Position numbers and translations under genes: made by a program. A DNA stretch of 61,141 nt from Actinomycetota bacterium (GTDB lineage Bacteria; Actinomycetota; Actinomycetes; Nanopelagicales; Nanopelagicaceae). The DNA lies in NCBI GenBank assembly GCA_005786885.1, contig SYCR01000039.1, positions 1-61,141 on the forward strand, given 5' to 3'. Under the pieces are notes generated by a model, which saw nothing but the letters and a program-made list of their open reading frames with translations, was not told the origin of the DNA and made no database searches. Positions 1 to 61,141 of this stretch are shown here, piece by piece. The first letter of the stretch is position 1, and each line of letters opens with the position of its first letter.

Positions 1-2
1 TG

Positions 3-575
3 GTGGATCTAGATGCTGCTTTTGGTATTGGAAGTAATGCCGAGATTCTTGCTGAAGTAGTTGGCGCGCTAGATGTCAAAGTGGAACTCTCTGGTGGAAT
101 TCGAGACAACGAATCTCTTGAGCGCGCGTTAGCCACCGGATGCGCTCGAATCAATCTAGGAACTGCGGCATTAGAAAATCCTGATTGGACCGCACAAGTT
201 ATTGCTAAGCATGGAGAAAAAATTGCTGTAGGACTAGATGTTCGTGGCCACACTTTGGCTGCGCGTGGTTGGACTACTGAAGGCGGAAATCTTTTTGAAA
301 CGATTGAGAGATTAGACCGTGATGGATGCGCACGTTATGTATTAACAGATGTCGCAAAAGATGGAACTTTGATGGGTCCAAATATTAATTTATTAAAAGA
401 AGTTGCCGCAGCAACCAATCGTCCAATTATTGCAAGCGGTGGAGTTTCATCATTAGGTGATCTGGAATCACTTCGAGAGTTAACTGCAATGGGAGTCGAA
501 GGTGCAATTGTTGGGAAAGCTCTTTATGCGGGTGCATTTACTTTAAGTGAAGCGTTAGCGAAAGTAAGTAAATAG
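3..575 (+). CDS. hisA: HisA/PriA-type phosphoribosyl isomerase (ProFAR isomerase; 5' end cut by window edge)
   Basis: The ORF is open to the window edge. It carries (beta-alpha)8 HisA motifs [18 protein letters not shown] and VGKALYAG. Its stop overlaps the hisF GTG. No trpF is present in the neighbouring trp cluster, as in PriA-using Actinobacteria. Confidence 0.85.
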
Positions 576-1333
576 TGAATCCCTCTATACGAATAATTCC
601 GTGTTTAGATGTAACGGAAGGCAGAGTTGTAAAGGGTATTAATTTTACAAATCTGCAAGATGCAGGTGATCCAGTTGAGATGGCTAGAGTTTATGGCCTC
701 GAAGGTGCAGATGAATTAACTTTCCTGGATGTCAGCGCTAGCACAGGAAATCGTCAGACTACATATGATGTTGTTAGCAGCACCGCTGAACAAGTTTTTA
801 TCCCTTTAACTGTCGGTGGAGGAGTACGAACAGTTGCTGATGTTGATAAATTACTAAGGGCTGGCGCAGACAAGATTTCAGTAAACACCGCAGCAATTCA
901 AAGGCCTGAGTTGCTGAGCGAGATCACACATCAATTTGGAGCCCAAGTTCTAGTTTTGTCTGTCGATGCCAGACGTGGCGCAACTTCAAGTGCTTTTGAA
1001 CTTACAACTCATGGAGGAACGCAAGGTACTGGAATTGATGCAATTGAATGGGTGAAGAAAGCTTGTGATTTGGGTGTTGGAGAAATTTTGCTTAATTCGA
1101 TGGATGCTGATGGCACGCGGGCAGGGTATGACCTAGAGATGATTCAAGTAATGCGTCCCCATATTTCGACCCCCTTGATTGCTAGTGGCGGTGCGGGTGC
1201 GCTTGAGGATTTTGCTCGAGCCATCGATGCAGGAGCGGATGCACTTCTGGCGGCTAGTGTTTTTCATTTTGGGGTCTATCGGATTTCGCAAGTTAAAGAT
1301 TTCTTACGCTCCGCTGGATACCTGATTCGCTGA
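575..1333 (+). CDS. hisF: imidazole glycerol phosphate synthase cyclase subunit HisF
   Basis: 252 aa with HisF hallmarks [23 protein letters not shown] and IASGGAG. It lies in his gene context. Confidence 0.95.
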
Positions 1334-1376
1334 ACGGCAAATGCACGATTGGCCATAAATAGGGGAGAATAGCCGG

Positions 1377-1709
1377 ATGAATATTTCCGCTGATCTAGCG
1401 AATTTACTTGACCGCGAAAATGGCCTTGTGGCTGTAGTGGTCCAAGAAGATGAAAGCAATGAAGTTTTAATGCTTGCGTGGATGAACCGTCAAGCACTTG
1501 AACAGAGCTTGGAAAGCCATCAAGCTACTTACTGGAGTAGAAGTAGAAATGAACTGTGGGTTAAAGGTGCAACATCTGGAAATACTCAAGAGGTAGTTTC
1601 TGCATCATTAGATTGTGACGGCGACGCCATTTTACTTCGTGTGAATCAAAAGGGCGGCGCATGTCATACCGGTTCGCACTCATGCTTCTCAAACGAGATT
1701 GAGATTTGA
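1377..1709 (+). CDS. hisI: phosphoribosyl-AMP cyclohydrolase HisI
   Basis: 110 aa with motifs MLAWMN..YWSRSR..LW.KG..SG and C.GD...L.V...G.ACHTG..SCF. Its stop overlaps the trpE start. Confidence 0.9.
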
Positions 1710-3193
1710 TTATGAATTTAGAAGAGTTTCGCGAATTAGCCAAAAATTTTAATGTTATTCCGGTAACGCGCAAACTTTTGGCAGATGGTGAAACAGCATT
1801 ATCTTTGTATCGAAAATTGGCACAAGAGCGCCCCGGAACTTTTTTACTTGAATCTGCTGAGAATGGAAAAATTTGGTCAAGGTATTCATTTATCGGAGTA
1901 AACAGCCACGCAACACTAACTGAGGAAAATGGATTATCAGTTTGGAAAGGAACAAAACCTGCAGGCGCACCAGAAGGTATAGATCCACTTGAAGCATTAA
2001 GAATAACAACTTCTCATTTAACAAGCGCTGAGGTTTCCGGATTACCTCCTTTGACGAGCGGATTGGTTGGTTACCTTGGTTATGACGCAGTAAGAAGAAT
2101 GGAGAAGCTGCCAAATTTAGCCAAAGATGACTTACATCTTCCAGAGATGGCTTTTCAATTGATTTCAGATTTAGCGGTGTTTGATCATTCCGAAGGAACC
2201 GTTTTACTTGTTGCAAATGCCATAAATTGGGATGGAAGCAGCGAGCGAGTAGATCAAGCTTGGGAAAATGCAATTGAGCGCATTGAGAAAATGCATAAAG
2301 ATTTATTGGCTCCTTTGTCTGGACAAATTGATACCGTCGGCGAAAAAAGTAAAGCTGATTTTGTTCGAGCGACTTCATCAGCAGATTTCAGAAAAAATGT
2401 TGAATTAATAAAAGAAGAGATTAGATCTGGCGAGGCATTTCAAGTTGTACTTTCGCAACGTTTTTCTACCCCTTGTGAAGCGAGTTCAATCGATGTATAT
2501 CGAATGTTGCGCTTACACAATCCAAGTCCCTACATGTATCTGATCAGATTTCATGACGGCGTAGACATAGTCGGTTCTAGTCCAGAAGCGTTGATAAAAA
2601 TCTCAGATCGCAAAGCCATGATTCACCCAATTGCCGGCACACGGCACAGAGGAATAAATGCAGAAGAAGATATTGAAATAGGCAATGAGTTGATCGCGGA
2701 TCCAAAAGAACGCGCCGAACATTTAATGCTGGTCGATTTAGGACGTAATGATTTAGGTCGCGTTTGCAAAGCGGGTTCAGTGGAAGTAATCGAATTTATG
2801 AATGTTGAGCGGTACTCACATGTAATGCACATCGTTTCAACCGTCACAGGTGAACTCAATAATGAGATTTCAGTAGTTGATGCACTGGCAGCGGTGTTCC
2901 CAGCAGGAACTTTGTCTGGGGCTCCAAAACCTCGCGCTATGGAGATCATCGAAAAGTTAGAGCCGACAAGACGTGGGTTGTATGGCGGATGTATCGGTTA
3001 CTTCGACTTCAGCGGCAACTTAGATACCGCAATTGCAATCCGGACCGCACTTATCAGAGATGGCATTGCATACGTCCAAGCAGGAGCTGGAATCGTTGCA
3101 GATTCAATTCCTGAGAATGAAGATGATGAGTGCTCAAACAAAGCCGCTGCGGTTCTGGGAGCGATCGCCTCGGCGAAGAATTTAGTGAAATAA
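1706..3193 (+). CDS. trpE: anthranilate synthase component I
   Basis: 495 aa with TrpE/chorismate-binding motifs [40 protein letters not shown] and GGCIGY. Confidence 0.95.
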
Positions 3194-3194
3194 A

Positions 3195-3335
3195 TTGAAA
3201 TATATTGCATTGGTTTTCAAAGGCATTTTTAGAGTCTTACGGAAAAGTGGTTCAAAAAAGCTTCCGGCTAAATACGAGCGTTCAGTCCAAGATCCTTGGC
3301 GTGCTTTGGACAAAGGAGTGGATCCAACCCTCTAG
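3195..3335 (+). pseudogene. short ORF (about 46 codons from TTG), possibly a relic or miniaturised form of the actinobacterial Trp-operon-associated membrane protein
   Basis: My hand translation of the trpE-trpC spacer gives ..LPAKYERSVQDPWRALDKGVDPTL*. This tail resembles the conserved C-terminal D.W.ALD.G.DPT motif I recall for the trp-operon membrane protein family, which occupies this position in other Actinobacteria. The multi-TM body is missing and the frame is closed upstream by a TGA at 3186-3188. Confidence 0.3.
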
Positions 3336-3386
3336 AATTGCGCTATATCAGTAGCCAGTAATTAATCACCGAGTAGGAGAGTCAAA

Positions 3387-3584
3387 ATGGACAACAATCA
3401 CGGTCATACAGTCGCTGCTTGGGTGACAACTATTTTGGCTATCTCAGGATCAACAGTTGCAAGTGTGGCTTTTGTAATAGCAAATGTGAACGTTGCAATT
3501 TTTGGAATTGCAGTCACGGTGCTGGCCCCGTTTGTTGGTTTAGTTCTACGTCAACTGGGATATGGCCAGAAAGCTAAACGGTAA
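3387..3584 (+). CDS. small two-TM membrane protein, HGxxPAAW-like family
   Basis: 65 aa with an N-terminal HGHTVAAW motif, two hydrophobic helices and a basic tail. An SD-like AGGAG lies upstream. This is the usual position between trpE and trpC in Actinobacteria. Confidence 0.6.
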   Translation: MDNNHGHTVAAWVTTILAISGSTVASVAFVIANVNVAIFGIAVTVLAPFVGLVLRQLGYGQKAKR

Positions 3585-4392
3585 AATTTTGAACGTACTA
3601 GATCAAATAATTGAAGGCGTACAAGAAGATTTAGCAGAACGTAAAAAGCGAGTTGGCTTAAATGAATTAATGGTCAAAATTTCTTCAGTAAATCCCGCTA
3701 TTAATGTACTTCCTTCACTTCAAAGTTCAAAGTTATCGGTTATTGCTGAAGTAAAAAGATCATCACCAAGCAAGGGAGCGCTTGCAAAGATTTCAGACCC
3801 TGCAGAGTTAGCTCTTCGCTACCAAGCGGGAGGAGCTACAGCAGTTAGTGTCTTGACCGAGGGGCGGAAATTTGGCGGTTCACTTGCGGATCTAGATGCA
3901 GTTAGATCAGCCATTAATATCCCAATCTTACGTAAAGATTTTATGGTCGATGATTATCAAATTTTTGAATCCAGAGCTCATGGAGCAGATATTGTTTTGC
4001 TAATAGTTGCAGCATTGTCTGATCTGCAACTCAGCGAGTTCTATGCAATAGCAAAATCTCTTGGCATGCAGGTCTTAGTCGAAACTCATACTCTGGAAGA
4101 AGTTGAACGAGCGCTATCGCTAGATCCAGAAATTATCGGCGTAAATGCACGCGATTTAACTACATTAAAAATTGACTTAGGGGCCTTTGATAAATTAGCT
4201 AAGTCGATACCGGCCGGAAAAATTAAAGTAGCCGAATCTGGAATTAGCTCGGTGGCTGAAGTCATCTCTTATCGAAATAGCGGCGCCGAGGCGATACTGG
4301 TGGGAGAGGCGCTGGTGAAAGATGGAGACCCAGCCCAGATGATCCAGAACTTTATAAATCGCGCCGATACCCCGGATATCTCTAAGGTATAG
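3562..4392 (+). CDS. trpC: indole-3-glycerol phosphate synthase
   Basis: Motifs [24 protein letters not shown] and ESGI. The start is uncertain: the ATG at 3562 overlaps the upstream ORF, and the TTG at 3589 (MNVLDQII..) would give the canonical N-terminus. Confidence 0.9.
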
Positions 4393-4394
4393 CC

Positions 4395-5621
4395 ATGAGC
4401 ACCACAGCCGAAACCTCAAGTTCAACCAATTTATCCGGCTTTCCGCTGGGTCACTTTGGAGAGTACGGCGGCCGTTTTGTGCCGGAGGCATTAGTGGCAG
4501 CATTAGATGAACTTGCCCAGATGCATGCGCAAACTCAAGCTGACCCAACATTTATTGCAGAGTTGGATGAACTTCACCGTACATATTCAGGTAGGCCAAG
4601 CATCATCACGGAAGCAAAAAGATTCGCTTGCTATGCCGGCGGGGCAAGAATTATTTTAAAAAGAGAAGATTTAAATCACACCGGTTCACACAAGATAAAC
4701 AATGTTTTAGGTCAGGCTCTTTTAACTAAAAGAATGGGCAAGAGTCGGGTCATTGCAGAAACTGGTGCCGGACAACATGGCGTTGCATCTGCAACTGCCG
4801 CGGCACTCATGGGACTTGAATGCGTTGTTTACATGGGTGAAGAAGACACCAAGCGTCAAGCTTTAAATGTTGCCCGAATGAAATTACTTGGGGCACAAGT
4901 TGTTCCGGTAACTTCAGGTTCGCGCACCCTAAAAGATGCGATAAATGAAGCAATGCGCGATTGGGTAACAAACGTTGTCGACACTCATTACATTTTAGGA
5001 ACGGTGGCAGGACCACATCCATTTCCAACCATGGTTCGTGATTTCCACCGAATTATTGGCGATGAAGCCAGAGCTCAAGTTCTTGAATTAACTGGGAAAC
5101 TTCCAGATGCCGTTCTTGCTTGTGTTGGTGGCGGCTCTAATGCAATTGGAATTTTTTATCCGTTCATCGAAGATGTATCTGTCAGGTTAATTGGACTCGA
5201 GGCTGGCGGTGACGGAATTGAAACCGGACGCCATGCGAGTGCGATTACTGGCGGAAGGCCTGGAGTTTTGCATGGTGCGCGTTCTTACATGCTTCAAGAC
5301 AAAGATGGACAAACTCGTGAGTCACATTCAATTTCGGCAGGACTTGATTATCCCGGCGTAGGTCCGGAGCATGCATACCTACATGACATTGGGAGAGCAG
5401 AGTATCGACCAATCACCGACAAAGAAGCTATGGAAGCGTTCTCGCTTCTTTCTCGAACTGAGGGAATCATTCCAGCGATTGAAACCGCACATGCTTTAGC
5501 GGGTGCAATGAAAGTTGGTAATGAGTTAGGTCCAACAGCAACTTTGCTAATAAATCTAAGTGGTCGTGGCGATAAAGATGTTGAGACTGCGGCTAATTAC
5601 TTTGAGAATCTGAAGATTTAA
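4395..5621 (+). CDS. trpB: tryptophan synthase beta chain
   Basis: 408 aa with [11 protein letters not shown] (PLP lysine), GAGQHGVA and GGGSNA motifs. Confidence 0.97.
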
Positions 5622-6421
5622 TGAGCCATTTATCTCAAAGGCTCGCGCAGTTAAAAAGTGAAAATAGAGCCGCATTTATTGCCTATCTTCCAGCCGGGTT
5701 TCCAACCTTAGAAAAAAGCAAAGCGGCAATAGAAGTTTTAGTTAACAATGGCGCTGACATAATCGAAATTGGCTTTCCTTATAGCGACCCGATTATGGAC
5801 GGCCCAATTATTCAAGAGGCAGCAGATACTGCGCTAGCAAATGGAGCAGGTGCTAAAGAAGTTTTAGAAATTTTGGAATTTACAACTAATCTAAATGTTC
5901 CGGCAGTTGTCATGACTTACTGGAATCCGATCGAGCAATATGGGATTGCCAAATTTGCGGATGCAATTAAATCTGCCAATGGCTCTGGTGTGATTACGCC
6001 TGATCTTTCACTTGAAGAAGCAAAGCCTTGGATTGATGAAAGCAATCGTGCAGGTATCGATAATATTTTCGTAGCCGCGCCAAGCTCTCTGCCTGAGCGC
6101 CTAAATCATGTTTCATCAGCATGTTCTGGATTTGTTTATGCAGCAAGTTTGATGGGCGTCACTGGAACCAGAACTAGCGTCTCTTCATCGGCAAAGGATT
6201 TAGTTTCACGGATTCGCGAATCCGTGAAAACTCCGGTGTGCGTCGGTCTGGGAGTCTCAACACCTGAGCACGCAAAAGAAGTTGCGTCCTATGCAGATGG
6301 CGTCATAGTTGGATCTGCATTAATCAAAGTTTTACTTGAGCAACCAGATTTTGAAACTGGTTTAAAAGAGTTGGCGGTTTTGACTAAAAGTTTAGCTGAG
6401 GGAATAAGACAAGCACGATGA
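5621..6421 (+). CDS. trpA: tryptophan synthase alpha chain
   Basis: 266 aa with IEIGFPYSDP.MDGP and GVTG motifs. ATGA-type overlap with trpB. Confidence 0.95.
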   Translation: MSHLSQRLAQLKSENRAAFIAYLPAGFPTLEKSKAAIEVLVNNGADIIEIGFPYSDPIMDGPIIQEAADTALANGAGAKEVLEILEFTTNLNVPAVVMTYWNPIEQYGIAKFADAIKSANGSGVITPDLSLEEAKPWIDESNRAGIDNIFVAAPSSLPERLNHVSSACSGFVYAASLMGVTGTRTSVSSSAKDLVSRIRESVKTPVCVGLGVSTPEHAKEVASYADGVIVGSALIKVLLEQPDFETGLKELAVLTKSLAEGIRQAR

Positions 6422-6894
6422 AATTACCGGAATTCTTGACAGAAACTCGACTTAATTGGTTTGGATTATTTGCCCGATTAACTCTTGGCGGTGTCATATT
6501 TGTTGCAGGTGCGTTAAAAGTCACGACCCCTTATAAAGCAGCCGCAGCTATGCGAGCATATGAGTTATTGCCAATTAGCATTGCAAATGTATTTGGTGTT
6601 GCTCTTCCATGGTTTGAAGTTGGTTTAGGAGCATTGTTAATTTTAGGAGTAGTAACTCGTCTCTCAGCATTTTTTGCAGGATCTCTAATGATTTTGTTTA
6701 TTCTGGCAATCTCTTCAGCGTGGGCTCGTGGTTTATCCATTGATTGCGGCTGCTTTGGCGGGGGCGGACAGGTCGAGCCCGGAGAAACCAAGTATTTGCA
6801 AGAGATAATACGCGATTTCGGACTAGCACTTTTAGGGGCTTATTTATATTGGCGACCACATACAAAGTGGGCTTTAGAGCCGGGGTCAAGGTAG
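6418..6894 (+). CDS. MauE/DoxX-family integral membrane protein with a CGC thiol motif
   Basis: 158 aa and four predicted TM helices, with an SIDCGCFGGG motif typical of MauE-like proteins. The start ATG overlaps the trpA stop (ATGA). Confidence 0.7.
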   Translation: MKLPEFLTETRLNWFGLFARLTLGGVIFVAGALKVTTPYKAAAAMRAYELLPISIANVFGVALPWFEVGLGALLILGVVTRLSAFFAGSLMILFILAISSAWARGLSIDCGCFGGGGQVEPGETKYLQEIIRDFGLALLGAYLYWRPHTKWALEPGSR

Positions 6895-6897
6895 TAT

Positions 6898-7587
6898 TTG
6901 AGAATGGTTAATAACAAAGGCAAATCTTCAGGTGATCCAATTACACGCTGGTTAGTTATTGGAATGGTTGCGTTAGTTGTTGTCGTAGGAGCAGGTATTT
7001 CTATTTTTAATAATACGAGCAAGAAAACTGCGGTACTTCCAAATGCAGCTTCAGTAAAAGATGGTTATGGAATAGTTTTTAATGCCGATCTGACACCTGT
7101 AATTGACATCTGGGAAGATTTCCAATGCCCAAGTTGTAAAGTCTTTGAACAAACAAACGGTGATGCCATAAAAGCCTTGATAGTAGAAAAGAAAGCAAAA
7201 GTGGTTTTTCATCCACTTTCTTTCTTGGGACCAGAATCGGTTTTTGCAGCAAACGGCGCAGCTTGTGCGGCAGACCAAGAGAAATACCTTCAGTACAACT
7301 CTTTCATGTACGCAAACCAAGCAACTGAAAATTCTGGTGCTTGGAGTAACGAAGGCATAATCGCGACTGCGGCCGCAGCAGGCATAACAGGAGCCGAATT
7401 TGAAGCGTGTGTTAAGACCGGAAAATACTCTGACTGGGTCGTAAATGTTGGCAGTGAGGGTTCAAAGCAAAACGTCAATTCGACTCCAACTGTTCTCATT
7501 AATGGAAAAGAGATTGATCGAAAAACTGGTGCTTATTACTCTGCTCCAGAATTTATGAAGTTATTAGTTGCAGCTGGGATAAAGTAA
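6898..7587 (+). CDS. membrane-anchored DsbA-family thiol:disulfide oxidoreductase
   Basis: N-terminal TM anchor followed by a thioredoxin fold with a FQCPSCK (CxxC) active site and a cis-Pro-type STPTVLING motif. The likely start is the ATG at 6904 rather than the TTG at 6898. Confidence 0.75.
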   Translation: MRMVNNKGKSSGDPITRWLVIGMVALVVVVGAGISIFNNTSKKTAVLPNAASVKDGYGIVFNADLTPVIDIWEDFQCPSCKVFEQTNGDAIKALIVEKKAKVVFHPLSFLGPESVFAANGAACAADQEKYLQYNSFMYANQATENSGAWSNEGIIATAAAAGITGAEFEACVKTGKYSDWVVNVGSEGSKQNVNSTPTVLINGKEIDRKTGAYYSAPEFMKLLVAAGIK

Positions 7588-7594
7588 AAATTTC

Positions 7595-8413
7595 GTGATT
7601 AATTGGGCTGCGATTCCTTCGCCCACTTTATCTGCGATAAATTTTGGCCCACTCACTTTTCATTTTTATGCTCTTTGCATCATCATCGGGATAGTGGTTG
7701 CGGTTCGAGTTGGAGATAAAAGATTTGTGAACCGTGGTGGAGACCTTGGTGATGTTGCAACAATTGCTTTTTGGTCGGTTCCTGCTGGAATTATTGGCGG
7801 CCGGATTTATCATGTTTTAACTTCTTGGGGGAGTTTTTCTTCACCTTTAGATGCGATCGCAATTTGGCGTGGTGGGTTAGGAATCTGGGGAGCTATCTCA
7901 CTTGGCACCCTGGGTGCTTGGTTTGGATATAAATGGCTTTTACAAAGCAAACCACAACTTCCAACTTTTGGTATTTTCCTGGATGCACTGGCGCCCGGCG
8001 TCCTACTTGCACAAGCAGTTGGGCGATGGGGAAATTGGTTTAATGTGGAACTTTTTGGAAAACCATTAAGCGCTCCCTGGGCTTTAGAAGTTCCATTCGC
8101 TAGTCGACCAAATGGATTTGAATCATTTACAACATTCCACCCAACTTTTTTGTATGAATCTATTTGGTGTGTAGTTGTAGCCGTGCTCTTAATTAAGGCT
8201 GACAAAGCTGGATTTTTTGCCAGAACAAAAGCTGGCACTTTATTTATCGCTTACATCTCTCTGTACACCCTGGGACGAGGCTTAATCGAAATATTAAGGA
8301 TTGATTCCAGTTCACAGATATTAGGAATGCGTTTGAATTTCTGGACCTCACTTTTAATTTTTCTAGCCTCGACCGCGTGGTTTCTACTGCGAAAAGTAGG
8401 ACAAAAGAGATAA
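7595..8413 (+). CDS. lgt: prolipoprotein diacylglyceryl transferase
   Basis: 272 aa, polytopic, with Lgt motifs GGRIYH and GRWGNWFN.E..G. It follows the trp cluster, as is conserved in Actinobacteria. Confidence 0.9.
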   Translation: MINWAAIPSPTLSAINFGPLTFHFYALCIIIGIVVAVRVGDKRFVNRGGDLGDVATIAFWSVPAGIIGGRIYHVLTSWGSFSSPLDAIAIWRGGLGIWGAISLGTLGAWFGYKWLLQSKPQLPTFGIFLDALAPGVLLAQAVGRWGNWFNVELFGKPLSAPWALEVPFASRPNGFESFTTFHPTFLYESIWCVVVAVLLIKADKAGFFARTKAGTLFIAYISLYTLGRGLIEILRIDSSSQILGMRLNFWTSLLIFLASTAWFLLRKVGQKR

Positions 8414-8422
8414 CCTAGCCGT

Positions 8423-9133
8423 ATGCCACTCCAAGAGGTTTACGCTAGAAATTTAGAGCACCGCACTCACCGTTCAGGATGGTTGCGTGCTGCGGTTCTT
8501 GGCGTAAATGATGGCTTAGTTTCAACTGCCAGTTTGATGATTGGTGTAGCTGCTGCACAAGCTGGAACAAATGCAATTGTGATTGCAGGTTTTGCCGGAA
8601 TCGCAGCAGGTGCGATGTCAATGGCCGCGGGCGAATATGTCTCGGTTAGATCGCAAACAGATATTGAAGATGTTGACCGCAAAATTGAAGCTGATCATTT
8701 AGCGCTAGATCCCGAAGGTGAACTTGAGGAGTTAGCCGAAATTTATGTAGCGCGTGGATTATCAAAAGAGTTAGCTTTGCAAGTTGCCAAAAAGATGCAT
8801 GATCATGATGCGCTAGCTGCACATTTACGAGATGAACTTGGCCAACATCACAGCACTAGGGCACGCCCTACTCAAGCAGCTTTGGCTTCAGCGGCAGCGT
8901 TTACTTTAGGTGGCCTCATCCCGATGATTGGGATGTTTGCTCCAACTCCTTCCGGGCGAACCACAACTATTGTGGCGATCACGTTGTTTGGACTTGTTGT
9001 GGCCGGAATTGTTGGGGCAAAAATTGCTGGAACTGGGCCTTTGCGTCCAACAGTGCGGATTCTGATCGGGGGATCTCTCGCAATGGCGGTTACCGCTGGA
9101 ATTGGCCAATTAGTACATTTAACCATCTTGTAA
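8423..9133 (+). CDS. VIT1/CCC1-family iron/manganese transporter
   Basis: 236 aa with motifs LRAAVLGVNDGLVSTASLMIGVA and MAAGEYVSVRSQ, plus C-terminal TM helices. Confidence 0.8.
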   Translation: MPLQEVYARNLEHRTHRSGWLRAAVLGVNDGLVSTASLMIGVAAAQAGTNAIVIAGFAGIAAGAMSMAAGEYVSVRSQTDIEDVDRKIEADHLALDPEGELEELAEIYVARGLSKELALQVAKKMHDHDALAAHLRDELGQHHSTRARPTQAALASAAAFTLGGLIPMIGMFAPTPSGRTTTIVAITLFGLVVAGIVGAKIAGTGPLRPTVRILIGGSLAMAVTAGIGQLVHLTIL

Positions 9134-9261
9134 GGTTCTGGAAATCGCAGGCTCGAAATTTTTCGGCTATGATTTTACTCAGGGCCAGCGCTGTCCCGCT
9201 TCGGAAGTGATTGTTTAAAACTCACAGAACCAAGTGAATCCAAGGGATAGGCGCAAACTTA

Positions 9262-12200
9262 ATGGCAAGCATGAAAAGCAAATTCTCAAATTTCCCACCA
9301 GCATCTGGGTTGTACAACCCAGAAAATGAGCGGGATTCTTGTGGTGTTGCAATGGTTGCCACTCTGACCGGTAATGCCACTCACGAAATCGTCGCACAGG
9401 GATTAACCGCTTTGCGTAACTTGGAACATCGCGGTGCATCTGGTGCTGAACCAGACAGTGGAGATGGTGCCGGAATTCTGATCAAGATCCCAGATTTATT
9501 CTTGCGCGCTGTAACTAATTTTGATTTACCAAAGGTTGGGTCATATGCAGCGGGCACTGCATTCTTAGCCTCTGACGCACCAATTGCGCGGATCGAAGAG
9601 ATTGCAATAGAAGAGGGTTTGAAAGTTCTTGGATGGCGCGACGTTCCAGTGAATTCTGCAATTCTCGGCAACACCGCAAAATCAGTTATGCCAATCTTCA
9701 AGCAACTCTTCGTATCAGGATTAAAAAATGAGAGCGAGTTAATTCTTGAACGCTTAGCTTTTGCACTTCGTAAAAGAGCAGAGCATGAACTAGCTGTCTA
9801 TTTCCCATCTCTATCCTCAAGAACGCTGGTCTATAAGGGAATGCTAACTACTGGTCAGCTTGAAGAGTTTTTCCCGGACCTTTCAGATGAGCGTTTACAT
9901 TCACCACTTGCTTTAGTGCACTCACGTTTTTCTACAAATACTTTCCCGTCATGGCCGCTTGCTCATCCATATCGCTACATCGCTCACAATGGTGAAATCA
10001 ATACTGTTAAGGGAAATCGAAATTGGATGAAGGCACGTGAAAGTTTGCTTGAAAGCGATTTGATTCCTGGTGACTTGAGACGCTTGTTTCCGATTGTTGC
10101 TGATGGTGGATCTGACTCAGCTTCATTTGATGAAGTACTAGAACTGCTGTATCTAGGTGGGCGTTCATTGCCACATGCAATGTTGATGATGATTCCTGAA
10201 GCGTGGGAAAACAACACAACTATCTCGCAGAAGAAACGAGATTTTTATTCATTCCACTCAACATTAATGGAACCATGGGATGGACCTGCCTGCGTCACCT
10301 TTACTGATGGAAATCAAATTGGCGCAGTCTTAGATCGAAATGGCTTACGTCCATCTAGATATTGGGTAACAAAAGATGGATTAGTTGTTCTGGCGAGTGA
10401 AGTCGGCGTATTAGATTTCAAACCAGAAGATGTTGTGCGTAAAGGACGATTGCAACCTGGTCGCATGTTCCTAGTTGATATCGAGCAAGGTCGAATTGTC
10501 GAAGATGAAGAAATCAAAGATGGTTTGGCAAGTGCTGCTCCATATGGACAGTGGTTGCAATCTGGAATGGTGCGCCTAGAAGACTTACCTGCTCGCGAAC
10601 ACATTATTTATCCGCATTCTTCAGTTGTTAGAAGACAACGCGCATTTGGTTACACCGAAGAAGAGTTGCGAATAATTTTGGCTCCAATGGCAAAATCAGG
10701 GCTTGAGCCGCTTGGGTCAATGGGCTCGGATACCCCGATAGCTGTTTTATCTAAGCGCCCAAGATTGCTCTTTGATTATTTCGCGCAAATTTTCGCGCAA
10801 GTGACTAACCCACCACTTGATGCTATCCGTGAAGAATTAGTCACCAGCCTAGGATCTTCTCTGGGACCTGAACAAAATCTATTAGATCCAACTGCTGCTT
10901 CTTGTCGTCAGATTCAACTTCCATTTCCAGTTTTAGATAATGATGAGTTGGCAAAAATTATTCACGTCAATGCCGATGGAACTCAAGCAGGATTCGCATC
11001 ACATGTTGTCCGGGGATTATTTCAAGTTTCAGAGGGTGGCGAAGGATTACGTGCGCGAATTGAAGAGATTCGACGTGAAGTTAGTGAAGCAATTAAAAAT
11101 GGCGCACACATCATCGTCCTCTCCGATCGTGATGGAGATTCTGAAAACGCACCTATTCCTTCATTGTTATTAACATCAGCAATTCATCACCATTTAATCC
11201 GTGAAAAAACCCGCACCCAAGTTGGATTAGTTGTCGAAGCAGGAGATGTTCGCGAAGTTCATCATGTTGCACTTTTGGTTGGGTATGGAGCAGCAGCAGT
11301 TAATCCATATCTTGCTATGGAAAGCGTCGAAGATCTTGTGCACCAGGGAGTTATTAGTGGAGTTACCCCTGAAAAAGCGGTACGGAATTTAATCAAGGCT
11401 CTCGGAAAGGGAGTCTTGAAAGTTATGTCAAAAATGGGAATCTCGACAATTGCTTCCTACACCGGAGCTCAGGTTTTTGAAGCTGTTGGCTTGTCTCATG
11501 AGTTAATCGACCAGTACTTCTCAGGAACTACTTCTCGCCTTGGTGGAATTGATCTTGAAACTGTTGCTGACGAAGCTGTTGCACGACATCACATTGCCTA
11601 TCCTCCTGGTGGGGAAATCCCAGGGGCTAAGAAACTTTTGACTGGTGGCGAGTATCAGTGGAGAAGAGATGGTGAACCACATCTCTTTGATCCTGAAACC
11701 GTATTCTTATTGCAGCATTCGACGAAAAATAAGCAATATGAAACCTTTAAAAAGTACACCACAAAAGTTGATGTTCGCACTAAAGATTTGATGACTTTGC
11801 GGGGTCTGTTTACGTTTAAAACTTCAAACAAAACTGCCATTTCAATTGATGAAGTAGAACCAATTTCAGAGATAGTTAAACGATTTTCGACTGGCGCCAT
11901 GTCTTACGGATCTATCTCTCAAGAGGCGCATGAAACTCTAGCCATCGCGATGAATAGATTAGGTGGAAAATCCAATACTGGCGAAGGTGGGGAAGACCCA
12001 GAGCGCTACCTGAAAATCGCAAATGGAGATTCAAAGAGATCTGCAATTAAGCAGGTTGCAAGTGGACGTTTTGGCGTGACAAGTGAATACCTTGTGAACG
12101 CTGACGATATTCAAATCAAAATGGCTCAAGGTGCTAAGCCAGGAGAAGGTGGACAACTGCCTGGCCAAAAGGTTTATCCATGGATTGCAAAAACTAGGTA

Positions 12201-13782
12201 TTCAACTCCTGGAGTTGGATTAATTTCACCTCCACCACACCATGACATTTACTCAATTGAAGATTTAGCGCAATTAATTCACGATTTAAAAAATGCAAAT
12301 GACAAAGCACGCATTCATGTGAAATTAGTTGCCGAAGTTGGGGTAGGCACAGTCGCAGCCGGAGTTAGCAAAGCTCATGCTGACGTGGTCTTGATCTCGG
12401 GACATGACGGCGGAACCGGAGCATCTCCTCTTACTTCTTTGAAACACGCAGGAGCGCCTTGGGAGTTAGGACTTGCCGAAACTCAACAAACATTGATGTT
12501 AAATGGTTTGCGTGATCGCATTGTGGTTCAGGCAGATGGTCAACTCAAAACTGGACGCGATGTTGTAATAGCAGCATTGCTTGGTGCCGAAGAGTATGGA
12601 TTTGCTACAGCGCCATTAGTGGTTTCAGGTTGCGTAATGATGCGCGTTTGTCACCTTGATACTTGCCCAGTCGGAGTGGCAACTCAAAATCCAAAATTAC
12701 GTGAGAAATTTACTGGTAAGCCAGAGTTTGTAGAAACCTTCTTTGAATATATTGCGGAAGAGGTTCGTGAAATCTTAGCTTCCCTTGGTTTCAGAACTCT
12801 AGAGGAGGCAATTGGCCAAGTAGAGGCGCTAGAAACTAAAGCTGCTGTGGATCATTGGAAGGCAAGTGGCTTAGATCTTTCTCCACTTCTTGCCGAAGTG
12901 CCTGCCGGCCCAAGATTAAGTTCCATAACTCAGGATCATGGTTTGGATAAGGCCCTTGATAAAGAGTTAATTAAATTAGCCGCACCGGCTCTTGAGAATT
13001 CGACACCAGTTCGAATCGAGATGGCGGTAAGAAACGTTAACCGCACCGTTGGAACGATGCTTGGCTCTGAAATCACCAGACGTTTTGGTGGCGCAGGGTT
13101 ACCAGAGGGAACGATCGATATCTCACTTCATGGTTCTGCTGGACAATCACTTGGAGCATTTATTCCAAAAGGATTATCAATCCGTCTATATGGTGATGCA
13201 AATGATTATGTAGGAAAAGGTTTATCTGGTGGCAAAGTAGTAGTTCGTCCAGATGAGAAAGCCACATTTGCGGCGAATGAGAATGTAATCGCCGGTAACG
13301 TAATTGGATATGGAGCAACGTTCGGTGAAATTTTCATCAGTGGAATCGTTGGCGAGCGATTCTGTGTTCGAAATTCAGGCGCAACAGCTGTTGTTGAAGG
13401 CGTTGGAGACCATGCATGTGAATACATGACCGGTGGAAATGTCGTTATTTTAGGAAAGACCGGCAGAAATATTGCAGCGGGAATGTCTGGAGGAAGAATA
13501 TTTATCCTTGATTTAGATCAAGCTTTAGTTAATGGTGAGATGGTGGATGTGCTTGTAATGCCAGAATCTCAAAAAGAAGTAGTTCGGAAGATCATTTCAA
13601 ACCATTTTGTCGAAACCGGCTCACTAATTGCAAAAGAGCTACTGGATGATTGGAAATCTGGCAGCGATCGTATTTCTATGGTGATGCCAAGGGATTACGC
13701 GCGCGTGCTTTCTGCAATGGACCGTGCAGAAGCAGAGGGTTTGCCACGTGAAACTTATGTAATGGAGGTATCAAATGGGTAA
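9262..13782 (+). CDS. gltB: glutamate synthase large subunit
   Basis: 1506 aa with the N-terminal amidotransferase Cys (DSCGV), FMN and 3Fe-4S regions, and the C-terminal GXGXG repeat domain. Confidence 0.97.
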
Positions 13783-15232
13783 TCAAACTGGTTTCATGCA
13801 AACTGAACGTCAATTACCAGCCAGACGTCCAGTTGATGTACGGATTCGGGATTGGAAAGAGGTTTATGAAGAACAGCCTTTTGAAGATTTACAAAAACAA
13901 GCTGGCCGTTGCATGGATTGCGGTATTCCGTTTTGTCACCAAGGTTGCCCGCTCGGAAATCTGATTCCAGAGTGGAATGATTTGATCTGGCGCGGAGAAA
14001 AAGAAGAAGCCATCGAGCGTTTGCACGCAACTAATAATTTTCCAGAATTTACCGGCAGATTATGCCCGGCACCATGCGAAACAGCTTGTGTAGTAGCAAT
14101 TAGTTCAGACGCCGTAACGATTAAACAGGTAGAACTAAGAACTATCGAGGAAGCTTTCGGCAGCGGATCAGTTAAACCACAGATCCCAGATCGCCTGACA
14201 GGTAAAACTGTTGCGGTTGTTGGTTCAGGTCCTGCAGGGCTAGCAGCGGCACAGCAATTAACTCGCGCTGGTCATACCGTTGCAGTTTATGAGCGAGCAG
14301 AAAAAATCGGCGGCTTGCTTCGTTACGGAATTCCTGAGTTCAAGATGGAAAAAAATATTTTAGATCGGCGTTTGGATCAGATGAAAGCCGAAGGAACTAG
14401 ATTTAGACCTGGCGTTGATGTCGGTGGCGAGATCACTGGATCAGATCTGCGAACCAGGTATGACGCAGTGATTCTTGCAATTGGTGCAACTAATTGGCGT
14501 GACCTTCCCGTGCCAGGCCGTGAATTAAACGGAATTTATCAAGCTATGGAGTATCTACCTTGGGGAAACAAACAGGGATTAGATGAATTAAGTGGACCAC
14601 CTCCAATAAATGCAACAGGAAAGCATGTTGTGATTTTGGGTGGAGGAGATACCGGTGCAGATTGTTTAGGAACTGCGATTCGCCAAGGAGCGGCCAGCAT
14701 TACTCAGCTTGAGATCATGCCTCGTCCAACAGGGGAGCGCCCATCTTCACAACCTTGGCCGACCTATCCAATGATTTATCGAGTATCGAGTGCGCATGAA
14801 GAATCAGGTGAGCGCTTATTTGCGGTTTCAACTGAATCTTTCCTTGGTGATGAAAATGGAAATGTAAAAGCATTGCGTTTAGTTGAAACTGAATTCAAAG
14901 ATGGAAAATTTGAAAAAGTTGCAGGATCTGAAAAAGAAATTCCAGCTGATTTAGTTTTCCTCGCGATGGGATTCACCGGAGTAGAAAAATCTCCACTGGT
15001 ATCTCAATTAGAGGTAGAACTAGACAACCGTGGAAATATTGCCCGAAATGAGAATTTCGAGAGTACCTCTGAAGGTGTATTTGTCTGTGGTGATGCTGGA
15101 CGTGGCCAGTCACTCATAGTTTGGGCGATTGCCGAGGGACGTGCAGCCGCTGCAGCAGTTGATCGATCCTTGATGGGACGCACTCAATTGCCTGCTCCTA
15201 TCGAGCCTACAGATCGATCTTTAACTGTTTAA
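13775..15232 (+). CDS. gltD: glutamate synthase small subunit (NADPH)
   Basis: 485 aa with a Cys-rich Fe-S N-terminus ([14 protein letters not shown]) and two Rossmann motifs ([20 protein letters not shown]). The start overlaps the gltB stop. Confidence 0.95.
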
Positions 15233-15286
15233 CTAGATTTAACTCTTTTGAAGAATGAGGCAGCAGTAAACAAGTAGAATTGCCTC

Positions 15287-16726
15287 ATGCGTCGAGCCAA
15301 AATTGTTTGTACTTTAGGTCCGGCCACTGATGACGCGGTAATGATCGATCGGATGATCTCTGCCGGCATGAACATGGCGCGATTGAATCTTTCGCATGGG
15401 GCGCGCGAAGGTCATGAAAAAACCTTTGAAATGGTGCGCCAAGCCGCAGTAAAAGCGGATGTATCGGTTGCAATTGTTGTGGATCTGCAAGGACCAAAGA
15501 TTAGATTAGGTAAATTCAAAAATGGTTCTCATGAAATTATCAAAGGTGCAAAGTTCACAATCACAACTGAAGTAATTGAAGGCGATGAAAATATCTCCTC
15601 TACAACATATATGGGTTTGTCAGGGGATTGCAAAGTTGGCGATCGGATATTGATTGATGATGGACGAGTAGCCTTAGAAGTAACTTCCGTTAAAGCGCCA
15701 AGAATAGAAACTATTGTTATAGAAGGCGGAACCGTAAGTAACAGTAAAGGCTTGAATTTGCCAGGGGCTGCAGTATCCGTGCCGGCACTTTCAGAAAAAG
15801 ATGAAGAAGATCTGAAATGGGCAATTGGGATGGGTGCAGATTTCATTGCACTCTCATTTGTTCGCGATGCAGCGGACATAAAGCGAGTGCATCAGATTAT
15901 GGATTCTGCCGGAGTGCGAATTCCAGTCATTGCAAAAATTGAAAAGCCACAAGCAGTTGCAAATTTAGAAGAGATAGTTGCCGCATTTGATGCAATCATG
16001 GTAGCTCGTGGTGATTTGGGAGTAGAACTCCTAATGGAGGAAGTTCCATTAGTTCAGAAACGTTGCATTACTCTTGCCCGAGAAAATGCAAAACCTGTAA
16101 TTGTTGCAACTCAAATGCTTGATTCAATGATGTCAAATTCTCGTCCAACACGTGCTGAAGTAAATGATTGCGCTAATGCGGTACTAGATGGCGCAGATGC
16201 TTTAATGCTTTCAGGGGAGACAAGTGTTGGAAAATTTCCAATTGAAACCATTGAGACGATGGCAAGAATCATTGCTAAAACTGAGAAAGAAGCTTTGGAT
16301 ACCGTTGCACCACTTCGACATAATCCACATACAACCGCTGGGGCAATCACTAAAGCGGCTACTGAAGTTGGTGAAGTTGTTGGAGCAAAATTCCTAGTCG
16401 CTTTTACTCAGAGTGGGGATTCGGCAAGAAGAATGTCGCGGTTACGTTCTGCAATCCCTATGTTGGCCTTAACCCCAGATGTGCGTACATCGCGAGTTCT
16501 GGCACTTAGTTGGGGAGTCGAATCGATCGTGATCCCGCCTGCTAGTCATACCGATGAAATGGTTAAGCAGATTGATAGCAAATTAATTGAGAGCAAGAGA
16601 GCAAATATTGGTGATTTCATATTAATTGTGGCTGGAAGTCCTCCTGGAATACCTGGATCAACTAATGCAATGCGAGTACACCGTGTTGGAGATGCCGTTG
16701 CGGGCGTTGTTCCTGCTTATCGCTGA
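15287..16726 (+). CDS. pyk: pyruvate kinase
   Basis: 479 aa with motifs MRRAKIVCTLGP, MNMARLNLSHG and MVARGDLGVE. Confidence 0.95.
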   Translation: MRRAKIVCTLGPATDDAVMIDRMISAGMNMARLNLSHGAREGHEKTFEMVRQAAVKADVSVAIVVDLQGPKIRLGKFKNGSHEIIKGAKFTITTEVIEGDENISSTTYMGLSGDCKVGDRILIDDGRVALEVTSVKAPRIETIVIEGGTVSNSKGLNLPGAAVSVPALSEKDEEDLKWAIGMGADFIALSFVRDAADIKRVHQIMDSAGVRIPVIAKIEKPQAVANLEEIVAAFDAIMVARGDLGVELLMEEVPLVQKRCITLARENAKPVIVATQMLDSMMSNSRPTRAEVNDCANAVLDGADALMLSGETSVGKFPIETIETMARIIAKTEKEALDTVAPLRHNPHTTAGAITKAATEVGEVVGAKFLVAFTQSGDSARRMSRLRSAIPMLALTPDVRTSRVLALSWGVESIVIPPASHTDEMVKQIDSKLIESKRANIGDFILIVAGSPPGIPGSTNAMRVHRVGDAVAGVVPAYR

Positions 16727-16778
16727 GATTAAGTTCTAGTCTTAGAGGTATAAACGATGAAGTTGTTTGGGGGGCCAA

Positions 16779-18398
16779 ATGAGAATTAGCATGAAAATCG
16801 TTTATGCGGCTTTGCTCTCGTTTAGCATCGTTGGCTCCGCTGTTGGAGGAAGTATTCCCGCACACTCTTCAACCTCTTCACTGCCGTCTAGTTGGCCAAA
16901 AGTTCCTTCAATCGGATTCTCATCCAGCGATGACAGTTTGCTAGAAACTAAGTCATACGTGACAGGGTTTTCGTACGCAGAAGGTGCCACTAGTGGCATT
17001 TACTCTCGCACTGTTACCTGCTCAACTGTTGATGATGTTGCTTGTGCTGGTGCTGATTCACTTTTCGCGCAAATGATCCTTTTGCCTTGCTCTTCCACTG
17101 TCACTGAAATGTGTATTGAATCTCTTGAGGTCTCAGATTCAAAAGGTGCTTTGAGAAAAGCAACAATTGGCTATGAATCAGCAGGAGAAAGGTTTCCAGC
17201 TAGCAAAATTCGAAATACCCCTGCCGGGGGAAGTGCAAGTGTGTGGCATGTGAAAGAATCACCTAACGCTTCAGGCTCAGATGAGTACGCAGTAAGTGTT
17301 AGTACAACTTTTCAAAATTACCAGAACAAAGGGTGTACTCAATACATCACCTCTCCATGTGGTTTCACTCGAGGCTTCAGGGCGAGGGTCTATCCAATCA
17401 ACCGCACTTCTAGTATCGAAGCGAACCAGAACTGTCTTTGGAGAGAAGAACAAAAGTGCGTGAAGAAAGTTGATTTTTCTCCTGGTTCGCGTGCAGCCCT
17501 TACGGTCCGAATCGATAATTCACTAACTGGTTTTCTCTTTGGCCGGATGAAAAATGTGACATTGGATTTGACTTCAAGAACACCCACTTCAAATCTTCTT
17601 AGAGTTGAGGCAGATCCGATTGATGTTCCTAAAATTTATGCGTATGTAGCGAAAAGTGATTTAAGTAAATACCCCAAAATCGAGGAGTACTGGAAAACTC
17701 GTCGGCAACAGTTAGCCGCATCTGATTTCACCAGCAACGAGACAATAGATACGGGGCCGGCTCCAGAATGGGCCATGACTGATTTTCAAGCTTTTGATGA
17801 TCTGGTCAAGTCAGGCCCTTTGGTTACTTCAATCTGGAGATTTGGCACGCAAGCCGGAAATGGAACTGGCAGTAAATGTTTTGATGATAAAACCAAACTT
17901 CATGGTTTAGTCACCACAAATGCCCCTACCTATCTTCCCAATCCTCCCTCATTTGAAAATGGTGAACTCGCTTACAAAGTAGCAGGGGCGCATCACTTAG
18001 AAGATGGTGTTACCTTATTTAAAGGATCCTATGATTTAGTTCTCCGGACTGAATTCGCCCGTTGTCTATATGGGTTTTCAAATGCTCCGATTAGCGCAAA
18101 AATTTCCGTTGTTTCTACAAATGGTTCCACGCAAGATATTGCGAGCGAGTCACTGCGAGAAGATGCGGCTCGTCAATGGCTATATCTCAGTGCAAAAAAC
18201 TTCACCTTCTCTGCGCCGACTATTAAAGTTAAATTAATGCAAGATAAACCGATAGTTCCAGCAAAAGAAGAAGCAGCCAAAGCGCCAGGTACCACAGTCG
18301 CCAAAAAAGTAAGCACAATTACCTGCGTTAAAGGCAAGATCACCAAGAAGTATTCCGGAGCAAAACCTAAATGCCCTAGTGGGTTCAAGAAAAAGTAA
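16779..18398 (+). CDS. secreted cysteine-rich protein of unknown function
   Basis: Long ORF with a signal-peptide-like N-terminus (MKIVYAALLSFSIVGSAVGG), 12 Cys by my count, and a basic C-terminal tail ITCVKGKITKKYSGAKPKCPSGFKKK. I recognise no family. The start could be the ATG at 16779 or at 16791; the track's 16767 is a TTG. Confidence 0.6.
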   Translation: MRISMKIVYAALLSFSIVGSAVGGSIPAHSSTSSLPSSWPKVPSIGFSSSDDSLLETKSYVTGFSYAEGATSGIYSRTVTCSTVDDVACAGADSLFAQMILLPCSSTVTEMCIESLEVSDSKGALRKATIGYESAGERFPASKIRNTPAGGSASVWHVKESPNASGSDEYAVSVSTTFQNYQNKGCTQYITSPCGFTRGFRARVYPINRTSSIEANQNCLWREEQKCVKKVDFSPGSRAALTVRIDNSLTGFLFGRMKNVTLDLTSRTPTSNLLRVEADPIDVPKIYAYVAKSDLSKYPKIEEYWKTRRQQLAASDFTSNETIDTGPAPEWAMTDFQAFDDLVKSGPLVTSIWRFGTQAGNGTGSKCFDDKTKLHGLVTTNAPTYLPNPPSFENGELAYKVAGAHHLEDGVTLFKGSYDLVLRTEFARCLYGFSNAPISAKISVVSTNGSTQDIASESLREDAARQWLYLSAKNFTFSAPTIKVKLMQDKPIVPAKEEAAKAPGTTVAKKVSTITCVKGKITKKYSGAKPKCPSGFKKK

Positions 18399-18439
18399 GA
18401 ACTTCTGCGCTTTTCTGAATACTTTGGCACAATTCGACC

Positions 18440-19156
18440 ATGTCATTGGTAATTGTCACTGGGGGATCTCGCGGACTGGGCTTTGAAACAGCTAAGGCGT
18501 TACGAGCCCAAGGGCACCAAATTGTTTTGGTTGCTAAAGATAAAGAGCAATTAGCGGAAGTTGCTGCCCAATTAGATTGTGAATATCGAGCAGTCGACTT
18601 AGCCGATTTAGAGGCTGCCAAGAAAACCTTCGAAGAGATATTGGCAAGTTTCGGCACACCAGAAATTTTAATTTTGGCTCATGGAGTAATGAGCGCAAAG
18701 ATGTCTAAGACCTTAAAGACAGATAATGAAGAGTGGCGTCGAGTCATGGCCATTAATCTAGATTCGGTATTTTGTGCTGTAAATACTTTGGCTGCACCAA
18801 TGGCTGAAGCACGAAATGGAAGAGTCATTATTTTCTCTGCTTGTTTAGGTCGAATGTCCGGGCCAGGCAATGCTGGCGGGTTAGCGCCTTACCGAATCAG
18901 CAAAGCAGGAGTAAATGCATTAGTCCGCAACTTGGCACATGAGACTGGCTTAGGTAGTAGGGGAGTTTTAGTTGATGCCATATGTCCGAACCATTCACGG
19001 ACCGACATGGGTGGACCAGGAGCTCTGCTATCTGCCGAAGAGGGTGCCCGCACTGCGATCTGGTTGGCTACGCGAAACTTTGATCTAAATGGATCAACTG
19101 ATCAAGAGAAATTAACTGGAGTGCTTTGGGAAGAGATGAATGTGATTCCATGGTAA
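18440..19156 (+). CDS. SDR-family oxidoreductase
   Basis: 238 aa with a TGGSRGLG cofactor motif and a Y..SK catalytic motif (YRISKAG). Confidence 0.85.
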   Translation: MSLVIVTGGSRGLGFETAKALRAQGHQIVLVAKDKEQLAEVAAQLDCEYRAVDLADLEAAKKTFEEILASFGTPEILILAHGVMSAKMSKTLKTDNEEWRRVMAINLDSVFCAVNTLAAPMAEARNGRVIIFSACLGRMSGPGNAGGLAPYRISKAGVNALVRNLAHETGLGSRGVLVDAICPNHSRTDMGGPGALLSAEEGARTAIWLATRNFDLNGSTDQEKLTGVLWEEMNVIPW

Positions 19157-19169
19157 TTGCAAGTTTTCT

Positions 19170-20642
19170 TTAAATTGTTCCTGCCTCTAATCCTTCAAGA
19201 ACATCCATTGCGCGTTCTTTTAATTCAGGGAGATCTGAAAGCCGATTTAGGCCAAATATCTGTTGACTCATACGGTGATTCTTCACAAATGCTTCTTTGT
19301 GTCGATCCAGAAAATCCCAATACAAAGTTGTGAAAGGGCAGGCCTTTTCACCTACACGTAATTTGGGATCATAAACACAGGGCTTGCAATAGTTAGACAT
19401 TCGTGAAATGTATGCACCACCTGCCGCATATGGCTTTGTCATCATGGTGCCACCATCGGCATGAACGCCCATGCCAATTACATTTGGAACCATTACCCAT
19501 TCAGAGGCATCAATAAAGACCTCACGCATCCACTCCAAAAATTCTTGCGGATTTGTACCGGTAATCAGAGCAAGATTCGAAAGTAACATTAGCCGCGGAA
19601 TATGGTGAACCCATGCGCGATCATCTATGTCAGTTACGGTTTGTTTGATGCAATTCATTTGGGTTTTTTTAGGGTCGTTAAATAAAGGAAGTAATTTCCT
19701 GGCGGCATTTAATTGGTTATTTTCACGGTAATCAGGGCCTAGGAACCAATACATTCCGTTTACGTATTCACGCCAACCGATAACTTGCCGAATAAAACCT
19801 TCGGCAGATTCGATTGGTATCGAACCCTTGTTAAATGCTTGCACAGCCGCTCTGATTACTTCACTTGGGTGTAGTAGTCCGTTGTTTAAGTATGGGGATA
19901 ACAGTGAATGATGAAGTGCCCAGTTATCAGTGGTCATCGCATCTTCAAGCGGGCCAAATTCAGCGAAGTGATTATCAATAAAGTTCTTTAATTGGGCGAG
20001 TGCACCTTTGCGAGTAGTGGCCCAAGTGTTTGTGGGTTCATGAGAAAGCTCAATCGCTACTTGATTATCAATCTCATCTCTCTGATGCTCGAGATATTTC
20101 GGTCCTTCATATTTTTTCGGGGGTGGCAAACGGTTCTCTTTATCGAAGTTCCATGAACCACCGACAGGATCACTGCCCTCCATCAATATATTTAAACGTG
20201 TTCTTTGTTTCCGATAGAAACTTTCCATTAAATAACTTTTTTGATCTTGAGCCCATGAGTGAAATAAGGGCCTAGGAGTCAGAAAGAAATCGTTTTCTAC
20301 AAAAAGAACACCATGAGTTTTGAGTGCTTCAAATTGTCGAAAGGATGAAGGCTCCGCACAGATGATCGAAAGTTTTGGGTATTTCTTTTGAACAATTTTG
20401 AGACCAGATACCGTGGTCGCGGCTTTTACATATTCAACTGTAAACCCTTCATCCTCAAGAGATTTTGCAAAGTGACGGGCGCTAGAGATTAAAAAGAAGA
20501 GTCGTTCTTTGTGCCAATTTCGCCCAGTAGTCATGCGGGCACTTTCGACCAAGACAATCAAATCTTCTTTTGGGTCAGCCTCCTTAAGTGCACCAAATTT
20601 ACGATGTAGGTGATCGAAGGGAATATAGATAATTCTCTTCAT
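19170..20642 (-). CDS. cryptochrome/photolyase-family protein of the Fe-S bacterial (FeS-BCP, CryB/PhrB, COG3046) class, likely a (6-4) photolyase
   Basis: 490 aa with a COG3046-like N-terminus (IPFDHL..., WHKERLFF). It has four Cys arranged C...CxxC-x12-C (NCIKQ, YCKPCVYD, EKACPF), which matches the [4Fe-4S] ligands of PhrB/CryB as I recall them. Confidence 0.85.
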   Translation of the reverse strand: MKRIIYIPFDHLHRKFGALKEADPKEDLIVLVESARMTTGRNWHKERLFFLISSARHFAKSLEDEGFTVEYVKAATTVSGLKIVQKKYPKLSIICAEPSSFRQFEALKTHGVLFVENDFFLTPRPLFHSWAQDQKSYLMESFYRKQRTRLNILMEGSDPVGGSWNFDKENRLPPPKKYEGPKYLEHQRDEIDNQVAIELSHEPTNTWATTRKGALAQLKNFIDNHFAEFGPLEDAMTTDNWALHHSLLSPYLNNGLLHPSEVIRAAVQAFNKGSIPIESAEGFIRQVIGWREYVNGMYWFLGPDYRENNQLNAARKLLPLFNDPKKTQMNCIKQTVTDIDDRAWVHHIPRLMLLSNLALITGTNPQEFLEWMREVFIDASEWVMVPNVIGMGVHADGGTMMTKPYAAGGAYISRMSNYCKPCVYDPKLRVGEKACPFTTLYWDFLDRHKEAFVKNHRMSQQIFGLNRLSDLPELKERAMDVLEGLEAGTI

Positions 20643-20782
20643 TTATTTTCCCGACAACGATTGCTGCAATACTTCACTTCATCCCAGTTCTTGGCCCATT
20701 TTTTGCGCCATTCAAATTTAAGATTGCAACGCACGCAGGTTTTTGGTGGAAACCCATTCTTATCCTTTGCGATTCGTGCCAT
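20639..20782 (-). CDS. DUF2256-like zinc-ribbon protein (47 aa), absent from the ORF track
   Basis: Hand translation of the minus strand gives MARIAKDKNGFPPKTCVRCNLKFEWRKKWAKNWDEVKYCSNRCRENK*. The CxxC...CxxxC pattern and the FEWRKKW..WD.VKYCS..CR core match DUF2256 as I recall it. Its TGA overlaps the photolyase ATG (ATGA). Confidence 0.75.
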   Translation of the reverse strand: MARIAKDKNGFPPKTCVRCNLKFEWRKKWAKNWDEVKYCSNRCRENK

Positions 20783-20844
20783 GATCAAATAATAGTCTTG
20801 AGTAATTAATAATGCAGAAGGAAGGCAGTATTAAATTCTAGGAT

Positions 20845-21621
20845 TTAAGGCAGTGGAATCAAGGTATTGGCAAAAATCTGCCAAGCAAGCGCTGATTTCG
20901 CAATTAATGAGAGCGTTATATAAGTGCGTTCTCCACGCAAGTAATTACTCCACTTGCCTACTTTTTTGTATTGCACCCATTGCACTAAAGCAAAAGAGTT
21001 GAAGAATACAAAAATGGTGAAGACAATTCCATAGACAAATGCTGGGGCTGAAGTATCACTAACACCGCCAATTGAAAGCACATAAAACGCAAGTGCTATC
21101 CAAGGAACAATTCCAGTTATGCAACCAAAAATAAATGGCAACCATCCACCATTTCCTGGTGTCTCATATTTTTCTTGCAACCAGCCAAACAAAATCATCG
21201 AAGCATTTACGCCGAAGATTGAGATTAGTGCAGTTACATCTGCGATGCCAGTCACTTGAGCGATCAACACGATCATCACCGAAGAGCTGATTGAGTATTC
21301 AACCCATCTGAAATAATTTCGTTGAGCTGACAATCCTGCGCTGTAGCGAGGAAAAAATTGTGGGCTAGCCACAATAAAATGGAAGAGCGCAGAAAGTCCT
21401 AAAAAGAGCGCAACGGCTAATCCGATCGGCGTGCTAAAAAGAATTACTGATGGAGCAAATGAGGAACCTGGGGGACCGGCCATGTAAGTGGCAGTTACTG
21501 GCAATGCAAAATCACTGCTTAATGCCAAGACTGCGACCATCTGCAGTAAGTGCAAAATTCCAGCAAAGATATTTACTTTGCGAAGTCGGGCCATAGTCAG
21601 GTCAGTTAGGTCTTTGCTCAT
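20845..21621 (-). CDS. heliorhodopsin
   Basis: 258 aa and 7 TM. Long stretches match the prototype actinobacterial heliorhodopsin as I recall it: HLLQM.AVLAL, GPPG, GLAVALFLGLSALFHFIV, FRWVEYS.SSSVMIVLIAQ (counterion Glu), NASMILFGWLQEKY, FNSFALVQ, KWSNYLRGER, and SL.AKSALAWQIF (Schiff-base Lys). Confidence 0.93.
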   Translation of the reverse strand: MSKDLTDLTMARLRKVNIFAGILHLLQMVAVLALSSDFALPVTATYMAGPPGSSFAPSVILFSTPIGLAVALFLGLSALFHFIVASPQFFPRYSAGLSAQRNYFRWVEYSISSSVMIVLIAQVTGIADVTALISIFGVNASMILFGWLQEKYETPGNGGWLPFIFGCITGIVPWIALAFYVLSIGGVSDTSAPAFVYGIVFTIFVFFNSFALVQWVQYKKVGKWSNYLRGERTYITLSLIAKSALAWQIFANTLIPLP

Positions 21622-21672
21622 AAATTAAAAATACCTCAGATCTCAAGGTAAATTGATAAATCCGTCGTTACG

Positions 21673-21745
21673 TGCCTCGAGTCGGATTTGAACCGACACT
21701 ATGCAGTGTTTGAGACTGCCCTCTCTACCGTTGGAGTACCGAGGC
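21673..21745 (-). tRNA. 73-nt tRNA with anticodon CAA (Leu by anticodon) in my manual fold, but class I with a 5-nt variable loop
   Basis: Minus-strand read: GCCTCGG-TA-CTCC-AACGGTAG-AGAG-G-GCAGT-CTCAAAC-ACTGC-ATAGT-GTCGG-TTCAAAT-CCGAC-TCGAGGC-A. The acceptor stem is 7 bp with one G-U. The T-loop is canonical, with U33 and A37 in place and an A73 discriminator. CCA is not encoded. Confidence 0.75.
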
Positions 21746-21795
21746 CGGTAGTGCAATTTCAAATCTTATCGGGGTTGAGTGAGTACCCTTAGCAA

Positions 21796-22401
21796 GTGGC
21801 AAATTCACCCAATACCGATCAGGTGGCTCCAAGAATTATCGTCGCTGAAGATGAGGCGATCATTCGGATGGACCTAATTGAGATGTTGCGCGAGGCTGGA
21901 TATAACGTCATTGGTGAGGCCGTAAATGGTCGCGAGGCGATCTCATTAGCCCGACATTTAAAACCAGATTTGGCGATTTTGGATGTGAAAATGCCTGAGG
22001 TCGATGGCATTTCAGCGGCCGAAGTAATCGTCAGTGAGAAATTGGCGGCGGTATTGATGCTTACCGCCTTTAGCCAGCGAGAGTTAGTTGAGCGGGCCCG
22101 AGATGCTGGGGCAATGGCATACCTAGTTAAGCCATTTTCGATTAGCGATCTGACTCCAGCCATTGAGATGGCCCTGGGCAGATACGCCCAGATTCAGGCC
22201 CTGGAGGCCGAGGTGGGCGAGCTTGGGGAGAGATTGGAAGCCCGAAAGTTGGTGGATCGGGCCAAAGGAGTTTTGATGGCCAATTTGGGGATCAGCGAGC
22301 CAGAGGCATTTAAATGGATCCAAAAGGCCGCAATGGATCAGCGCACCTCAATGAGCGTGGTGAGCGAAGGCGTCCTGGCTCATTATCAGTCGGAGAGTTG
22401 A
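21796..22401 (+). CDS. pdtaR: ANTAR-domain response regulator (PdtaR-like)
   Basis: 201 aa with a GTG start. The receiver domain (IIVAEDEAIIRMDL, DLAILDVKMP) and ANTAR domain (RKLVDRAKGVLM..., AFKWIQKAAMDQR) are near-collinear with mycobacterial PdtaR as I recall it. Confidence 0.9.
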   Translation: MANSPNTDQVAPRIIVAEDEAIIRMDLIEMLREAGYNVIGEAVNGREAISLARHLKPDLAILDVKMPEVDGISAAEVIVSEKLAAVLMLTAFSQRELVERARDAGAMAYLVKPFSISDLTPAIEMALGRYAQIQALEAEVGELGERLEARKLVDRAKGVLMANLGISEPEAFKWIQKAAMDQRTSMSVVSEGVLAHYQSES

Positions 22402-22531
22402 CAGCCATTTAATCTATTTTTTTCGCTATTCGGGGTGTTGAAATCGCGCAACTGCTGGCATACTCACACCGTCAAAACGCTTATCTCGAGGGTCTAAATC
22501 GAGAAAGCTGACAATATCCGAAAGGGAAATA

Positions 22532-23767
22532 ATGCAAATTTCAAAGAAACTTAAGGTTGTTGCTGCATTCGCGGTTGCAGGCTTGGTCTTTGCTGGTTGC
22601 TCAAGCTCCGATTCAGACGAAAGCGGTGCTGGACCATTAAAGATCGGCTCACTACTTCCAGAGACCGGTAACCTCGCATTTCTCGGACCTCCTGAGTTTG
22701 CAGGCATTGACTTAGCTGTTGCTGAAATCAACGAAGCAGGTGGCGTACTTGGACAACCAATCGAGCACATTCGTGGCGATTCTGGAGATACAAGTACTGA
22801 CATTGCACAACAGACGACTGATTCACATATCGCAGCAGGAGTAGGCGCGATTGTTGGTGCTGCATCTTCAGGTGTGTCACTAACAGTTATCGATAAAATC
22901 TCAGGTGCTGGCATTGTTCACTTCTCACCAGCTAATACCTCCCCAGATTTGACCAGCTATGCAGACAATGGCTTCTACTTCCGTAGCGCTCCTTCAGATA
23001 CATTCCAAGGTGCAGTTCTCGGACAGTTGATGGCGGCAAACGGCGCAAAGAACGCTGTGTTCCTAAACCTTGATGATGCATACGGAAACGGTCTAGCTAA
23101 GTACGGTATTGCTGGATTCACCGGAACCTCAACGCAGGTTGTTTACAACCCACAAGCTGCTGAGTTTTCTGCTGATGTTTCCAAGGCAAAGGCTGCAAAT
23201 CCAGATGCAATTGCAATCATTGGATTTGATGAGACCACAAAAGTGCTTACTGAATTGATCAAGCAGGGTATTGGACCAGACAAGGTTAAGACCTACCTTG
23301 TTGATGGAAACCTTTCATCAGGTGCTTACAAGGATCTTCCAAAGGACATCATGAAGGGCGTCAAGGCAACACTTCCTGGCGTATTCACAAATGATGAATT
23401 AAAGCAGCGCCTACTAGGTGTCGATCCTGCATTGACCGACTTCTCATACGCACCAGAGTCATATGACGCTGTAGTGCTAATTGCGCTCGCCGCTGAGCAG
23501 GGCAAGGGAACTGATGGAACAACCATTAGAGACAACCTCGCATCTGTTTCATCCGGTGGAACAAAGTGCACCACATTTGCAGAGTGCAAAGCGTTGATCG
23601 CTGAAGGTACCGATATCGATTACGACGGAGTTTCTGGCGCAATCGAATTCGATGCTAACGGAGATCCATCTGTAGCCACCATGGGTGTCTATGAGTACGT
23701 AGCAAATGACAAGTACGAAGCCCGTGCTGCTGAATTCATCACAGGCGCAGTACCTGCAGCTGAATAA
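22532..23767 (+). CDS. ABC transporter substrate-binding lipoprotein, branched-chain amino acid (LivJ/Peripla_BP_6) type
   Basis: 411 aa with a lipobox (LVFAGCSS) and GSLLP.TG..A..G and FRSAPSD motifs typical of Liv-type binding proteins. Confidence 0.85.
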   Translation: MQISKKLKVVAAFAVAGLVFAGCSSSDSDESGAGPLKIGSLLPETGNLAFLGPPEFAGIDLAVAEINEAGGVLGQPIEHIRGDSGDTSTDIAQQTTDSHIAAGVGAIVGAASSGVSLTVIDKISGAGIVHFSPANTSPDLTSYADNGFYFRSAPSDTFQGAVLGQLMAANGAKNAVFLNLDDAYGNGLAKYGIAGFTGTSTQVVYNPQAAEFSADVSKAKAANPDAIAIIGFDETTKVLTELIKQGIGPDKVKTYLVDGNLSSGAYKDLPKDIMKGVKATLPGVFTNDELKQRLLGVDPALTDFSYAPESYDAVVLIALAAEQGKGTDGTTIRDNLASVSSGGTKCTTFAECKALIAEGTDIDYDGVSGAIEFDANGDPSVATMGVYEYVANDKYEARAAEFITGAVPAAE

Positions 23768-23810
23768 TAAATCAAGTTAGGTCGTATTTACTGAAATAGT
23801 AAGTACGCGA

Positions 23811-23850
23811 GAAAGAGCCCCGCTTAACGGTGGGGCTCTTTCTTATTTCT
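23811..23850 (+). terminator. intrinsic terminator after the binding-protein gene
   Basis: GC-rich hairpin GAAAGAGCCCCG-cttaac-GGTGGGGCTCTTTC followed by a T-rich run (TTATTTCTT), starting 44 nt after the stop codon. Confidence 0.7.
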
Positions 23851-23899
23851 TAAGTAAATATTTATACTTACGCTGATTTTATAGGACGGAGAAATTTTC

Positions 23900-24568
23900 A
23901 TGGAGCACAACCAAGAGCATGCTGGTCATGAGTATTTCTCTCAACTTTATGGCGCCACTTCAGCAGAGGGTGATCCACAACAAACTATTTTTGATAAATG
24001 GCGTGACAAAATGCTGGTTAATGCATTCCGAAAATACAGCAAACACAACTTAACAACTTCAGATGTTCTTGATGTTGGCTGTGGTTATGGATGGTTATTA
24101 GATGCATTTGATGGAGCGAAGAGTTTATGTGGAGTAGATATAGCGCATCACGCGGTTGAAGTCGCTGCAAATCGAAAACCGGAGAGATTTTTTAAGCAAG
24201 GGGATTTGCATGACCCAAGTCCATTTGCGCAAAAGTTTGATTTGATTTTGGCGATTAACATCATTGAACACCTTAGTAATCCAGTTGCTGGTATTGAATC
24301 AATCAAAAATGCTGCAAAGCCTGGTGCGATTGTTTTGGTGCATATGCCAACAATTAGCAACTGGCTGACAAAATGGGAATACTCAAAACTTTATGATTCA
24401 GATCCCACCCACATTTATCGACCTTCTGGGAAAACAGTGCGCAAATTATTTGAAGCGAATGGCTTTGAAACCTTGCGAGATTCGTACTTGCCGCACTTTC
24501 CAGCATTCCTAACCAAGATTTGGCCGATTCACCCGGCTTACTTAGCGGTATTCAAACGCAGTAATTAG
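23900..24568 (+). CDS. class I SAM-dependent methyltransferase
   Basis: 222 aa with SAM motif I (VLDVGCGYGWLL) and post-I/II motifs (FDLILAINIIEHL). Confidence 0.8.
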   Translation: MEHNQEHAGHEYFSQLYGATSAEGDPQQTIFDKWRDKMLVNAFRKYSKHNLTTSDVLDVGCGYGWLLDAFDGAKSLCGVDIAHHAVEVAANRKPERFFKQGDLHDPSPFAQKFDLILAINIIEHLSNPVAGIESIKNAAKPGAIVLVHMPTISNWLTKWEYSKLYDSDPTHIYRPSGKTVRKLFEANGFETLRDSYLPHFPAFLTKIWPIHPAYLAVFKRSN

Positions 24569-24570
24569 AT

Positions 24571-25320
24571 TTAAGCGTTTGCTGCGAGCGTTCCTAAGTA
24601 CAACTCAATTACTTTCGGATCGTTAGCAAGTGATTTTCCGGTTCCAGTGTAAGCATTTCTACCTTGGTCCAAGACATATCCGCGATCAACAATTTGTAAA
24701 CAACGACGGGCATTTTGTTCAACCATAATTACTGTCACTCCAGTGCGATTAATTTCGCGCACTCTTACAAATACTTCATCTTGCAAAGCGGGCGATAGGC
24801 CCGCACTTGGTTCATCAAGGAGCAAAACTGAAGGATTCATCATTAACGCCCGCCCCATAGCAACCATTTGGCGTTCACCACCAGAGAGGGAGCCGGCTCT
24901 TTGTTTGCGACGAACACCCAGGGTTGGAAAAAGGGAGGTTACAAAATCAAAACGTTCAGTAAATTTGTCAGCGGCTTGGTAAGCGCCCATTTGTAGGTTT
25001 TCTTCAATTGTGAGAGATGGGAAAACATTATTTGTTTGTGGCACGAAACCGATTCCCTTATTAACTAGCTCATCAGCGCGCTTATTTGTGATCTCTTCTC
25101 CACGCAATTTCACAAAACCATCTCTTACTTTGACCAGACCAAATAGCGCTTTTAGCAAGGTAGATTTTCCGGCGCCATTTGGGCCAATTATTCCGACAAG
25201 CTCACCTTCATTTGCATAGAGATCGCACCCATTAAGAATGTTAATGCCAGGAAGATATCCGGCGATTATCCCGCCGGCTTCAAGCAATAGATCATCACCG
25301 GCTAATTTTGTAGGTTCCAT
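24571..25320 (-). CDS. livF: branched-chain amino acid ABC transporter ATP-binding protein (LivF type)
   Basis: Walker A GPNGAGKST, signature LSGGERQ, Walker B LLLDEPS. I trimmed the start to the ATG (MEPTKLAG..) 4 nt after the livG stop. The longer track ORF overlaps livG. Confidence 0.9.
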   Translation of the reverse strand: MEPTKLAGDDLLLEAGGIIAGYLPGINILNGCDLYANEGELVGIIGPNGAGKSTLLKALFGLVKVRDGFVKLRGEEITNKRADELVNKGIGFVPQTNNVFPSLTIEENLQMGAYQAADKFTERFDFVTSLFPTLGVRRKQRAGSLSGGERQMVAMGRALMMNPSVLLLDEPSAGLSPALQDEVFVRVREINRTGVTVIMVEQNARRCLQIVDRGYVLDQGRNAYTGTGKSLANDPKVIELYLGTLAANA

Positions 25321-25324
25321 TTGA

Positions 25325-26227
25325 TTACCCTCGATCCTGTTCAAGAGTAGAGTCATGATGCGCACCAAGGTAAGCGTCAATAACAGCCTTATCGCGCATG
25401 ACGACATTTGGCGGACCTTCAGCAACAATTTCACCTTGAGCCATCACGATTACCCAATCGCTTATGTCACGCACCATATCCATGTCGTGCTCAACAAATA
25501 AAACTGTCATGCCTTCTTCTCTTAAATCCTTAATATGTCCAAGAAGTGATTGCTTAAGAGCTGGGTTCACACCTGCCATTGGTTCATCAAGCATCACCAA
25601 CTCTGGTTCAACCATCAAGGCTCTGGCCATTTCAAGAAGTTTGCGTTGACCACCAGAAAGAGCGGCTGCGAAATCATCACGCTTATCTATTAATTTAAAT
25701 CTTGTTAACAACTCTTCACTTCTTGCAGTTGCCGCCTTCTCCTGCGCATTCCAGAGAAATGGAAGTGCAGCTCGCAAAATAGATTCACCTTTTTGTTTTG
25801 TAGCGGCAAGTAGCATGTTGTCAATTACAGTTAAGCGGTAAAGAGCCTTTGTTAATTGAAAAGTTCGGACCATTCCCATGCGTGCCACTTTGTGTGGTGG
25901 AGTGCCGGAAATTTTGATTCCATTAAAAGTCCATGAACCTTCATCTACTTGGTCAAAGCCGGTCAATAAATTAAAGAATGTAGTTTTTCCAGCACCATTA
26001 GGTCCAATGAGCGCAGTGATCGCACCCCTTTGGATTTCAAGGTGGCCAACATTTACTGCAGTTAAACCGCCAAATTTTCGGACAACATTGTCAGCAACGA
26101 TTATCGGGTCAGGCTTGCATACTCCAGGAGTAGGTGTAAGCCCAGCAAGAGCAGCTAAAGCAATATCTCGACGTGAATTACTTTGACTAGGCGCGGGCAT
26201 CAAGAGCCAACTCCTTTCGGTCACCAA
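25325..26227 (-). CDS. livG: branched-chain amino acid ABC transporter ATP-binding protein (LivG type)
   Basis: Walker A GPNGAGKTT, signature LSGGQRK, Walker B VMLDEPMAG. The true start may be the internal Met (MPAPSQ..) nine codons downstream. Confidence 0.9.
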   Translation of the reverse strand: MVTERSWLLMPAPSQSNSRRDIALAALAGLTPTPGVCKPDPIIVADNVVRKFGGLTAVNVGHLEIQRGAITALIGPNGAGKTTFFNLLTGFDQVDEGSWTFNGIKISGTPPHKVARMGMVRTFQLTKALYRLTVIDNMLLAATKQKGESILRAALPFLWNAQEKAATARSEELLTRFKLIDKRDDFAAALSGGQRKLLEMARALMVEPELVMLDEPMAGVNPALKQSLLGHIKDLREEGMTVLFVEHDMDMVRDISDWVIVMAQGEIVAEGPPNVVMRDKAVIDAYLGAHHDSTLEQDRG

Positions 26228-27182
26228 AAATTCCTTGCGGTCTAAAGATCATCAACAGCATCAATCCAAGACCGACTAACATGAAGCGGATCTGTCCTAC
26301 TTGATTAACTCCAATGAGCCATTCAGGGATGTACCCAGCGCCGACAGCTTCGCGCAACATCTGCTCTATAAAGACGAGTAAAAACCAAAAGATAATTGAG
26401 CCGGCAATTGGCGCAAAGACTCGAGCCGCCCCTCCAAGAATTAAGACGGTGTAGGCAAAGAAGGTAAGTGCAGTTCCGTAATTATCAGGTTGAACAGATT
26501 GACGAGAGAGGGCATAAACAAAACCTGCAAAGGAGCCAACAATCCCACCAATAATTAGAGATTGCATTTTGTATAGGTAAACATTTTTACCAAGAGATCG
26601 AACTGCTTCTTCATCTTCGCGTATAGCTTTCAGTACCCGTCCCCATGGAGAGCGAACCAGAAGCCACATCACAAAAAGAACAACGAAAACTAAAGCCCAT
26701 CCGGTAACAACAACCCAGAGATCATTGCCGTTGTAACGCAGGAATGGAGTGTCTAATCCATCTTTAAAGGGATTCAGATCAAAAAAATCTTTTCCAAACT
26801 TTCCAGTAATTCCATCTGAACCACCGAGATATTTGTTAAAGGTAGCCGAGCGCGCAATCTGTCGAATAATCTCAGCAGCGGCGATGGTGACAATTGCTAA
26901 GTAATCCGCACGCAATCTTAAAGTTGGCAAACCAAGAAGTAGAGCAAGGATTATTGAGTTAAATATGCCAGCTAATAGAGCAGCCCAAAGTGGAAAATTA
27001 AATGAAACCACAAGTGTGGCTACGCTATAAGCACCGACCGCTAAAAACCCAGCCTGGCCAAAGTTAAGCAACCCTGTGTATCCAAAATGTATATTCAAAC
27101 CAATTGCTGCAAGTGCAAAAATGATTGTGTTAACTCCAAGAGCGGCACTAATTGATTGCTGTGCGATAAATATAAAATCCAT
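26187..27182 (-). CDS. livM: branched-chain amino acid ABC transporter permease (LivM type)
   Basis: 331 aa polytopic protein with LivM-like motifs (GYTGLLNFGQAGF, LRLRADYLAIVT). Confidence 0.9.
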   Translation of the reverse strand: MDFIFIAQQSISAALGVNTIIFALAAIGLNIHFGYTGLLNFGQAGFLAVGAYSVATLVVSFNFPLWAALLAGIFNSIILALLLGLPTLRLRADYLAIVTIAAAEIIRQIARSATFNKYLGGSDGITGKFGKDFFDLNPFKDGLDTPFLRYNGNDLWVVVTGWALVFVVLFVMWLLVRSPWGRVLKAIREDEEAVRSLGKNVYLYKMQSLIIGGIVGSFAGFVYALSRQSVQPDNYGTALTFFAYTVLILGGAARVFAPIAGSIIFWFLLVFIEQMLREAVGAGYIPEWLIGVNQVGQIRFMLVGLGLMLLMIFRPQGIFGDRKELALDARA

Positions 27183-28471
27183 TAGCCAACCCGTTCTTTC
27201 CTGCCGAGGATGCCTTGTGGGCGTACTAATAAAATTATGATCAAAATGAACAAAGCACCAACGTATTTAAGTTCTGTTGGAATAATTAAAGTCGAAAGCT
27301 GAATCAAAACACCGATGACCAACGAACCAACTAATGCTCCATAGGCGGTCCCTAAACCACCAAGAGTTACAGCTGCAAAAATCAACAACAACATATCTTG
27401 TCCCATTAAGAAACTAACGCCCTGATTTAGAGTGACCATAATTCCGGCAAAGGCTGCTAAGAACGCTCCCATAATCCAAACTGATCTGATTACAGACTCC
27501 ACTTCGATTCCGGATGCAGCTGCAAGTGCTGGATTATCTGCAACCGCACGACTGGCTTTACCCATTTTGCTACGCAACAACCAAAGAGTGGCACCAACTA
27601 ACAGAAGTAAGCCGATAGATGTGCTCATCATTGCTTTAGGGGTAATGCTGACCAACCCAATTTCAATTCCTGCTTGTCCGGCAAATTGCGGCAACTGCCT
27701 AGTGTCTCCACTAAATATAAATAAGAAAACGTATCGAATAAAAATTGCTAAACCGATTGATACAACGAGCATTGCGATCAATCCGGTACCACGTTTGCGC
27801 AAAGGTTTCCACAGCAAGCGATCTTGCAGGTAGCCCCCTATAAAAGCAGAAACAGCAAGTGCAACAGGAATCGCGGCAAAAACTGGCAAGCCCACAATTG
27901 CGCTAAAGAAATAAGTGAGTAATCCGCCAAGAGTTAAAAGTTCACCATGTGCAAAATTTGTTAATCCGGTTGTGCCAAATACTAGATTTAAACCAAGTGC
28001 AGCCAGAGCAATAATGATGCCAAGAATTAATCCGTCGGCGAGTAATTGCGCTGATTGATCAAGGATCGAAGTTCTTTCGACTCCTGGCCCAATCGGAAAC
28101 AAAACAGTGAGAGTGCTACCCAGCATGAATACATTTATTTTGCGAGTAGCCTTTGTTGTATCGGTTAATGCTTGTCCACTTGGAAGCGACGATTGATCAA
28201 GAGTTACGTCATAGATGCCAGTCGAGGTAACTTCGATTTGCCATTTACCCATAGCATCCGAGGTAAGTTGAGTTGCGAAGCCATTTGGGCCAGTCAGATC
28301 AATCCGCACACCTGACAAGGGATTTGAAGTTGAATCTTTAATCTCTCCGACAAGGATTGAGGATGTGCCTGCCGCAAGTGCTGACCCTGAAGTTGAAAAT
28401 GAAGTAATTAGGAAGAAGGTAGCCAATGCCAGTGCAATCTTGTGCACCAATTTAGCCTTTCCTATATTCAT
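27182..28471 (-). CDS. livH: branched-chain amino acid ABC transporter permease (LivH type) with an N-terminal signal peptide and an extracytoplasmic domain of about 100 aa
   Basis: The C-terminal ~300 aa form the LivH core (GLNLVFGTTGLTNFAHGE). The N-terminal ~130 aa comprise a signal-like segment and a beta-rich region (SGVRIDLTGPNGF...GKWQIEVTSTGIYDVTLD) reminiscent of carboxypeptidase-regulatory or Cna-B-like folds. Confidence 0.85.
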   Translation of the reverse strand: MNIGKAKLVHKIALALATFFLITSFSTSGSALAAGTSSILVGEIKDSTSNPLSGVRIDLTGPNGFATQLTSDAMGKWQIEVTSTGIYDVTLDQSSLPSGQALTDTTKATRKINVFMLGSTLTVLFPIGPGVERTSILDQSAQLLADGLILGIIIALAALGLNLVFGTTGLTNFAHGELLTLGGLLTYFFSAIVGLPVFAAIPVALAVSAFIGGYLQDRLLWKPLRKRGTGLIAMLVVSIGLAIFIRYVFLFIFSGDTRQLPQFAGQAGIEIGLVSITPKAMMSTSIGLLLLVGATLWLLRSKMGKASRAVADNPALAAASGIEVESVIRSVWIMGAFLAAFAGIMVTLNQGVSFLMGQDMLLLIFAAVTLGGLGTAYGALVGSLVIGVLIQLSTLIIPTELKYVGALFILIIILLVRPQGILGRKERVG

Positions 28472-28543
28472 TCTTGATGTGCTCGTTTCCCTTAAGTTGA
28501 ACGGTAGCGTACACAGAGAAGGCCAAGATAGAACTGCTTAATT

Positions 28544-29020
28544 TTAATTCTCTTTTTTGAAGTTCAGATTGTCAGGGCGCTCGGGTTTGGCATCACTCAA
28601 AATCAAGCAGGTAATCCGAGCAGTACAGGTCCGAACCCCCTCTTCATCTGTGATCACTACTTCATAGCTAGCCAATGTCCGGCCCAAAGATATGGCGGTA
28701 GCCACCCCCGTCACAATTCCACTTTTGGCTGCCCGGTGATGGGTGGCACTTATTTCGATTCCAACAATGCGGCGATCAAGTCCGGCATGCAGATGGGAGC
28801 CAATTGATCCCAGACTTTCTGCTAAGACCACGTTCGCTCCGCCATGTAAGAGCCCAAAAGGCTGGGTGTTCCCAATAACCGGCATGGTGCCGACCATTCT
28901 TTCTGGGGAGGCTTCAATGATCTCGATTCCCATTTTTTGGTCTAAAGCCCCGCGACCCCGTTCATTTAAGGCCGCCAAATTTTCATCGCTCAATTTATTC
29001 TCTTTGTTAAGTGCGCTCAT
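28544..29020 (-). CDS. PaaI/YbdB-family hotdog-fold thioesterase
   Basis: 158 aa with a G..HGG....LAES motif (FGLLHGGANVVLAESLGS). Confidence 0.8.
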   Translation of the reverse strand: MSALNKENKLSDENLAALNERGRGALDQKMGIEIIEASPERMVGTMPVIGNTQPFGLLHGGANVVLAESLGSIGSHLHAGLDRRIVGIEISATHHRAAKSGIVTGVATAISLGRTLASYEVVITDEEGVRTCTARITCLILSDAKPERPDNLNFKKEN

Positions 29021-29055
29021 CTGCCAATCCTACGCGCTCAACCTAGGATCCAGAT

Positions 29056-31734
29056 ATGGGGAAATCCAATTCACCAAACTCACGGCGTCAGCGACGGCTG
29101 CTTTTGCTTGATGGCCATTCAATGGCATATCGGGCATTTCACGCATTGCCGGTAGAAAACTTCAAGACTTCAGCCGGATTTCCAACAAATGCTACATATG
29201 GATTCACCACAATGTTGCTCAATTTATTGCGAGATATCGAACCAACTCATATCGCGGTTGCATTTGATGTTTCGCGAAAAACTTTTCGTTCTGAGCGTTT
29301 CCCTGAGTACAAAGCAAACCGTGCAAAAACTCCAGACGAGTTTCGATCTCAGATGCCTGAAATTTTTGCAATCGTAGATGCTTTAGGAATAAAAAGAATT
29401 CAGAAAGAAGGTTTTGAGGCTGATGATCTTATTGCGACATTAGCAACTAATGCAGTCGCCAAGAAATTTGCAGTGGAGATTTGTTCAGGAGATCGTGACA
29501 CATTTCAATTAGTTACCGATCAGATAACGGTTCTCTATCCCAAAAAAGGCGTCAGCGAGTTAGCCAGAATGACACCGGATGCAGTCTTTGAAAAGTACGG
29601 ACTAACTCCAAAACAGTATCCAGATTTTGCTGCCCTACGCGGAGACCCAAGTGACAACCTGCCATCTCTGGCAGGTGTTGGTGAAAAAACAGCCACTAAA
29701 TGGATTGCAGAATATGGCTCTCTTGAAGTTTTGCTGAAAAAATCAGATGAAGTAAGTGGAAAAGTTGGTGAATCGTTACGTGCTGGAATAGAACAGGTCA
29801 AGTTGAATCACGAGCTGACACACTTGATTAAAGATGTAGAAATTGAATTAGAGATTGAAGATTTGGAAGTCGCCAACAAGAATTTTAAGGAACTGCGAGA
29901 AATTTTTGATCGACTTGAGTTTAGGGCATTAAAAGAGCGAATAAACAAAATGGATAATTCCAGTGAATCAACCATCCCAGCAGTTTCAAAGAGCAGTAAA
30001 AGCCAAGTGGATATAAAAATTAAAACAATTGAAAGTTTAAAAGATTTAAAATTAATTGATGAATCACAACTGAGTGCGGTTTCCTACGCGCTCCAGGGTG
30101 AGTGGCTATTTGAATTACTGATATCTCAGGGTGGGGAAAGGAATTTCTATCTAAAACATGAGGTCGCCGCAGCTTGGTTACAGAACGAGAAATATAAAAA
30201 GATATTTTTTGATTTGAAACAATTGGCCATTCGGGCCGTTGATGGAATCTCTGGAGAATGTATAGATTTAGCTTTGCTTGCATATTTGATTAACCCCGGA
30301 GCCAGAACCCCTGAATTAAGTGAAGCAGTAGGCGTTTTGCTCGGTCGTGAGATCGCGGGGCAATCCTTTGAAATAGAGGAAGAGTTACCGATGGAGCTGG
30401 ATTTTGAGGCACCAAATCTGGAGATTGATAAAACAGCGCTACAAGTGCAGGCTCAAGCGATTCTTGAGCTTTATCCACTTCTTTTGCAAAGAGCCGACCA
30501 AACTAAGGCAACGAAATTGGCAAGCGAAATTGAAGTACCTACGGCAATCGCTTTAGCAAATATGGAAAGAATCGGAATCGCTGTAGATGTCAAGGAGATT
30601 GCAAGGCTAGAAACATTTTTTGCTAAAGCCAGCCTGGAAGCTGCAGAGGAAGCCCATAAAATAGTCGGTCACGAATTTAATCTCTCTTCTCCAAAGCAAT
30701 TACAAGAAGTTTTATTTGATGAACTTCAATTGCCTAAAAGCAAAAAGATCAAAACTGGATATACGACCGATGCTGAAGCATTACAACACCTACAAGAGAT
30801 TACTAAGCATCCAGTTATCGACCAGATTTTGAGATCCCGAGATGTCCTAAAGTTAAAAAGCGTGGTCGAAGGGTTAAGTCGTGCCACTGCCGCAGATGGA
30901 CGAATTCATACAACTTTCCAGCAGATGGTAACCGCCACCGGAAGGCTTTCTTCGACTGAACCGAATTTACAAAATATTCCAATTAGAAGTGAAGAAGGAC
31001 GTCTAATTAGAAGTTGCTTTATAGCCGGCAAAGGTTTTGAAAAATTGATGACGGCGGATTACAGCCAAATCGAAATGCGCATCATGGCTCATCTTTCAAA
31101 TGATAAAGCACTTCTTGCGGCTTTAACTTCTGGTGAGGACTTGCATACAACTGTTGGAGCGCAAGTATTTGGCGTCAAAGTAAATGAAGTGACAACTGAA
31201 ATGCGCCGCACTATAAAAGCGATGTCTTATGGATTGGCTTATGGTCTTTCGGCTTTTGGTTTATCGCAACAACTTGGAATCTCACCAGTGGCCGCGCAGG
31301 AATTGATGAATACTTATTTCGAACGATTCGGTGGTATCCGTGATTATTTAGCAGATGTTGTCATTGAAGCGCGCAAAGTTGGTTACACCGAAACTATTTT
31401 AGGTCGTCGTCGTTACCTACCTGATCTGCAAAGTGATGTAAAAACCCGCAGGGATATTGCAGAGCGGATGGCGTTAAATGCACCGATTCAAGGTTCGGCT
31501 GCTGACATCATGAAATTGGCGATGTTGAAAGTTGGAAACGCAATCTCTGCAGCTAATTTGAAATCTCGAATTTTGTTACAAGTTCATGATGAACTGGTTT
31601 TAGAAGTTGCTACAGGGGAAGCCGAACTTCTCTCCGAAATTGTCCGCGCTCAGATGGGGGATGCATTTGCACTTAATGCACCCTTGGCAGTGAATATTGG
31701 GTTCGGTGCTAATTGGGAGTTAGCAGCCCATTAA
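29056..31734 (+). CDS. polA: DNA polymerase I
   Basis: 892 aa with a 5' nuclease domain (LLLLDGHS.AYRAF), a central exonuclease-like domain and pol motifs (DYSQIE.R..AH, RR.AK..NFG..YG, QVHDEL). Confidence 0.97.
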   Translation: MGKSNSPNSRRQRRLLLLDGHSMAYRAFHALPVENFKTSAGFPTNATYGFTTMLLNLLRDIEPTHIAVAFDVSRKTFRSERFPEYKANRAKTPDEFRSQMPEIFAIVDALGIKRIQKEGFEADDLIATLATNAVAKKFAVEICSGDRDTFQLVTDQITVLYPKKGVSELARMTPDAVFEKYGLTPKQYPDFAALRGDPSDNLPSLAGVGEKTATKWIAEYGSLEVLLKKSDEVSGKVGESLRAGIEQVKLNHELTHLIKDVEIELEIEDLEVANKNFKELREIFDRLEFRALKERINKMDNSSESTIPAVSKSSKSQVDIKIKTIESLKDLKLIDESQLSAVSYALQGEWLFELLISQGGERNFYLKHEVAAAWLQNEKYKKIFFDLKQLAIRAVDGISGECIDLALLAYLINPGARTPELSEAVGVLLGREIAGQSFEIEEELPMELDFEAPNLEIDKTALQVQAQAILELYPLLLQRADQTKATKLASEIEVPTAIALANMERIGIAVDVKEIARLETFFAKASLEAAEEAHKIVGHEFNLSSPKQLQEVLFDELQLPKSKKIKTGYTTDAEALQHLQEITKHPVIDQILRSRDVLKLKSVVEGLSRATAADGRIHTTFQQMVTATGRLSSTEPNLQNIPIRSEEGRLIRSCFIAGKGFEKLMTADYSQIEMRIMAHLSNDKALLAALTSGEDLHTTVGAQVFGVKVNEVTTEMRRTIKAMSYGLAYGLSAFGLSQQLGISPVAAQELMNTYFERFGGIRDYLADVVIEARKVGYTETILGRRRYLPDLQSDVKTRRDIAERMALNAPIQGSAADIMKLAMLKVGNAISAANLKSRILLQVHDELVLEVATGEAELLSEIVRAQMGDAFALNAPLAVNIGFGANWELAAH

Positions 31735-31862
31735 TTAGATCGCCGAATCACGCTTTTGAGCGGGGTTTTCAAGTGAAATACCCTGAAATTGACCGGCTCT
31801 TACGCCTAGCCGTAGCCTTGCCCGCTGTCCCTATTCCTACTACCCACTACCTTCGGAGCAAC

Positions 31863-33236
31863 TTGAGCAACGCACCTGCAGTCGCAATTAATGACATTGG
31901 ATCAGCCGCCGATTTTATGGCCGCAATTGAAGGAACAATAAAGAATTTTAACGATGGAGACCTTGTAGAAGGAATCATCGTTCAAGTAGATCGAGATGAA
32001 GTTCTCGTAGACATTGGCTACAAAACAGAAGGTGTAATCCCTTCTCGTGAACTTTCAATCAAACATGATATTGATCCACATGAGATTGTTTCAGTGGGGG
32101 ATCGCATCGAAGCACTCGTCTTGCAAAAAGAAGATAAAGAGGGACGCTTAATTCTTTCCAAGAAGCGCGCAACATACGAGCGTGCATGGGGAACTATTGA
32201 AGAAATGAAAGAGCGCGACGAAGTTGTTAAGGGAACAATTATTGAAGTTGTTAAAGGTGGCTTAATCGTTGACATCGGACTTCGTGGCTTCTTGCCAGCA
32301 TCTCTTGTAGAGATGAGACGTGTTCGTGATTTAACTCCATATATTGGTAAAGAGATCGAAGCTCGAATCATCGAACTCGACAAAAACCGGAACAACGTAG
32401 TTTTGTCTCGTCGTGCATTTCTTGAGCAAAGCCAATCAGAGACTCGTACAACTTTCTTGAATCAACTTCAAAAAGGTCAAGTACGTTCCGGAACCATTTC
32501 TTCAATTGTTAACTTCGGTGCATTTGTTGATCTTGGTGGAGTTGATGGCCTAGTTCACGTAAGCGAACTTTCATGGAAACATATCGATCATCCAAACGAG
32601 GTCGTTGAAGTTGGTATGCCGGTAACTGTTGAAGTTCTTGAAGTAGATTTCGAGCGCGAGCGCGTTTCGCTGTCACTTAAAGCAACACAAGAGGATCCTT
32701 GGCAGCACTTTGCACGCACAAATGCGATTGACCAGGTTGTTGCTGGCAAAGTAACCAAATTGGTTCCATTCGGCGCATTTGTAAGAGTGCATGAAGGTAT
32801 TGAAGGTTTGGTTCATATTTCTGAACTTGCAGAGCGCCATGTTGAAATTCCAGAGCAAGTAGTTCAAGTTGATGATGATATTTTCGTAAAGATCATTGAT
32901 ATTGATCTTGAGCGTCGTCGCGTTTCACTTTCATTAAAGCAAGCCAATGAAGGACATGAAGTTGTGATCGAAGCATTTGATCCAACTCAATATGGAATGC
33001 CTGCACGTTACGACGAAGCAGGTAATTTCATTTACCCAGAAGGTTTCGATCCTGATTCACAGGAATGGAAGCCAGGATTTGAAACCCAACGCGAAGAGTG
33101 GGAACGTCAATACACCGAGGCACAAGCTCGTTTCATTGCCCATAAAAAGCAACGTGACGAAGCAAAAGCCAGCGACGCTGCAACAGCGGCAACCTCAGAT
33201 GCTGCAGAAAGCACTGAAACCCCTGCTGCTGAATAG
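31863..33236 (+). CDS. rpsA: 30S ribosomal protein S1
   Basis: Four or more S1 repeats, collinear with mycobacterial RpsA as I recall it (VAINDIGS..DF.AAI..TIK.FNDGD). I moved the start to the TTG at 31863, with GGAG 4 nt upstream. The upstream 50 codons of the track ORF overlap the polA end. Confidence 0.93.
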   Translation: MSNAPAVAINDIGSAADFMAAIEGTIKNFNDGDLVEGIIVQVDRDEVLVDIGYKTEGVIPSRELSIKHDIDPHEIVSVGDRIEALVLQKEDKEGRLILSKKRATYERAWGTIEEMKERDEVVKGTIIEVVKGGLIVDIGLRGFLPASLVEMRRVRDLTPYIGKEIEARIIELDKNRNNVVLSRRAFLEQSQSETRTTFLNQLQKGQVRSGTISSIVNFGAFVDLGGVDGLVHVSELSWKHIDHPNEVVEVGMPVTVEVLEVDFERERVSLSLKATQEDPWQHFARTNAIDQVVAGKVTKLVPFGAFVRVHEGIEGLVHISELAERHVEIPEQVVQVDDDIFVKIIDIDLERRRVSLSLKQANEGHEVVIEAFDPTQYGMPARYDEAGNFIYPEGFDPDSQEWKPGFETQREEWERQYTEAQARFIAHKKQRDEAKASDAATAATSDAAESTETPAAE

Positions 33237-33298
33237 GTAATTTGCGGTCTGTACGGTTTAAGTGGTCGAGTACTTGGGTACTTGAGTAGTTTGTACTA

Positions 33299-33904
33299 GT
33301 GATTCTAATTGCCCTAACGGGCGGCATCGGCTCGGGCAAGTCCCGGGCCGCTGCCATTCTCCAAGAGTTTGGTGCTCATTCAATCAGCGCAGATATGTTG
33401 GCTCGAGAAGTGCTTGAGCGGGGCGAAAACGGTTACAACGAAGTTGTTGCTCACTTTGGAGATGAAATTCTCAATGAGGGTCAGATTGATCGAAAAAAAT
33501 TGGCAGAGATAGTTTTCAGAGACTCGAAGCAATTGGAAGTGTTGGAATCTATTACCCATCCATTGATTAGAGCGAAGTTTGTTTCGAAAACGCGATCCTT
33601 GCCGGAGGCATCTGTCGTCGTCTATGAAATTCCTTTGCTTGCAGAATCAATCTCGCGACAAAAGCAATTAGATTTCGACCATGTAATTGTTCTCGAGAGT
33701 AAAACTGAGATACGAATTAGCAGATTAATCGAGCGCGGTTTGAGTGCAAAAGAGGCACAGTTGCGAATTGCTAATCAGCATTCGGATGAGCAAAGAAAAA
33801 AGATTGCAACTCACCTAATCAACAACGAGGGTTCGCCTGAAGAACTAAAAGATACACTATCTCAGTGGTGGAGTAAATTCATTTCACCAGAGATTGCCAA
33901 GTGA
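33299..33904 (+). CDS. coaE: dephospho-CoA kinase
   Basis: 201 aa with a P-loop LTGGIGSGKS and conserved rpsA-coaE-uvrB synteny. Confidence 0.9.
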   Translation: MILIALTGGIGSGKSRAAAILQEFGAHSISADMLAREVLERGENGYNEVVAHFGDEILNEGQIDRKKLAEIVFRDSKQLEVLESITHPLIRAKFVSKTRSLPEASVVVYEIPLLAESISRQKQLDFDHVIVLESKTEIRISRLIERGLSAKEAQLRIANQHSDEQRKKIATHLINNEGSPEELKDTLSQWWSKFISPEIAK

Positions 33905-33918
33905 AGTAGCGTTGATAG

Positions 33919-36012
33919 ATGCGTCCTGAGATCAGCCGTAAAATGCGGCCATTCGAAGTAATCAGTGATTTTTCTCCAGATGGAGATCAGCCAACTGCGA
34001 TTGCTGAATTAACTCAAAGATTATTGAATAAAGAAAAAGATGTTGTTCTACTAGGTGCTACTGGAACTGGAAAATCAGCAACAGCAGCTTGGTTGATTGA
34101 AAAACTACAGCGCCCAACTTTGGTACTTGCACCAAATAAGACCTTGGCTGCGCAATTGACTCATGAGTTTCGAGAACTTTTACCTGATGCCGCAGTCGAA
34201 TACTGTGTTTCTTATTATGATTATTATCAACCAGACGCTTACGTTCCGCAGACCGATACTTTTATTGAAAAAGACTCATCAATAAACTCTGAAGTAGAGC
34301 GCTTGCGATATTCGGCAACTCACTCTTTATTGACGCGCAGAGATGTGATAGTTGTTTCGACCGTTTCGTGCATTTACGGATTAGGAACACCACAGGAATA
34401 TGTGGATGCGATGCTCGAAATTAATGTGGGAGATACTTTTGAGCGAAATAAACTTTTACGCCGATTCGTAGATATGCAGTATTCGCGAAATGACGTGGCT
34501 TTTGAACGTGGCACATTTCGGGTGCGAGGCGACACAATTGAGATTATTCCGGTGTATCAAGAGACTGCTCTACGTATCGAGATGTTCGGTGATGAGATTG
34601 AAAGAATCCTAACCCTTCACCCGATTACTGGAGAAGTTTTAGCAGAAGATACCCAGGCATTCATTTTCCCAGCATCACATTATGCGGCAAGTAAAGAAAC
34701 GATGGAACGGGCGATATCTGAAATCGAAAGTGAACTCGCCCAACAACTAGAACTATTTGATAAACAAGGAAAACTTTTAGAAGCTCAACGTCTTCGCATG
34801 CGAACAACTTTTGATATCGAGATGATTAGGCAACTGGGATACTGCTCTGGAATCGAGAATTATTCCAGGCAGATCGATGGACGAACTCCGGGATCAGCAC
34901 CAAACTGCTTGTTAGATTATTTCCCAGAAGATTTCCTATGCATAATTGATGAATCACATGTAACTGTTCCACAGATAGGTGCAATGTTTGAAGGTGACTC
35001 ATCCAGAAAACGGACATTAGTTGAACATGGTTTTAGATTGCCAAGTGCAATGGACAATCGGCCGTTGAAGTGGGCTGAATTTTTGGAAAGAGTTGACCAA
35101 AAAGTTTATCTCTCAGCTACTCCAGGAAAATATGAATTGGGAGTAGCCGATGGGGTCGTCGAGCAGGTAATCAGACCTACAGGATTAATTGATCCGAAGA
35201 TTGTTCTCAAGCCAACTACTGGTCAGGTTGATGACTTAATTGCCCAAATAAGAATGAGAAGCGAAAAAAATGAAAGAGTGTTAGTAACAACTTTAACTAA
35301 AAAAATGTCAGAGGATTTAACTGATTATTTGTTAGAGATGGATATTCGAGTTAGGTATTTACATTCAGAGGTAGATACTTTGCGAAGAGTAGAACTCCTT
35401 AGAGAATTACGCTTGGGTGAATATGACGTCCTTATTGGTATTAACTTACTCCGCGAGGGACTGGACTTACCTGAGGTTTCGTTAGTGGCTATTCTTGATG
35501 CCGATAAAGAAGGTTTTTTAAGATCTACTACTTCGCTAATTCAAACCATAGGTAGAGCAGCAAGAAACGTATCCGGTGAAGTCCATATGTACGCCGACAG
35601 GATTACAGATTCCATGCAACGAGCTATCGATGAGACAAATCGACGCAGAGAAAAACAAGTCGCTTACAACACCGAGAAAGGATTAGACCCACAACCACTT
35701 CGCAAGCGCATAGCTGACATCACGGATTCCATAACCAGGGAAGAGGAAGATTCTGAGCAATTACTGGCGAAAGCGAACCGGAACAATCGAGGGTCAGATC
35801 CGTCCATAGGGGGATTCAAGAGCAAGAGCCTTCTCGCTGGGAAAGGTGGAGCGGCATTACCTAAGATGGAGTTATTGGATCTTATTGAATCCTTGACCGC
35901 CCAGATGCGATCAGCTGCGGAAAACCTTCATTTTGAGTTAGCTGCGCGTTTGCGAGATGAGATTCATGAATTAAAACGCGAATTGCGCGGAATGGAGACA
36001 GCCGGATTATGA
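33919..36012 (+). CDS. uvrB: excinuclease ABC subunit B
   Basis: 697 aa with [12 protein letters not shown], helicase motifs and the C-terminal UVR motif (FE.AA.LRDEI). Confidence 0.97.
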
Positions 36013-38861
36013 GCGACCACCTGATTGTAAGGGGAGCAAGGGAACACAATTTAAAAAATATTTCAATTGAAATTCCCAGAAACTCACTTGTGGTCTTTAC
36101 CGGATTATCCGGCTCGGGTAAATCAAGTTTAGCTTTCGATACTATTTTTGCAGAAGGACAGCGGAGATATGTTGAATCTTTAAGTGCATACGCGCGACAA
36201 TTTTTGGGCCAATTAGATAAACCAGATGTTGATTTTATCGAGGGACTTTCACCAGCTGTTTCGATTGACCAAAAGTCTACAAACCGTAATCCAAGATCAA
36301 CGGTTGGAACGATTACTGAAGCCTATGATTATTTTAGATTGCTATATGCAAGAGCAGGAAAACCTCACTGTCCGAAGTGCGGTGATGAAGTTTCTCGTCA
36401 GTCACCTCAACAAATAGTCGATCAGATTTTGGCACTTCCTGATGAAACGAAATTTCATGTTCTTGCTCCAATTGTCCGAGCACGCAAAGGTGAATTCGTA
36501 GATATATTTAAAGATTTAACTTTACAAGGATTTTCAAGAGCAAGAGTCGATGGGAAAGTTTTTTCGTTAGATGAAATTCCAGAACTTAAGAAGCAAGAAA
36601 AACACACCATTGAAGTAGTGGTTGACAGATTAAGTGCAAAAGCAAGTTCACAACAGAGATTAACTGATTCAGTAGAAACTGCGCTAAAACTTGCTAACGG
36701 TATCGTGATTCTTGAATTTGTTGACGAACCAGTAAAATCACCAAATCGAGAAAAAAGCTTCAGCGAAAAAATGGCTTGCATGAAGTGCGAGATCTCTATT
36801 GAGGAGTTTGAACCAAGATCTTTCTCTTTTAACTCTCCTTTTGGAGCGTGTGGAGAATGTGATGGAATCGGAACCCGACTAGTTGTTGATGAAGAGTTGG
36901 TGATTCCAGATGATTCTATTTCAATCTCTGAAGGTGCTATCGCACCTTGGTCCCTTGGTACCAGTTCTGAATACTTTGAAAGGTTATTAGAAGGATTAGG
37001 CAAGGAATTAACTTTTTCCATGGATGCACCCTGGAAGAAATTGAGCGCCAAGGTTAAAGATGCAATTCTCAATGGTTACGACTACGAGGTTCATGTTAAG
37101 TACCGGAATCGTTATGGAAGAACTCGTCAGTACACAACAGGATTTGAAGGCGTAATTCCATTCCTTGAGCGCCGTCACGGAGAAACAGATAGCGACCAAA
37201 GTAGAGATCGACTTGAGGCTTTCATGCGTCAGACTCCGTGCGCCGTATGTAAAGGTGCAAGGCTTAAAAGTGAAATCTTGGCAGTAACTCTTGACGGATT
37301 AAATATTGCCCAACTTTGTGCATTGCCAATAAATGAATGTGCCAAATTTCTGCAGAAATTAACGCTTGGCAAAAGAGAGCGTCAAATTGCTGAACGCGTA
37401 TTGAAAGAAGTCAACGCTCGCCTCGGATTTCTTTTAGATGTGGGCCTTGATTATTTGTCGTTAGATCGCCCAGCAGGATCGCTATCGGGTGGCGAAGCCC
37501 AACGAATTAGATTAGCAACTCAGATTGGTTCAGGTCTGGTTGGAGTTCTTTATGTTCTAGATGAGCCAAGTATCGGGCTTCATCAACGCGACAATGTCCG
37601 ATTAATTGAAACTCTTACAAGATTAAGGGACCTTGGAAATACGCTAATTGTCGTAGAACATGACGAAGAGACAATTAGAGCTGCGGATTGGATTGTAGAT
37701 ATTGGGCCCGGAGCAGGAGAGCACGGCGGAGAAGTCGTTGTTTCAGGAGACTATAAATCTTTACTGTCAGAAAAGAAATCAATTACTGGTGCATATCTAT
37801 CTGGCAGAAGAAGTATCGAGATACCCAAAAAGCGAAGAGCTATAGATCCAAAAAGACAATTGGTAGTAAAGGCTGCACGAGAAAATAACTTACAAAATAT
37901 TGACGTCGCTTTCCCATTATCGACTTTTATCGCGGTGACCGGAGTTAGTGGATCTGGTAAATCTACATTAGTCAACGAAATTCTCTACACATCGCTAGCA
38001 AATAAATTAAATGGTGCCCGGATGGTTCCAGGACGACATCGAACGATTACAGGCGTTGATCAGTTAGACAAAATTGTCCACGTTGATCAATCACCAATTG
38101 GCAGAACGCCAAGATCTAACGCAGCAACTTATACGGGATTATTTGACAAAGTCAGAGCCTTATTTGCCGAGACAAATGAAGCCAAAGTGCGCGGTTACCA
38201 ACAAGGAAGATTCTCATTCAACGTAAAAGGTGGACGCTGTGAGAACTGTTCTGGAGATGGAACCATCACGATTGAAATGAATTTCTTGCCAGATGTATAC
38301 GTTCCATGCGAAGTCTGCCATGGTGCTAGATATAACCGTGAAACCTTAGAAGTTCATTACAAGGGTAAAACTATTGCGGACGTCTTAAATATGCCGATTG
38401 AGCAGGCAAATGAATTCTTTGAAGCCGTGCCAGCAATCGCCAGATACTTAAAAACTTTATGTGATGTGGGACTTGGTTATGTTCGACTAGGACAATCAGC
38501 ACCAACTCTTTCTGGTGGTGAAGCTCAACGAGTCAAGTTAGCCACTGAATTACAACGTAGGTCTACTGGCAGAACTATCTATGTTTTAGATGAACCAACA
38601 ACTGGACTTCACTTCGAAGATGTAAGTAAATTGCTTATAGTTCTAAACCGTTTAGTTAATGCAGGAAACACGGTTGTCGTCATTGAACATAATTTGGATG
38701 TTATTAAATGTGCAGATTGGGTGATAGATCTTGGTCCTGAAGGTGGATCAAGGGGAGGCAGTGTCATCGCTGAAGGCACACCTGAAGACGTAGCCAAGGA
38801 CAAGAAAAGTTTTACTGGCGTATTTTTAAAGCAAGTTCTAAGCGGGAGAAGTAGTGGCTGA
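36009..38861 (+). CDS. uvrA: excinuclease ABC subunit A
   Basis: 950 aa with two ABC modules ([18 protein letters not shown]), LSGGE.QR signatures and zinc-finger Cys clusters. ATGA overlap with uvrB. Confidence 0.97.
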
Positions 38862-40785
38862 TCCGCTTTCCTACCGACCTGAAAATATTCCAACAGAGCC
38901 AGGCGTTTATAGGTTTAGAAATCCAGCGGGAAAAATTATTTATGTTGGAAAAGCAAAAAATTTGCGTTCAAGACTGAGCTCATATTTCCAAAAAAACTTA
39001 CCAGAAAAAACAAAACAAATGGTTTGGACAGCCTCAAGTGTTGATTGGACAATAGTAAAAAATGAGATAGAGGCATTGCAATTAGAGTTCACCTGGATTC
39101 GGAGTGAGTCACCTAGATTTAATGTAATTTTCCGTGATGATAAGTCATATCCATATTTAGCAGTTTCCAGCAAGGACAAATTTCCAAGATTATTCATTAC
39201 CAGAAAAGAAAAACAAAAAGATGTTAAGTATTTTGGTCCATATCCGCATGCTTGGGCTTTACGTGAACTCTATGATTTAGTTCAGTCATCCTTCCCGATC
39301 AGATCATGTAGTGCTGGAGTTTTTAACTCGGCAAAAAGATCAGGGAGACCTTGTTTACTTGGATTTATCGATAAATGCGCCGCTCCATGCGTAGGGAAGA
39401 TTTCAGAAGTAGAACACGTGCAACTTACGAGAGAACTAGTGAATTTTCTCTCCGAAGATCCAACAAAACTTATGGTCACTTTGACAAAAGAAATGGAAGC
39501 TCTGTCTGCAAAAGAAGAGTTCGAAAAAGCGGCTCGTGTTAGAGATCGAGTTGCAGCACTCGAAAAGATTTCAACGACAAACACCGTGGTTTTGCCCGAT
39601 CAAACCGACGCAGATATTTTCGGTTTGCACTTAGAAGAGATAGATGCGGCAGTTACTCTTTTTTTGGTTCGCAAAGGCAGAATTCTGGGCGCTAGATCCT
39701 GGATTGTTGAACGGCCAGATGAATCCGCTCCGGAAGAAATTATGGAAAAAATTCTGCTAAATCATTACTTGGCGGACGGTTTAGAGGATTTCCCGAGAGA
39801 AGTCCTAGTTTCATTTTTGCCAGAATCTAGCAACTCAGTTGAGGAGATTATTTCTGAGCGAAGTGGGCATCGCATGGAAATCAGAGTCCCTCAAAGAGGC
39901 GAGAAAAAAGAACTACACGAAACAGTTATTAGGAACTCTCAAGATGCACTCAATCGCTACCGATTGAAAAGAACAAGTGATTTGAGTACTAGAACTCAAG
40001 CATTAGCTCAATTACAAGAATCACTTGAAATGAATGAAGCTCCGCTACGAATAGAGTGTTTTGATATTTCCAATTTGCTAGGCACGCAAATGGTTGCTTC
40101 TATGGTGGTGTTCGAAGATGGAGTTCCTAAAAAATCCGAGTATCGGAGATTTGAAATCAATCTTCCTGAGAACGGAACTCTTGATGACACTGCTGCAATA
40201 AATCAGGTATTGACTCGAAGACTTAATCGCTTGAAAATTGAAAATGACTTAGACGAGAACAATAGAGATGAAAAATTGGTCAAAAAGTTTGCTTACAAAC
40301 CACAGTTAATTATTGTGGATGGAGGCAAGCCGCAAGTGAGTGCGGCTGCAAGAGCTTTGGAAGGATTTGACATTGCATTTTGCGGCATAGCCAAGCGGCT
40401 TGAAGAAGTGTGGCTTCCAAATCAAAAAGATCCAATAATTTTCCCACGTAACAGCGAAGCGATGTATTTGGTGCAACGTATTCGTGATGAGGCTCATCGT
40501 TTTGCGATCACGTATCACCGTTCGAAACGGTCAAAAGCGATGTTGGAATCTACGCTGGAAGATATTCCAGGATTGGGTCAAGCAAGAGCTCGTTCACTTA
40601 TTGCCCATTTTGGATCTGTGGCAAAGTTGAAAGCAGCATCCGAGGAGCAGGTGGCCCAACTTCCGGGAATTGGTATTAAATTGGCGAAAGTGATTGTGGA
40701 GTATTTGGCGGGATCAACCACGACAGGAGAGGCATCGTTAATTCCTGGAATCGATATGGCGACAGGGGAGATACTTGACAGCTGA
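38854..40785 (+). CDS. uvrC: excinuclease ABC subunit C
   Basis: 643 aa with a GIY-YIG N-terminus (GVYRF...[14 protein letters not shown]), a UVR domain, an endonuclease V-like domain and (HhH)2. The GTG start overlaps the uvrA end. Confidence 0.95.
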
Positions 40786-40861
40786 GGATGATAGTCAAGT
40801 GGGCCACATAATAGGTCTGTAGTTATCCGCGATATTGCACAGGAGGACAGGAGCAGGGGTC

Positions 40862-41704
40862 ATGGAAGTAGTAATAATCACTGGAATGTCGGGTGCTGGT
40901 AGATCTACGGCAGCTCATGTGCTTGAAGATAGCAATTGGTATGTCGTTGATAATTTGCCTCCCGCGATGCTGCTCCCACTAATCAAAGAAGTAGAAGGTG
41001 AGCATCAAAAAGTTGCTGTTGTAATTGATGTACGTAGTAGAGCCTTTTTTGAAGAGTTGGCTCAATCTCTTGCTGCACTAAAGCAGATGCAAGTAAATGT
41101 AAGAATTCTATTTTTAGATTCAGCTGATGAGATATTGGTGAGAAGGTACGAGGCAACTCGTCGACCTCATCCTTTGCAGGCTGGAGACCGAATTTTTGAT
41201 GGAGTTACTCGAGAGCGGAAGTTGCTTGGCGACTTAAGAGCGACGGCAGATATAGTGTTGGATACGAGCGCACTAAATGTGCATCAACTCGGAAACAAAA
41301 TCGGCGAAGTTTTTGCGCAACTCAGTGATCGCGGCATTCATCTTTCACTACTTTCTTTCGGATATAAATTTGGAATTCCTTATGATGCGGATTTTATTTT
41401 GGATTGTCGATTCATACCAAATCCACATTGGGTGCCCGAGTTGCAGCCATTATCAGGAAAAGATGGTGCAGTTGCAAAAATGGTTTTAGATAATACCGCG
41501 ACTAAAGATTTTATCAATAATTTTTTGCAGCTATTTAACGGAACAAAAGATGGCTTCCTGCAAGAAGGTAAAAGGTACTTAACAATTGCAATAGGGTGCA
41601 CCGGCGGACGTCACCGAAGTGTCGCAGTCAGCGAATTTTTAGCTAACGAGTTTAGAAATCAAAAAATTGATACAACATTGAATCATCGAGATTTGGATCG
41701 CTAG
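40862..41704 (+). CDS. rapZ: RNase adapter / nucleotide-binding protein RapZ
   Basis: P-loop ITGMSGAGRS and motifs DVRF.PNPHW and IGCTGG.HRSV. I set the start at the ATG at 40862, downstream of AGGAGG and GGAG. The track ORF starts at an upstream TTG. Confidence 0.9.
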   Translation: MEVVIITGMSGAGRSTAAHVLEDSNWYVVDNLPPAMLLPLIKEVEGEHQKVAVVIDVRSRAFFEELAQSLAALKQMQVNVRILFLDSADEILVRRYEATRRPHPLQAGDRIFDGVTRERKLLGDLRATADIVLDTSALNVHQLGNKIGEVFAQLSDRGIHLSLLSFGYKFGIPYDADFILDCRFIPNPHWVPELQPLSGKDGAVAKMVLDNTATKDFINNFLQLFNGTKDGFLQEGKRYLTIAIGCTGGRHRSVAVSEFLANEFRNQKIDTTLNHRDLDR

Positions 41705-42633
41705 TGAGCACTCCAATTGTGGCTTTTGGCGGAGGACATGGGCTCGCGGCCATGTTAAGCGCTTTGAGAGATATCAGTAGTGAGATCACTGCTGTTGTTA
41801 CCGTTGCCGACAATGGAGGATCCAGCGGTCAGCTTCGCTCTGAATTTGGAGTGATGCCACCAGGAGATCTGCGCATGGCGCTATCAGCTTTATGTTCTGA
41901 TGATGAATGGGGAAGCAGTTGGGCACAGACATTGCAACACCGCTTTGAAAGTGCAGGACCATTAAACGGTCATGCCTTGGGAAATTTACTACTCACTGCC
42001 CTTTGGAATTTGAATAATGATCCCGTAGTTGGCCTAGACAAGGTCGGTGAACTTTTGCGAATTGTAGGGAGAGTGCTGCCAATGGCTGCCATCCCAATTG
42101 AGATTGAAGCAACGTTAAAACCACTCTCTAATAGTCAGACAGGAAGAGTGATTCGCGGGCAAGTTGAAGTTGCAGAGGCTGCGAGTGAAGTTGTCAGCGT
42201 TCGCTTAATTCCAGATTCCCCTCCAGTCCTGTCTGAGGTTCTGGAAGCAATCGAAAAGGCAGAATGGATAACCATTGGACCTGGCTCTTGGTATTCCAGT
42301 GTTTTACCGCATCTCCTTGTTCCACAAATTCGAACAGCGCTAGCGACCACAAATGCCAAAATTGTGGTGTTTTTGAACCTTGATGCACGGACCATTAAGG
42401 ATGAAGCAAGTGCCCTTTCACCTGAAGTTCAAATTGAATTTCTGAAAACTCATGCACCAGAGGTCAAAATCGACTACCTTGTCGCTGATAACTCCATAAA
42501 AACCACTGGACTCGAAGCAATTGCACGGAAGTATGAAGCGCAATTAATCCTGAGTGATTTAGCCCAACATCCAGGAAGCGATCAACATGATCGTTTCAAG
42601 GTACTTTCCACCTTAAAGAATTTGATTGGATAA
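41704..42633 (+). CDS. yvcK: YvcK/CofD-family gluconeogenesis factor
   Basis: 309 aa with GGGHGL, V.DNGGSSG.LR and GPGS.YSS..P motifs and conserved rapZ-yvcK-whiA synteny. Confidence 0.85.
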   Translation: MSTPIVAFGGGHGLAAMLSALRDISSEITAVVTVADNGGSSGQLRSEFGVMPPGDLRMALSALCSDDEWGSSWAQTLQHRFESAGPLNGHALGNLLLTALWNLNNDPVVGLDKVGELLRIVGRVLPMAAIPIEIEATLKPLSNSQTGRVIRGQVEVAEAASEVVSVRLIPDSPPVLSEVLEAIEKAEWITIGPGSWYSSVLPHLLVPQIRTALATTNAKIVVFLNLDARTIKDEASALSPEVQIEFLKTHAPEVKIDYLVADNSIKTTGLEAIARKYEAQLILSDLAQHPGSDQHDRFKVLSTLKNLIG

Positions 42634-42648
42634 ATGAATGGCAACAAA

Positions 42649-43638
42649 ATGGCTATGACAGCAGCAGTTAAGGACGAGTTGAGCCGTTTAGCGGTTTCAA
42701 AGCCATGCTGTCGAAAAGCAGAAGTTTCTGCGCTACTTAGATTTGCTGGCGGATTACATTTAACAGGTGGAAAAGTTGTAGTAGAGGTTGAGTTAGATAC
42801 CGCACAAAGTGCACGGCGACTCAGAAAAGAAATTTCTGAAATTTATGGACATGAAAGCGACCTAACCGTTGTTTCTCCGGGTGGAATGCGCAAAGCCAGT
42901 AGGTACATGGTCCGAGTTGCCGAAACAGGAGAGGCGCTTGCCAGGCAAACAGGTTTAATCGATTCAAACGGCAGGCCGATTCGAGGATTACCGCCGCAAG
43001 TTGTTTCCGCTGCTAAGTGCGATGCAGAAGCAGCATGGCGCGGGGCATTTTTGGCGCATGGTTCTCTGACTGAACCTGGAAGATCTTCCGCGTTAGAGAT
43101 AACTGCACCTGGACCAGAAGCGGCATTAGCTTTGGTTGGCGCTGCAAGGAGATTGGGAATCACTGCAAAGGCTCGTGAAGTTAGAGGTGTGGATCGAGTA
43201 GTTCTGCGTGATGGAGATGCAATTGGTGCACTGCTTACTTTAATGGGAGCACATGAGAGTGTTCTTGCATGGGAAGAACGCAGAATGCGTCGCGAAGTTC
43301 GTGCGACCGCAAATCGATTAGCAAACTTTGATGATGCAAATTTACGAAGATCAGCAAGAGCTGCAGTTGCTGCTGCTGCAAGAGTCGCTCGTGCTATCGA
43401 AATATTAGGAGAAGACATACCGCAACATCTTTTGGAAGCAGGTCAACTTCGCATAGAGCACGGTCAAGCAAGTCTCGAAGAGCTCGGTTCACTTGCAACT
43501 CCACCAATGACAAAAGATGCAATTGCTGGTCGAATTCGCCGTTTATTAGCAATGGCAGATAAAAGAGCCACAGAATTGGGAATTGCAGATACAGAGGCCG
43601 GAATTCCGCCCGAATTGCTAGAGGATTCACAAGAATAA
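42649..43638 (+). CDS. whiA: sporulation/cell-division transcriptional regulator WhiA
   Basis: Collinear with mycobacterial WhiA as I recall it ([55 protein letters not shown]). I set the start at the ATG at 42649. Confidence 0.95.
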
Positions 43639-43732
43639 GCGAGCAGTGGGTTTCATCGAAATGATAAGGTTGGCGTTGGCAATGCTTACAGGTTTTTAGT
43701 GAAGTTTTTGTTTAGAAACAATTGCATTTTAA

Positions 43733-44749
<1,017 letters not shown>

Positions 44750-44762
44750 GTGGCAATAGAGA

Positions 44763-45938
44763 ATGAGAACTCTCGAAGATTTTGATTTCGCGGGCAAATC
44801 AATTATTTTGCGTTGTGATTTAAATGTCCCACTAGATGGAAATCTGATCACAGACGATGGCCGAATCAAAGCATCTTTACCCACTATTAAATATCTCTTA
44901 GATGATGGTGCCAGAATTACAATTTTGGCTCATTTAGGCCGTCCAAAAAATGGCTTCGAAAATTCATTTTCACTTGCTCCCGTGGCTAGCAGATTGAGTG
45001 AACTGTTAGATCTTCCTGTCGTGCTCGCTAAAGAACTATCTGACTTAAGTGGTAATTCAAATTCAACAAACAAGATCCAAATGCTAGAAAACATTAGATT
45101 CTTCCCGGAAGAAACCAGTAAAGACGAAAATGAACGGTCAGCTTTTGCAAAACAATTAGCTGAATTTGGCGATATATATGTTGGAGATGGTTTTGGTGCG
45201 GTCCATCGAAAACACGCCTCTGTCTACGAATTACCAAAATTGATACCAAATGCCGCAGGTAAGTTGATAACGGCGGAGGTTGAAGTGCTAAAGAAGTTAA
45301 CCGAGAATCCAACAAGACCTTATGCAGTAGTGCTCGGTGGCGCGAAAGTTTCCGACAAAATTGGAGTCATTTCAAATTTGATTGAAAAAGTTGATGTGCT
45401 TGCTATCGGCGGTGGCATGGTATTCACCTTTATTAGCGCACTTGGTCATCAAATTGGAAAGAGCATGGTCGATTTAGAATTAATCGACAATGTTAAAGTG
45501 CTAATTAAACGTGCAGAGGAATCAAATGTTAAATTATTACTACCTTCAGACGTGGTCGTAGCCCCATCTTTCACAAAAAATGCGCCAGCAACTGTGGTTT
45601 CTGTGAACAAAATTCCGGCCGACCAAATGGGATTAGATATTGGTCCTGATTCGGCTAAAGCTTATGTATTGGCGTTACAAGGTTGCGAAACTGTTTTCTG
45701 GAATGGCCCTATGGGGGTTTTTGAGTTTCCATCATTTGCCCATGGAACTAGAACTGTGGCACAAGCACTTAGTGAAAATTCTGGGTTTTGTGTCGTGGGT
45801 GGCGGAGATTCGGCGGCTGCTATCCGTACGATGGGCTTTGATGATGAGCAGTTCGGTTACATATCAACCGGAGGCGGAGCATCACTGGAATACCTTGAAG
45901 GAAAACTCCTTCCTGGATTAATCGCACTGGAGTCTTGA
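44763..45938 (+). CDS. pgk: phosphoglycerate kinase
   Basis: 391 aa with [22 protein letters not shown] and STGGGASLE motifs. Confidence 0.97.
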
Positions 45939-46708
45939 TGTCACGTAAGCCATTAATAGCCGGTAATTGGAAGATGAACTTAAATCATCTTGAGGCGATT
46001 GCAGTCGTGCAAAAGTTGGCATTTATGGTTGACGACAAAGATTTCGATGCCGTAGATGTCGCTGTCATTCCACCATTTACTGACATCCGCTCGGTACAAA
46101 CTTTGATCGATGGCGATAGGTTGCGTTTACTTTATGGAGCCCAGGATCTATCTCCAAAAAATTCAGGTGCGTTTACCGGAGATATATCTGGGGCGATGTT
46201 GGCAAAACTCGGCTGCACTTTTGTAATTGTTGGACACAGCGAAAGACGCGAACATCACAATGAGGATGATTCGATGGTAAACAGTAAACTCAAAGCAGCA
46301 TTAACAAACGGAATCTCACCAATTTTATGTGTTGGCGAAAGTGCTCTCATCAGAGCAGAAAATGGGCAAGTGGCTCATGTAATTTCACAATTGAAATCAG
46401 CTTTGAGTGGGATTACACCTGCGCAAGTTAAAAAAATTGTAATTGCCTACGAACCAATCTGGGCGATCGGGACTGGGAATGTGGCAACTCCTGAAGATGC
46501 ACAAAATATGGCGCAGGCCATCAGGGCACAAATTGCAAAAGTAGCCGGGGCTGAAATTGGGGAAAGTATGCGGATCCTCTACGGTGGATCGGTTAAATCT
46601 GGAACTATCCGTGAAATCATGGCTGGGGCTGACGTTGACGGCGCATTGGTAGGGGGAGCGAGCCTTGAACCTGAGGAGTTTGCCCGAATCGCTAAATTTC
46701 ACCGGTAG
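45935..46708 (+). CDS. tpiA: triosephosphate isomerase
   Basis: 257 aa with AGNWKMN, GHSERR and [11 protein letters not shown] motifs. ATGA-type overlap with pgk. Confidence 0.97.
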
Positions 46709-46766
46709 ACTCACATCTCTTGGGTTAGGGTCTAAAGCCAACGGATGAGGAAATTAGGGAGCTGTA

Positions 46767-46997
46767 ATGATCTTGGGATTATCTATATTTTTGATGGCCT
46801 TGAGCGCATTGATGATTTTGTTGGTCTTGCTTCATAAAGGAAAAGGTAGCGGATTATCTGATCTATTTGGTGGAGGAGTTTCCTCAAACTACGGTGGCTC
46901 ATCAGTTGTCGAACGAAACCTTGATCGCATCACAATTGTCGTTGGTGGATTATGGTTTGCCGCTATCGTTGCTTTAAGTTTGTTATTAAAGAATTAA
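46767..46997 (+). CDS. secG: preprotein translocase subunit SecG
   Basis: 76 aa and two TM helices flanking a Gly-rich loop (KGKGSGLSDLFGGG). Conserved position after tpiA. Confidence 0.85.
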   Translation: MILGLSIFLMALSALMILLVLLHKGKGSGLSDLFGGGVSSNYGGSSVVERNLDRITIVVGGLWFAAIVALSLLLKN

Positions 46998-47033
46998 ATA
47001 ACTTTTTATCAGGGTAATCAAAAGGAGTAGTAA

Positions 47034-47378
47034 ATGGCTGGTGGAAGCGCAATTCGCGGTAGTCGCGTTGGAGCAGGCCCAATGGGTGAAGCAGAACGTG
47101 GCGATGCAATAGCAAGATTTCGCATCTCATACTGGTGCGCAAATGACCACGAGACCAGGCCGTCTTTTGCCGATGACGGTTCAGTAACTCCACCAGATGA
47201 GTGGGATTGTCCTCGGTGTGGATTTCCAGCCGGTCGCGACCGCAATGCTCCACCAAAGCCAATTAAGAATGAACCTTATAAAACACATTTAGCTTATGTA
47301 AAAGAACGCAGAACTGACACCGAAGGTGCCGCATTACTTGAAGAAGCTCTTAAAAGACTTCGCGGAGAGATTGATTAA
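47034..47378 (+). CDS. rbpA: RNA polymerase-binding protein RbpA
   Basis: 114 aa with RbpA motifs (RISYWC.N.HET...F, WDCPRCG.PAG, KTHLAYVKERR). An AAGGAG SD lies upstream. Confidence 0.9.
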   Translation: MAGGSAIRGSRVGAGPMGEAERGDAIARFRISYWCANDHETRPSFADDGSVTPPDEWDCPRCGFPAGRDRNAPPKPIKNEPYKTHLAYVKERRTDTEGAALLEEALKRLRGEID

Positions 47379-48855
47379 TTTTATTTAGAGTCAAATCTTT
47401 CGTTAAAGTCAGATATAGAACATTTAACTTACTTTCAATCAAAGCAGCTAAATCTCCCATAGCTTGAGCTTTTTGTAATTGTGCAAAGGTGTAACTCTGT
47501 CCGGGAATCGCTAAATCCTCCTCGACGTCATGAGTTAGAATTAGAAATGATCCAGTAGGAACTCCACCTTTGTGGAATTGCCCAGTTGAGTGAAGATATC
47601 TCGGGCCCCATCCAACTGTGATTGGAAAATCAAATCTATTTCTTAAAGCACCTGTTAATTCATTGATCTGCTCCTCATAGGATTTGGGCAAGAAAGCAAG
47701 TATTCCAAGGTAGCCAATAGGGTTAGTTTTTAAAATAAAATCTTTCAATAAACTCAGAAGTTGATTATCTGGGATTTTCATAATGGAGCTTTGCTTGTCT
47801 GCCAAAACCGAATTTGCACGCTCTTTCGCGAGGGTCACGTTTGGTTGATCAAAGGGATTAACTTCGATCAGATAACACAGCAGAGCGGTGGTCCACTCCC
47901 AAAAAATAAATTGACCACCAAGAGATGTGCTCAAGTACACCTCATTCTTGTGATTTTCACCTGAAGAGGGAGCGAAAACAATCCTGATAATGTCAGAATT
48001 TTTAGAGCGTTCGCTTTCTATTACCGGCAGAAGACCTTTTCCTTCTTTGCCAGTTGATTCCGCAATCAATTGTTCAATCCATTGGCTCAAAGGCGTCTCG
48101 GGCAACGAAATGAAAGTGGCACCATTTTGATAAATTGCCAACGCAAGTAAGACAGCAGGATTGCTTGGTTTAGCTAATTCGAGGGCAATATCATGGGCTT
48201 CGTCAAGTAAAATTGATACATCAATTCCACAAATGGCTGCTGGCGCTAAGCCGAAAGCAGACAAGGCGCTAAACCTTCCACCCACATCAGCGAATCCATT
48301 TAATACTTGAACGGCGTGCTCTTTTGCCCAAATCTCCAAAGCAGAATTAGGATCAGTTATAACTAAAAGATGGTCACGAATATCTAATTTCTGCTTTATC
48401 AACTCTGCGTGGAAGAGTACTCGATGAGAGTTAGTTTCAATAGTACTTCCAGATTTAGAAGCAAATATAAATAATGTATGGCTCAAATCTGATTCTAGAA
48501 TTGGAAGTAAATCCGCTGGATCAGTCGAATCTAGGATTATTAATGGAAGTTCTGTTTCTAGATTTGAGGCTGCAATAACTTCAGGTGCCAGTGAAGAGCC
48601 GCCCATACCGCACAGGAGTATTCGAGATATAGAATTTTTACGGCGTAGTGCAGCGATGGCATCAAATTTAGGCAAGAGATGATTGGATTTTGTAGGTAAA
48701 TCAATCCATCCCAAGCGATTTAAAACTTCATTTTCAGCAGATTTACCCCAAAGGAGAGAATCGCGATTTAATAATCTCTCATTAGCTAAATTCAATTTTT
48801 CAAGAAGAGTGCTTTTGGCAGCCAAATCAATCGGCAAACCAGTTATAGAGATCAC
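47350..48855 (-). CDS. pgi: glucose-6-phosphate isomerase
   Basis: 501 aa SIS-type protein with a PGI signature-like ADVGGRFSALSAFGL and GMGGSSL. The start overlaps the tal stop. Its 3' end overlaps the convergent rbpA by 29 nt. Confidence 0.8.
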   Translation of the reverse strand: MISITGLPIDLAAKSTLLEKLNLANERLLNRDSLLWGKSAENEVLNRLGWIDLPTKSNHLLPKFDAIAALRRKNSISRILLCGMGGSSLAPEVIAASNLETELPLIILDSTDPADLLPILESDLSHTLFIFASKSGSTIETNSHRVLFHAELIKQKLDIRDHLLVITDPNSALEIWAKEHAVQVLNGFADVGGRFSALSAFGLAPAAICGIDVSILLDEAHDIALELAKPSNPAVLLALAIYQNGATFISLPETPLSQWIEQLIAESTGKEGKGLLPVIESERSKNSDIIRIVFAPSSGENHKNEVYLSTSLGGQFIFWEWTTALLCYLIEVNPFDQPNVTLAKERANSVLADKQSSIMKIPDNQLLSLLKDFILKTNPIGYLGILAFLPKSYEEQINELTGALRNRFDFPITVGWGPRYLHSTGQFHKGGVPTGSFLILTHDVEEDLAIPGQSYTFAQLQKAQAMGDLAALIESKLNVLYLTLTKDLTLNKINQSLREVF

Positions 48856-49961
48856 GCTAGTGCTTGCTCAACTGTTTGCAGTAGATGGTTCCATGATTCC
48901 TCGAACTTCTTTATCCCATCAACTTCCAGATCGTTCACAATTTTGTTGTAATCAATTCCTATATTGCTCAAGTCGCGCAAAACTACGTGTGCGTTCATTA
49001 TTTCAGTTGAAATAGAATCTTTGATAACTGGATCAAGATCGTGCACTGCTCGCAATGTTGCTTCGGGCATAGTATTGACAGTCAATGGAGCAGCTAATTC
49101 AGTGACATATTTATCTTTGCTGTAAGACGGATCTTTGACGCCAGTGGATGCCCAAAGTAAGCGTTGTGGAAATGCTCCGGAGGTTGCTAATTTTTTCCAT
49201 CGATCGCTTTGGGAAAAACTTGAGAATATCTCATAAGCTAAATGCGCGTTAGCGACCGCTGCTTTCCCTCGCAGGGGAGCGGCTTTATCAGATGAGATGC
49301 GATCTAGAATTGGATCAATTGCGGTATCAACTCGACTCACAAAAAAGGATGCAACAGATTGAATTTTTGAAACATCAGCACCGGTGGCTAGTCGTTTTTC
49401 CAATCCAGAAACATACGCAAGTAAAACTTTTTCGTATCTTTCGGTTGAGAAAATCAAGGTCACATTCACGCTAATTCCTTCAGAAATTAAAAGTTCTATT
49501 GCTGGCAACCCTGCCAAAGTGGCTGGTACCTTAATGAAAAGATTTTCGCGTCCCACTTCTATCCATAGTTCACGAGCTTGATCGATTGTCTCCTGAGTTT
49601 TGTGGGCGAGTCTTGGGTCAACCTCGATACTCACTCGACCATCCATGCCTTTAGTTTTACGAAAAGTATCTAGTAGTAGATCGCAGGCATCTCGAACATC
49701 TGTTGTGGTTACTGTTCTAATGGCTTGATCTACTGAAGCGCCGGCCTTTTTCAATTCGGCAAATGCATCAGCGTACGTTTGTGAATCTTTTAAAGCGTTA
49801 TCAAAAATTGAGGGATTGGTGGTTACGCCTACGACCGAATAGTTCTCGATTAAGTTCTTTAGCGAAGAATCACTTTCAGGATTTATCAGGCGGGATCTAG
49901 ATAGATCATCAAGCCAAACTGAAGTTCCGAGCGTTGATAAATTCTGAAGTGCATTTGACAT
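48852..49961 (-). CDS. tal: transaldolase (long actinobacterial type)
   Basis: 369 aa with motifs GTSVWLDDLSR, GVTTNPSIF and IKVPAT..GL.AI. Confidence 0.93.
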   Translation of the reverse strand: MSNALQNLSTLGTSVWLDDLSRSRLINPESDSSLKNLIENYSVVGVTTNPSIFDNALKDSQTYADAFAELKKAGASVDQAIRTVTTTDVRDACDLLLDTFRKTKGMDGRVSIEVDPRLAHKTQETIDQARELWIEVGRENLFIKVPATLAGLPAIELLISEGISVNVTLIFSTERYEKVLLAYVSGLEKRLATGADVSKIQSVASFFVSRVDTAIDPILDRISSDKAAPLRGKAAVANAHLAYEIFSSFSQSDRWKKLATSGAFPQRLLWASTGVKDPSYSKDKYVTELAAPLTVNTMPEATLRAVHDLDPVIKDSISTEIMNAHVVLRDLSNIGIDYNKIVNDLEVDGIKKFEESWNHLLQTVEQALA

Positions 49962-52033
49962 TACAAAACATCTTCAACGAGTGCGACAACTTGTTCGGTG
50001 GTAAATCCGAAGGCGGCAAATAACTCCTTCGCTGAAGCAGAGGCGCCAAAATGTTCAAGAGAGATAGACCTACCAGCGCTGCCAGTAAATTCTGCCCAAC
50101 CCATGGAAATTCCGGCTTCGATACTTACTCGCGCGCTTATGGATTTTGGTAACACGCTTTCTTGATATTTGGCAGTTTGAGAGCGGAACCATTCCCAACA
50201 CGGCATGCTTACAACTCTCACTGGAATTTTCTTATTTGCTAACTCTTCTTGCGCTGCCAGTGCCAATGAAACTTCGGAACCAGTTGCGATCAATATCGCT
50301 TTAGGTCTCTCTCCGGATGCTGGTTCTCTTAAAATGTACGCACCTTTTGTGGCGCCGATTGCAGAATTACATTCACTGCGGTCAAATACCGGCAAGTTTT
50401 GTCTAGATAGTAGCAATCCTGCAGGTCTGGCATTTTCAATAATCTGCCCCCAGCATTGCGCCACTTCATTTGCATCTGCAGGTCTAACTACATCAAGACC
50501 GGGAATGGCACGGAGTGCTGCGGCATGTTCTACAGGTTGATGGGTAGGGCCATCTTCTCCTAAACCAATTGAATCATGACTCCAAATATAAGTAACTGGC
50601 AGTTTCATCAGAGCAGCTAGGCGAACCGAAGGACGCATGTAATCACTGAAAACTAAAAATGTTCCACCAAACGGCTTGGTTCCACCATGCAGTGCAATTC
50701 CGTTCATAATCGCACCCATTGCATGTTCGCGAATTCCAAAGTGAATAACTCGTCCATAAGGATCAGCAGAAGCTGAGGATGATGATGAAGGAAGGAAAGA
50801 TTTTGCCTCCTCAATCGTCGTGTTATTGCTCTCTGCTAAATCGGCTGAACCTCCCCACATTTCGGGTAGTAGCGCTGCCAATTTCTGAATTACATCTCCC
50901 GAAGCCTTACGCGTTGAAATTTCTTTTTCGCTAGAAAATTCAGGTAGCGCCGAACGCCAATTTTTTGGCAACTCTCTATTTATTAAGCGATCAGATAATT
51001 CGGCTGCTGCCTTATTGTTGTTACGCCAATTCTCGAATCTCTTGTTCCATTCATTTCTGGAAGCACTTGCACGGTCTAATACTTTTCTGGTGTGATTGAG
51101 AACCTCTTCTGGCATTGCAAAATCCTGATTAGGATCTAATCCCAACGCAACCTTGGTTGCTGCAACTTCTTCAGCACCAAGTGCGGAACCATGAGATTTT
51201 GAAGTTCCTTGTAGTTTTGGAGCGGGCCATGCGATTACTGTTTTCAATCGAATCAAAGTCGGTGCAACATTTTGATTTTTGGCCTTATCAATTGCCTGAT
51301 TTAGCGAAACTAGATCAACTTCACCACTTGGCAAAGTTCCAACTTCAATTACATTCCAATGATACGAACGATATCTTGCACTCACATCCTCGGTGAATGA
51401 AAGTTCAATGTCTCCCTCAATTGTTATTTTATTGTCGTCATAAATCACAATTAAATTACTTAGCTTTTGCAATCCCGCTATTGAAGAAGCTTCTGCACTG
51501 ATTCCTTCTTGTAGATCACCATCAGATGCCAGAACATAAATGTTGTGATCAAAGAGTGATGAGTTTTGCGCAGCCTTTGGATCAAAAAGTCCACGCTCAT
51601 ACCGAGCGGCCATCGCCATACCTACGGCATTTCCAATTCCTTGACCTAGTGGGCCAGTTGTGGTTTCCACCCCTGCTGTGTGACCGTACTCAGGATGGCC
51701 TGGAGTGGCCGAATCCTTTTTTCTAAACTCTTTTAAATCATCAAGAGTTAATCCATATCCGGAATAGAAAAGTTGGGTGTATAAAGTCAAAGAAGAGTGA
51801 CCACATGAAAGGATAAATCGATCGCGTCCAATCCAATTTGGATCGCGCGGATCATGACGAAGATGGTGCTGAAATAAAAGGTAGGCGACCGGAGCCAAGG
51901 CCATTGCAGTTCCTGGATGACCATTTCCGGCACGTTGTACTGCATCAGCAGCTAATGCTCGAGCGTATTTAACGGCCTGATCATCAAGGTCAGTCCACCC
52001 AAGAATTTCTGATTTATTTGCACTAGGCGCCAT
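49961..52033 (-). CDS. tkt: transketolase
   Basis: 690 aa with motifs GHPG, GPLGQG, SDGDLQEG (ThDP/Mg) and EDGPTHQP. Confidence 0.97.
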   Translation of the reverse strand: MAPSANKSEILGWTDLDDQAVKYARALAADAVQRAGNGHPGTAMALAPVAYLLFQHHLRHDPRDPNWIGRDRFILSCGHSSLTLYTQLFYSGYGLTLDDLKEFRKKDSATPGHPEYGHTAGVETTTGPLGQGIGNAVGMAMAARYERGLFDPKAAQNSSLFDHNIYVLASDGDLQEGISAEASSIAGLQKLSNLIVIYDDNKITIEGDIELSFTEDVSARYRSYHWNVIEVGTLPSGEVDLVSLNQAIDKAKNQNVAPTLIRLKTVIAWPAPKLQGTSKSHGSALGAEEVAATKVALGLDPNQDFAMPEEVLNHTRKVLDRASASRNEWNKRFENWRNNNKAAAELSDRLINRELPKNWRSALPEFSSEKEISTRKASGDVIQKLAALLPEMWGGSADLAESNNTTIEEAKSFLPSSSSSASADPYGRVIHFGIREHAMGAIMNGIALHGGTKPFGGTFLVFSDYMRPSVRLAALMKLPVTYIWSHDSIGLGEDGPTHQPVEHAAALRAIPGLDVVRPADANEVAQCWGQIIENARPAGLLLSRQNLPVFDRSECNSAIGATKGAYILREPASGERPKAILIATGSEVSLALAAQEELANKKIPVRVVSMPCWEWFRSQTAKYQESVLPKSISARVSIEAGISMGWAEFTGSAGRSISLEHFGASASAKELFAAFGFTTEQVVALVEDVL

Positions 52034-52080
52034 ATTTGAAAGCCTATCTAACCCAAAGAGGAAGGAGGGTTAACTTGGAA

Positions 52081-52977
52081 TTAGGCGAGTTTTGAGTCGC
52101 GTTTACTGCTGGTACGTATTAGCAATTTACAGGCTGTGAGCCAAACTAAACACAATCCAAGCAGGTGCAACCCGACCAAAATAATCGGGACCCCAGTGAA
52201 ATATTGAAGGTATCCAATTCCTCCTTGGATCAACACTAAAATAATAAAAGTTCTAACCAATTTGAGGTGATTGGCTTGGGCTTGAGGAGAGGTGCTTATC
52301 GGCGCCAATTTTAGAAGCAAATACAGTGCAAAAATCGCACCACAAAGAGCGATGACTAAATCGGCATGAAGCCATGTAACCACTCGAATATCAAAGTTAA
52401 AGCGAGGGGCTGCTTGGTCGCCTGCGTGCGGACCAGTACCGGTAACAACTGTCCCAACAATAATTATCAAAAGAGTGAGTGAAAAAACAACGCGAACCAA
52501 GAGAACTCCGGCGTGAGTCAATGTTGCTGCTTTTGGATAATCACGGGAACGCTCATTAAGTATCACTGCGCCATAAATTAGAGCGATCGATAGCAGGAGG
52601 TGACTCGCCACAGATGCGGGATTTAATTTTGTTAAGACTGTGATGCCACCCAAAACAGCTTGACCGAAAATTCCGAGTATTTGTAGGAATGCCAAAAGTC
52701 GTAAATTTTTGCGGCCCGTTTTCAAGACCCAACCAAAAGTCACGATTGCTATTGCGGCCAAAACAAATGTGAGCAATCGATTTGCAAATTCAATCCAGAT
52801 ATTGATTAACGGTTCACTTTGATGTTCGGATGGGAGATATGACCCTTTTGCGCATTCAGGCCAAGTTGGACAGCCCAATCCAGATTTCGTCAGCCGAACG
52901 GCTCCTCCGGTGATGATCAATGCGATCTGCGCTCCTAGGAGCAAGGCAGGCAGGCGGTTTAATCGATTTCTGAGCAC
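52081..52977 (-). CDS. ctaA: heme A synthase (COX15/CtaA family)
   Basis: 298 aa polytopic protein with a GCP.WP.C motif and conserved His in paired helices (SVASHLLL, TGPHAGD, WLHADL). GTG start. Confidence 0.85.
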   Translation of the reverse strand: MLRNRLNRLPALLLGAQIALIITGGAVRLTKSGLGCPTWPECAKGSYLPSEHQSEPLINIWIEFANRLLTFVLAAIAIVTFGWVLKTGRKNLRLLAFLQILGIFGQAVLGGITVLTKLNPASVASHLLLSIALIYGAVILNERSRDYPKAATLTHAGVLLVRVVFSLTLLIIIVGTVVTGTGPHAGDQAAPRFNFDIRVVTWLHADLVIALCGAIFALYLLLKLAPISTSPQAQANHLKLVRTFIILVLIQGGIGYLQYFTGVPIILVGLHLLGLCLVWLTACKLLIRTSSKRDSKLA

Positions 52978-53023
52978 GCTCCAACCCTAGTGGGAGCCAG
53001 GTTGCAGGAGTTAGCGAATTACG

Positions 53024-53037
53024 CAACACTATCGTTG
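53024..53037 (+). promoter_or_regulatory. candidate SufR operator (CAAC-N6-GTTG palindrome)
   Basis: A perfect CAACactatcGTTG palindrome sits in the ctaA/sufR divergent spacer and ends on the sufR GTG start. The pattern equals the SufR box consensus I recall from cyanobacterial and Streptomyces work. A 14-nt pattern can also arise by chance. Confidence 0.4.
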
Positions 53038-53681
53038 TGAAAAACGAAGAGCTCCGGACTCGAGAGGTTATCGCTCGCGCCATCCTTGAAAATGGCCCGG
53101 CAACGGCTGCTCAATTGGCAGATCGGCTTGGAATTACCCCAGCTGGCATCCGTCGGCACCTAGATTCACTTGTAAATGAAGGAACACTTCAAGCGAGGGA
53201 ACCAAAGATCGGCAGCAGCACCATCGGACGAGGCCGCCCGGCAAAAGTATTTGTAATGAGCGACTTTGGACGTTCACAATTTGAGCACTCTTATGACGAC
53301 TTAGCTATCTCTGCTCTCAGATTTATGGCCGCTGCATCTGGCACATCTGGAAGCGTTGCTCCATTCGCAAGACATCGAGCCCAAGAGATGGAAAAGAAGA
53401 TTGCCAGCGATGCTCAAGTTTCGGTAAATGATTTAGTTGAATTCTTAAGTGCAGAAGGGTATGCAGCTAGTTCGCATGAAATGGGTGCCGGCATTGAACT
53501 TTGCCAACACCATTGCCCAATAGCCCACGTTGCTTCGGAATTTCCGGAAATTTGCGAAGCAGAGACTGAACTATTCTCAAAACTTCTCGGGACTCACGTT
53601 CAGAGATTGGCCACTGTTGCTCATGGCGACGGTGTTTGCACAACTTTTGTTCCAATAACTTTAACAAGCACTGCTAAATAA
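53037..53681 (+). CDS. sufR: SufR-like winged-helix transcriptional regulator of the suf operon
   Basis: 214 aa with an N-terminal wHTH ([23 protein letters not shown]) and C-terminal Cys residues (CQHHCP...ICEAE...GVC) suited to Fe-S sensing. It lies immediately upstream of sufB. Confidence 0.8.
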
Positions 53682-53695
53682 CCAGGAGAGAGAAA

Positions 53696-55108
53696 ATGAC
53701 ATCAATCGCACATCCAGAGCTAGACGGTATTGGAAATTATGAGTTTGGATGGTCAGATAAAAGCGATGCGGGTACAAACGCGAAACGTGGCTTGAACGAA
53801 GATGTAGTTCGCGACATTTCAGCGAAGAAAAGCGAACCGCAGTGGATGCTTGATTTGAGATTAAAAGGATTAAAACTATTCGAAAAGAAGCCAATGCCAA
53901 ATTGGGGATCGGATCTTTCGGGAATATTTTTCGATCAAATTAAATACTTCGTTAGATCAACAGAAAAGCAAGCTGCAACTTGGGAAGATCTTCCAGATGA
54001 AATCAAAAACACATATGACCGTCTTGGAATCCCTGAAGCAGAAAAACAAAGATTAGTTTCAGGCGTAGCTGCGCAATATGAGTCTGAAGTTGTTTACCAC
54101 TCAATTCGTGAAGATTTAGAAGCTCAAGGAGTGCTCTTCTTAGATACAGATACAGCACTGCGCGAGCACGAAGATATTTTCAAAGAGTATTTCGGAACCG
54201 TAATTCCGGTCGGCGATAACAAATTTGCTGCGTTGAATACATCCGTATGGTCTGGTGGGTCTTTTGTTTACATCCCCAAGGGCGTTCATGTCGAGATTCC
54301 ATTGCAAGCATACTTCCGTATTAATACCGAAAACATGGGTCAGTTCGAACGTACTTTGATCATTGCAGATGAAGGTTCATATGTTCATTATGTAGAAGGC
54401 TGTACAGCGCCTATCTACTCTTCTGATTCTTTACACTCTGCTGTAGTAGAAATTATTGTAAAGAAAGATGCACGTGTGCGTTATACGACCATTCAAAACT
54501 GGTCTAACAACGTTTACAACTTAGTAACCAAGCGTGCTGTCTGTCACGAAGGTGCAACCATGGAATGGATCGATGGAAATATCGGATCTAAAGTCACCAT
54601 GAAATACCCAGCAGTTTTCATGATGGGTGCACATTCCAAGGGCGAGACACTTTCCATTGCATTTGCAGGAGAAGGACAACATCAAGATGCCGGCGCAAAG
54701 ATGGTTCACGCAGCGCCTTATACATCTTCAACAATTATTTCAAAATCCGTTGCACGTGGGGGAGGACGTACCTCATACCGTGGATTAGTTCAAGTGCAAG
54801 AAGGTGCACATCATTCAAAGAGCACCGTCAAATGTGATGCACTTTTAATTGACACCATCTCAAGATCTGATACTTATCCTTATGTGGATGTTCGTGAAGA
54901 TGATGTTGAGATGGGTCACGAAGCAACAGTCTCAAGAATTAGTGATGATCAACTCTTCTACTTAATGTCTCGCGGTCTTGGCGAAGATGAAGCGATGGCA
55001 ATGATCGTCCGTGGATTTATTGAGCCAATTGCTCGTGAATTACCTATGGAGTACGCACTTGAGCTAAATCGTCTCATTGAAATGCAGATGGAAGGGGCTG
55101 TTGGTTAA
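53696..55108 (+). CDS. sufB: Fe-S cluster assembly protein SufB
   Basis: 470 aa, with no intein interruption evident, and strongly conserved SufB motifs ([31 protein letters not shown]....LP.EYA.ELN). Confidence 0.97.
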
Positions 55109-56193
55109 TGACAGCACTTGCATCAAATTATTTAACTCCAGGACCACGCGATGAAGATTGGCGCTTTACTCCGCTTAATCGTTTAGCAGGTTTGCATGAT
55201 GGAAGTGCAGTAACTGGAACTCCAATGGTTCGAAATGTTTCGGAAAATAGTGGGGTTCTAGTTTCAACAATTCCTAACCAAAGCGTTCCATCCAGGATTA
55301 TTTCAACTGACGCAGTTGCATTAAGAACTATTGAAAATGCCACGGATATTTTGAAAATAGAAATTTCAAAAGAGACATCAGTGTCTGAACCAATTTTTAT
55401 CGATCGAACTGGGTCTTCGAATGTTGGAGCAAATTACGAGAGAATTATTATTTCGGTTGGCGCTTTTTCAAAAGCCACTGTAATTATTCAAAATAGTGGT
55501 TCTGCAAATTTGGCCGAAGATATTGAAATGGAGTTAGGAAATAGCAGCGACTTAACCTTCATATCTTTACAAGAGTGGTCCAATGATTCTGTTCACTTGG
55601 GCCGCCACCAAGCGATTGTGGGACCAGACGCTCACCTAACTTCAATTGAAGTTTCATTGGGCGGTTCGTTAGTGCGCTTACTTCCTCGTGTTGATTTTGA
55701 ATGCAGCGGTGGTTCAGTGGATCTTTATGGTCTTTACTTTGCTGGAAGCGAGCAACACTTAGAGCATCGCGTCCATGTCGAGCACTCAACCCCAAATTGT
55801 CGCTCGCGCGTGAGTTATAAAGGTGCACTGCTTGGGGAAAACGCACGTACCGTTTGGTTTGGCGATGTAGCAATTCGCGCTGAAGCAGAAGGAACGGATA
55901 CTTATGAAGTAAATCGGAATTTGTTACTTTCTGATGGAGCACGCGCAGACTCAGTCCCAAATCTAGAGATTGAAACCGGTGAGATTGTCGGAGCAGGCCA
56001 TGCCAGCACCACCGGACGATTTGATGATGAGCAGTTGTTTTATTTGATGGCTCGTGGAATCGATGAGACTGAGGCAAGACGTTTGGTTATTCGTGGATTT
56101 TTTGCTGAGCTACTTAGAAATATTAAAAACGAAGTGATCGAAACAAGATTGATCGATCACATCGATCGCGAGCTTGGAAAAGTTTCCTCATGA
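55108..56193 (+). CDS. sufD: Fe-S cluster assembly protein SufD
   Basis: 361 aa SufBD-family beta-helix (P.LEI....V....HAST.GR.D.EQLFYL..RGI). ATGA overlap with sufB. Confidence 0.9.
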   Translation: MTALASNYLTPGPRDEDWRFTPLNRLAGLHDGSAVTGTPMVRNVSENSGVLVSTIPNQSVPSRIISTDAVALRTIENATDILKIEISKETSVSEPIFIDRTGSSNVGANYERIIISVGAFSKATVIIQNSGSANLAEDIEMELGNSSDLTFISLQEWSNDSVHLGRHQAIVGPDAHLTSIEVSLGGSLVRLLPRVDFECSGGSVDLYGLYFAGSEQHLEHRVHVEHSTPNCRSRVSYKGALLGENARTVWFGDVAIRAEAEGTDTYEVNRNLLLSDGARADSVPNLEIETGEIVGAGHASTTGRFDDEQLFYLMARGIDETEARRLVIRGFFAELLRNIKNEVIETRLIDHIDRELGKVSS

Positions 56194-56519
56194 GTGCATT
56201 CGAAGTTGACTTCAATACATTAGTCGAGGGTAAGCCTATGAAAATCATGGTCGACTCAACTCCAGTTTGCCTTGTCAAAATTAAAGATGAGGTTTTTGCT
56301 GTTGAAGATACCTGCTCTCATGCAGATGCCTCACTCAGCGAAGGTGAATTAAATGGGTATCGAATTGAATGCTGGCTACATGGTGCCGAGTTTGATGTCA
56401 GAACAGGGGAAGCAGTAGTTCCTCCGGCGGTCACACCTCTCAAGCGTTTTTTTGTTGAAAGAAATTCCGATCGATTATTAATTACTCATTCAAATACCCA
56501 AGTTAAGGAAAATTCATGA
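56190..56519 (+). CDS. Rieske [2Fe-2S] ferredoxin-like protein
   Basis: 109 aa with the Rieske motifs CSH (CSHADASL) and CxxH (CWLHGAEF). It overlaps both neighbouring genes. Confidence 0.85.
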   Translation: MSAFEVDFNTLVEGKPMKIMVDSTPVCLVKIKDEVFAVEDTCSHADASLSEGELNGYRIECWLHGAEFDVRTGEAVVPPAVTPLKRFFVERNSDRLLITHSNTQVKENS

Positions 56520-57268
56520 CAACTCTAGTTATTAAGAATTTACAAGTTTCAGTAAATGCAGATGGTGGCATGCGTGAGATTTTGCGCGGAGTTGACATAA
56601 CCATTAATAGCGGGGAGACACATGCAATCATGGGTCCGAACGGCTCTGGAAAATCCACTCTTGCCTACTCAATTGCTGGACACCCTAAATACACGATCAC
56701 TGGCGGCCAAGTAACACTGGATGGCATAGATGTTTTAGAGATGAGTGTTGATGAGCGTGCTCGCGCCGGTCTGTTCTTGGCGATGCAGTATCCAGTTGAA
56801 GTTCCAGGAGTATCTGTCTCAAACTTTTTAAGAACTGCCGCGACAGCAATGCGAGGAGAAGCACCAAAAGTTCGTACCTGGATTGGTGAAGTTAAAGATG
56901 CGATGAGTGCATTGGGCATGGATCCAACATTTTCTGAGCGCAGCGTTAATGAAGGTTTCTCTGGCGGAGAAAAGAAACGTCATGAGATCTTGCAACTTGA
57001 ATTGCTTAAACCAAAAATTGCGATCTTGGATGAAACTGACTCAGGGTTAGATGTGGATGCTCTCCGAATTGTTTCAGAAGGAGTAAACCGCATTCGTGAA
57101 AAAAACGATATGGGCGTAATGTTGATTACCCACTACACCAGAATCTTGAAATATATAAAACCGGATTTTGTGCACGTTTTTGCGGGCGGAAAAATTGTGG
57201 AACAAGGTGGAGCAGATCTTGCTGATCGCCTTGAGGCAAATGGTTACGCCGAATATACGACTGCGTAA
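56516..57268 (+). CDS. sufC: Fe-S cluster assembly ATPase SufC
   Basis: 250 aa with Walker A GPNGSGKST, signature FSGGEKKR and Walker B ILDETDSGLD. Confidence 0.97.
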   Translation: MTTLVIKNLQVSVNADGGMREILRGVDITINSGETHAIMGPNGSGKSTLAYSIAGHPKYTITGGQVTLDGIDVLEMSVDERARAGLFLAMQYPVEVPGVSVSNFLRTAATAMRGEAPKVRTWIGEVKDAMSALGMDPTFSERSVNEGFSGGEKKRHEILQLELLKPKIAILDETDSGLDVDALRIVSEGVNRIREKNDMGVMLITHYTRILKYIKPDFVHVFAGGKIVEQGGADLADRLEANGYAEYTTA

Positions 57269-57279
57269 AGAGTATTAAA

Positions 57280-58533
57280 ATGGCGTTACTAGACACGAAT
57301 GTAATTCGTAGAGATTTTCCGATCTTGGGAAGAACTGTACGCAATGGGAAAAAATTGGTGTATCTAGATAGTGCTGCCACAAGCCAAAAACCTTTGAGCG
57401 TTCTCGATGCTGAGAGAAATTTTTACTTAAATCACAACGCAGCCGCACATAGAGGTGCGCATTTACTGGCCGAGGAAGCAACAGATGCATTTGAGGGTGC
57501 TCGCGCAGTAGTTGCAGATTTTATTTCTGCGCAAAGTTCAGAAATTGTTTTTACAAAGAGTGCTACCGAATCCATAAACGTAGTTTCATATGGATTCTCA
57601 AATCACCTTCCGAAGAACGATCCGTTTTACATTAATGAGCAAAACAACATTGTGGTCACACAACTGGAGCATCACGCGAACCTCTTGCCGTGGCAGCAGT
57701 TAGCAAAAAGAAGCGGAGCAAAGTTATCTTGGCTTGGTATTACAAAAGATGCTCAGATAGATATTTCAAATATTGAATCAGTGATAAATGAAAAAACAAA
57801 AATCGTGGCAATTACTCATCAATCAAATGTTTCAGGAGCAATTACTCAATTAGAACCGATAGTCAAAAGAGCACGCGAAGTTGGAGCCATCGTCCTATTA
57901 GATGCCTGTCAATCTGTGCCACACATGGCAGTTGATGTGAATAATTTAGATGTGGATTTCCTGACTTACTCTGGCCACAAGGCTGTCGGGCCGACTGGTG
58001 TTGGAGTTCTTTGGGGGAGAAGTGAGTTGCTGGAGAAAATGGAGCCCATGATTACTGGTGGTTCCATGATTGACCATGCCACTATTGAAAGTGCAACTTG
58101 GGCAAAAGCACCAAAGAAATTTGAAGCGGGTGTACCCAATATGGCGCAAGCAGTTGGTTTAGGGGCAGCCTTAAATTACTTAAGTAAAATAGGAATGGAA
58201 AAAATCCACGAACATGAGGAAATTCTGGTTGAAAGAGCATTGAGCGGATTGAAAAATATTTCAGGAGTGGAAATTATCGGTTCGAAAAGTTCACTGAACC
58301 GAGGCAGTGCCATCTCTTTCACTATCGAAGGAGTACATCCGCATGATGTTGGGCAAGTATTAGATGATTTAGGGATCGCTGTTAGGACCGGTCATCACTG
58401 TGCTTGGCCATTAATGCAAGAATTGAAATTGAATGCAACAACTAGAGCTTCGTTCTATTTATATAACACTCCAGAAGAAGTCGATATTTTTCTAGATGGC
58501 GTGAATCAAGTGAAGAAATTTTTTAAGGTTTAA
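57280..58533 (+). CDS. sufS: cysteine desulfurase SufS (group II)
   Basis: 417 aa with YLD.AATSQKP, the PLP Lys in SGHK and an active-site region RTGHHCA.P. Confidence 0.95.
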   Translation: MALLDTNVIRRDFPILGRTVRNGKKLVYLDSAATSQKPLSVLDAERNFYLNHNAAAHRGAHLLAEEATDAFEGARAVVADFISAQSSEIVFTKSATESINVVSYGFSNHLPKNDPFYINEQNNIVVTQLEHHANLLPWQQLAKRSGAKLSWLGITKDAQIDISNIESVINEKTKIVAITHQSNVSGAITQLEPIVKRAREVGAIVLLDACQSVPHMAVDVNNLDVDFLTYSGHKAVGPTGVGVLWGRSELLEKMEPMITGGSMIDHATIESATWAKAPKKFEAGVPNMAQAVGLGAALNYLSKIGMEKIHEHEEILVERALSGLKNISGVEIIGSKSSLNRGSAISFTIEGVHPHDVGQVLDDLGIAVRTGHHCAWPLMQELKLNATTRASFYLYNTPEEVDIFLDGVNQVKKFFKV

Positions 58534-58535
58534 CG

Positions 58536-58976
58536 ATGAGTCTAGAATCCCTTTATCAAGAAATTATTCTTGATCATTACAAACGGCCGAAAAATAAAGT
58601 TTTGCAAGACGCCTACTCAGTGGAAGTCCATCATAATAATCCCAGCTGTGGCGATGAAATAACCCTTCGAGTTCAGGTTGAAAATCAAATTATTAAGCAA
58701 CTGAGTTGGGATGGTGTTGGCTGCTCAATATCTCAAGCTAGTTCATCTGTCATGAGCGAGTTGACACAAGGTGTTTCCATCGAAAAAGCCTTGGGATTAG
58801 AAGTATCTTTCCTAGAATTAATGCAAGGTAAAGGCCAAGTTGAAGCAGATGAGGAAGAGCTAGAGGATGCCGTTGCATTTTCAGGGGTTGCACGTTACCC
58901 AGCCCGGGTAAAGTGTGCCTTGCTAAGTTGGATGGCGCTGAAAGACGCGCTCTTGAGAGCTGGAGGAAGTAAATGA
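58536..58976 (+). CDS. sufU: SufU-type Fe-S/sulfur transfer scaffold
   Basis: 146 aa with NPSCGDE, GCSISQAS and R.KCALL motifs. Confidence 0.9.
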   Translation: MSLESLYQEIILDHYKRPKNKVLQDAYSVEVHHNNPSCGDEITLRVQVENQIIKQLSWDGVGCSISQASSSVMSELTQGVSIEKALGLEVSFLELMQGKGQVEADEEELEDAVAFSGVARYPARVKCALLSWMALKDALLRAGGSK

Positions 58977-59284
58977 CCGCATCTGTTGAAGATCTAACTG
59001 AAGCAATGAAAGATGTTGTAGATCCAGAATTAGGAATTAATGTTGTGGATCTCGGATTGGTTTATGGCGTAAGTATTGATGATGCAAATATCTGCACATT
59101 GGACATGACACTTACTTCAGCGGCATGTCCGTTGACAGATGTGATTGAAGATCAAACTAGACGTGCATTAGATGGACTGTCTGATGATGTGCGTATCAAC
59201 TGGGTGTGGATGCCACCTTGGGGACCTGACAAGATAACTGATTCAGGAAGAGAGCAATTACGCGCTCTAGGATTCACCGTATAG
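58973..59284 (+). CDS. DUF59/SufT-like metal-sulfur cluster assembly factor
   Basis: 103 aa with DPELGINVVDLGL.Y and LTS.ACP motifs. This is the terminal gene of the suf operon. Confidence 0.85.
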   Translation: MTASVEDLTEAMKDVVDPELGINVVDLGLVYGVSIDDANICTLDMTLTSAACPLTDVIEDQTRRALDGLSDDVRINWVWMPPWGPDKITDSGREQLRALGFTV

Positions 59285-59294
59285 GGTTAACGAA

Positions 59295-61141
59295 ATGTCG
59301 ATGCATGCACCTTGGATGACTTTGCGTGCAATGACGCAAGATCAATCAGTCAAAAATGTATCTTTAAAACCAGAAACAATTAAGAGAATTTTCAACTTTG
59401 CAAAACCGTATCAAAAGCAAATATCTATTTTTATATTAACTGTAATCATTGATTCTGTACTTGTAATCGCAACGCCTCTGCTATTCGCAAGACTTATAGA
59501 TAAAGGTGTCTTGCTCCAAAATGGAAAGCTGGTTACAACACTCGCGTTTATTATCGCCGGATTAGCCTTGCTCGAATCTGCCGTTAGTTTAATTGGACGG
59601 TATCTAAGTTCTAGAGTTGGCGAAGGATTGATCTACGATCTTCGTTCGAAAGTATTCGATCATGTACAAAGGCAATCAATTGCTTTCTTCACTCGAACTC
59701 AAACCGGAGCGCTGATATCGCGGATTAACTCTGATGTAATGGGAGCTCAGCAGGCATTTACTTCGACATTATCAGGCGTGGTTTCAAATGGCCTAAGTGT
59801 TGTCTTGGTTCTTGGAGCGATGTTTTTTCTCTCTTGGAAAATAACCGTCATCTCACTGGTGCTAGTGCCGATGTTTCTAATTCCATCCCGTTGGATTGGA
59901 AAGAAAATTCAAGGTTTGGCTCGGAATGCCATGTCAGGGAATGCCGAAATGGGCGCGACCATGAATGAAAGATTTAACGTTTCAGGCGCACTACTAGTCA
60001 TGCTTTATGGCAGTTACGACAAAGAATCAAAAACCTTTCGTAAAAAGGCTCGAAGAGTGGCTGATATTGGAATACAGATGGCATTTCTAAACAGATTATT
60101 TTTTGTTGGCTTAATGACAGTCGCGTCAATAGCCACCGCGATCACTTATGGAGTAGGTGGGCAGTTAGTTATTTCTAAAAGTATGTCAGTGGGTACCTTG
60201 CTCGCACTTTCGGCACTTCTGGCCCGGCTTTATGGTCCGTTGACTGCTTTGGCTAATGTTCGCGTAGATGTAATGACGGCGCTGGTTTCATTTGAAAGAG
60301 TTTTCGAAGTTTTGGATTTAGAGCCAATGGTGCGTGATGGCAGTAACCCAAAGGATCTGCCTAACACTTCTCCAAAAATCGTTTTTGATAAAGTGGCATT
60401 CACCTATCCAAGAGCAGAAGAGATTTCACTAGCATCGCTTGAGAGTGCTGCTAAAAGTGAAACGATCGCATCAGGGGAAGTGCTAAAGGAAATTTCCTTT
60501 ACTGTAGAACCAGGACAGATGGTTGCTCTGGTCGGACCATCAGGTGCAGGGAAAACTACTATTATTTCTTTGCTGCCAAGATTGTTTGATGTTTCTAGTG
60601 GTTCAATTTCAGTTAATGGAATCGATGTACGTGACCTAAAACTAGATTCTCTTCGTCATGCAATTGGTTCAGTTATGCAAGATCCACATCTGTTTCATGA
60701 CACGATTGACGAAAATCTTAGGTATGCAAAACCTGATGCAACGGCTAGTGAAATAGAGGCCGCATGTCGATCTGCACAGATTTGGGATTTAATTCTCTCT
60801 TTGCCAAACGGGGTGGACACCATGGTTGGAGAGCGTGGTTATAGATTGTCAGGTGGGGAAAAAGCACGCTTAGCTATTGCTAGATTGTTATTGAAAGATC
60901 CACAAATAGTTTTACTTGATGAGGCAACTGCTCACCTTGATTCAGAAAATGAAGCGTTGGTACAAAGTGCTATTCGAGAAGTACTCAAGGACAGAACTAG
61001 CCTAGTTATCGCTCATCGACTTTCAACAATTATTTCAGCTGATCAAATTTTGGTTATTGAAGAGGGTAAAGTTGTCGAACGTGGAACACACGAAGAATTG
61101 ATTAGTACTGGTGGACTGTATTCAGAGTTGTACGCTCGACA
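59295..61141 (+). CDS. ABC exporter, fused permease/ATPase (MsbA/MdlB-like), 3' end beyond the window
   Basis: Not in the ORF track because the frame is still open at the window edge. Hand translation from the ATG at 59295 (MSMHAPWMTLRAM..) gives a six-TM domain followed by Walker A GPSGAGKTT, signature LSGGEKARLAIAR and Walker B VLLDEATAHLD. Confidence 0.85.
   Translation, partial: MSMHAPWMTLRAMTQDQSVKNVSLKPETIKRIFNFAKPYQKQISIFILTVIIDSVLVIATPLLFARLIDKGVLLQNGKLVTTLAFIIAGLALLESAVSLIGRYLSSRVGEGLIYDLRSKVFDHVQRQSIAFFTRTQTGALISRINSDVMGAQQAFTSTLSGVVSNGLSVVLVLGAMFFLSWKITVISLVLVPMFLIPSRWIGKKIQGLARNAMSGNAEMGATMNERFNVSGALLVMLYGSYDKESKTFRKKARRVADIGIQMAFLNRLFFVGLMTVASIATAITYGVGGQLVISKSMSVGTLLALSALLARLYGPLTALANVRVDVMTALVSFERVFEVLDLEPMVRDGSNPKDLPNTSPKIVFDKVAFTYPRAEEISLASLESAAKSETIASGEVLKEISFTVEPGQMVALVGPSGAGKTTIISLLPRLFDVSSGSISVNGIDVRDLKLDSLRHAIGSVMQDPHLFHDTIDENLRYAKPDATASEIEAACRSAQIWDLILSLPNGVDTMVGERGYRLSGGEKARLAIARLLLKDPQIVLLDEATAHLDSENEALVQSAIREVLKDRTSLVIAHRLSTIISADQILVIEEGKVVERGTHEELISTGGLYSELYAR

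Follow-up and report, generated by a model that had tools for sequence, protein, structure and literature searches.

TfHeR, the heliorhodopsin (HeR) of Trichococcus flocculiformis, binds and stimulates its co-located class II CPD photolyase TfPHR (PMC9769723), a Firmicute partner that the initial annotation of the locus described here had given as a class-I CPD photolyase. Both TfHeR-TfPHR and the HeR operons of the ‘photolyase group’ (PMC9769723; PMC11109279, Suppl. Data 3) resemble our locus in having the genes on the same strand, at a short distance and with a small DUF gene in between. They differ from it in several respects, i.e.: the photolyase is a class II CPD enzyme in TfHeR-TfPHR and an Fe-S (6-4)-type FeS-BCP in our locus; the middle gene encodes the membrane protein DUF2238 there and DUF2256, a soluble zinc ribbon, in our locus; the hosts of the ‘photolyase group’ are Firmicutes and Chloroflexi, with no actinobacterial case there (PMC11109279, Suppl. 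Data 3); and, unlike in TfHeR-TfPHR, the photolyase pair of our locus has a promoter signature of its own.

Binding and regulation of glutamine synthetase by HeR are attributed to Cho et al. 2022, as cited in PMC11109279. The corresponding nadE-glnA-HeR arrangement of Nanopelagicales comes from the same organism family as our locus, includes closely related HeRs (72-83% identity) and likewise places HeR next to a soluble enzyme, although the HeR studied here does not lie beside glnA. The heR and cryB genes of another freshwater actinobacterium are not linked to each other and follow different expression dynamics (PMC8591293). All HeR partners proposed so far, i.e. glutamine synthetase, the class II photolyase and an ABC transporter, came from the gene neighbourhood.

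Neighbourhoods of this kind have been tabulated by Chazan et al. (bioRxiv 10.1101/2021.02.16.431466), whose Dataset S3 lists PF04244 beside 32 of 876 (3.65%) and PF10013 beside 18 of 876 (2.05%) actinobacterial group-A HeRs. SOUL, photolyase and SDR were also recurrent HeR neighbours, whereas DPRP and DUF2256 were no commoner beside HeR than beside proton-pump rhodopsins, and the authors concluded that photolyase neighbours are not HeR-specific. With DPRP and DUF2256 already among the actinobacterial HeR neighbours of Dataset S3, the novelty that had been suspected for our locus does not hold at this level. The tabulation is of families only, without the bicistron of DUF2256 and photolyase, its coupling, the promoter signatures and the clade-specific geometries considered below.

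The window, i.e. the whole stretch of 61,141 nt that was analysed, comes from a freshwater actinobacterium of the family Nanopelagicaceae (acI) and contains the following features around HeR and the photolyase (PL).

21672..21745, minus strand: tRNA-Leu(CAA) gene (ARAGORN; Rfam RF00005, 54 bits)
21628..21633, minus strand: −10-like hexamer TATTTT of HeR, 6 nt from the HeR ATG (sequence inspection)
20845..21621, minus strand: HeR gene, 258 aa (PF18761, NF038020)
20783..20844, minus strand: 62-nt spacer between HeR and DUF2256, carrying the promoter-like elements of DUF2256-PL
20789..20817, minus strand: promoter-like element of DUF2256-PL, i.e. CTGCAT (20812-20817), a 17-nt spacer and TATTAT (20789-20794), 6 nt from the ATG
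20639..20782, minus strand: DUF2256 zinc-ribbon ORF, 47 aa (PF10013, E 6e-19)
20639..20642, minus strand: ATGA overlap of the DUF2256 stop codon TGA and the PL start codon ATG (sequence inspection)
19170..20642, minus strand: FeS-BCP photolyase (PL) gene, PhrB-like, (6-4)-type, 490 aa (PF04244, E 1e-46)
18440..19156, plus strand: convergent SDR oxidoreductase ORF (PF00106, E 2e-35)

The layout of three minus-strand genes with a 62-nt spacer after HeR was thus found as initially annotated, and so were the proposed boundaries, i.e. a tRNA gene upstream of the cassette and a convergent SDR ORF 13 nt downstream. The tRNA-Leu(CAA) gene, sole match of the Rfam scan, is co-directional with HeR and lies 50 nt upstream of its ATG, and the same tRNA-Leu precedes HeR in the related loci L001, L087, L088, L171 and L172. 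The SDR ORF, which is separated by 13 nt from the PL stop codon, is convergent with and adjacent to PL in L085, L088, L171 and L172 as well, whilst in L106, L108, L110, L115 and L126 it lies upstream of PL, at a distance of 2-3 kb; it is a boundary gene that is loosely linked to PL. A family search of the ten window ORFs not nameable by eye gave no match to carotenoid or Blh families, and the remaining ORFs were read by eye as housekeeping genes (his, trp, gltBD, pyk, polA, uvrABC, gap-pgk-tpi, tkt/tal and suf), in agreement with the earlier statement that the window holds no blh or crt gene.

HeR matches PF18761 over the entire profile (positions 1-242 of 242; E 6e-97, 324 bits, cutoff 26.7) as well as the NF038020 equivalog (343.6 bits, cutoff 100), and aligns end to end with the 48C12 structures 6SU3 and 9LJJ (374 bits). 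The counterion Glu108 in TM3 and the Schiff-base Lys242 in TM7 correspond to E107 and K241 of 48C12, so that the family and the intact Lys and Glu had been named correctly from the sequence, and His24 and His81 are also kept. Given the identity of ~69% to the solved 48C12, HeR would be expected to show the inverted membrane topology and to bind retinal. 48C12 itself is ~69-71% identical to every HeR compared, lies outside that set and is uninformative on gene context.

The photolyase can be aligned over residues 2-487 with PhrB of Agrobacterium fabrum (4DJA), a (6-4) photolyase (378.6 bits), and also matches CryB of Rhodobacter sphaeroides (3ZXS; 352 bits). Cys331, Cys419, Cys422 and Cys435 correspond to the [4Fe-4S] ligands C350, C438, C441 and C454 of PhrB, and His346-His347 to His365/His366, i.e. 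the catalytic His is kept; the motifs VHHIPRLM and NVIGMG are matched in PhrB by AHHIQRLM and NVIGMS, and the equivalents of Leu370 and Met410 are retained. The PF04244 match, the full-length homology to PhrB and the four Fe-S cysteines all support the earlier assignment to COG3046/FeS-BCP. While PL resembles PhrB and CryB (PMC4619345) in its full length, Fe-S cysteines, His365/His366, Leu370, Met410 and Trp390, it differs from both in the electron-transfer pair: the Trp390 equivalent is kept and the proximal Trp342 is replaced by Asp. All of the 90-odd relatives examined have D, N or E at this position, Trp being found in PhrB, CryB and 8IJY. The Trp342/Trp390 pair is described in passages of PMC4619345 as ‘conserved in most FeS-BCP’ and so is not strictly defining; those passages of the PhrB literature make no mention of an upstream DUF2256 partner.

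The DUF2256 ORF, which comprises 47 aa from the ATG or 49 aa from an upstream TTG, carries Cys16, Cys19, Cys39 and Cys43 in a CxxC...CxxxC arrangement. Its identity as DUF2256, proposed earlier, is borne out by the match to PF10013 (68.3 bits, cutoff 25), a family assigned to the TRASH clan (PMC4047054). The protein is very basic, with 14 K/R in 47 aa and a net charge of ~+9, and C16, R26, K28, W29, V36, C39 and C43 are invariant in 43 homologues. A search for homologues gave 1607 representative clusters; among the best 150, nearly all were 43-120 aa long and none was a fusion of DUF2256 with a photolyase, the few long matches having an MFS, a YCII or no second domain. When the AF2 model (mean pLDDT 83) was compared with PDB folds, nothing was found at E<1, the top non-significant matches being YacG, an FCS finger and the XPA zinc finger, and a sequence search of the PDB gave chance C2H2 matches only. 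DUF2256 has no helix-turn-helix and matched no solved DNA-binding homologue. It counts among the most frequent of the uncharacterised domains of small bacterial proteins (PMC11796252), and the literature mentioning DUF2256 gives no function for it.

Outside this lineage, DUF2256 immediately precedes a CPF gene in four of seven contexts, i.e. a classical PF00875/PF03441 photolyase gene in L083 and L174 and a DPRP gene in L164 and L175, which agrees with the company of DUF2256 and photolyase/cryptochrome genes stated initially; it is without an adjacent photolyase in the other three. No HeR was found within the fetched flanks of these four distant pairs. Since DUF2256 also pairs with photolyases on Bacteroidota-like contigs, and diderm bacteria are not known to carry HeR, the initially suggested role of an adaptor for HeR is unlikely to be a general one.

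The proposed translational coupling of DUF2256 and PL is supported by the ATGA overlap (AAATGAAG, 20639..20642), a geometry that recurs in ~70 of 80 related metagenome loci (PL identity 82-94%), whether HeR is present or not, and also in L169, L171 and L172. It is likewise seen in a 67%-identical pair and in a complete genome, and DUF2256 and PL can be regarded, on this comparison of sequences, as a conserved unit.

That this unit has a promoter of its own is suggested by the region upstream. Among the 54 distinct sequences upstream of DUF2256 genes coupled to PL, 51, including that of the window, show a TANNNT hexamer whose end lies 5-7 nt before the start codon, compared with 3.8% at random positions, and a −35-like (c/a)TGAAA or TGGCCA is found 17 nt upstream of the −10-like hexamer. 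Because of this position of TANNNT before the ATG in 51/54 sequences, DUF2256-PL is predicted to have its own promoter and a leaderless mRNA; no Shine-Dalgarno sequence was found before DUF2256. A leaderless mRNA is likewise suggested for HeR, which would start 6 nt after its −10 hexamer, and TANNNT lies 6-7 nt before the HeR ATG in nearly all Nanopelagicaceae HeR loci. The −10 signature marks 12 of the 50 ORFs of the window; judged by eye, most of these open an apparent operon, and PL is not among them. These promoters and leaderless starts are predicted from motif position only. A simple promoter scan, which returned fewer promoter-like sites than shuffled sequence and one weak site (TTGATT-16-TAGAAT) at the HeR stop codon, was set aside.

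Several features of the cassette are those of an operon, i.e. the same strand, the 62-nt gap, the 4-nt overlap and a spacer in which no terminator-like hairpin was found on the minus strand. Neither the spacer RNA (fold z-score 0.21) nor the 3′ end of PL showed structure beyond that of shuffles. Since the spacer lacks a terminator-like hairpin, read-through from HeR is possible. On motif evidence, however, an internal −35/−10-like element precedes DUF2256, and order and adjacency are not conserved among relatives. The description of the cassette as one compact operon is therefore not supported, the 62-nt spacer containing a promoter-like element whatever lies upstream and HeR carrying a signature of its own.

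Adjacency of the three genes had been named as a point to be checked among relatives. The exact order HeR-DUF2256-PL recurs only in L088 and L171, which belong to one species-level clade, and partly in L009, but its conservation failed beyond these. In the sister lineage (L172 and L087), a ROK kinase gene on the minus strand and a SIS-domain gene on the plus strand lie between HeR and DUF2256-PL, and L001, the short contig with the closest HeR, probably carries the L172-type ROK/SIS insertion. The nadE-glnA-HeR arrangement is found in ~27 of 80 related species, and in the complete genome OZ254150 HeR and DUF2256-PL, at about 336 and 444 kb respectively, are 108 kb apart.

Nevertheless, HeR and DUF2256-PL are neighbours in 4/80 species when counted from the HeR side and in 12/69 dereplicated clusters when counted from the PL side, versus roughly 0.9% expected in either case, i.e. 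a 6- to 20-fold enrichment of proximity over chance. The linkage spans 5-6 PL clades with differing geometries, which is compatible with a functional link. Where the two are linked, the HeR tree broadly agrees with that of PL. HeR and DUF2256-PL are divergent in one clade, with 50 nt between the start codons, an arrangement that hints at shared promoter control; in other clades HeR is divergent from PL or downstream of it. In a clade of five species, DUF2256 alone is convergent with HeR, 13 nt after it, and no PL was found within 6 kb of the pair in L005. HeR and DUF2256-PL also share a shuffled set of neighbours, i.e. SOUL, TspO, an OYE flavin oxidoreductase, cytochrome b5 and SDR.

We consider it rather probable that the locus consists of two adjacent, separately promoted units and that the HeR/DUF2256-PL neighbourhood is loose and lineage-specific. 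One unit would be a monocistronic HeR gene with a leaderless-type start, the other an apparently leaderless bicistron joining DUF2256 by the ATGA overlap to a PhrB-type Fe-S (6-4) photolyase. DUF2256 would then be produced together with the photolyase at a constant ratio. Its most likely role would be that of a small accessory protein that binds DNA or the photolyase and serves the cryptochrome/photolyase family at large, rather than that of a link to HeR. PL itself would be a blue-light-driven enzyme that repairs (6-4) photoproducts by means of FAD and the [4Fe-4S] cluster. HeR may adjoin DUF2256-PL through a common, shuffled set of light/oxidative-stress genes, and because the gene set is of this kind, the tie between HeR and PL would be loose co-location or co-regulation and not an obligatory three-part machine.

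It is unlikely that the three genes form a true light operon, in which HeR, DUF2256 and PL would be joined by read-through and lit HeR would bind and stimulate PL directly or via DUF2256, like TfHeR. The co-directional genes with a 62-nt gap and no terminator would allow it, TfHeR stimulating a co-located photolyase provides a precedent (PMC9769723), and the proximity of HeR and DUF2256-PL, which clearly exceeds chance and recurs in several clades and with several geometries, as well as the clade in which DUF2256 alone abuts HeR, are in its favour. Yet the promoter-like element of DUF2256 is conserved regardless of context, and without a Shine-Dalgarno sequence DUF2256 would be poorly translated from an internal position. 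Moreover, an opposite-strand gene splits HeR from DUF2256-PL in the sister lineage, HeR is divergent from or downstream of PL in other clades, the majority of the HeRs and of the PLs in the family show no linkage, and DUF2256-photolyase pairs are found on contigs without HeR in the fetched flanks. The equal frequency of DPRP and DUF2256 beside proton-pump rhodopsins and the unlinked heR and cryB with differing expression dynamics (PMC8591293) point in the same direction. A juxtaposition without functional or regulatory meaning is similarly unlikely. Unrelated accessory genes would in this case have entered a variable slot by tRNA-Leu, between pdtaR and pyk, as might be expected from the core housekeeping flanks, the bordering tRNA gene, the intervening content that differs between sister lineages and the highly variable HeR context across the family; such a slot would not account for the 6- to 20-fold enrichment, the 5-6 PL clades and the broadly congruent trees of linked pairs. 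The background test of Chazan et al. for DPRP/DUF2256 is highly significant too, with nearly all families significant in that test and relatedness uncorrected.

A functional tie of HeR to the pair of DUF2256 and Fe-S (6-4) photolyase in several acI lineages, either by direct binding that tunes green-light repair or by shared promoter control, appears quite improbable to us; in such a tie, DUF2256 could be a subunit that bridges or relays electrons for a PL that has lost the proximal Trp342. We regard as very unlikely that DUF2256 is, instead of a photolyase partner, a zinc-ribbon DNA-binding regulator of its own operon and perhaps of nearby light-stress genes including HeR. The 14 K/R in 47 aa, the invariant aromatic and basic residues, the position as first gene of the operon, the occurrence alone beside HeR in L002-L005 and the three of seven distant contexts without an adjacent photolyase would suit a regulator, but the 4-nt coupling is kept across two photolyase classes, which is easier to reconcile with synthesis at a fixed ratio than with a low-copy regulator, and there is neither a helix-turn-helix nor a solved DNA-binding homologue, the fold matches being non-significant.

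Returning to the probable two separately promoted units, the comparative data argue against reading HeR-DUF2256-PL as an operon. The locus adds an Fe-S (6-4)-type photolyase to the types of HeR neighbours, in a bacterial group that ranks among the most abundant in freshwater, and direct binding of HeR to PL, if true, would give the TfHeR case a counterpart in the most ancient class of photolyases. The more solid result concerns DUF2256, which as a translationally coupled, apparently leaderless companion of two photolyase classes now has a testable hypothesis for its role.

All features described in the initial annotation between positions 19170 and 21745 are present, and the locus and its flanks read as follows:

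21745..21672, minus strand: tRNA-Leu(CAA), the first of four features between 19170 and 21745
21621..20845, minus strand: heliorhodopsin (HeR) ORF, 258 aa
20782..20639, minus strand: DUF2256 ORF, 47 aa (49 aa from an upstream TTG)
20642..19170, minus strand: photolyase (PL) ORF, 490 aa
18440..19156, plus strand: convergent SDR gene, ending 13 nt from the PL stop
21796..22401, plus strand: ANTAR response regulator, beyond tRNA-Leu

HeR and DUF2256 are separated by 62 nt, and the TGA of DUF2256 overlaps the ATG of PL (AAATGAAG). The three family assignments hold by profile and structure-homologue matches, i.e. HeR matches PF18761 (E 6e-97) and the NCBIfam heliorhodopsin equivalog (343.6 bits) and aligns over the full length with the solved structure of 48C12, placing Glu108 at the counterion and Lys242 at the Schiff-base position; DUF2256 matches PF10013 (E 6e-19), with cysteines at positions 16, 19, 39 and 43; and PL has a DPRP N-terminal domain, scores 378 bits against Agrobacterium PhrB (4DJA), described as an Fe-S (6-4) photolyase in PMC4619345, and retains the four cysteines of the cluster together with the catalytic His-His, Leu and Met. 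A family search of the ten window ORFs not nameable by eye gave no carotenoid or retinal match, and we read the remaining ORFs as housekeeping genes, in agreement with the claim that the window holds no retinal-synthesis gene. Therefore, the observation itself is confirmed.

Residue 323 of PL lies at the position of PhrB Trp342 (CryB W338), the FAD-proximal electron-transfer residue described in PMC4619345 as needed for photoreduction in both proteins. While PhrB and CryB have this proximal Trp, PL and all 90-odd relatives examined (including comparison loci L010, L011 and L084-L172) carry Asp, Asn or Glu; the PhrB Trp390 equivalent is retained in PL. Elsewhere in the window, a 543-aa ORF (16767-18398, plus strand) without Pfam match has, by eye, a signal-peptide-like hydrophobic N-terminus and is kept beside the SDR gene in L171 (539 aa) and L172 (560 aa). 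Judged by ORF N-termini, uvrB, uvrA and uvrC are grouped at 33919-40785 (plus strand), ~13 kb from PL, which looks like ordinary actinobacterial core synteny outside the cassette.

Conserved adjacency of the trio did not stand up to comparison. The closest 80 HeR loci from species-representative genomes all belong to Nanopelagicaceae (acI freshwater Actinobacteria; 72-93 % identity). The exact order pdtaR, tRNA-Leu, HeR, DUF2256, PL, SDR recurs only in L088 and L171 (PL 90-96 % identical), the latter also matching the window in having pyk further on. In a sister lineage, i.e. L172 (PL 92 %, HeR 94 %), L087 and probably L001, HeR is separated from DUF2256-PL by a 2.1-kb insertion that holds a SIS-domain gene and, on the opposite strand, a ROK kinase gene. 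Elsewhere the two are co-directional, either adjacent (L009) or separated by other genes over 0.6-3.7 kb (L137, L010, L011, L024), divergent with 50 nt between start codons (L092, L094, L096, L098, L105, L119, L124; 62 nt in L107), or arranged with HeR downstream of PL (L103, L089). In the PL tree, linked pairs form five to six clades with one geometry each, and the largest clade (~45 loci) is unlinked. About 27 of the 80 species instead show nadE-glnA-HeR, a context in which HeR is reported as a regulator of glutamine synthetase (Cho et al. 2022, as cited in PMC11109279), and in the complete genome OZ254150 such a HeR lies ~108 kb from DUF2256-PL.

Of note, five HeR contigs placed among these Nanopelagicaceae loci (L003, L010, L023, L025, L033; 76-88 % identical to the window HeR) are publicly titled ‘Bifidobacterium breve’, ‘Bifidobacterium sp.’ or ‘Clavibacter sp.’, labels that are probably wrong. 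Upstream of the HeR locus of Actinobacteria bacterium IMCC26077 (L018, CP015606), two tRNA-like genes predicted by ARAGORN (647-721 and 1324-1398) adjoin tRNA-Val and have anticodons of four bases (aacg, cacg).

The conserved unit, judged from these comparisons, is the DUF2256-PL pair and not the trio. Among 80 metagenome loci collected by photolyase similarity (PL identity 82-94 %), ~70 have DUF2256 directly upstream of PL with unchanged overlap, regardless of the genes further upstream, which bears out the proposed translational coupling; the geometry also persists in a 67 %-identical pair (L164-L168) and a complete genome (L169). Outside the lineage, DUF2256 immediately precedes a cryptochrome/photolyase-family gene in four of seven contexts examined, the partners being classical PF00875/PF03441 photolyases (L083, L174) or DPRP-type (L164, L175), with no HeR in the fetched flanks of these four loci. 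DUF2256 is thus a companion of photolyase genes in general; of 1607 representative clusters, the best 150 contained no fusion of the two. On L083 (4001-6445), L174 (1372-5071) and L175 (3501-6700), Bacteroidota-like and other contigs, the pair stands beside SDR, flavin reductase, GTP cyclohydrolase I, DUF2805 and MarR/TetR genes, which looks like a recurrent photolyase-associated set including SDR, as in the window.

DUF2256 belongs to the TRASH zinc-ribbon clan (PMC4047054). The protein is very basic (14 K/R among 47 aa), with R26, K28, W29 and the cysteines invariant among homologues; its AF2 model (mean pLDDT 83) gave only non-significant matches in fold comparison. A second, 45-aa type (~70 % identical) is solitary in L002-L005 (e.g. 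L005 6769-6906, minus strand), convergent with HeR and 13 nt past its stop; in L005, the locus checked, the surrounding 6 kb contain no photolyase, and DUF2256 has a toxin-antitoxin-like gene pair beside it. Uncoupled copies of similar kind occur near PL in L125, L128, L149 and L159.

Promoter motifs speak against the reading as one compact operon. Of 54 distinct upstream sequences from DUF2256 genes coupled to PL, 51 show a TANNNT that stops 5-7 nt short of the start codon (6 nt in 35, 7 nt in 14; 3.8 % at random positions). A -35-like (c/a)TGAAA or TGGCCA sits 17 nt further upstream, and these genes lack a Shine-Dalgarno sequence. The window has CTGCAT-17 nt-TATTAT-6 nt-ATG on the minus strand within the 62-nt spacer. 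Leaderless mRNAs of Actinobacteria typically show such a geometry. The signature is shared by HeR genes throughout the family (TATTTT-6 nt-ATG in the window); PL itself lacks it. Judged by these motifs, HeR and DUF2256-PL most likely form separate transcription units, although read-through from HeR may occur, as no terminator-like hairpin was found in the spacer. Across the window, 12 of 50 ORFs (e.g. 15287, 21796, 29056, 33919, 52033) bear the signature without Shine-Dalgarno. We read most of them (among others pyk, pdtaR, polA, uvrB and tkt) as the opening genes of apparent operons, and the pattern suggests widespread leaderless transcription in this organism. In the divergent clade, two -10-like hexamers lie ~24 nt apart (e.g. 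L092 4811-4861), so that the two promoters must overlap, a hint of shared or mutually exclusive control.

Proximity of HeR and PL nevertheless exceeds chance. PL lies within 6 kb of HeR in 4/80 species (DUF2256 in 10/80), and HeR within 5 kb of PL in 12/69 dereplicated clusters. Such an interval covers ~0.9 % of a 1.4-Mb genome, the chance expectation, and the proximity is therefore enriched 6- to 20-fold, in counts that are not independent events because the loci are related. Among the genes that change places around the two units are those for SOUL haem-binding, TspO, OYE flavin oxidoreductase, cytochrome b5-like, PsiE-like, UbiA and SDR proteins. Of the recurrent HeR neighbours, Chazan et al. 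(bioRxiv 10.1101/2021.02.16.431466) connect the SOUL domain and DNA photolyase with oxidative stress; SDR also figures in their list of neighbours. Their Dataset S3 places DPRP beside 32 of 876 actinobacterial HeRs (3.65 %; 14 co-orientable, median distance three genes) and DUF2256 beside 18 (2.05 %), both far over background and at frequencies not different from DTE proton-pump neighbourhoods (P 0.52 and 0.67). We do not regard the locus as a new three-component operon.

The ‘photolyase group’ of HeR operons, as listed in PMC11109279, comprises Firmicutes and Chloroflexi only, with deoxyribodipyrimidine photolyases (class II where stated), mostly accompanied by DUF2238. The photolyase stimulated by a Firmicute HeR, given in the initial annotation as class-I CPD, is the class II TfPHR of Trichococcus (PMC9769723). 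TfPHR interacts directly with its HeR; the window PL is of the Fe-S (6-4) type. A Trichococcus-like contact is conceivable here but seems unlikely. The interpretation in the initial annotation is supported in part. In the reading with the best support, PL would, by homology, repair (6-4) lesions, and coupling would supply DUF2256 in fixed ratio with it, most likely as a DNA-binding or photolyase-binding accessory; HeR would be a neighbour under a separate promoter, its co-location possibly reflecting shared light-related regulation. The locus is a further, differently composed case of the known, already tabulated heliorhodopsin-photolyase neighbourhood.

Follow-up and report, generated by a model that had tools for sequence, protein, structure and literature searches.

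The window, by which we mean the entire 61,141-nucleotide stretch of DNA that was analysed, indicates a genome GC content of approximately 44%. Its local gene order starts with gltB, gltD, and the pyruvate kinase gene pyk (15287..16726, plus strand; Pfam PK and PK_C), continues with a four-gene block and a tRNA gene on the minus strand, and reaches a pdtaR-like response regulator that is divergent from the tRNA (21796..22401, plus strand) and has receiver and ANTAR domains (Pfam Response_reg and ANTAR). Beyond pdtaR lie livK, a methyltransferase gene, livFGMH, a gene for a 4HBT thioesterase-fold protein, and polA. We treated pyk and pdtaR as the upstream and downstream anchors of the locus. 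The four-gene block (16767..21621, annotated with Pfam) is a lineage-specific insert between pyk and the tRNA, and encodes a 543-aa protein of unknown function, a short-chain dehydrogenase, a photolyase-related DPRP protein, and a heliorhodopsin (20845-21621, minus strand). The 61-kb window does not contain leuS, and neither an integrase nor a compositional anomaly was found around the tRNA.

The tRNA gene occupies positions 21673..21745 of the minus strand and reads GCCUCGGUACUCCAACGGUAGAGAGGGCAGUCUCAAACACUGCAUAGUGUCGGUUCAAAUCCGACUCGAGGCA, which amounts to 73 nt up to the discriminator A73. ARAGORN, Rfam, and the cloverleaf fold identify it as a type I tRNA-Leu(CAA) gene, i.e., one with a short variable loop. 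ARAGORN called tRNA-Leu(caa) on the minus strand at 21672-21745, the one extra 3' base being C74, and this was the sole tRNA that it called in the 61-kb window. The match to Rfam RF00005 scored 54.1 bits against a gathering score of 29 (E = 7e-9), ran from position 21745 to 21673, and spanned model positions 1-71 of 71, which places the gene in the tRNA family. Nothing else across the 61-kb window reached the Rfam thresholds. The minimum free energy fold was a cloverleaf at -24.9 kcal/mol (z = -2.57), and 1 of 200 shuffled sequences folded as well. Detection of this tRNA is far beyond chance.

The acceptor stem, GCCUCGG/UCGAGGC, has 7 bp including a G7-U66 wobble, and is followed by U8 and A9. 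The D arm consists of a 3-bp stem (CUC/GAG) with a C13/A22 mismatch and the loop AACGGUAG, and the anticodon arm of the stem GCAGU/ACUGC and the loop CU-CAA-AC. The variable loop is AUAGU, only 5 nt, and leads into the T arm GUCGG-UUCAAAU-CCGAC; positions 15 and 48 are A15 and U48. In the gene, A73 is followed by C and then by G and U, and therefore the CCA end is not encoded and would have to be added after trimming. The original prediction had reached this fold by hand. ARAGORN and Rfam confirmed all of its elements for 21673-21745, including the CAA anticodon, the 5-nt loop, A15/U48, A73, and the missing CCA, and the register of the hand fold agrees with both the ARAGORN drawing and the Rfam alignment. 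The covariance-model score is also not that of the low-scoring pseudogene that had been raised as a possible outcome of this check.

Two other readings of the same letters were rejected. On the reverse strand the gene would have a UUG (Gln) anticodon, but the T-loop consensus and the Rfam match exist on the minus strand only. Bacterial initiator tRNAs are marked by a C1/A72 mismatch and by a run of three G-C pairs at the base of the anticodon stem. The window tRNA has neither feature, which argues against an initiator-like tRNA serving UUG starts. A simple scan found no sigma-70-type promoter upstream of the tRNA, such a scan being uninformative for Actinobacteria.

A leucine anticodon on a short-armed tRNA has a published precedent. 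Streptomyces coelicolor has five leucine isoacceptors, four of type II, and its tRNALeu(CAA) is type I with the 5-nt variable loop A44-C45-A46-G47-C48 (Fan et al. 2019, NAR 47:6369, PMC6614811). A single LeuRS charges both types, with kcat/Km of 6.25 s-1 uM-1 for the CAA isoacceptor and 14.2 for UAA. Charging of tRNALeu(CAA) needs the U8:A14 pair and the five-nucleotide loop including residue 48; C74 matters as well, and A73 and the elbow contacts matter little. The leucine-specific domain of the S. coelicolor enzyme, ScoLeuRS (residues 696-733, L732/G733), confers charging of the type I tRNA, which E. coli LeuRS cannot charge and human mitochondrial LeuRS can (PMC6614811). Knock-out attempts were unsuccessful, the type I tRNA is missing from some species of Streptomyces, and UUG is a minor codon in S. 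coelicolor, with 6706 occurrences genome-wide (PMC6614811). The type I tRNA, presented as rare, was characterised in one Streptomyces species using transcripts made in vitro and tRNA obtained by overexpression in E. coli ('data not shown') (PMC6614811).

The window tRNA has in common with the S. coelicolor tRNA the CAA anticodon, a variable loop of exactly five nucleotides, the U8:A14 pair, G18G19, the U54:A58 T loop, and A73, and both occur alongside the standard code, in which UUG means leucine. Residue 48 is present and can pair with 15. The loop itself differs, being ACAGC with G15-C48 in S. coelicolor and AUAGU with A15-U48 in the window, such that the pair covaries. We found ACAGC with G15-C48 in four Streptomyces loci of our own collection described below (L027, L030, L039, and L056), and our match to the S. 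coelicolor tRNA is made through this published loop, the genus, and synteny rather than through the full sequence. The hosts differ too: the window belongs to a low-GC (~44%) freshwater actinobacterium resembling Nanopelagicales, in which UUG is a major codon, whereas UUG is minor in S. coelicolor.

To place the gene in context, we searched species-representative genomes with the PdtaR protein, which gave 80 actinobacterial loci, and called tRNAs in them with ARAGORN. A tRNA(CAA) lay beside pdtaR in 75 of the 80. The five exceptions were Saccharothrix, Lentzea, Umezawaea, Actinosynnema, and one locus with almost no upstream sequence. In 44 loci, L008, L013, L019, L044, and L048 among them, tblastn placed pyk directly upstream of the tRNA. 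The presence of pyk on the other side of the tRNA means that pyk-[tRNA(CAA)]-pdtaR is the ancestral arrangement, within a conserved locus order of gltB-gltD-pyk-[tRNA]-pdtaR-liv-polA.

Two sharply different types of tRNA(CAA) occupy this slot. The short type (58 loci) is 73-76 nt long, with a 4-5-nt variable loop, the acceptor stem GCCYNNG, and U8-A9; its 3-bp D stem is closed by C12-G23 and has an invariant C13/A22. The long type (17 loci) is a canonical class II tRNA-Leu of 83-84 nt, beginning GCCGGGUUGGCGGAAUGGCAGACGC and having a variable stem of 4-5 bp. The Mycobacterium group had 15 short and no long copies, Nocardioides and Marmoricola 6 and none, and the Nanopelagicaceae-like genomes 3 and none. 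Streptomyces was divided between 17 short and 12 long, which agrees with the published absence of the type I tRNA from some species. Nocardia had only the long type (3 loci), as did unclassified, metagenome-assembled Nocardioidaceae (2 loci). The short type was further found in Amycolatopsis, Saccharomonospora, Actinokineospora, a Pseudonocardiaceae genome, and Sphaerisporangium. With respect to pdtaR, the tRNA has the reverse orientation in all three Nanopelagicaceae-like loci, and the window tRNA has the one seen in other Actinobacteria.

The window tRNA is identical at 71 of 73 positions to those of two Nanopelagicaceae genomes, and the same 73 nt recur without change in an independent metagenome contig (L082). 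Identity is 72-81% to most Streptomyces short-type copies and 58-63% to the long type. The short-armed tRNA-Leu(CAA) is neither a one-off nor a decaying gene, and the singular oddity that had been suspected here is in fact spread across the phylum, and Fan et al. (2019) had reported it before. The window gene lies in the slot common to the 17 Streptomyces short-type loci and has the positions that are invariant in the family. Judged by position and family signature, it is an orthologue of the biochemically characterised Streptomyces tRNA. According to a paper on M. tuberculosis MenT3, long loops are confined to tRNALeu-2, -3, and -5 among the leucine tRNAs, which fits short-armed leucine tRNAs in mycobacteria; our literature searches returned this indirect remark only, and no description of the phylum-wide distribution of short-armed tRNA-Leu.

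We asked whether the neighbouring heliorhodopsin gene gives the tRNA a role beyond translation. The two genes share a strand, with 51 nt separating the 3' end of the tRNA (21673) from the heliorhodopsin ATG (21621) downstream of it, and the spacer between them (21622..21672, minus strand) has no terminator-like hairpin by a promoter and terminator scan, so read-through into heliorhodopsin is possible. One could imagine that the tRNA, in addition to translation or in place of it, takes part in the regulation or processing of the heliorhodopsin-photolyase genes downstream, for example as a 5' tRNA that is transcribed together with them and provides a promoter and a site for RNase processing. A search of metagenomes with the heliorhodopsin protein gave 80 loci, and the tRNA was upstream of heliorhodopsin in one of them, namely the closest relative, L082 (93% identity, 52-nt gap), where the arrangement is kept. 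It was absent upstream in the other 79 (73-89% identity), of which approximately 71 had at least 200 nt of upstream sequence. Conversely, in the 80 pdtaR loci tblastn detected homologues of neither heliorhodopsin nor DPRP. With the adjacency limited to L082 and absent from the pdtaR loci, 16767-21621 is therefore a recent insertion beside a pre-existing tRNA.

The regulatory reading is at odds with this distribution, since the tRNA is kept at its slot whatever lies downstream, and also with the spacer, which has its own -10-like hexamer TACCTT (TANNNT) and a Shine-Dalgarno-like GAGG. We consider it quite improbable. The original prediction was correct that the two genes lie about 50 nt apart on one strand, but a functional link between them, like the regulatory or non-translational role that it listed, is not borne out by an adjacency confined to the nearest relative. 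Any read-through from the tRNA into heliorhodopsin would be incidental to the identity of the tRNA. We also considered a genomic island integrated at the tRNA 3' end. This was unsupported: there was no second copy of the last 20 nt, even allowing 3 mismatches, and no meaningful att-like repeat flanked the block at 16767-21621.

Short-armed leucine tRNAs also occur in viruses. We scanned viral contigs for short-armed tRNAs having a CAA anticodon and the variable-loop and T-arm motif of the family, and at least 120 contigs matched. Among the matches listed, ARAGORN called a tRNA-Leu(caa) of 73-75 nt in 118 of 120 contigs, although frequencies in this set are biased by the choice of contigs for their short CAA tRNA. 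The contigs ranged from 23 to 70% GC, and many of the matching tRNAs lay within tRNA arrays of up to 38 genes. The matches listed also had short tRNAs with the other leucine anticodons (UAA 26, UAG 34, GAG 15, CAG 5, and AAG 2), and their serine and tyrosine tRNAs remained long-armed (65 long and 1 short for Ser; 31 long and 1 short for Tyr).

A D-arm signature, U8-A9-NN-C12-C13-A14-R15..GG..AG(N)AG, of which the upstream part was not imposed by the search pattern, was present in 106 of 119 short CAA tRNAs and 54 of 83 short tRNAs with other leucine anticodons, again among the matches listed, but in none of 49 long-armed leucine tRNAs and none of 841 other short tRNAs. The coherence of short-armed leucine tRNAs as a family in viral contigs is clear despite the selection bias. 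BLAST of the window tRNA against cultured phages gave 3 weak matches only, and consensus-like queries found more. Annotated cases in cultured phages include a tRNA-Leu(UAG) of E. coli Felixounavirus (77 nt including CCA), with further examples in cyanophage P-RSM6, Bacillus phage Deep Blue, and mycobacteriophage Koguma. In mycobacteriophages, the 3' part of the Mycobacterium homologue is additionally present as an att-like copy. Literature searches on short-armed tRNA-Leu in phages found nothing.

The tRNAs of these phage arrays (Felixounavirus, Bixzunavirus, P-RSM6, Deep Blue, and IMG/VR contigs) resemble the window family in the D-arm signature, a 4-5-nt variable loop ending AGY, and, mostly, A73. 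They differ in being phage-borne, in covering all six leucine anticodons, and in having hosts that include Proteobacteria, Firmicutes, and Cyanobacteria. These occurrences suggest that type I tRNA-Leu is much more widespread than the single published case implies.

Could the window gene then be a horizontally acquired phage tRNA rather than a vertically inherited core gene? The abundance of the D-arm signature in viral contigs and cultured phages, the att-like copy in mycobacteriophages, and the alternation of short and long types at one site within Streptomyces all point in this direction. Nevertheless, the gene holds the same syntenic slot across several actinobacterial orders, and no integrase, duplicated tRNA 3' end, or compositional anomaly is found nearby. 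We give acquisition of this kind little credence. Ancient exchange with phages is possible, but it bears on the origin of the gene and not on its present function.

If the tRNA were charged with an amino acid other than leucine, or charged ambiguously, it would recode UUG. We counted codons in 38 open reading frames of the window (16,831 codons), where UUG occurred 395 times (23.5 per 1000) and was the second most common leucine codon. We then aligned window proteins by tblastn with homologues in the fetched loci. UUG faced leucine in 63.8% of 2780 aligned cells, a higher share than for any of the other five leucine codons (52-58%). UUG is therefore read as leucine.

A short arm on a tRNA with a leucine anticodon does conflict with the textbook class II rule, and E. 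coli LeuRS does not charge the Streptomyces homologue (PMC6614811), both of which would favour charging with something else. Yet an abundant codon facing leucine more often than any other leucine codon leaves little room for this reading, and the Streptomyces member of the family is leucylated by its cognate LeuRS (PMC6614811). The D arm is also leucine-like, as had been proposed from its features: its AA..GG.AGA motif is common to the canonical long-armed tRNA-Leu at the same site, and A73 is kept in all 37 short-type sequences aligned below. Recoding, one of the roles originally put forward, is very unlikely.

We aligned 37 distinct short-type sequences, comprising the window tRNA and 36 others, and scored them against the cloverleaf. 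Paired cells made up 97.7%; the figure for shuffles was 79.9%, and sliding the 3' partners left no more than 50.5%. Compensatory double changes occurred in 14 of 20 pairs (112 cells), and none of 500 shuffles attained the covariation score of 0.486 (versus 0.152). The tertiary Levitt pair 15-48 was A-U in 31 sequences and G-C in 6, and was never broken. Invariant positions were G1 C2 C3, U8, A9, C12, C13, A14, A22, and G23 in the 5' part, and U33, C34 A35 A36, A37, A46, G47, and A73 further on. This pairing and covariation across 37 sequences indicate a functional tRNA under purifying selection for structure, and not a pseudogene. The compensatory changes and the retention of the locus in relatives were what the original prediction had proposed to look for in orthologous loci.

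The long-armed tRNA-Leu(CAA) found at the same slot in Nocardia and in some Streptomyces and Nocardioidaceae shares with the window tRNA the anticodon, A73, A14, A15-U48, the D-loop motif, and a 3-bp D stem with a 13/22 mismatch and a purine at 22. The variable region of the long type is 13-15 nt including a stem of 4-5 bp, whereas the window tRNA has 5 nt and no stem, and thus lacks the arm of more than 10 nt with a stem that defines class II. The long and short types differ elsewhere as well, having, respectively, G and A at position 9, G-C and C-G at pair 12-23, G and C at position 13, and GCCGGGU and GCCYCGG in the acceptor stem. Because position 9, pair 12-23, position 13, and acceptor pairs 4-7 differ, the short type is a separate lineage and not a deletion derivative, which removes the idea of a tRNA-Leu that simply lost its arm.

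A decaying pseudogene of a canonical tRNA-Leu(CAA), to which the missing long arm, the unencoded CCA, the G-U wobble, and the C/A stem mismatch might have pointed, is effectively refuted by the conservation of the gene across actinobacterial orders with compensatory changes, together with its high Rfam score, the identical copy in L082, the separate ancestry of the short type, and the invariance of C13/A22, which makes this mismatch a family feature rather than damage.

Taken together, we conclude with approximately 90% probability that the window gene is a functional tRNA-Leu(CAA), a leucine isoacceptor that reads UUG and has the actinobacterial type I form. This conclusion draws on synteny and covariation, on the leucine that UUG faces in homologues, and on the leucylation published for the Streptomyces counterpart, and it coincides with the first of the four options of the original prediction, that of a functional minimalist leucine tRNA. 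The tRNA family to which the gene belongs is unusual but known in Actinobacteria, and the gene is an ordinary representative of it.

As a functional tRNA-Leu(CAA), the gene would be transcribed from the pyk-pdtaR intergenic region, and its transcript would probably be trimmed at both ends and receive its CCA post-transcriptionally. By homology with S. coelicolor, the organism's single LeuRS would then charge it with leucine, with no need of a long arm. The enzyme would presumably rely on U8:A14, on C74, and on a variable loop that contains residue 48 and is exactly five nucleotides long, and would be assisted by its leucine-specific domain. The charged tRNA would decode UUG as leucine in ordinary translation, a meaning of the codon that the alignments bear out, and it may be the main or only reader of UUG. 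Its position beside heliorhodopsin would be a by-product of a gene cassette inserted next to a conserved tRNA gene.

The type I tRNALeu(UUR) of animal mitochondria belongs to another compartment and has a dedicated LeuRS. The human mitochondrial tRNA, unlike the Streptomyces type I tRNA, is not charged by ScoLeuRS (PMC6614811), so the identity sets differ. A human short-armed gene with a CAA anticodon is a recent anticodon mutant of tRNA-Met that has a methionine body and is poorly expressed; it arose within primates, A36 being found only in human, chimp, and gorilla. The window tRNA, in contrast, has a leucine-like body and ancient conservation with compensatory changes.

A broader and much more tentative reading would unite the bacterial and viral observations. 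Under it, one short-armed tRNA-Leu lineage would be common to Actinobacteria and to phages of many phyla, it would have been swapped repeatedly with the long-armed tRNA-Leu(CAA) at one chromosomal site, and it may have been retained either because the lack of an arm shields it from nucleases or toxins specific for class II tRNAs or because phages require a leucine tRNA able to evade host defences of this sort. We regard this reading as unlikely. If true, the window copy would demonstrate, at low GC and high usage, that a major codon can be served by an armless tRNA-Leu.

For the window itself, identification of a functional tRNA-Leu(CAA) changes little: the gene is most probably the organism's normal UUG decoder, with no recoding involved. 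Neither annotation pipelines nor readers should treat genes of this kind as aberrant. For the family, the conserved slot extends to Mycobacterium, Nocardioides, the sampled Pseudonocardiaceae genera, Streptosporangiales, and freshwater Nanopelagicales, and a type I tRNALeu(CAA) would serve a frequent codon in a genome of 44% GC. A family of tRNAs with the same D-arm signature is widespread in phage arrays, including those of E. coli phages; the LeuRS of E. coli reportedly cannot charge the Streptomyces tRNA. This makes both the co-evolution of LeuRS with tRNALeu and the function of phage tRNAs directly testable.

Among the 80 actinobacterial loci retrieved with the PdtaR protein of the window (L002-L081), the site between pyk and pdtaR was occupied by either a short-type tRNA-Leu(CAA), with a 4-5-nt variable loop, or a canonical long-type one, and the type varied inside single genera and families. 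The tRNA preceded the pdtaR match by ~100-300 nt. Streptomyces carried 17 short and 12 long types at this same site, and Nocardioidaceae had 6 short types against 2 long. The long type alone was present in Nocardia (3 loci), and the short type alone in Mycobacterium (15 loci). This alternation at one site implies that the tRNA-Leu(CAA) was repeatedly replaced in place. No tRNA was found within 4 kb in the loci from Saccharothrix, Lentzea, Umezawaea, and Actinosynnema.

In three Nanopelagicaceae-like genomes, the same tRNA as in the window (67-71 of 73 nt identical) was inverted, facing pdtaR rather than away from it (L008, 3881-3954; L048, 3855-3928; L059, 757-830). The inverted gene fitted within the ~140-250 nt separating pyk from pdtaR; one tRNA gene alone has thus been inverted locally.

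The window carries a four-gene block between pyk and the tRNA (16767-21621), encoding a 543-aa protein with a signal-peptide-like N terminus and no Pfam match, a short-chain dehydrogenase, a DPRP photolyase-related protein, and heliorhodopsin. Pairing of heliorhodopsin with photolyase is a known association. The block was found in none of the 80 related pdtaR loci, and neither an integrase nor an att-like repeat was found.

A few of the metagenome loci retrieved with the heliorhodopsin protein had a tRNA gene downstream of heliorhodopsin on the opposite (minus) strand. The distance was ~60-100 nt in L091 (3823-3896), L122 (3861-3934), and L127 (1675-1748, identical to L122), and ~1.2 kb in L089 (4921-4994). 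Rfam scores were 44-54 bits for those of L089, L091, and L122. ARAGORN called the anticodons of these four genes as Val-GAC, Ser-CGA, and Ala-UGC, but in at least two genes the anticodon arm pairs poorly, and there the calls seem unreliable.

Aligning 37 distinct short-type sequences, that of the window included, revealed a conserved A/C mismatch at the last pair of the anticodon stem, 31-39 (alignment columns 34 and 42), in 17 of them. Its carriers were Mycobacterium, Amycolatopsis, and many Streptomyces; the pair was Watson-Crick in the remainder, including the window tRNA.

Short-armed tRNAs (73-79 nt) covering all six Leu anticodons were common in phage tRNA arrays, among the listed viral contigs (L162-L281, from IMG/VR) and phage records (KP869113.1, 30578-30654; HQ634193.1, 38809-38882; KU577463.1, 140503-140575; MF919513.1, 29217-29292). 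Ser and Tyr tRNAs in the listed viral contigs kept their long arm. The phage short-armed Leu tRNAs share the D-arm signature U8-A9-NN-C12-C13-A14-R15..GG..AG(N)AG with actinobacterial type I tRNALeu. Among matches listed for the same viral contigs, which were selected by a scan for short-armed CAA tRNAs that biases the counts, the signature occurred in 0 of 49 long Leu tRNAs and 0 of 841 other short tRNAs. Hosts of these phages include E. coli, and the Streptomyces type I tRNA is reportedly not chargeable by E. coli LeuRS (Fan et al. 2019, PMC6614811). Our literature search found no description of short-armed phage Leu tRNAs.

Querying with a Mycobacterium-like short-type tRNALeu(CAA) consensus, we found a 43-44-nt stretch 97.7% identical to its positions 31-74 in the ~110-kb mycobacteriophages Dallas, Wanda, Bobby, Ariel, and Hannaconda (MN062701.1, 53305-53348; KF006818.1, 53412-53455; NC_028876.2, 51435-51477; and relatives). 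The stretch sits in non-tRNA sequence and looks like an attP core aimed at that Mycobacterium-like short-type tRNALeu(CAA) gene.
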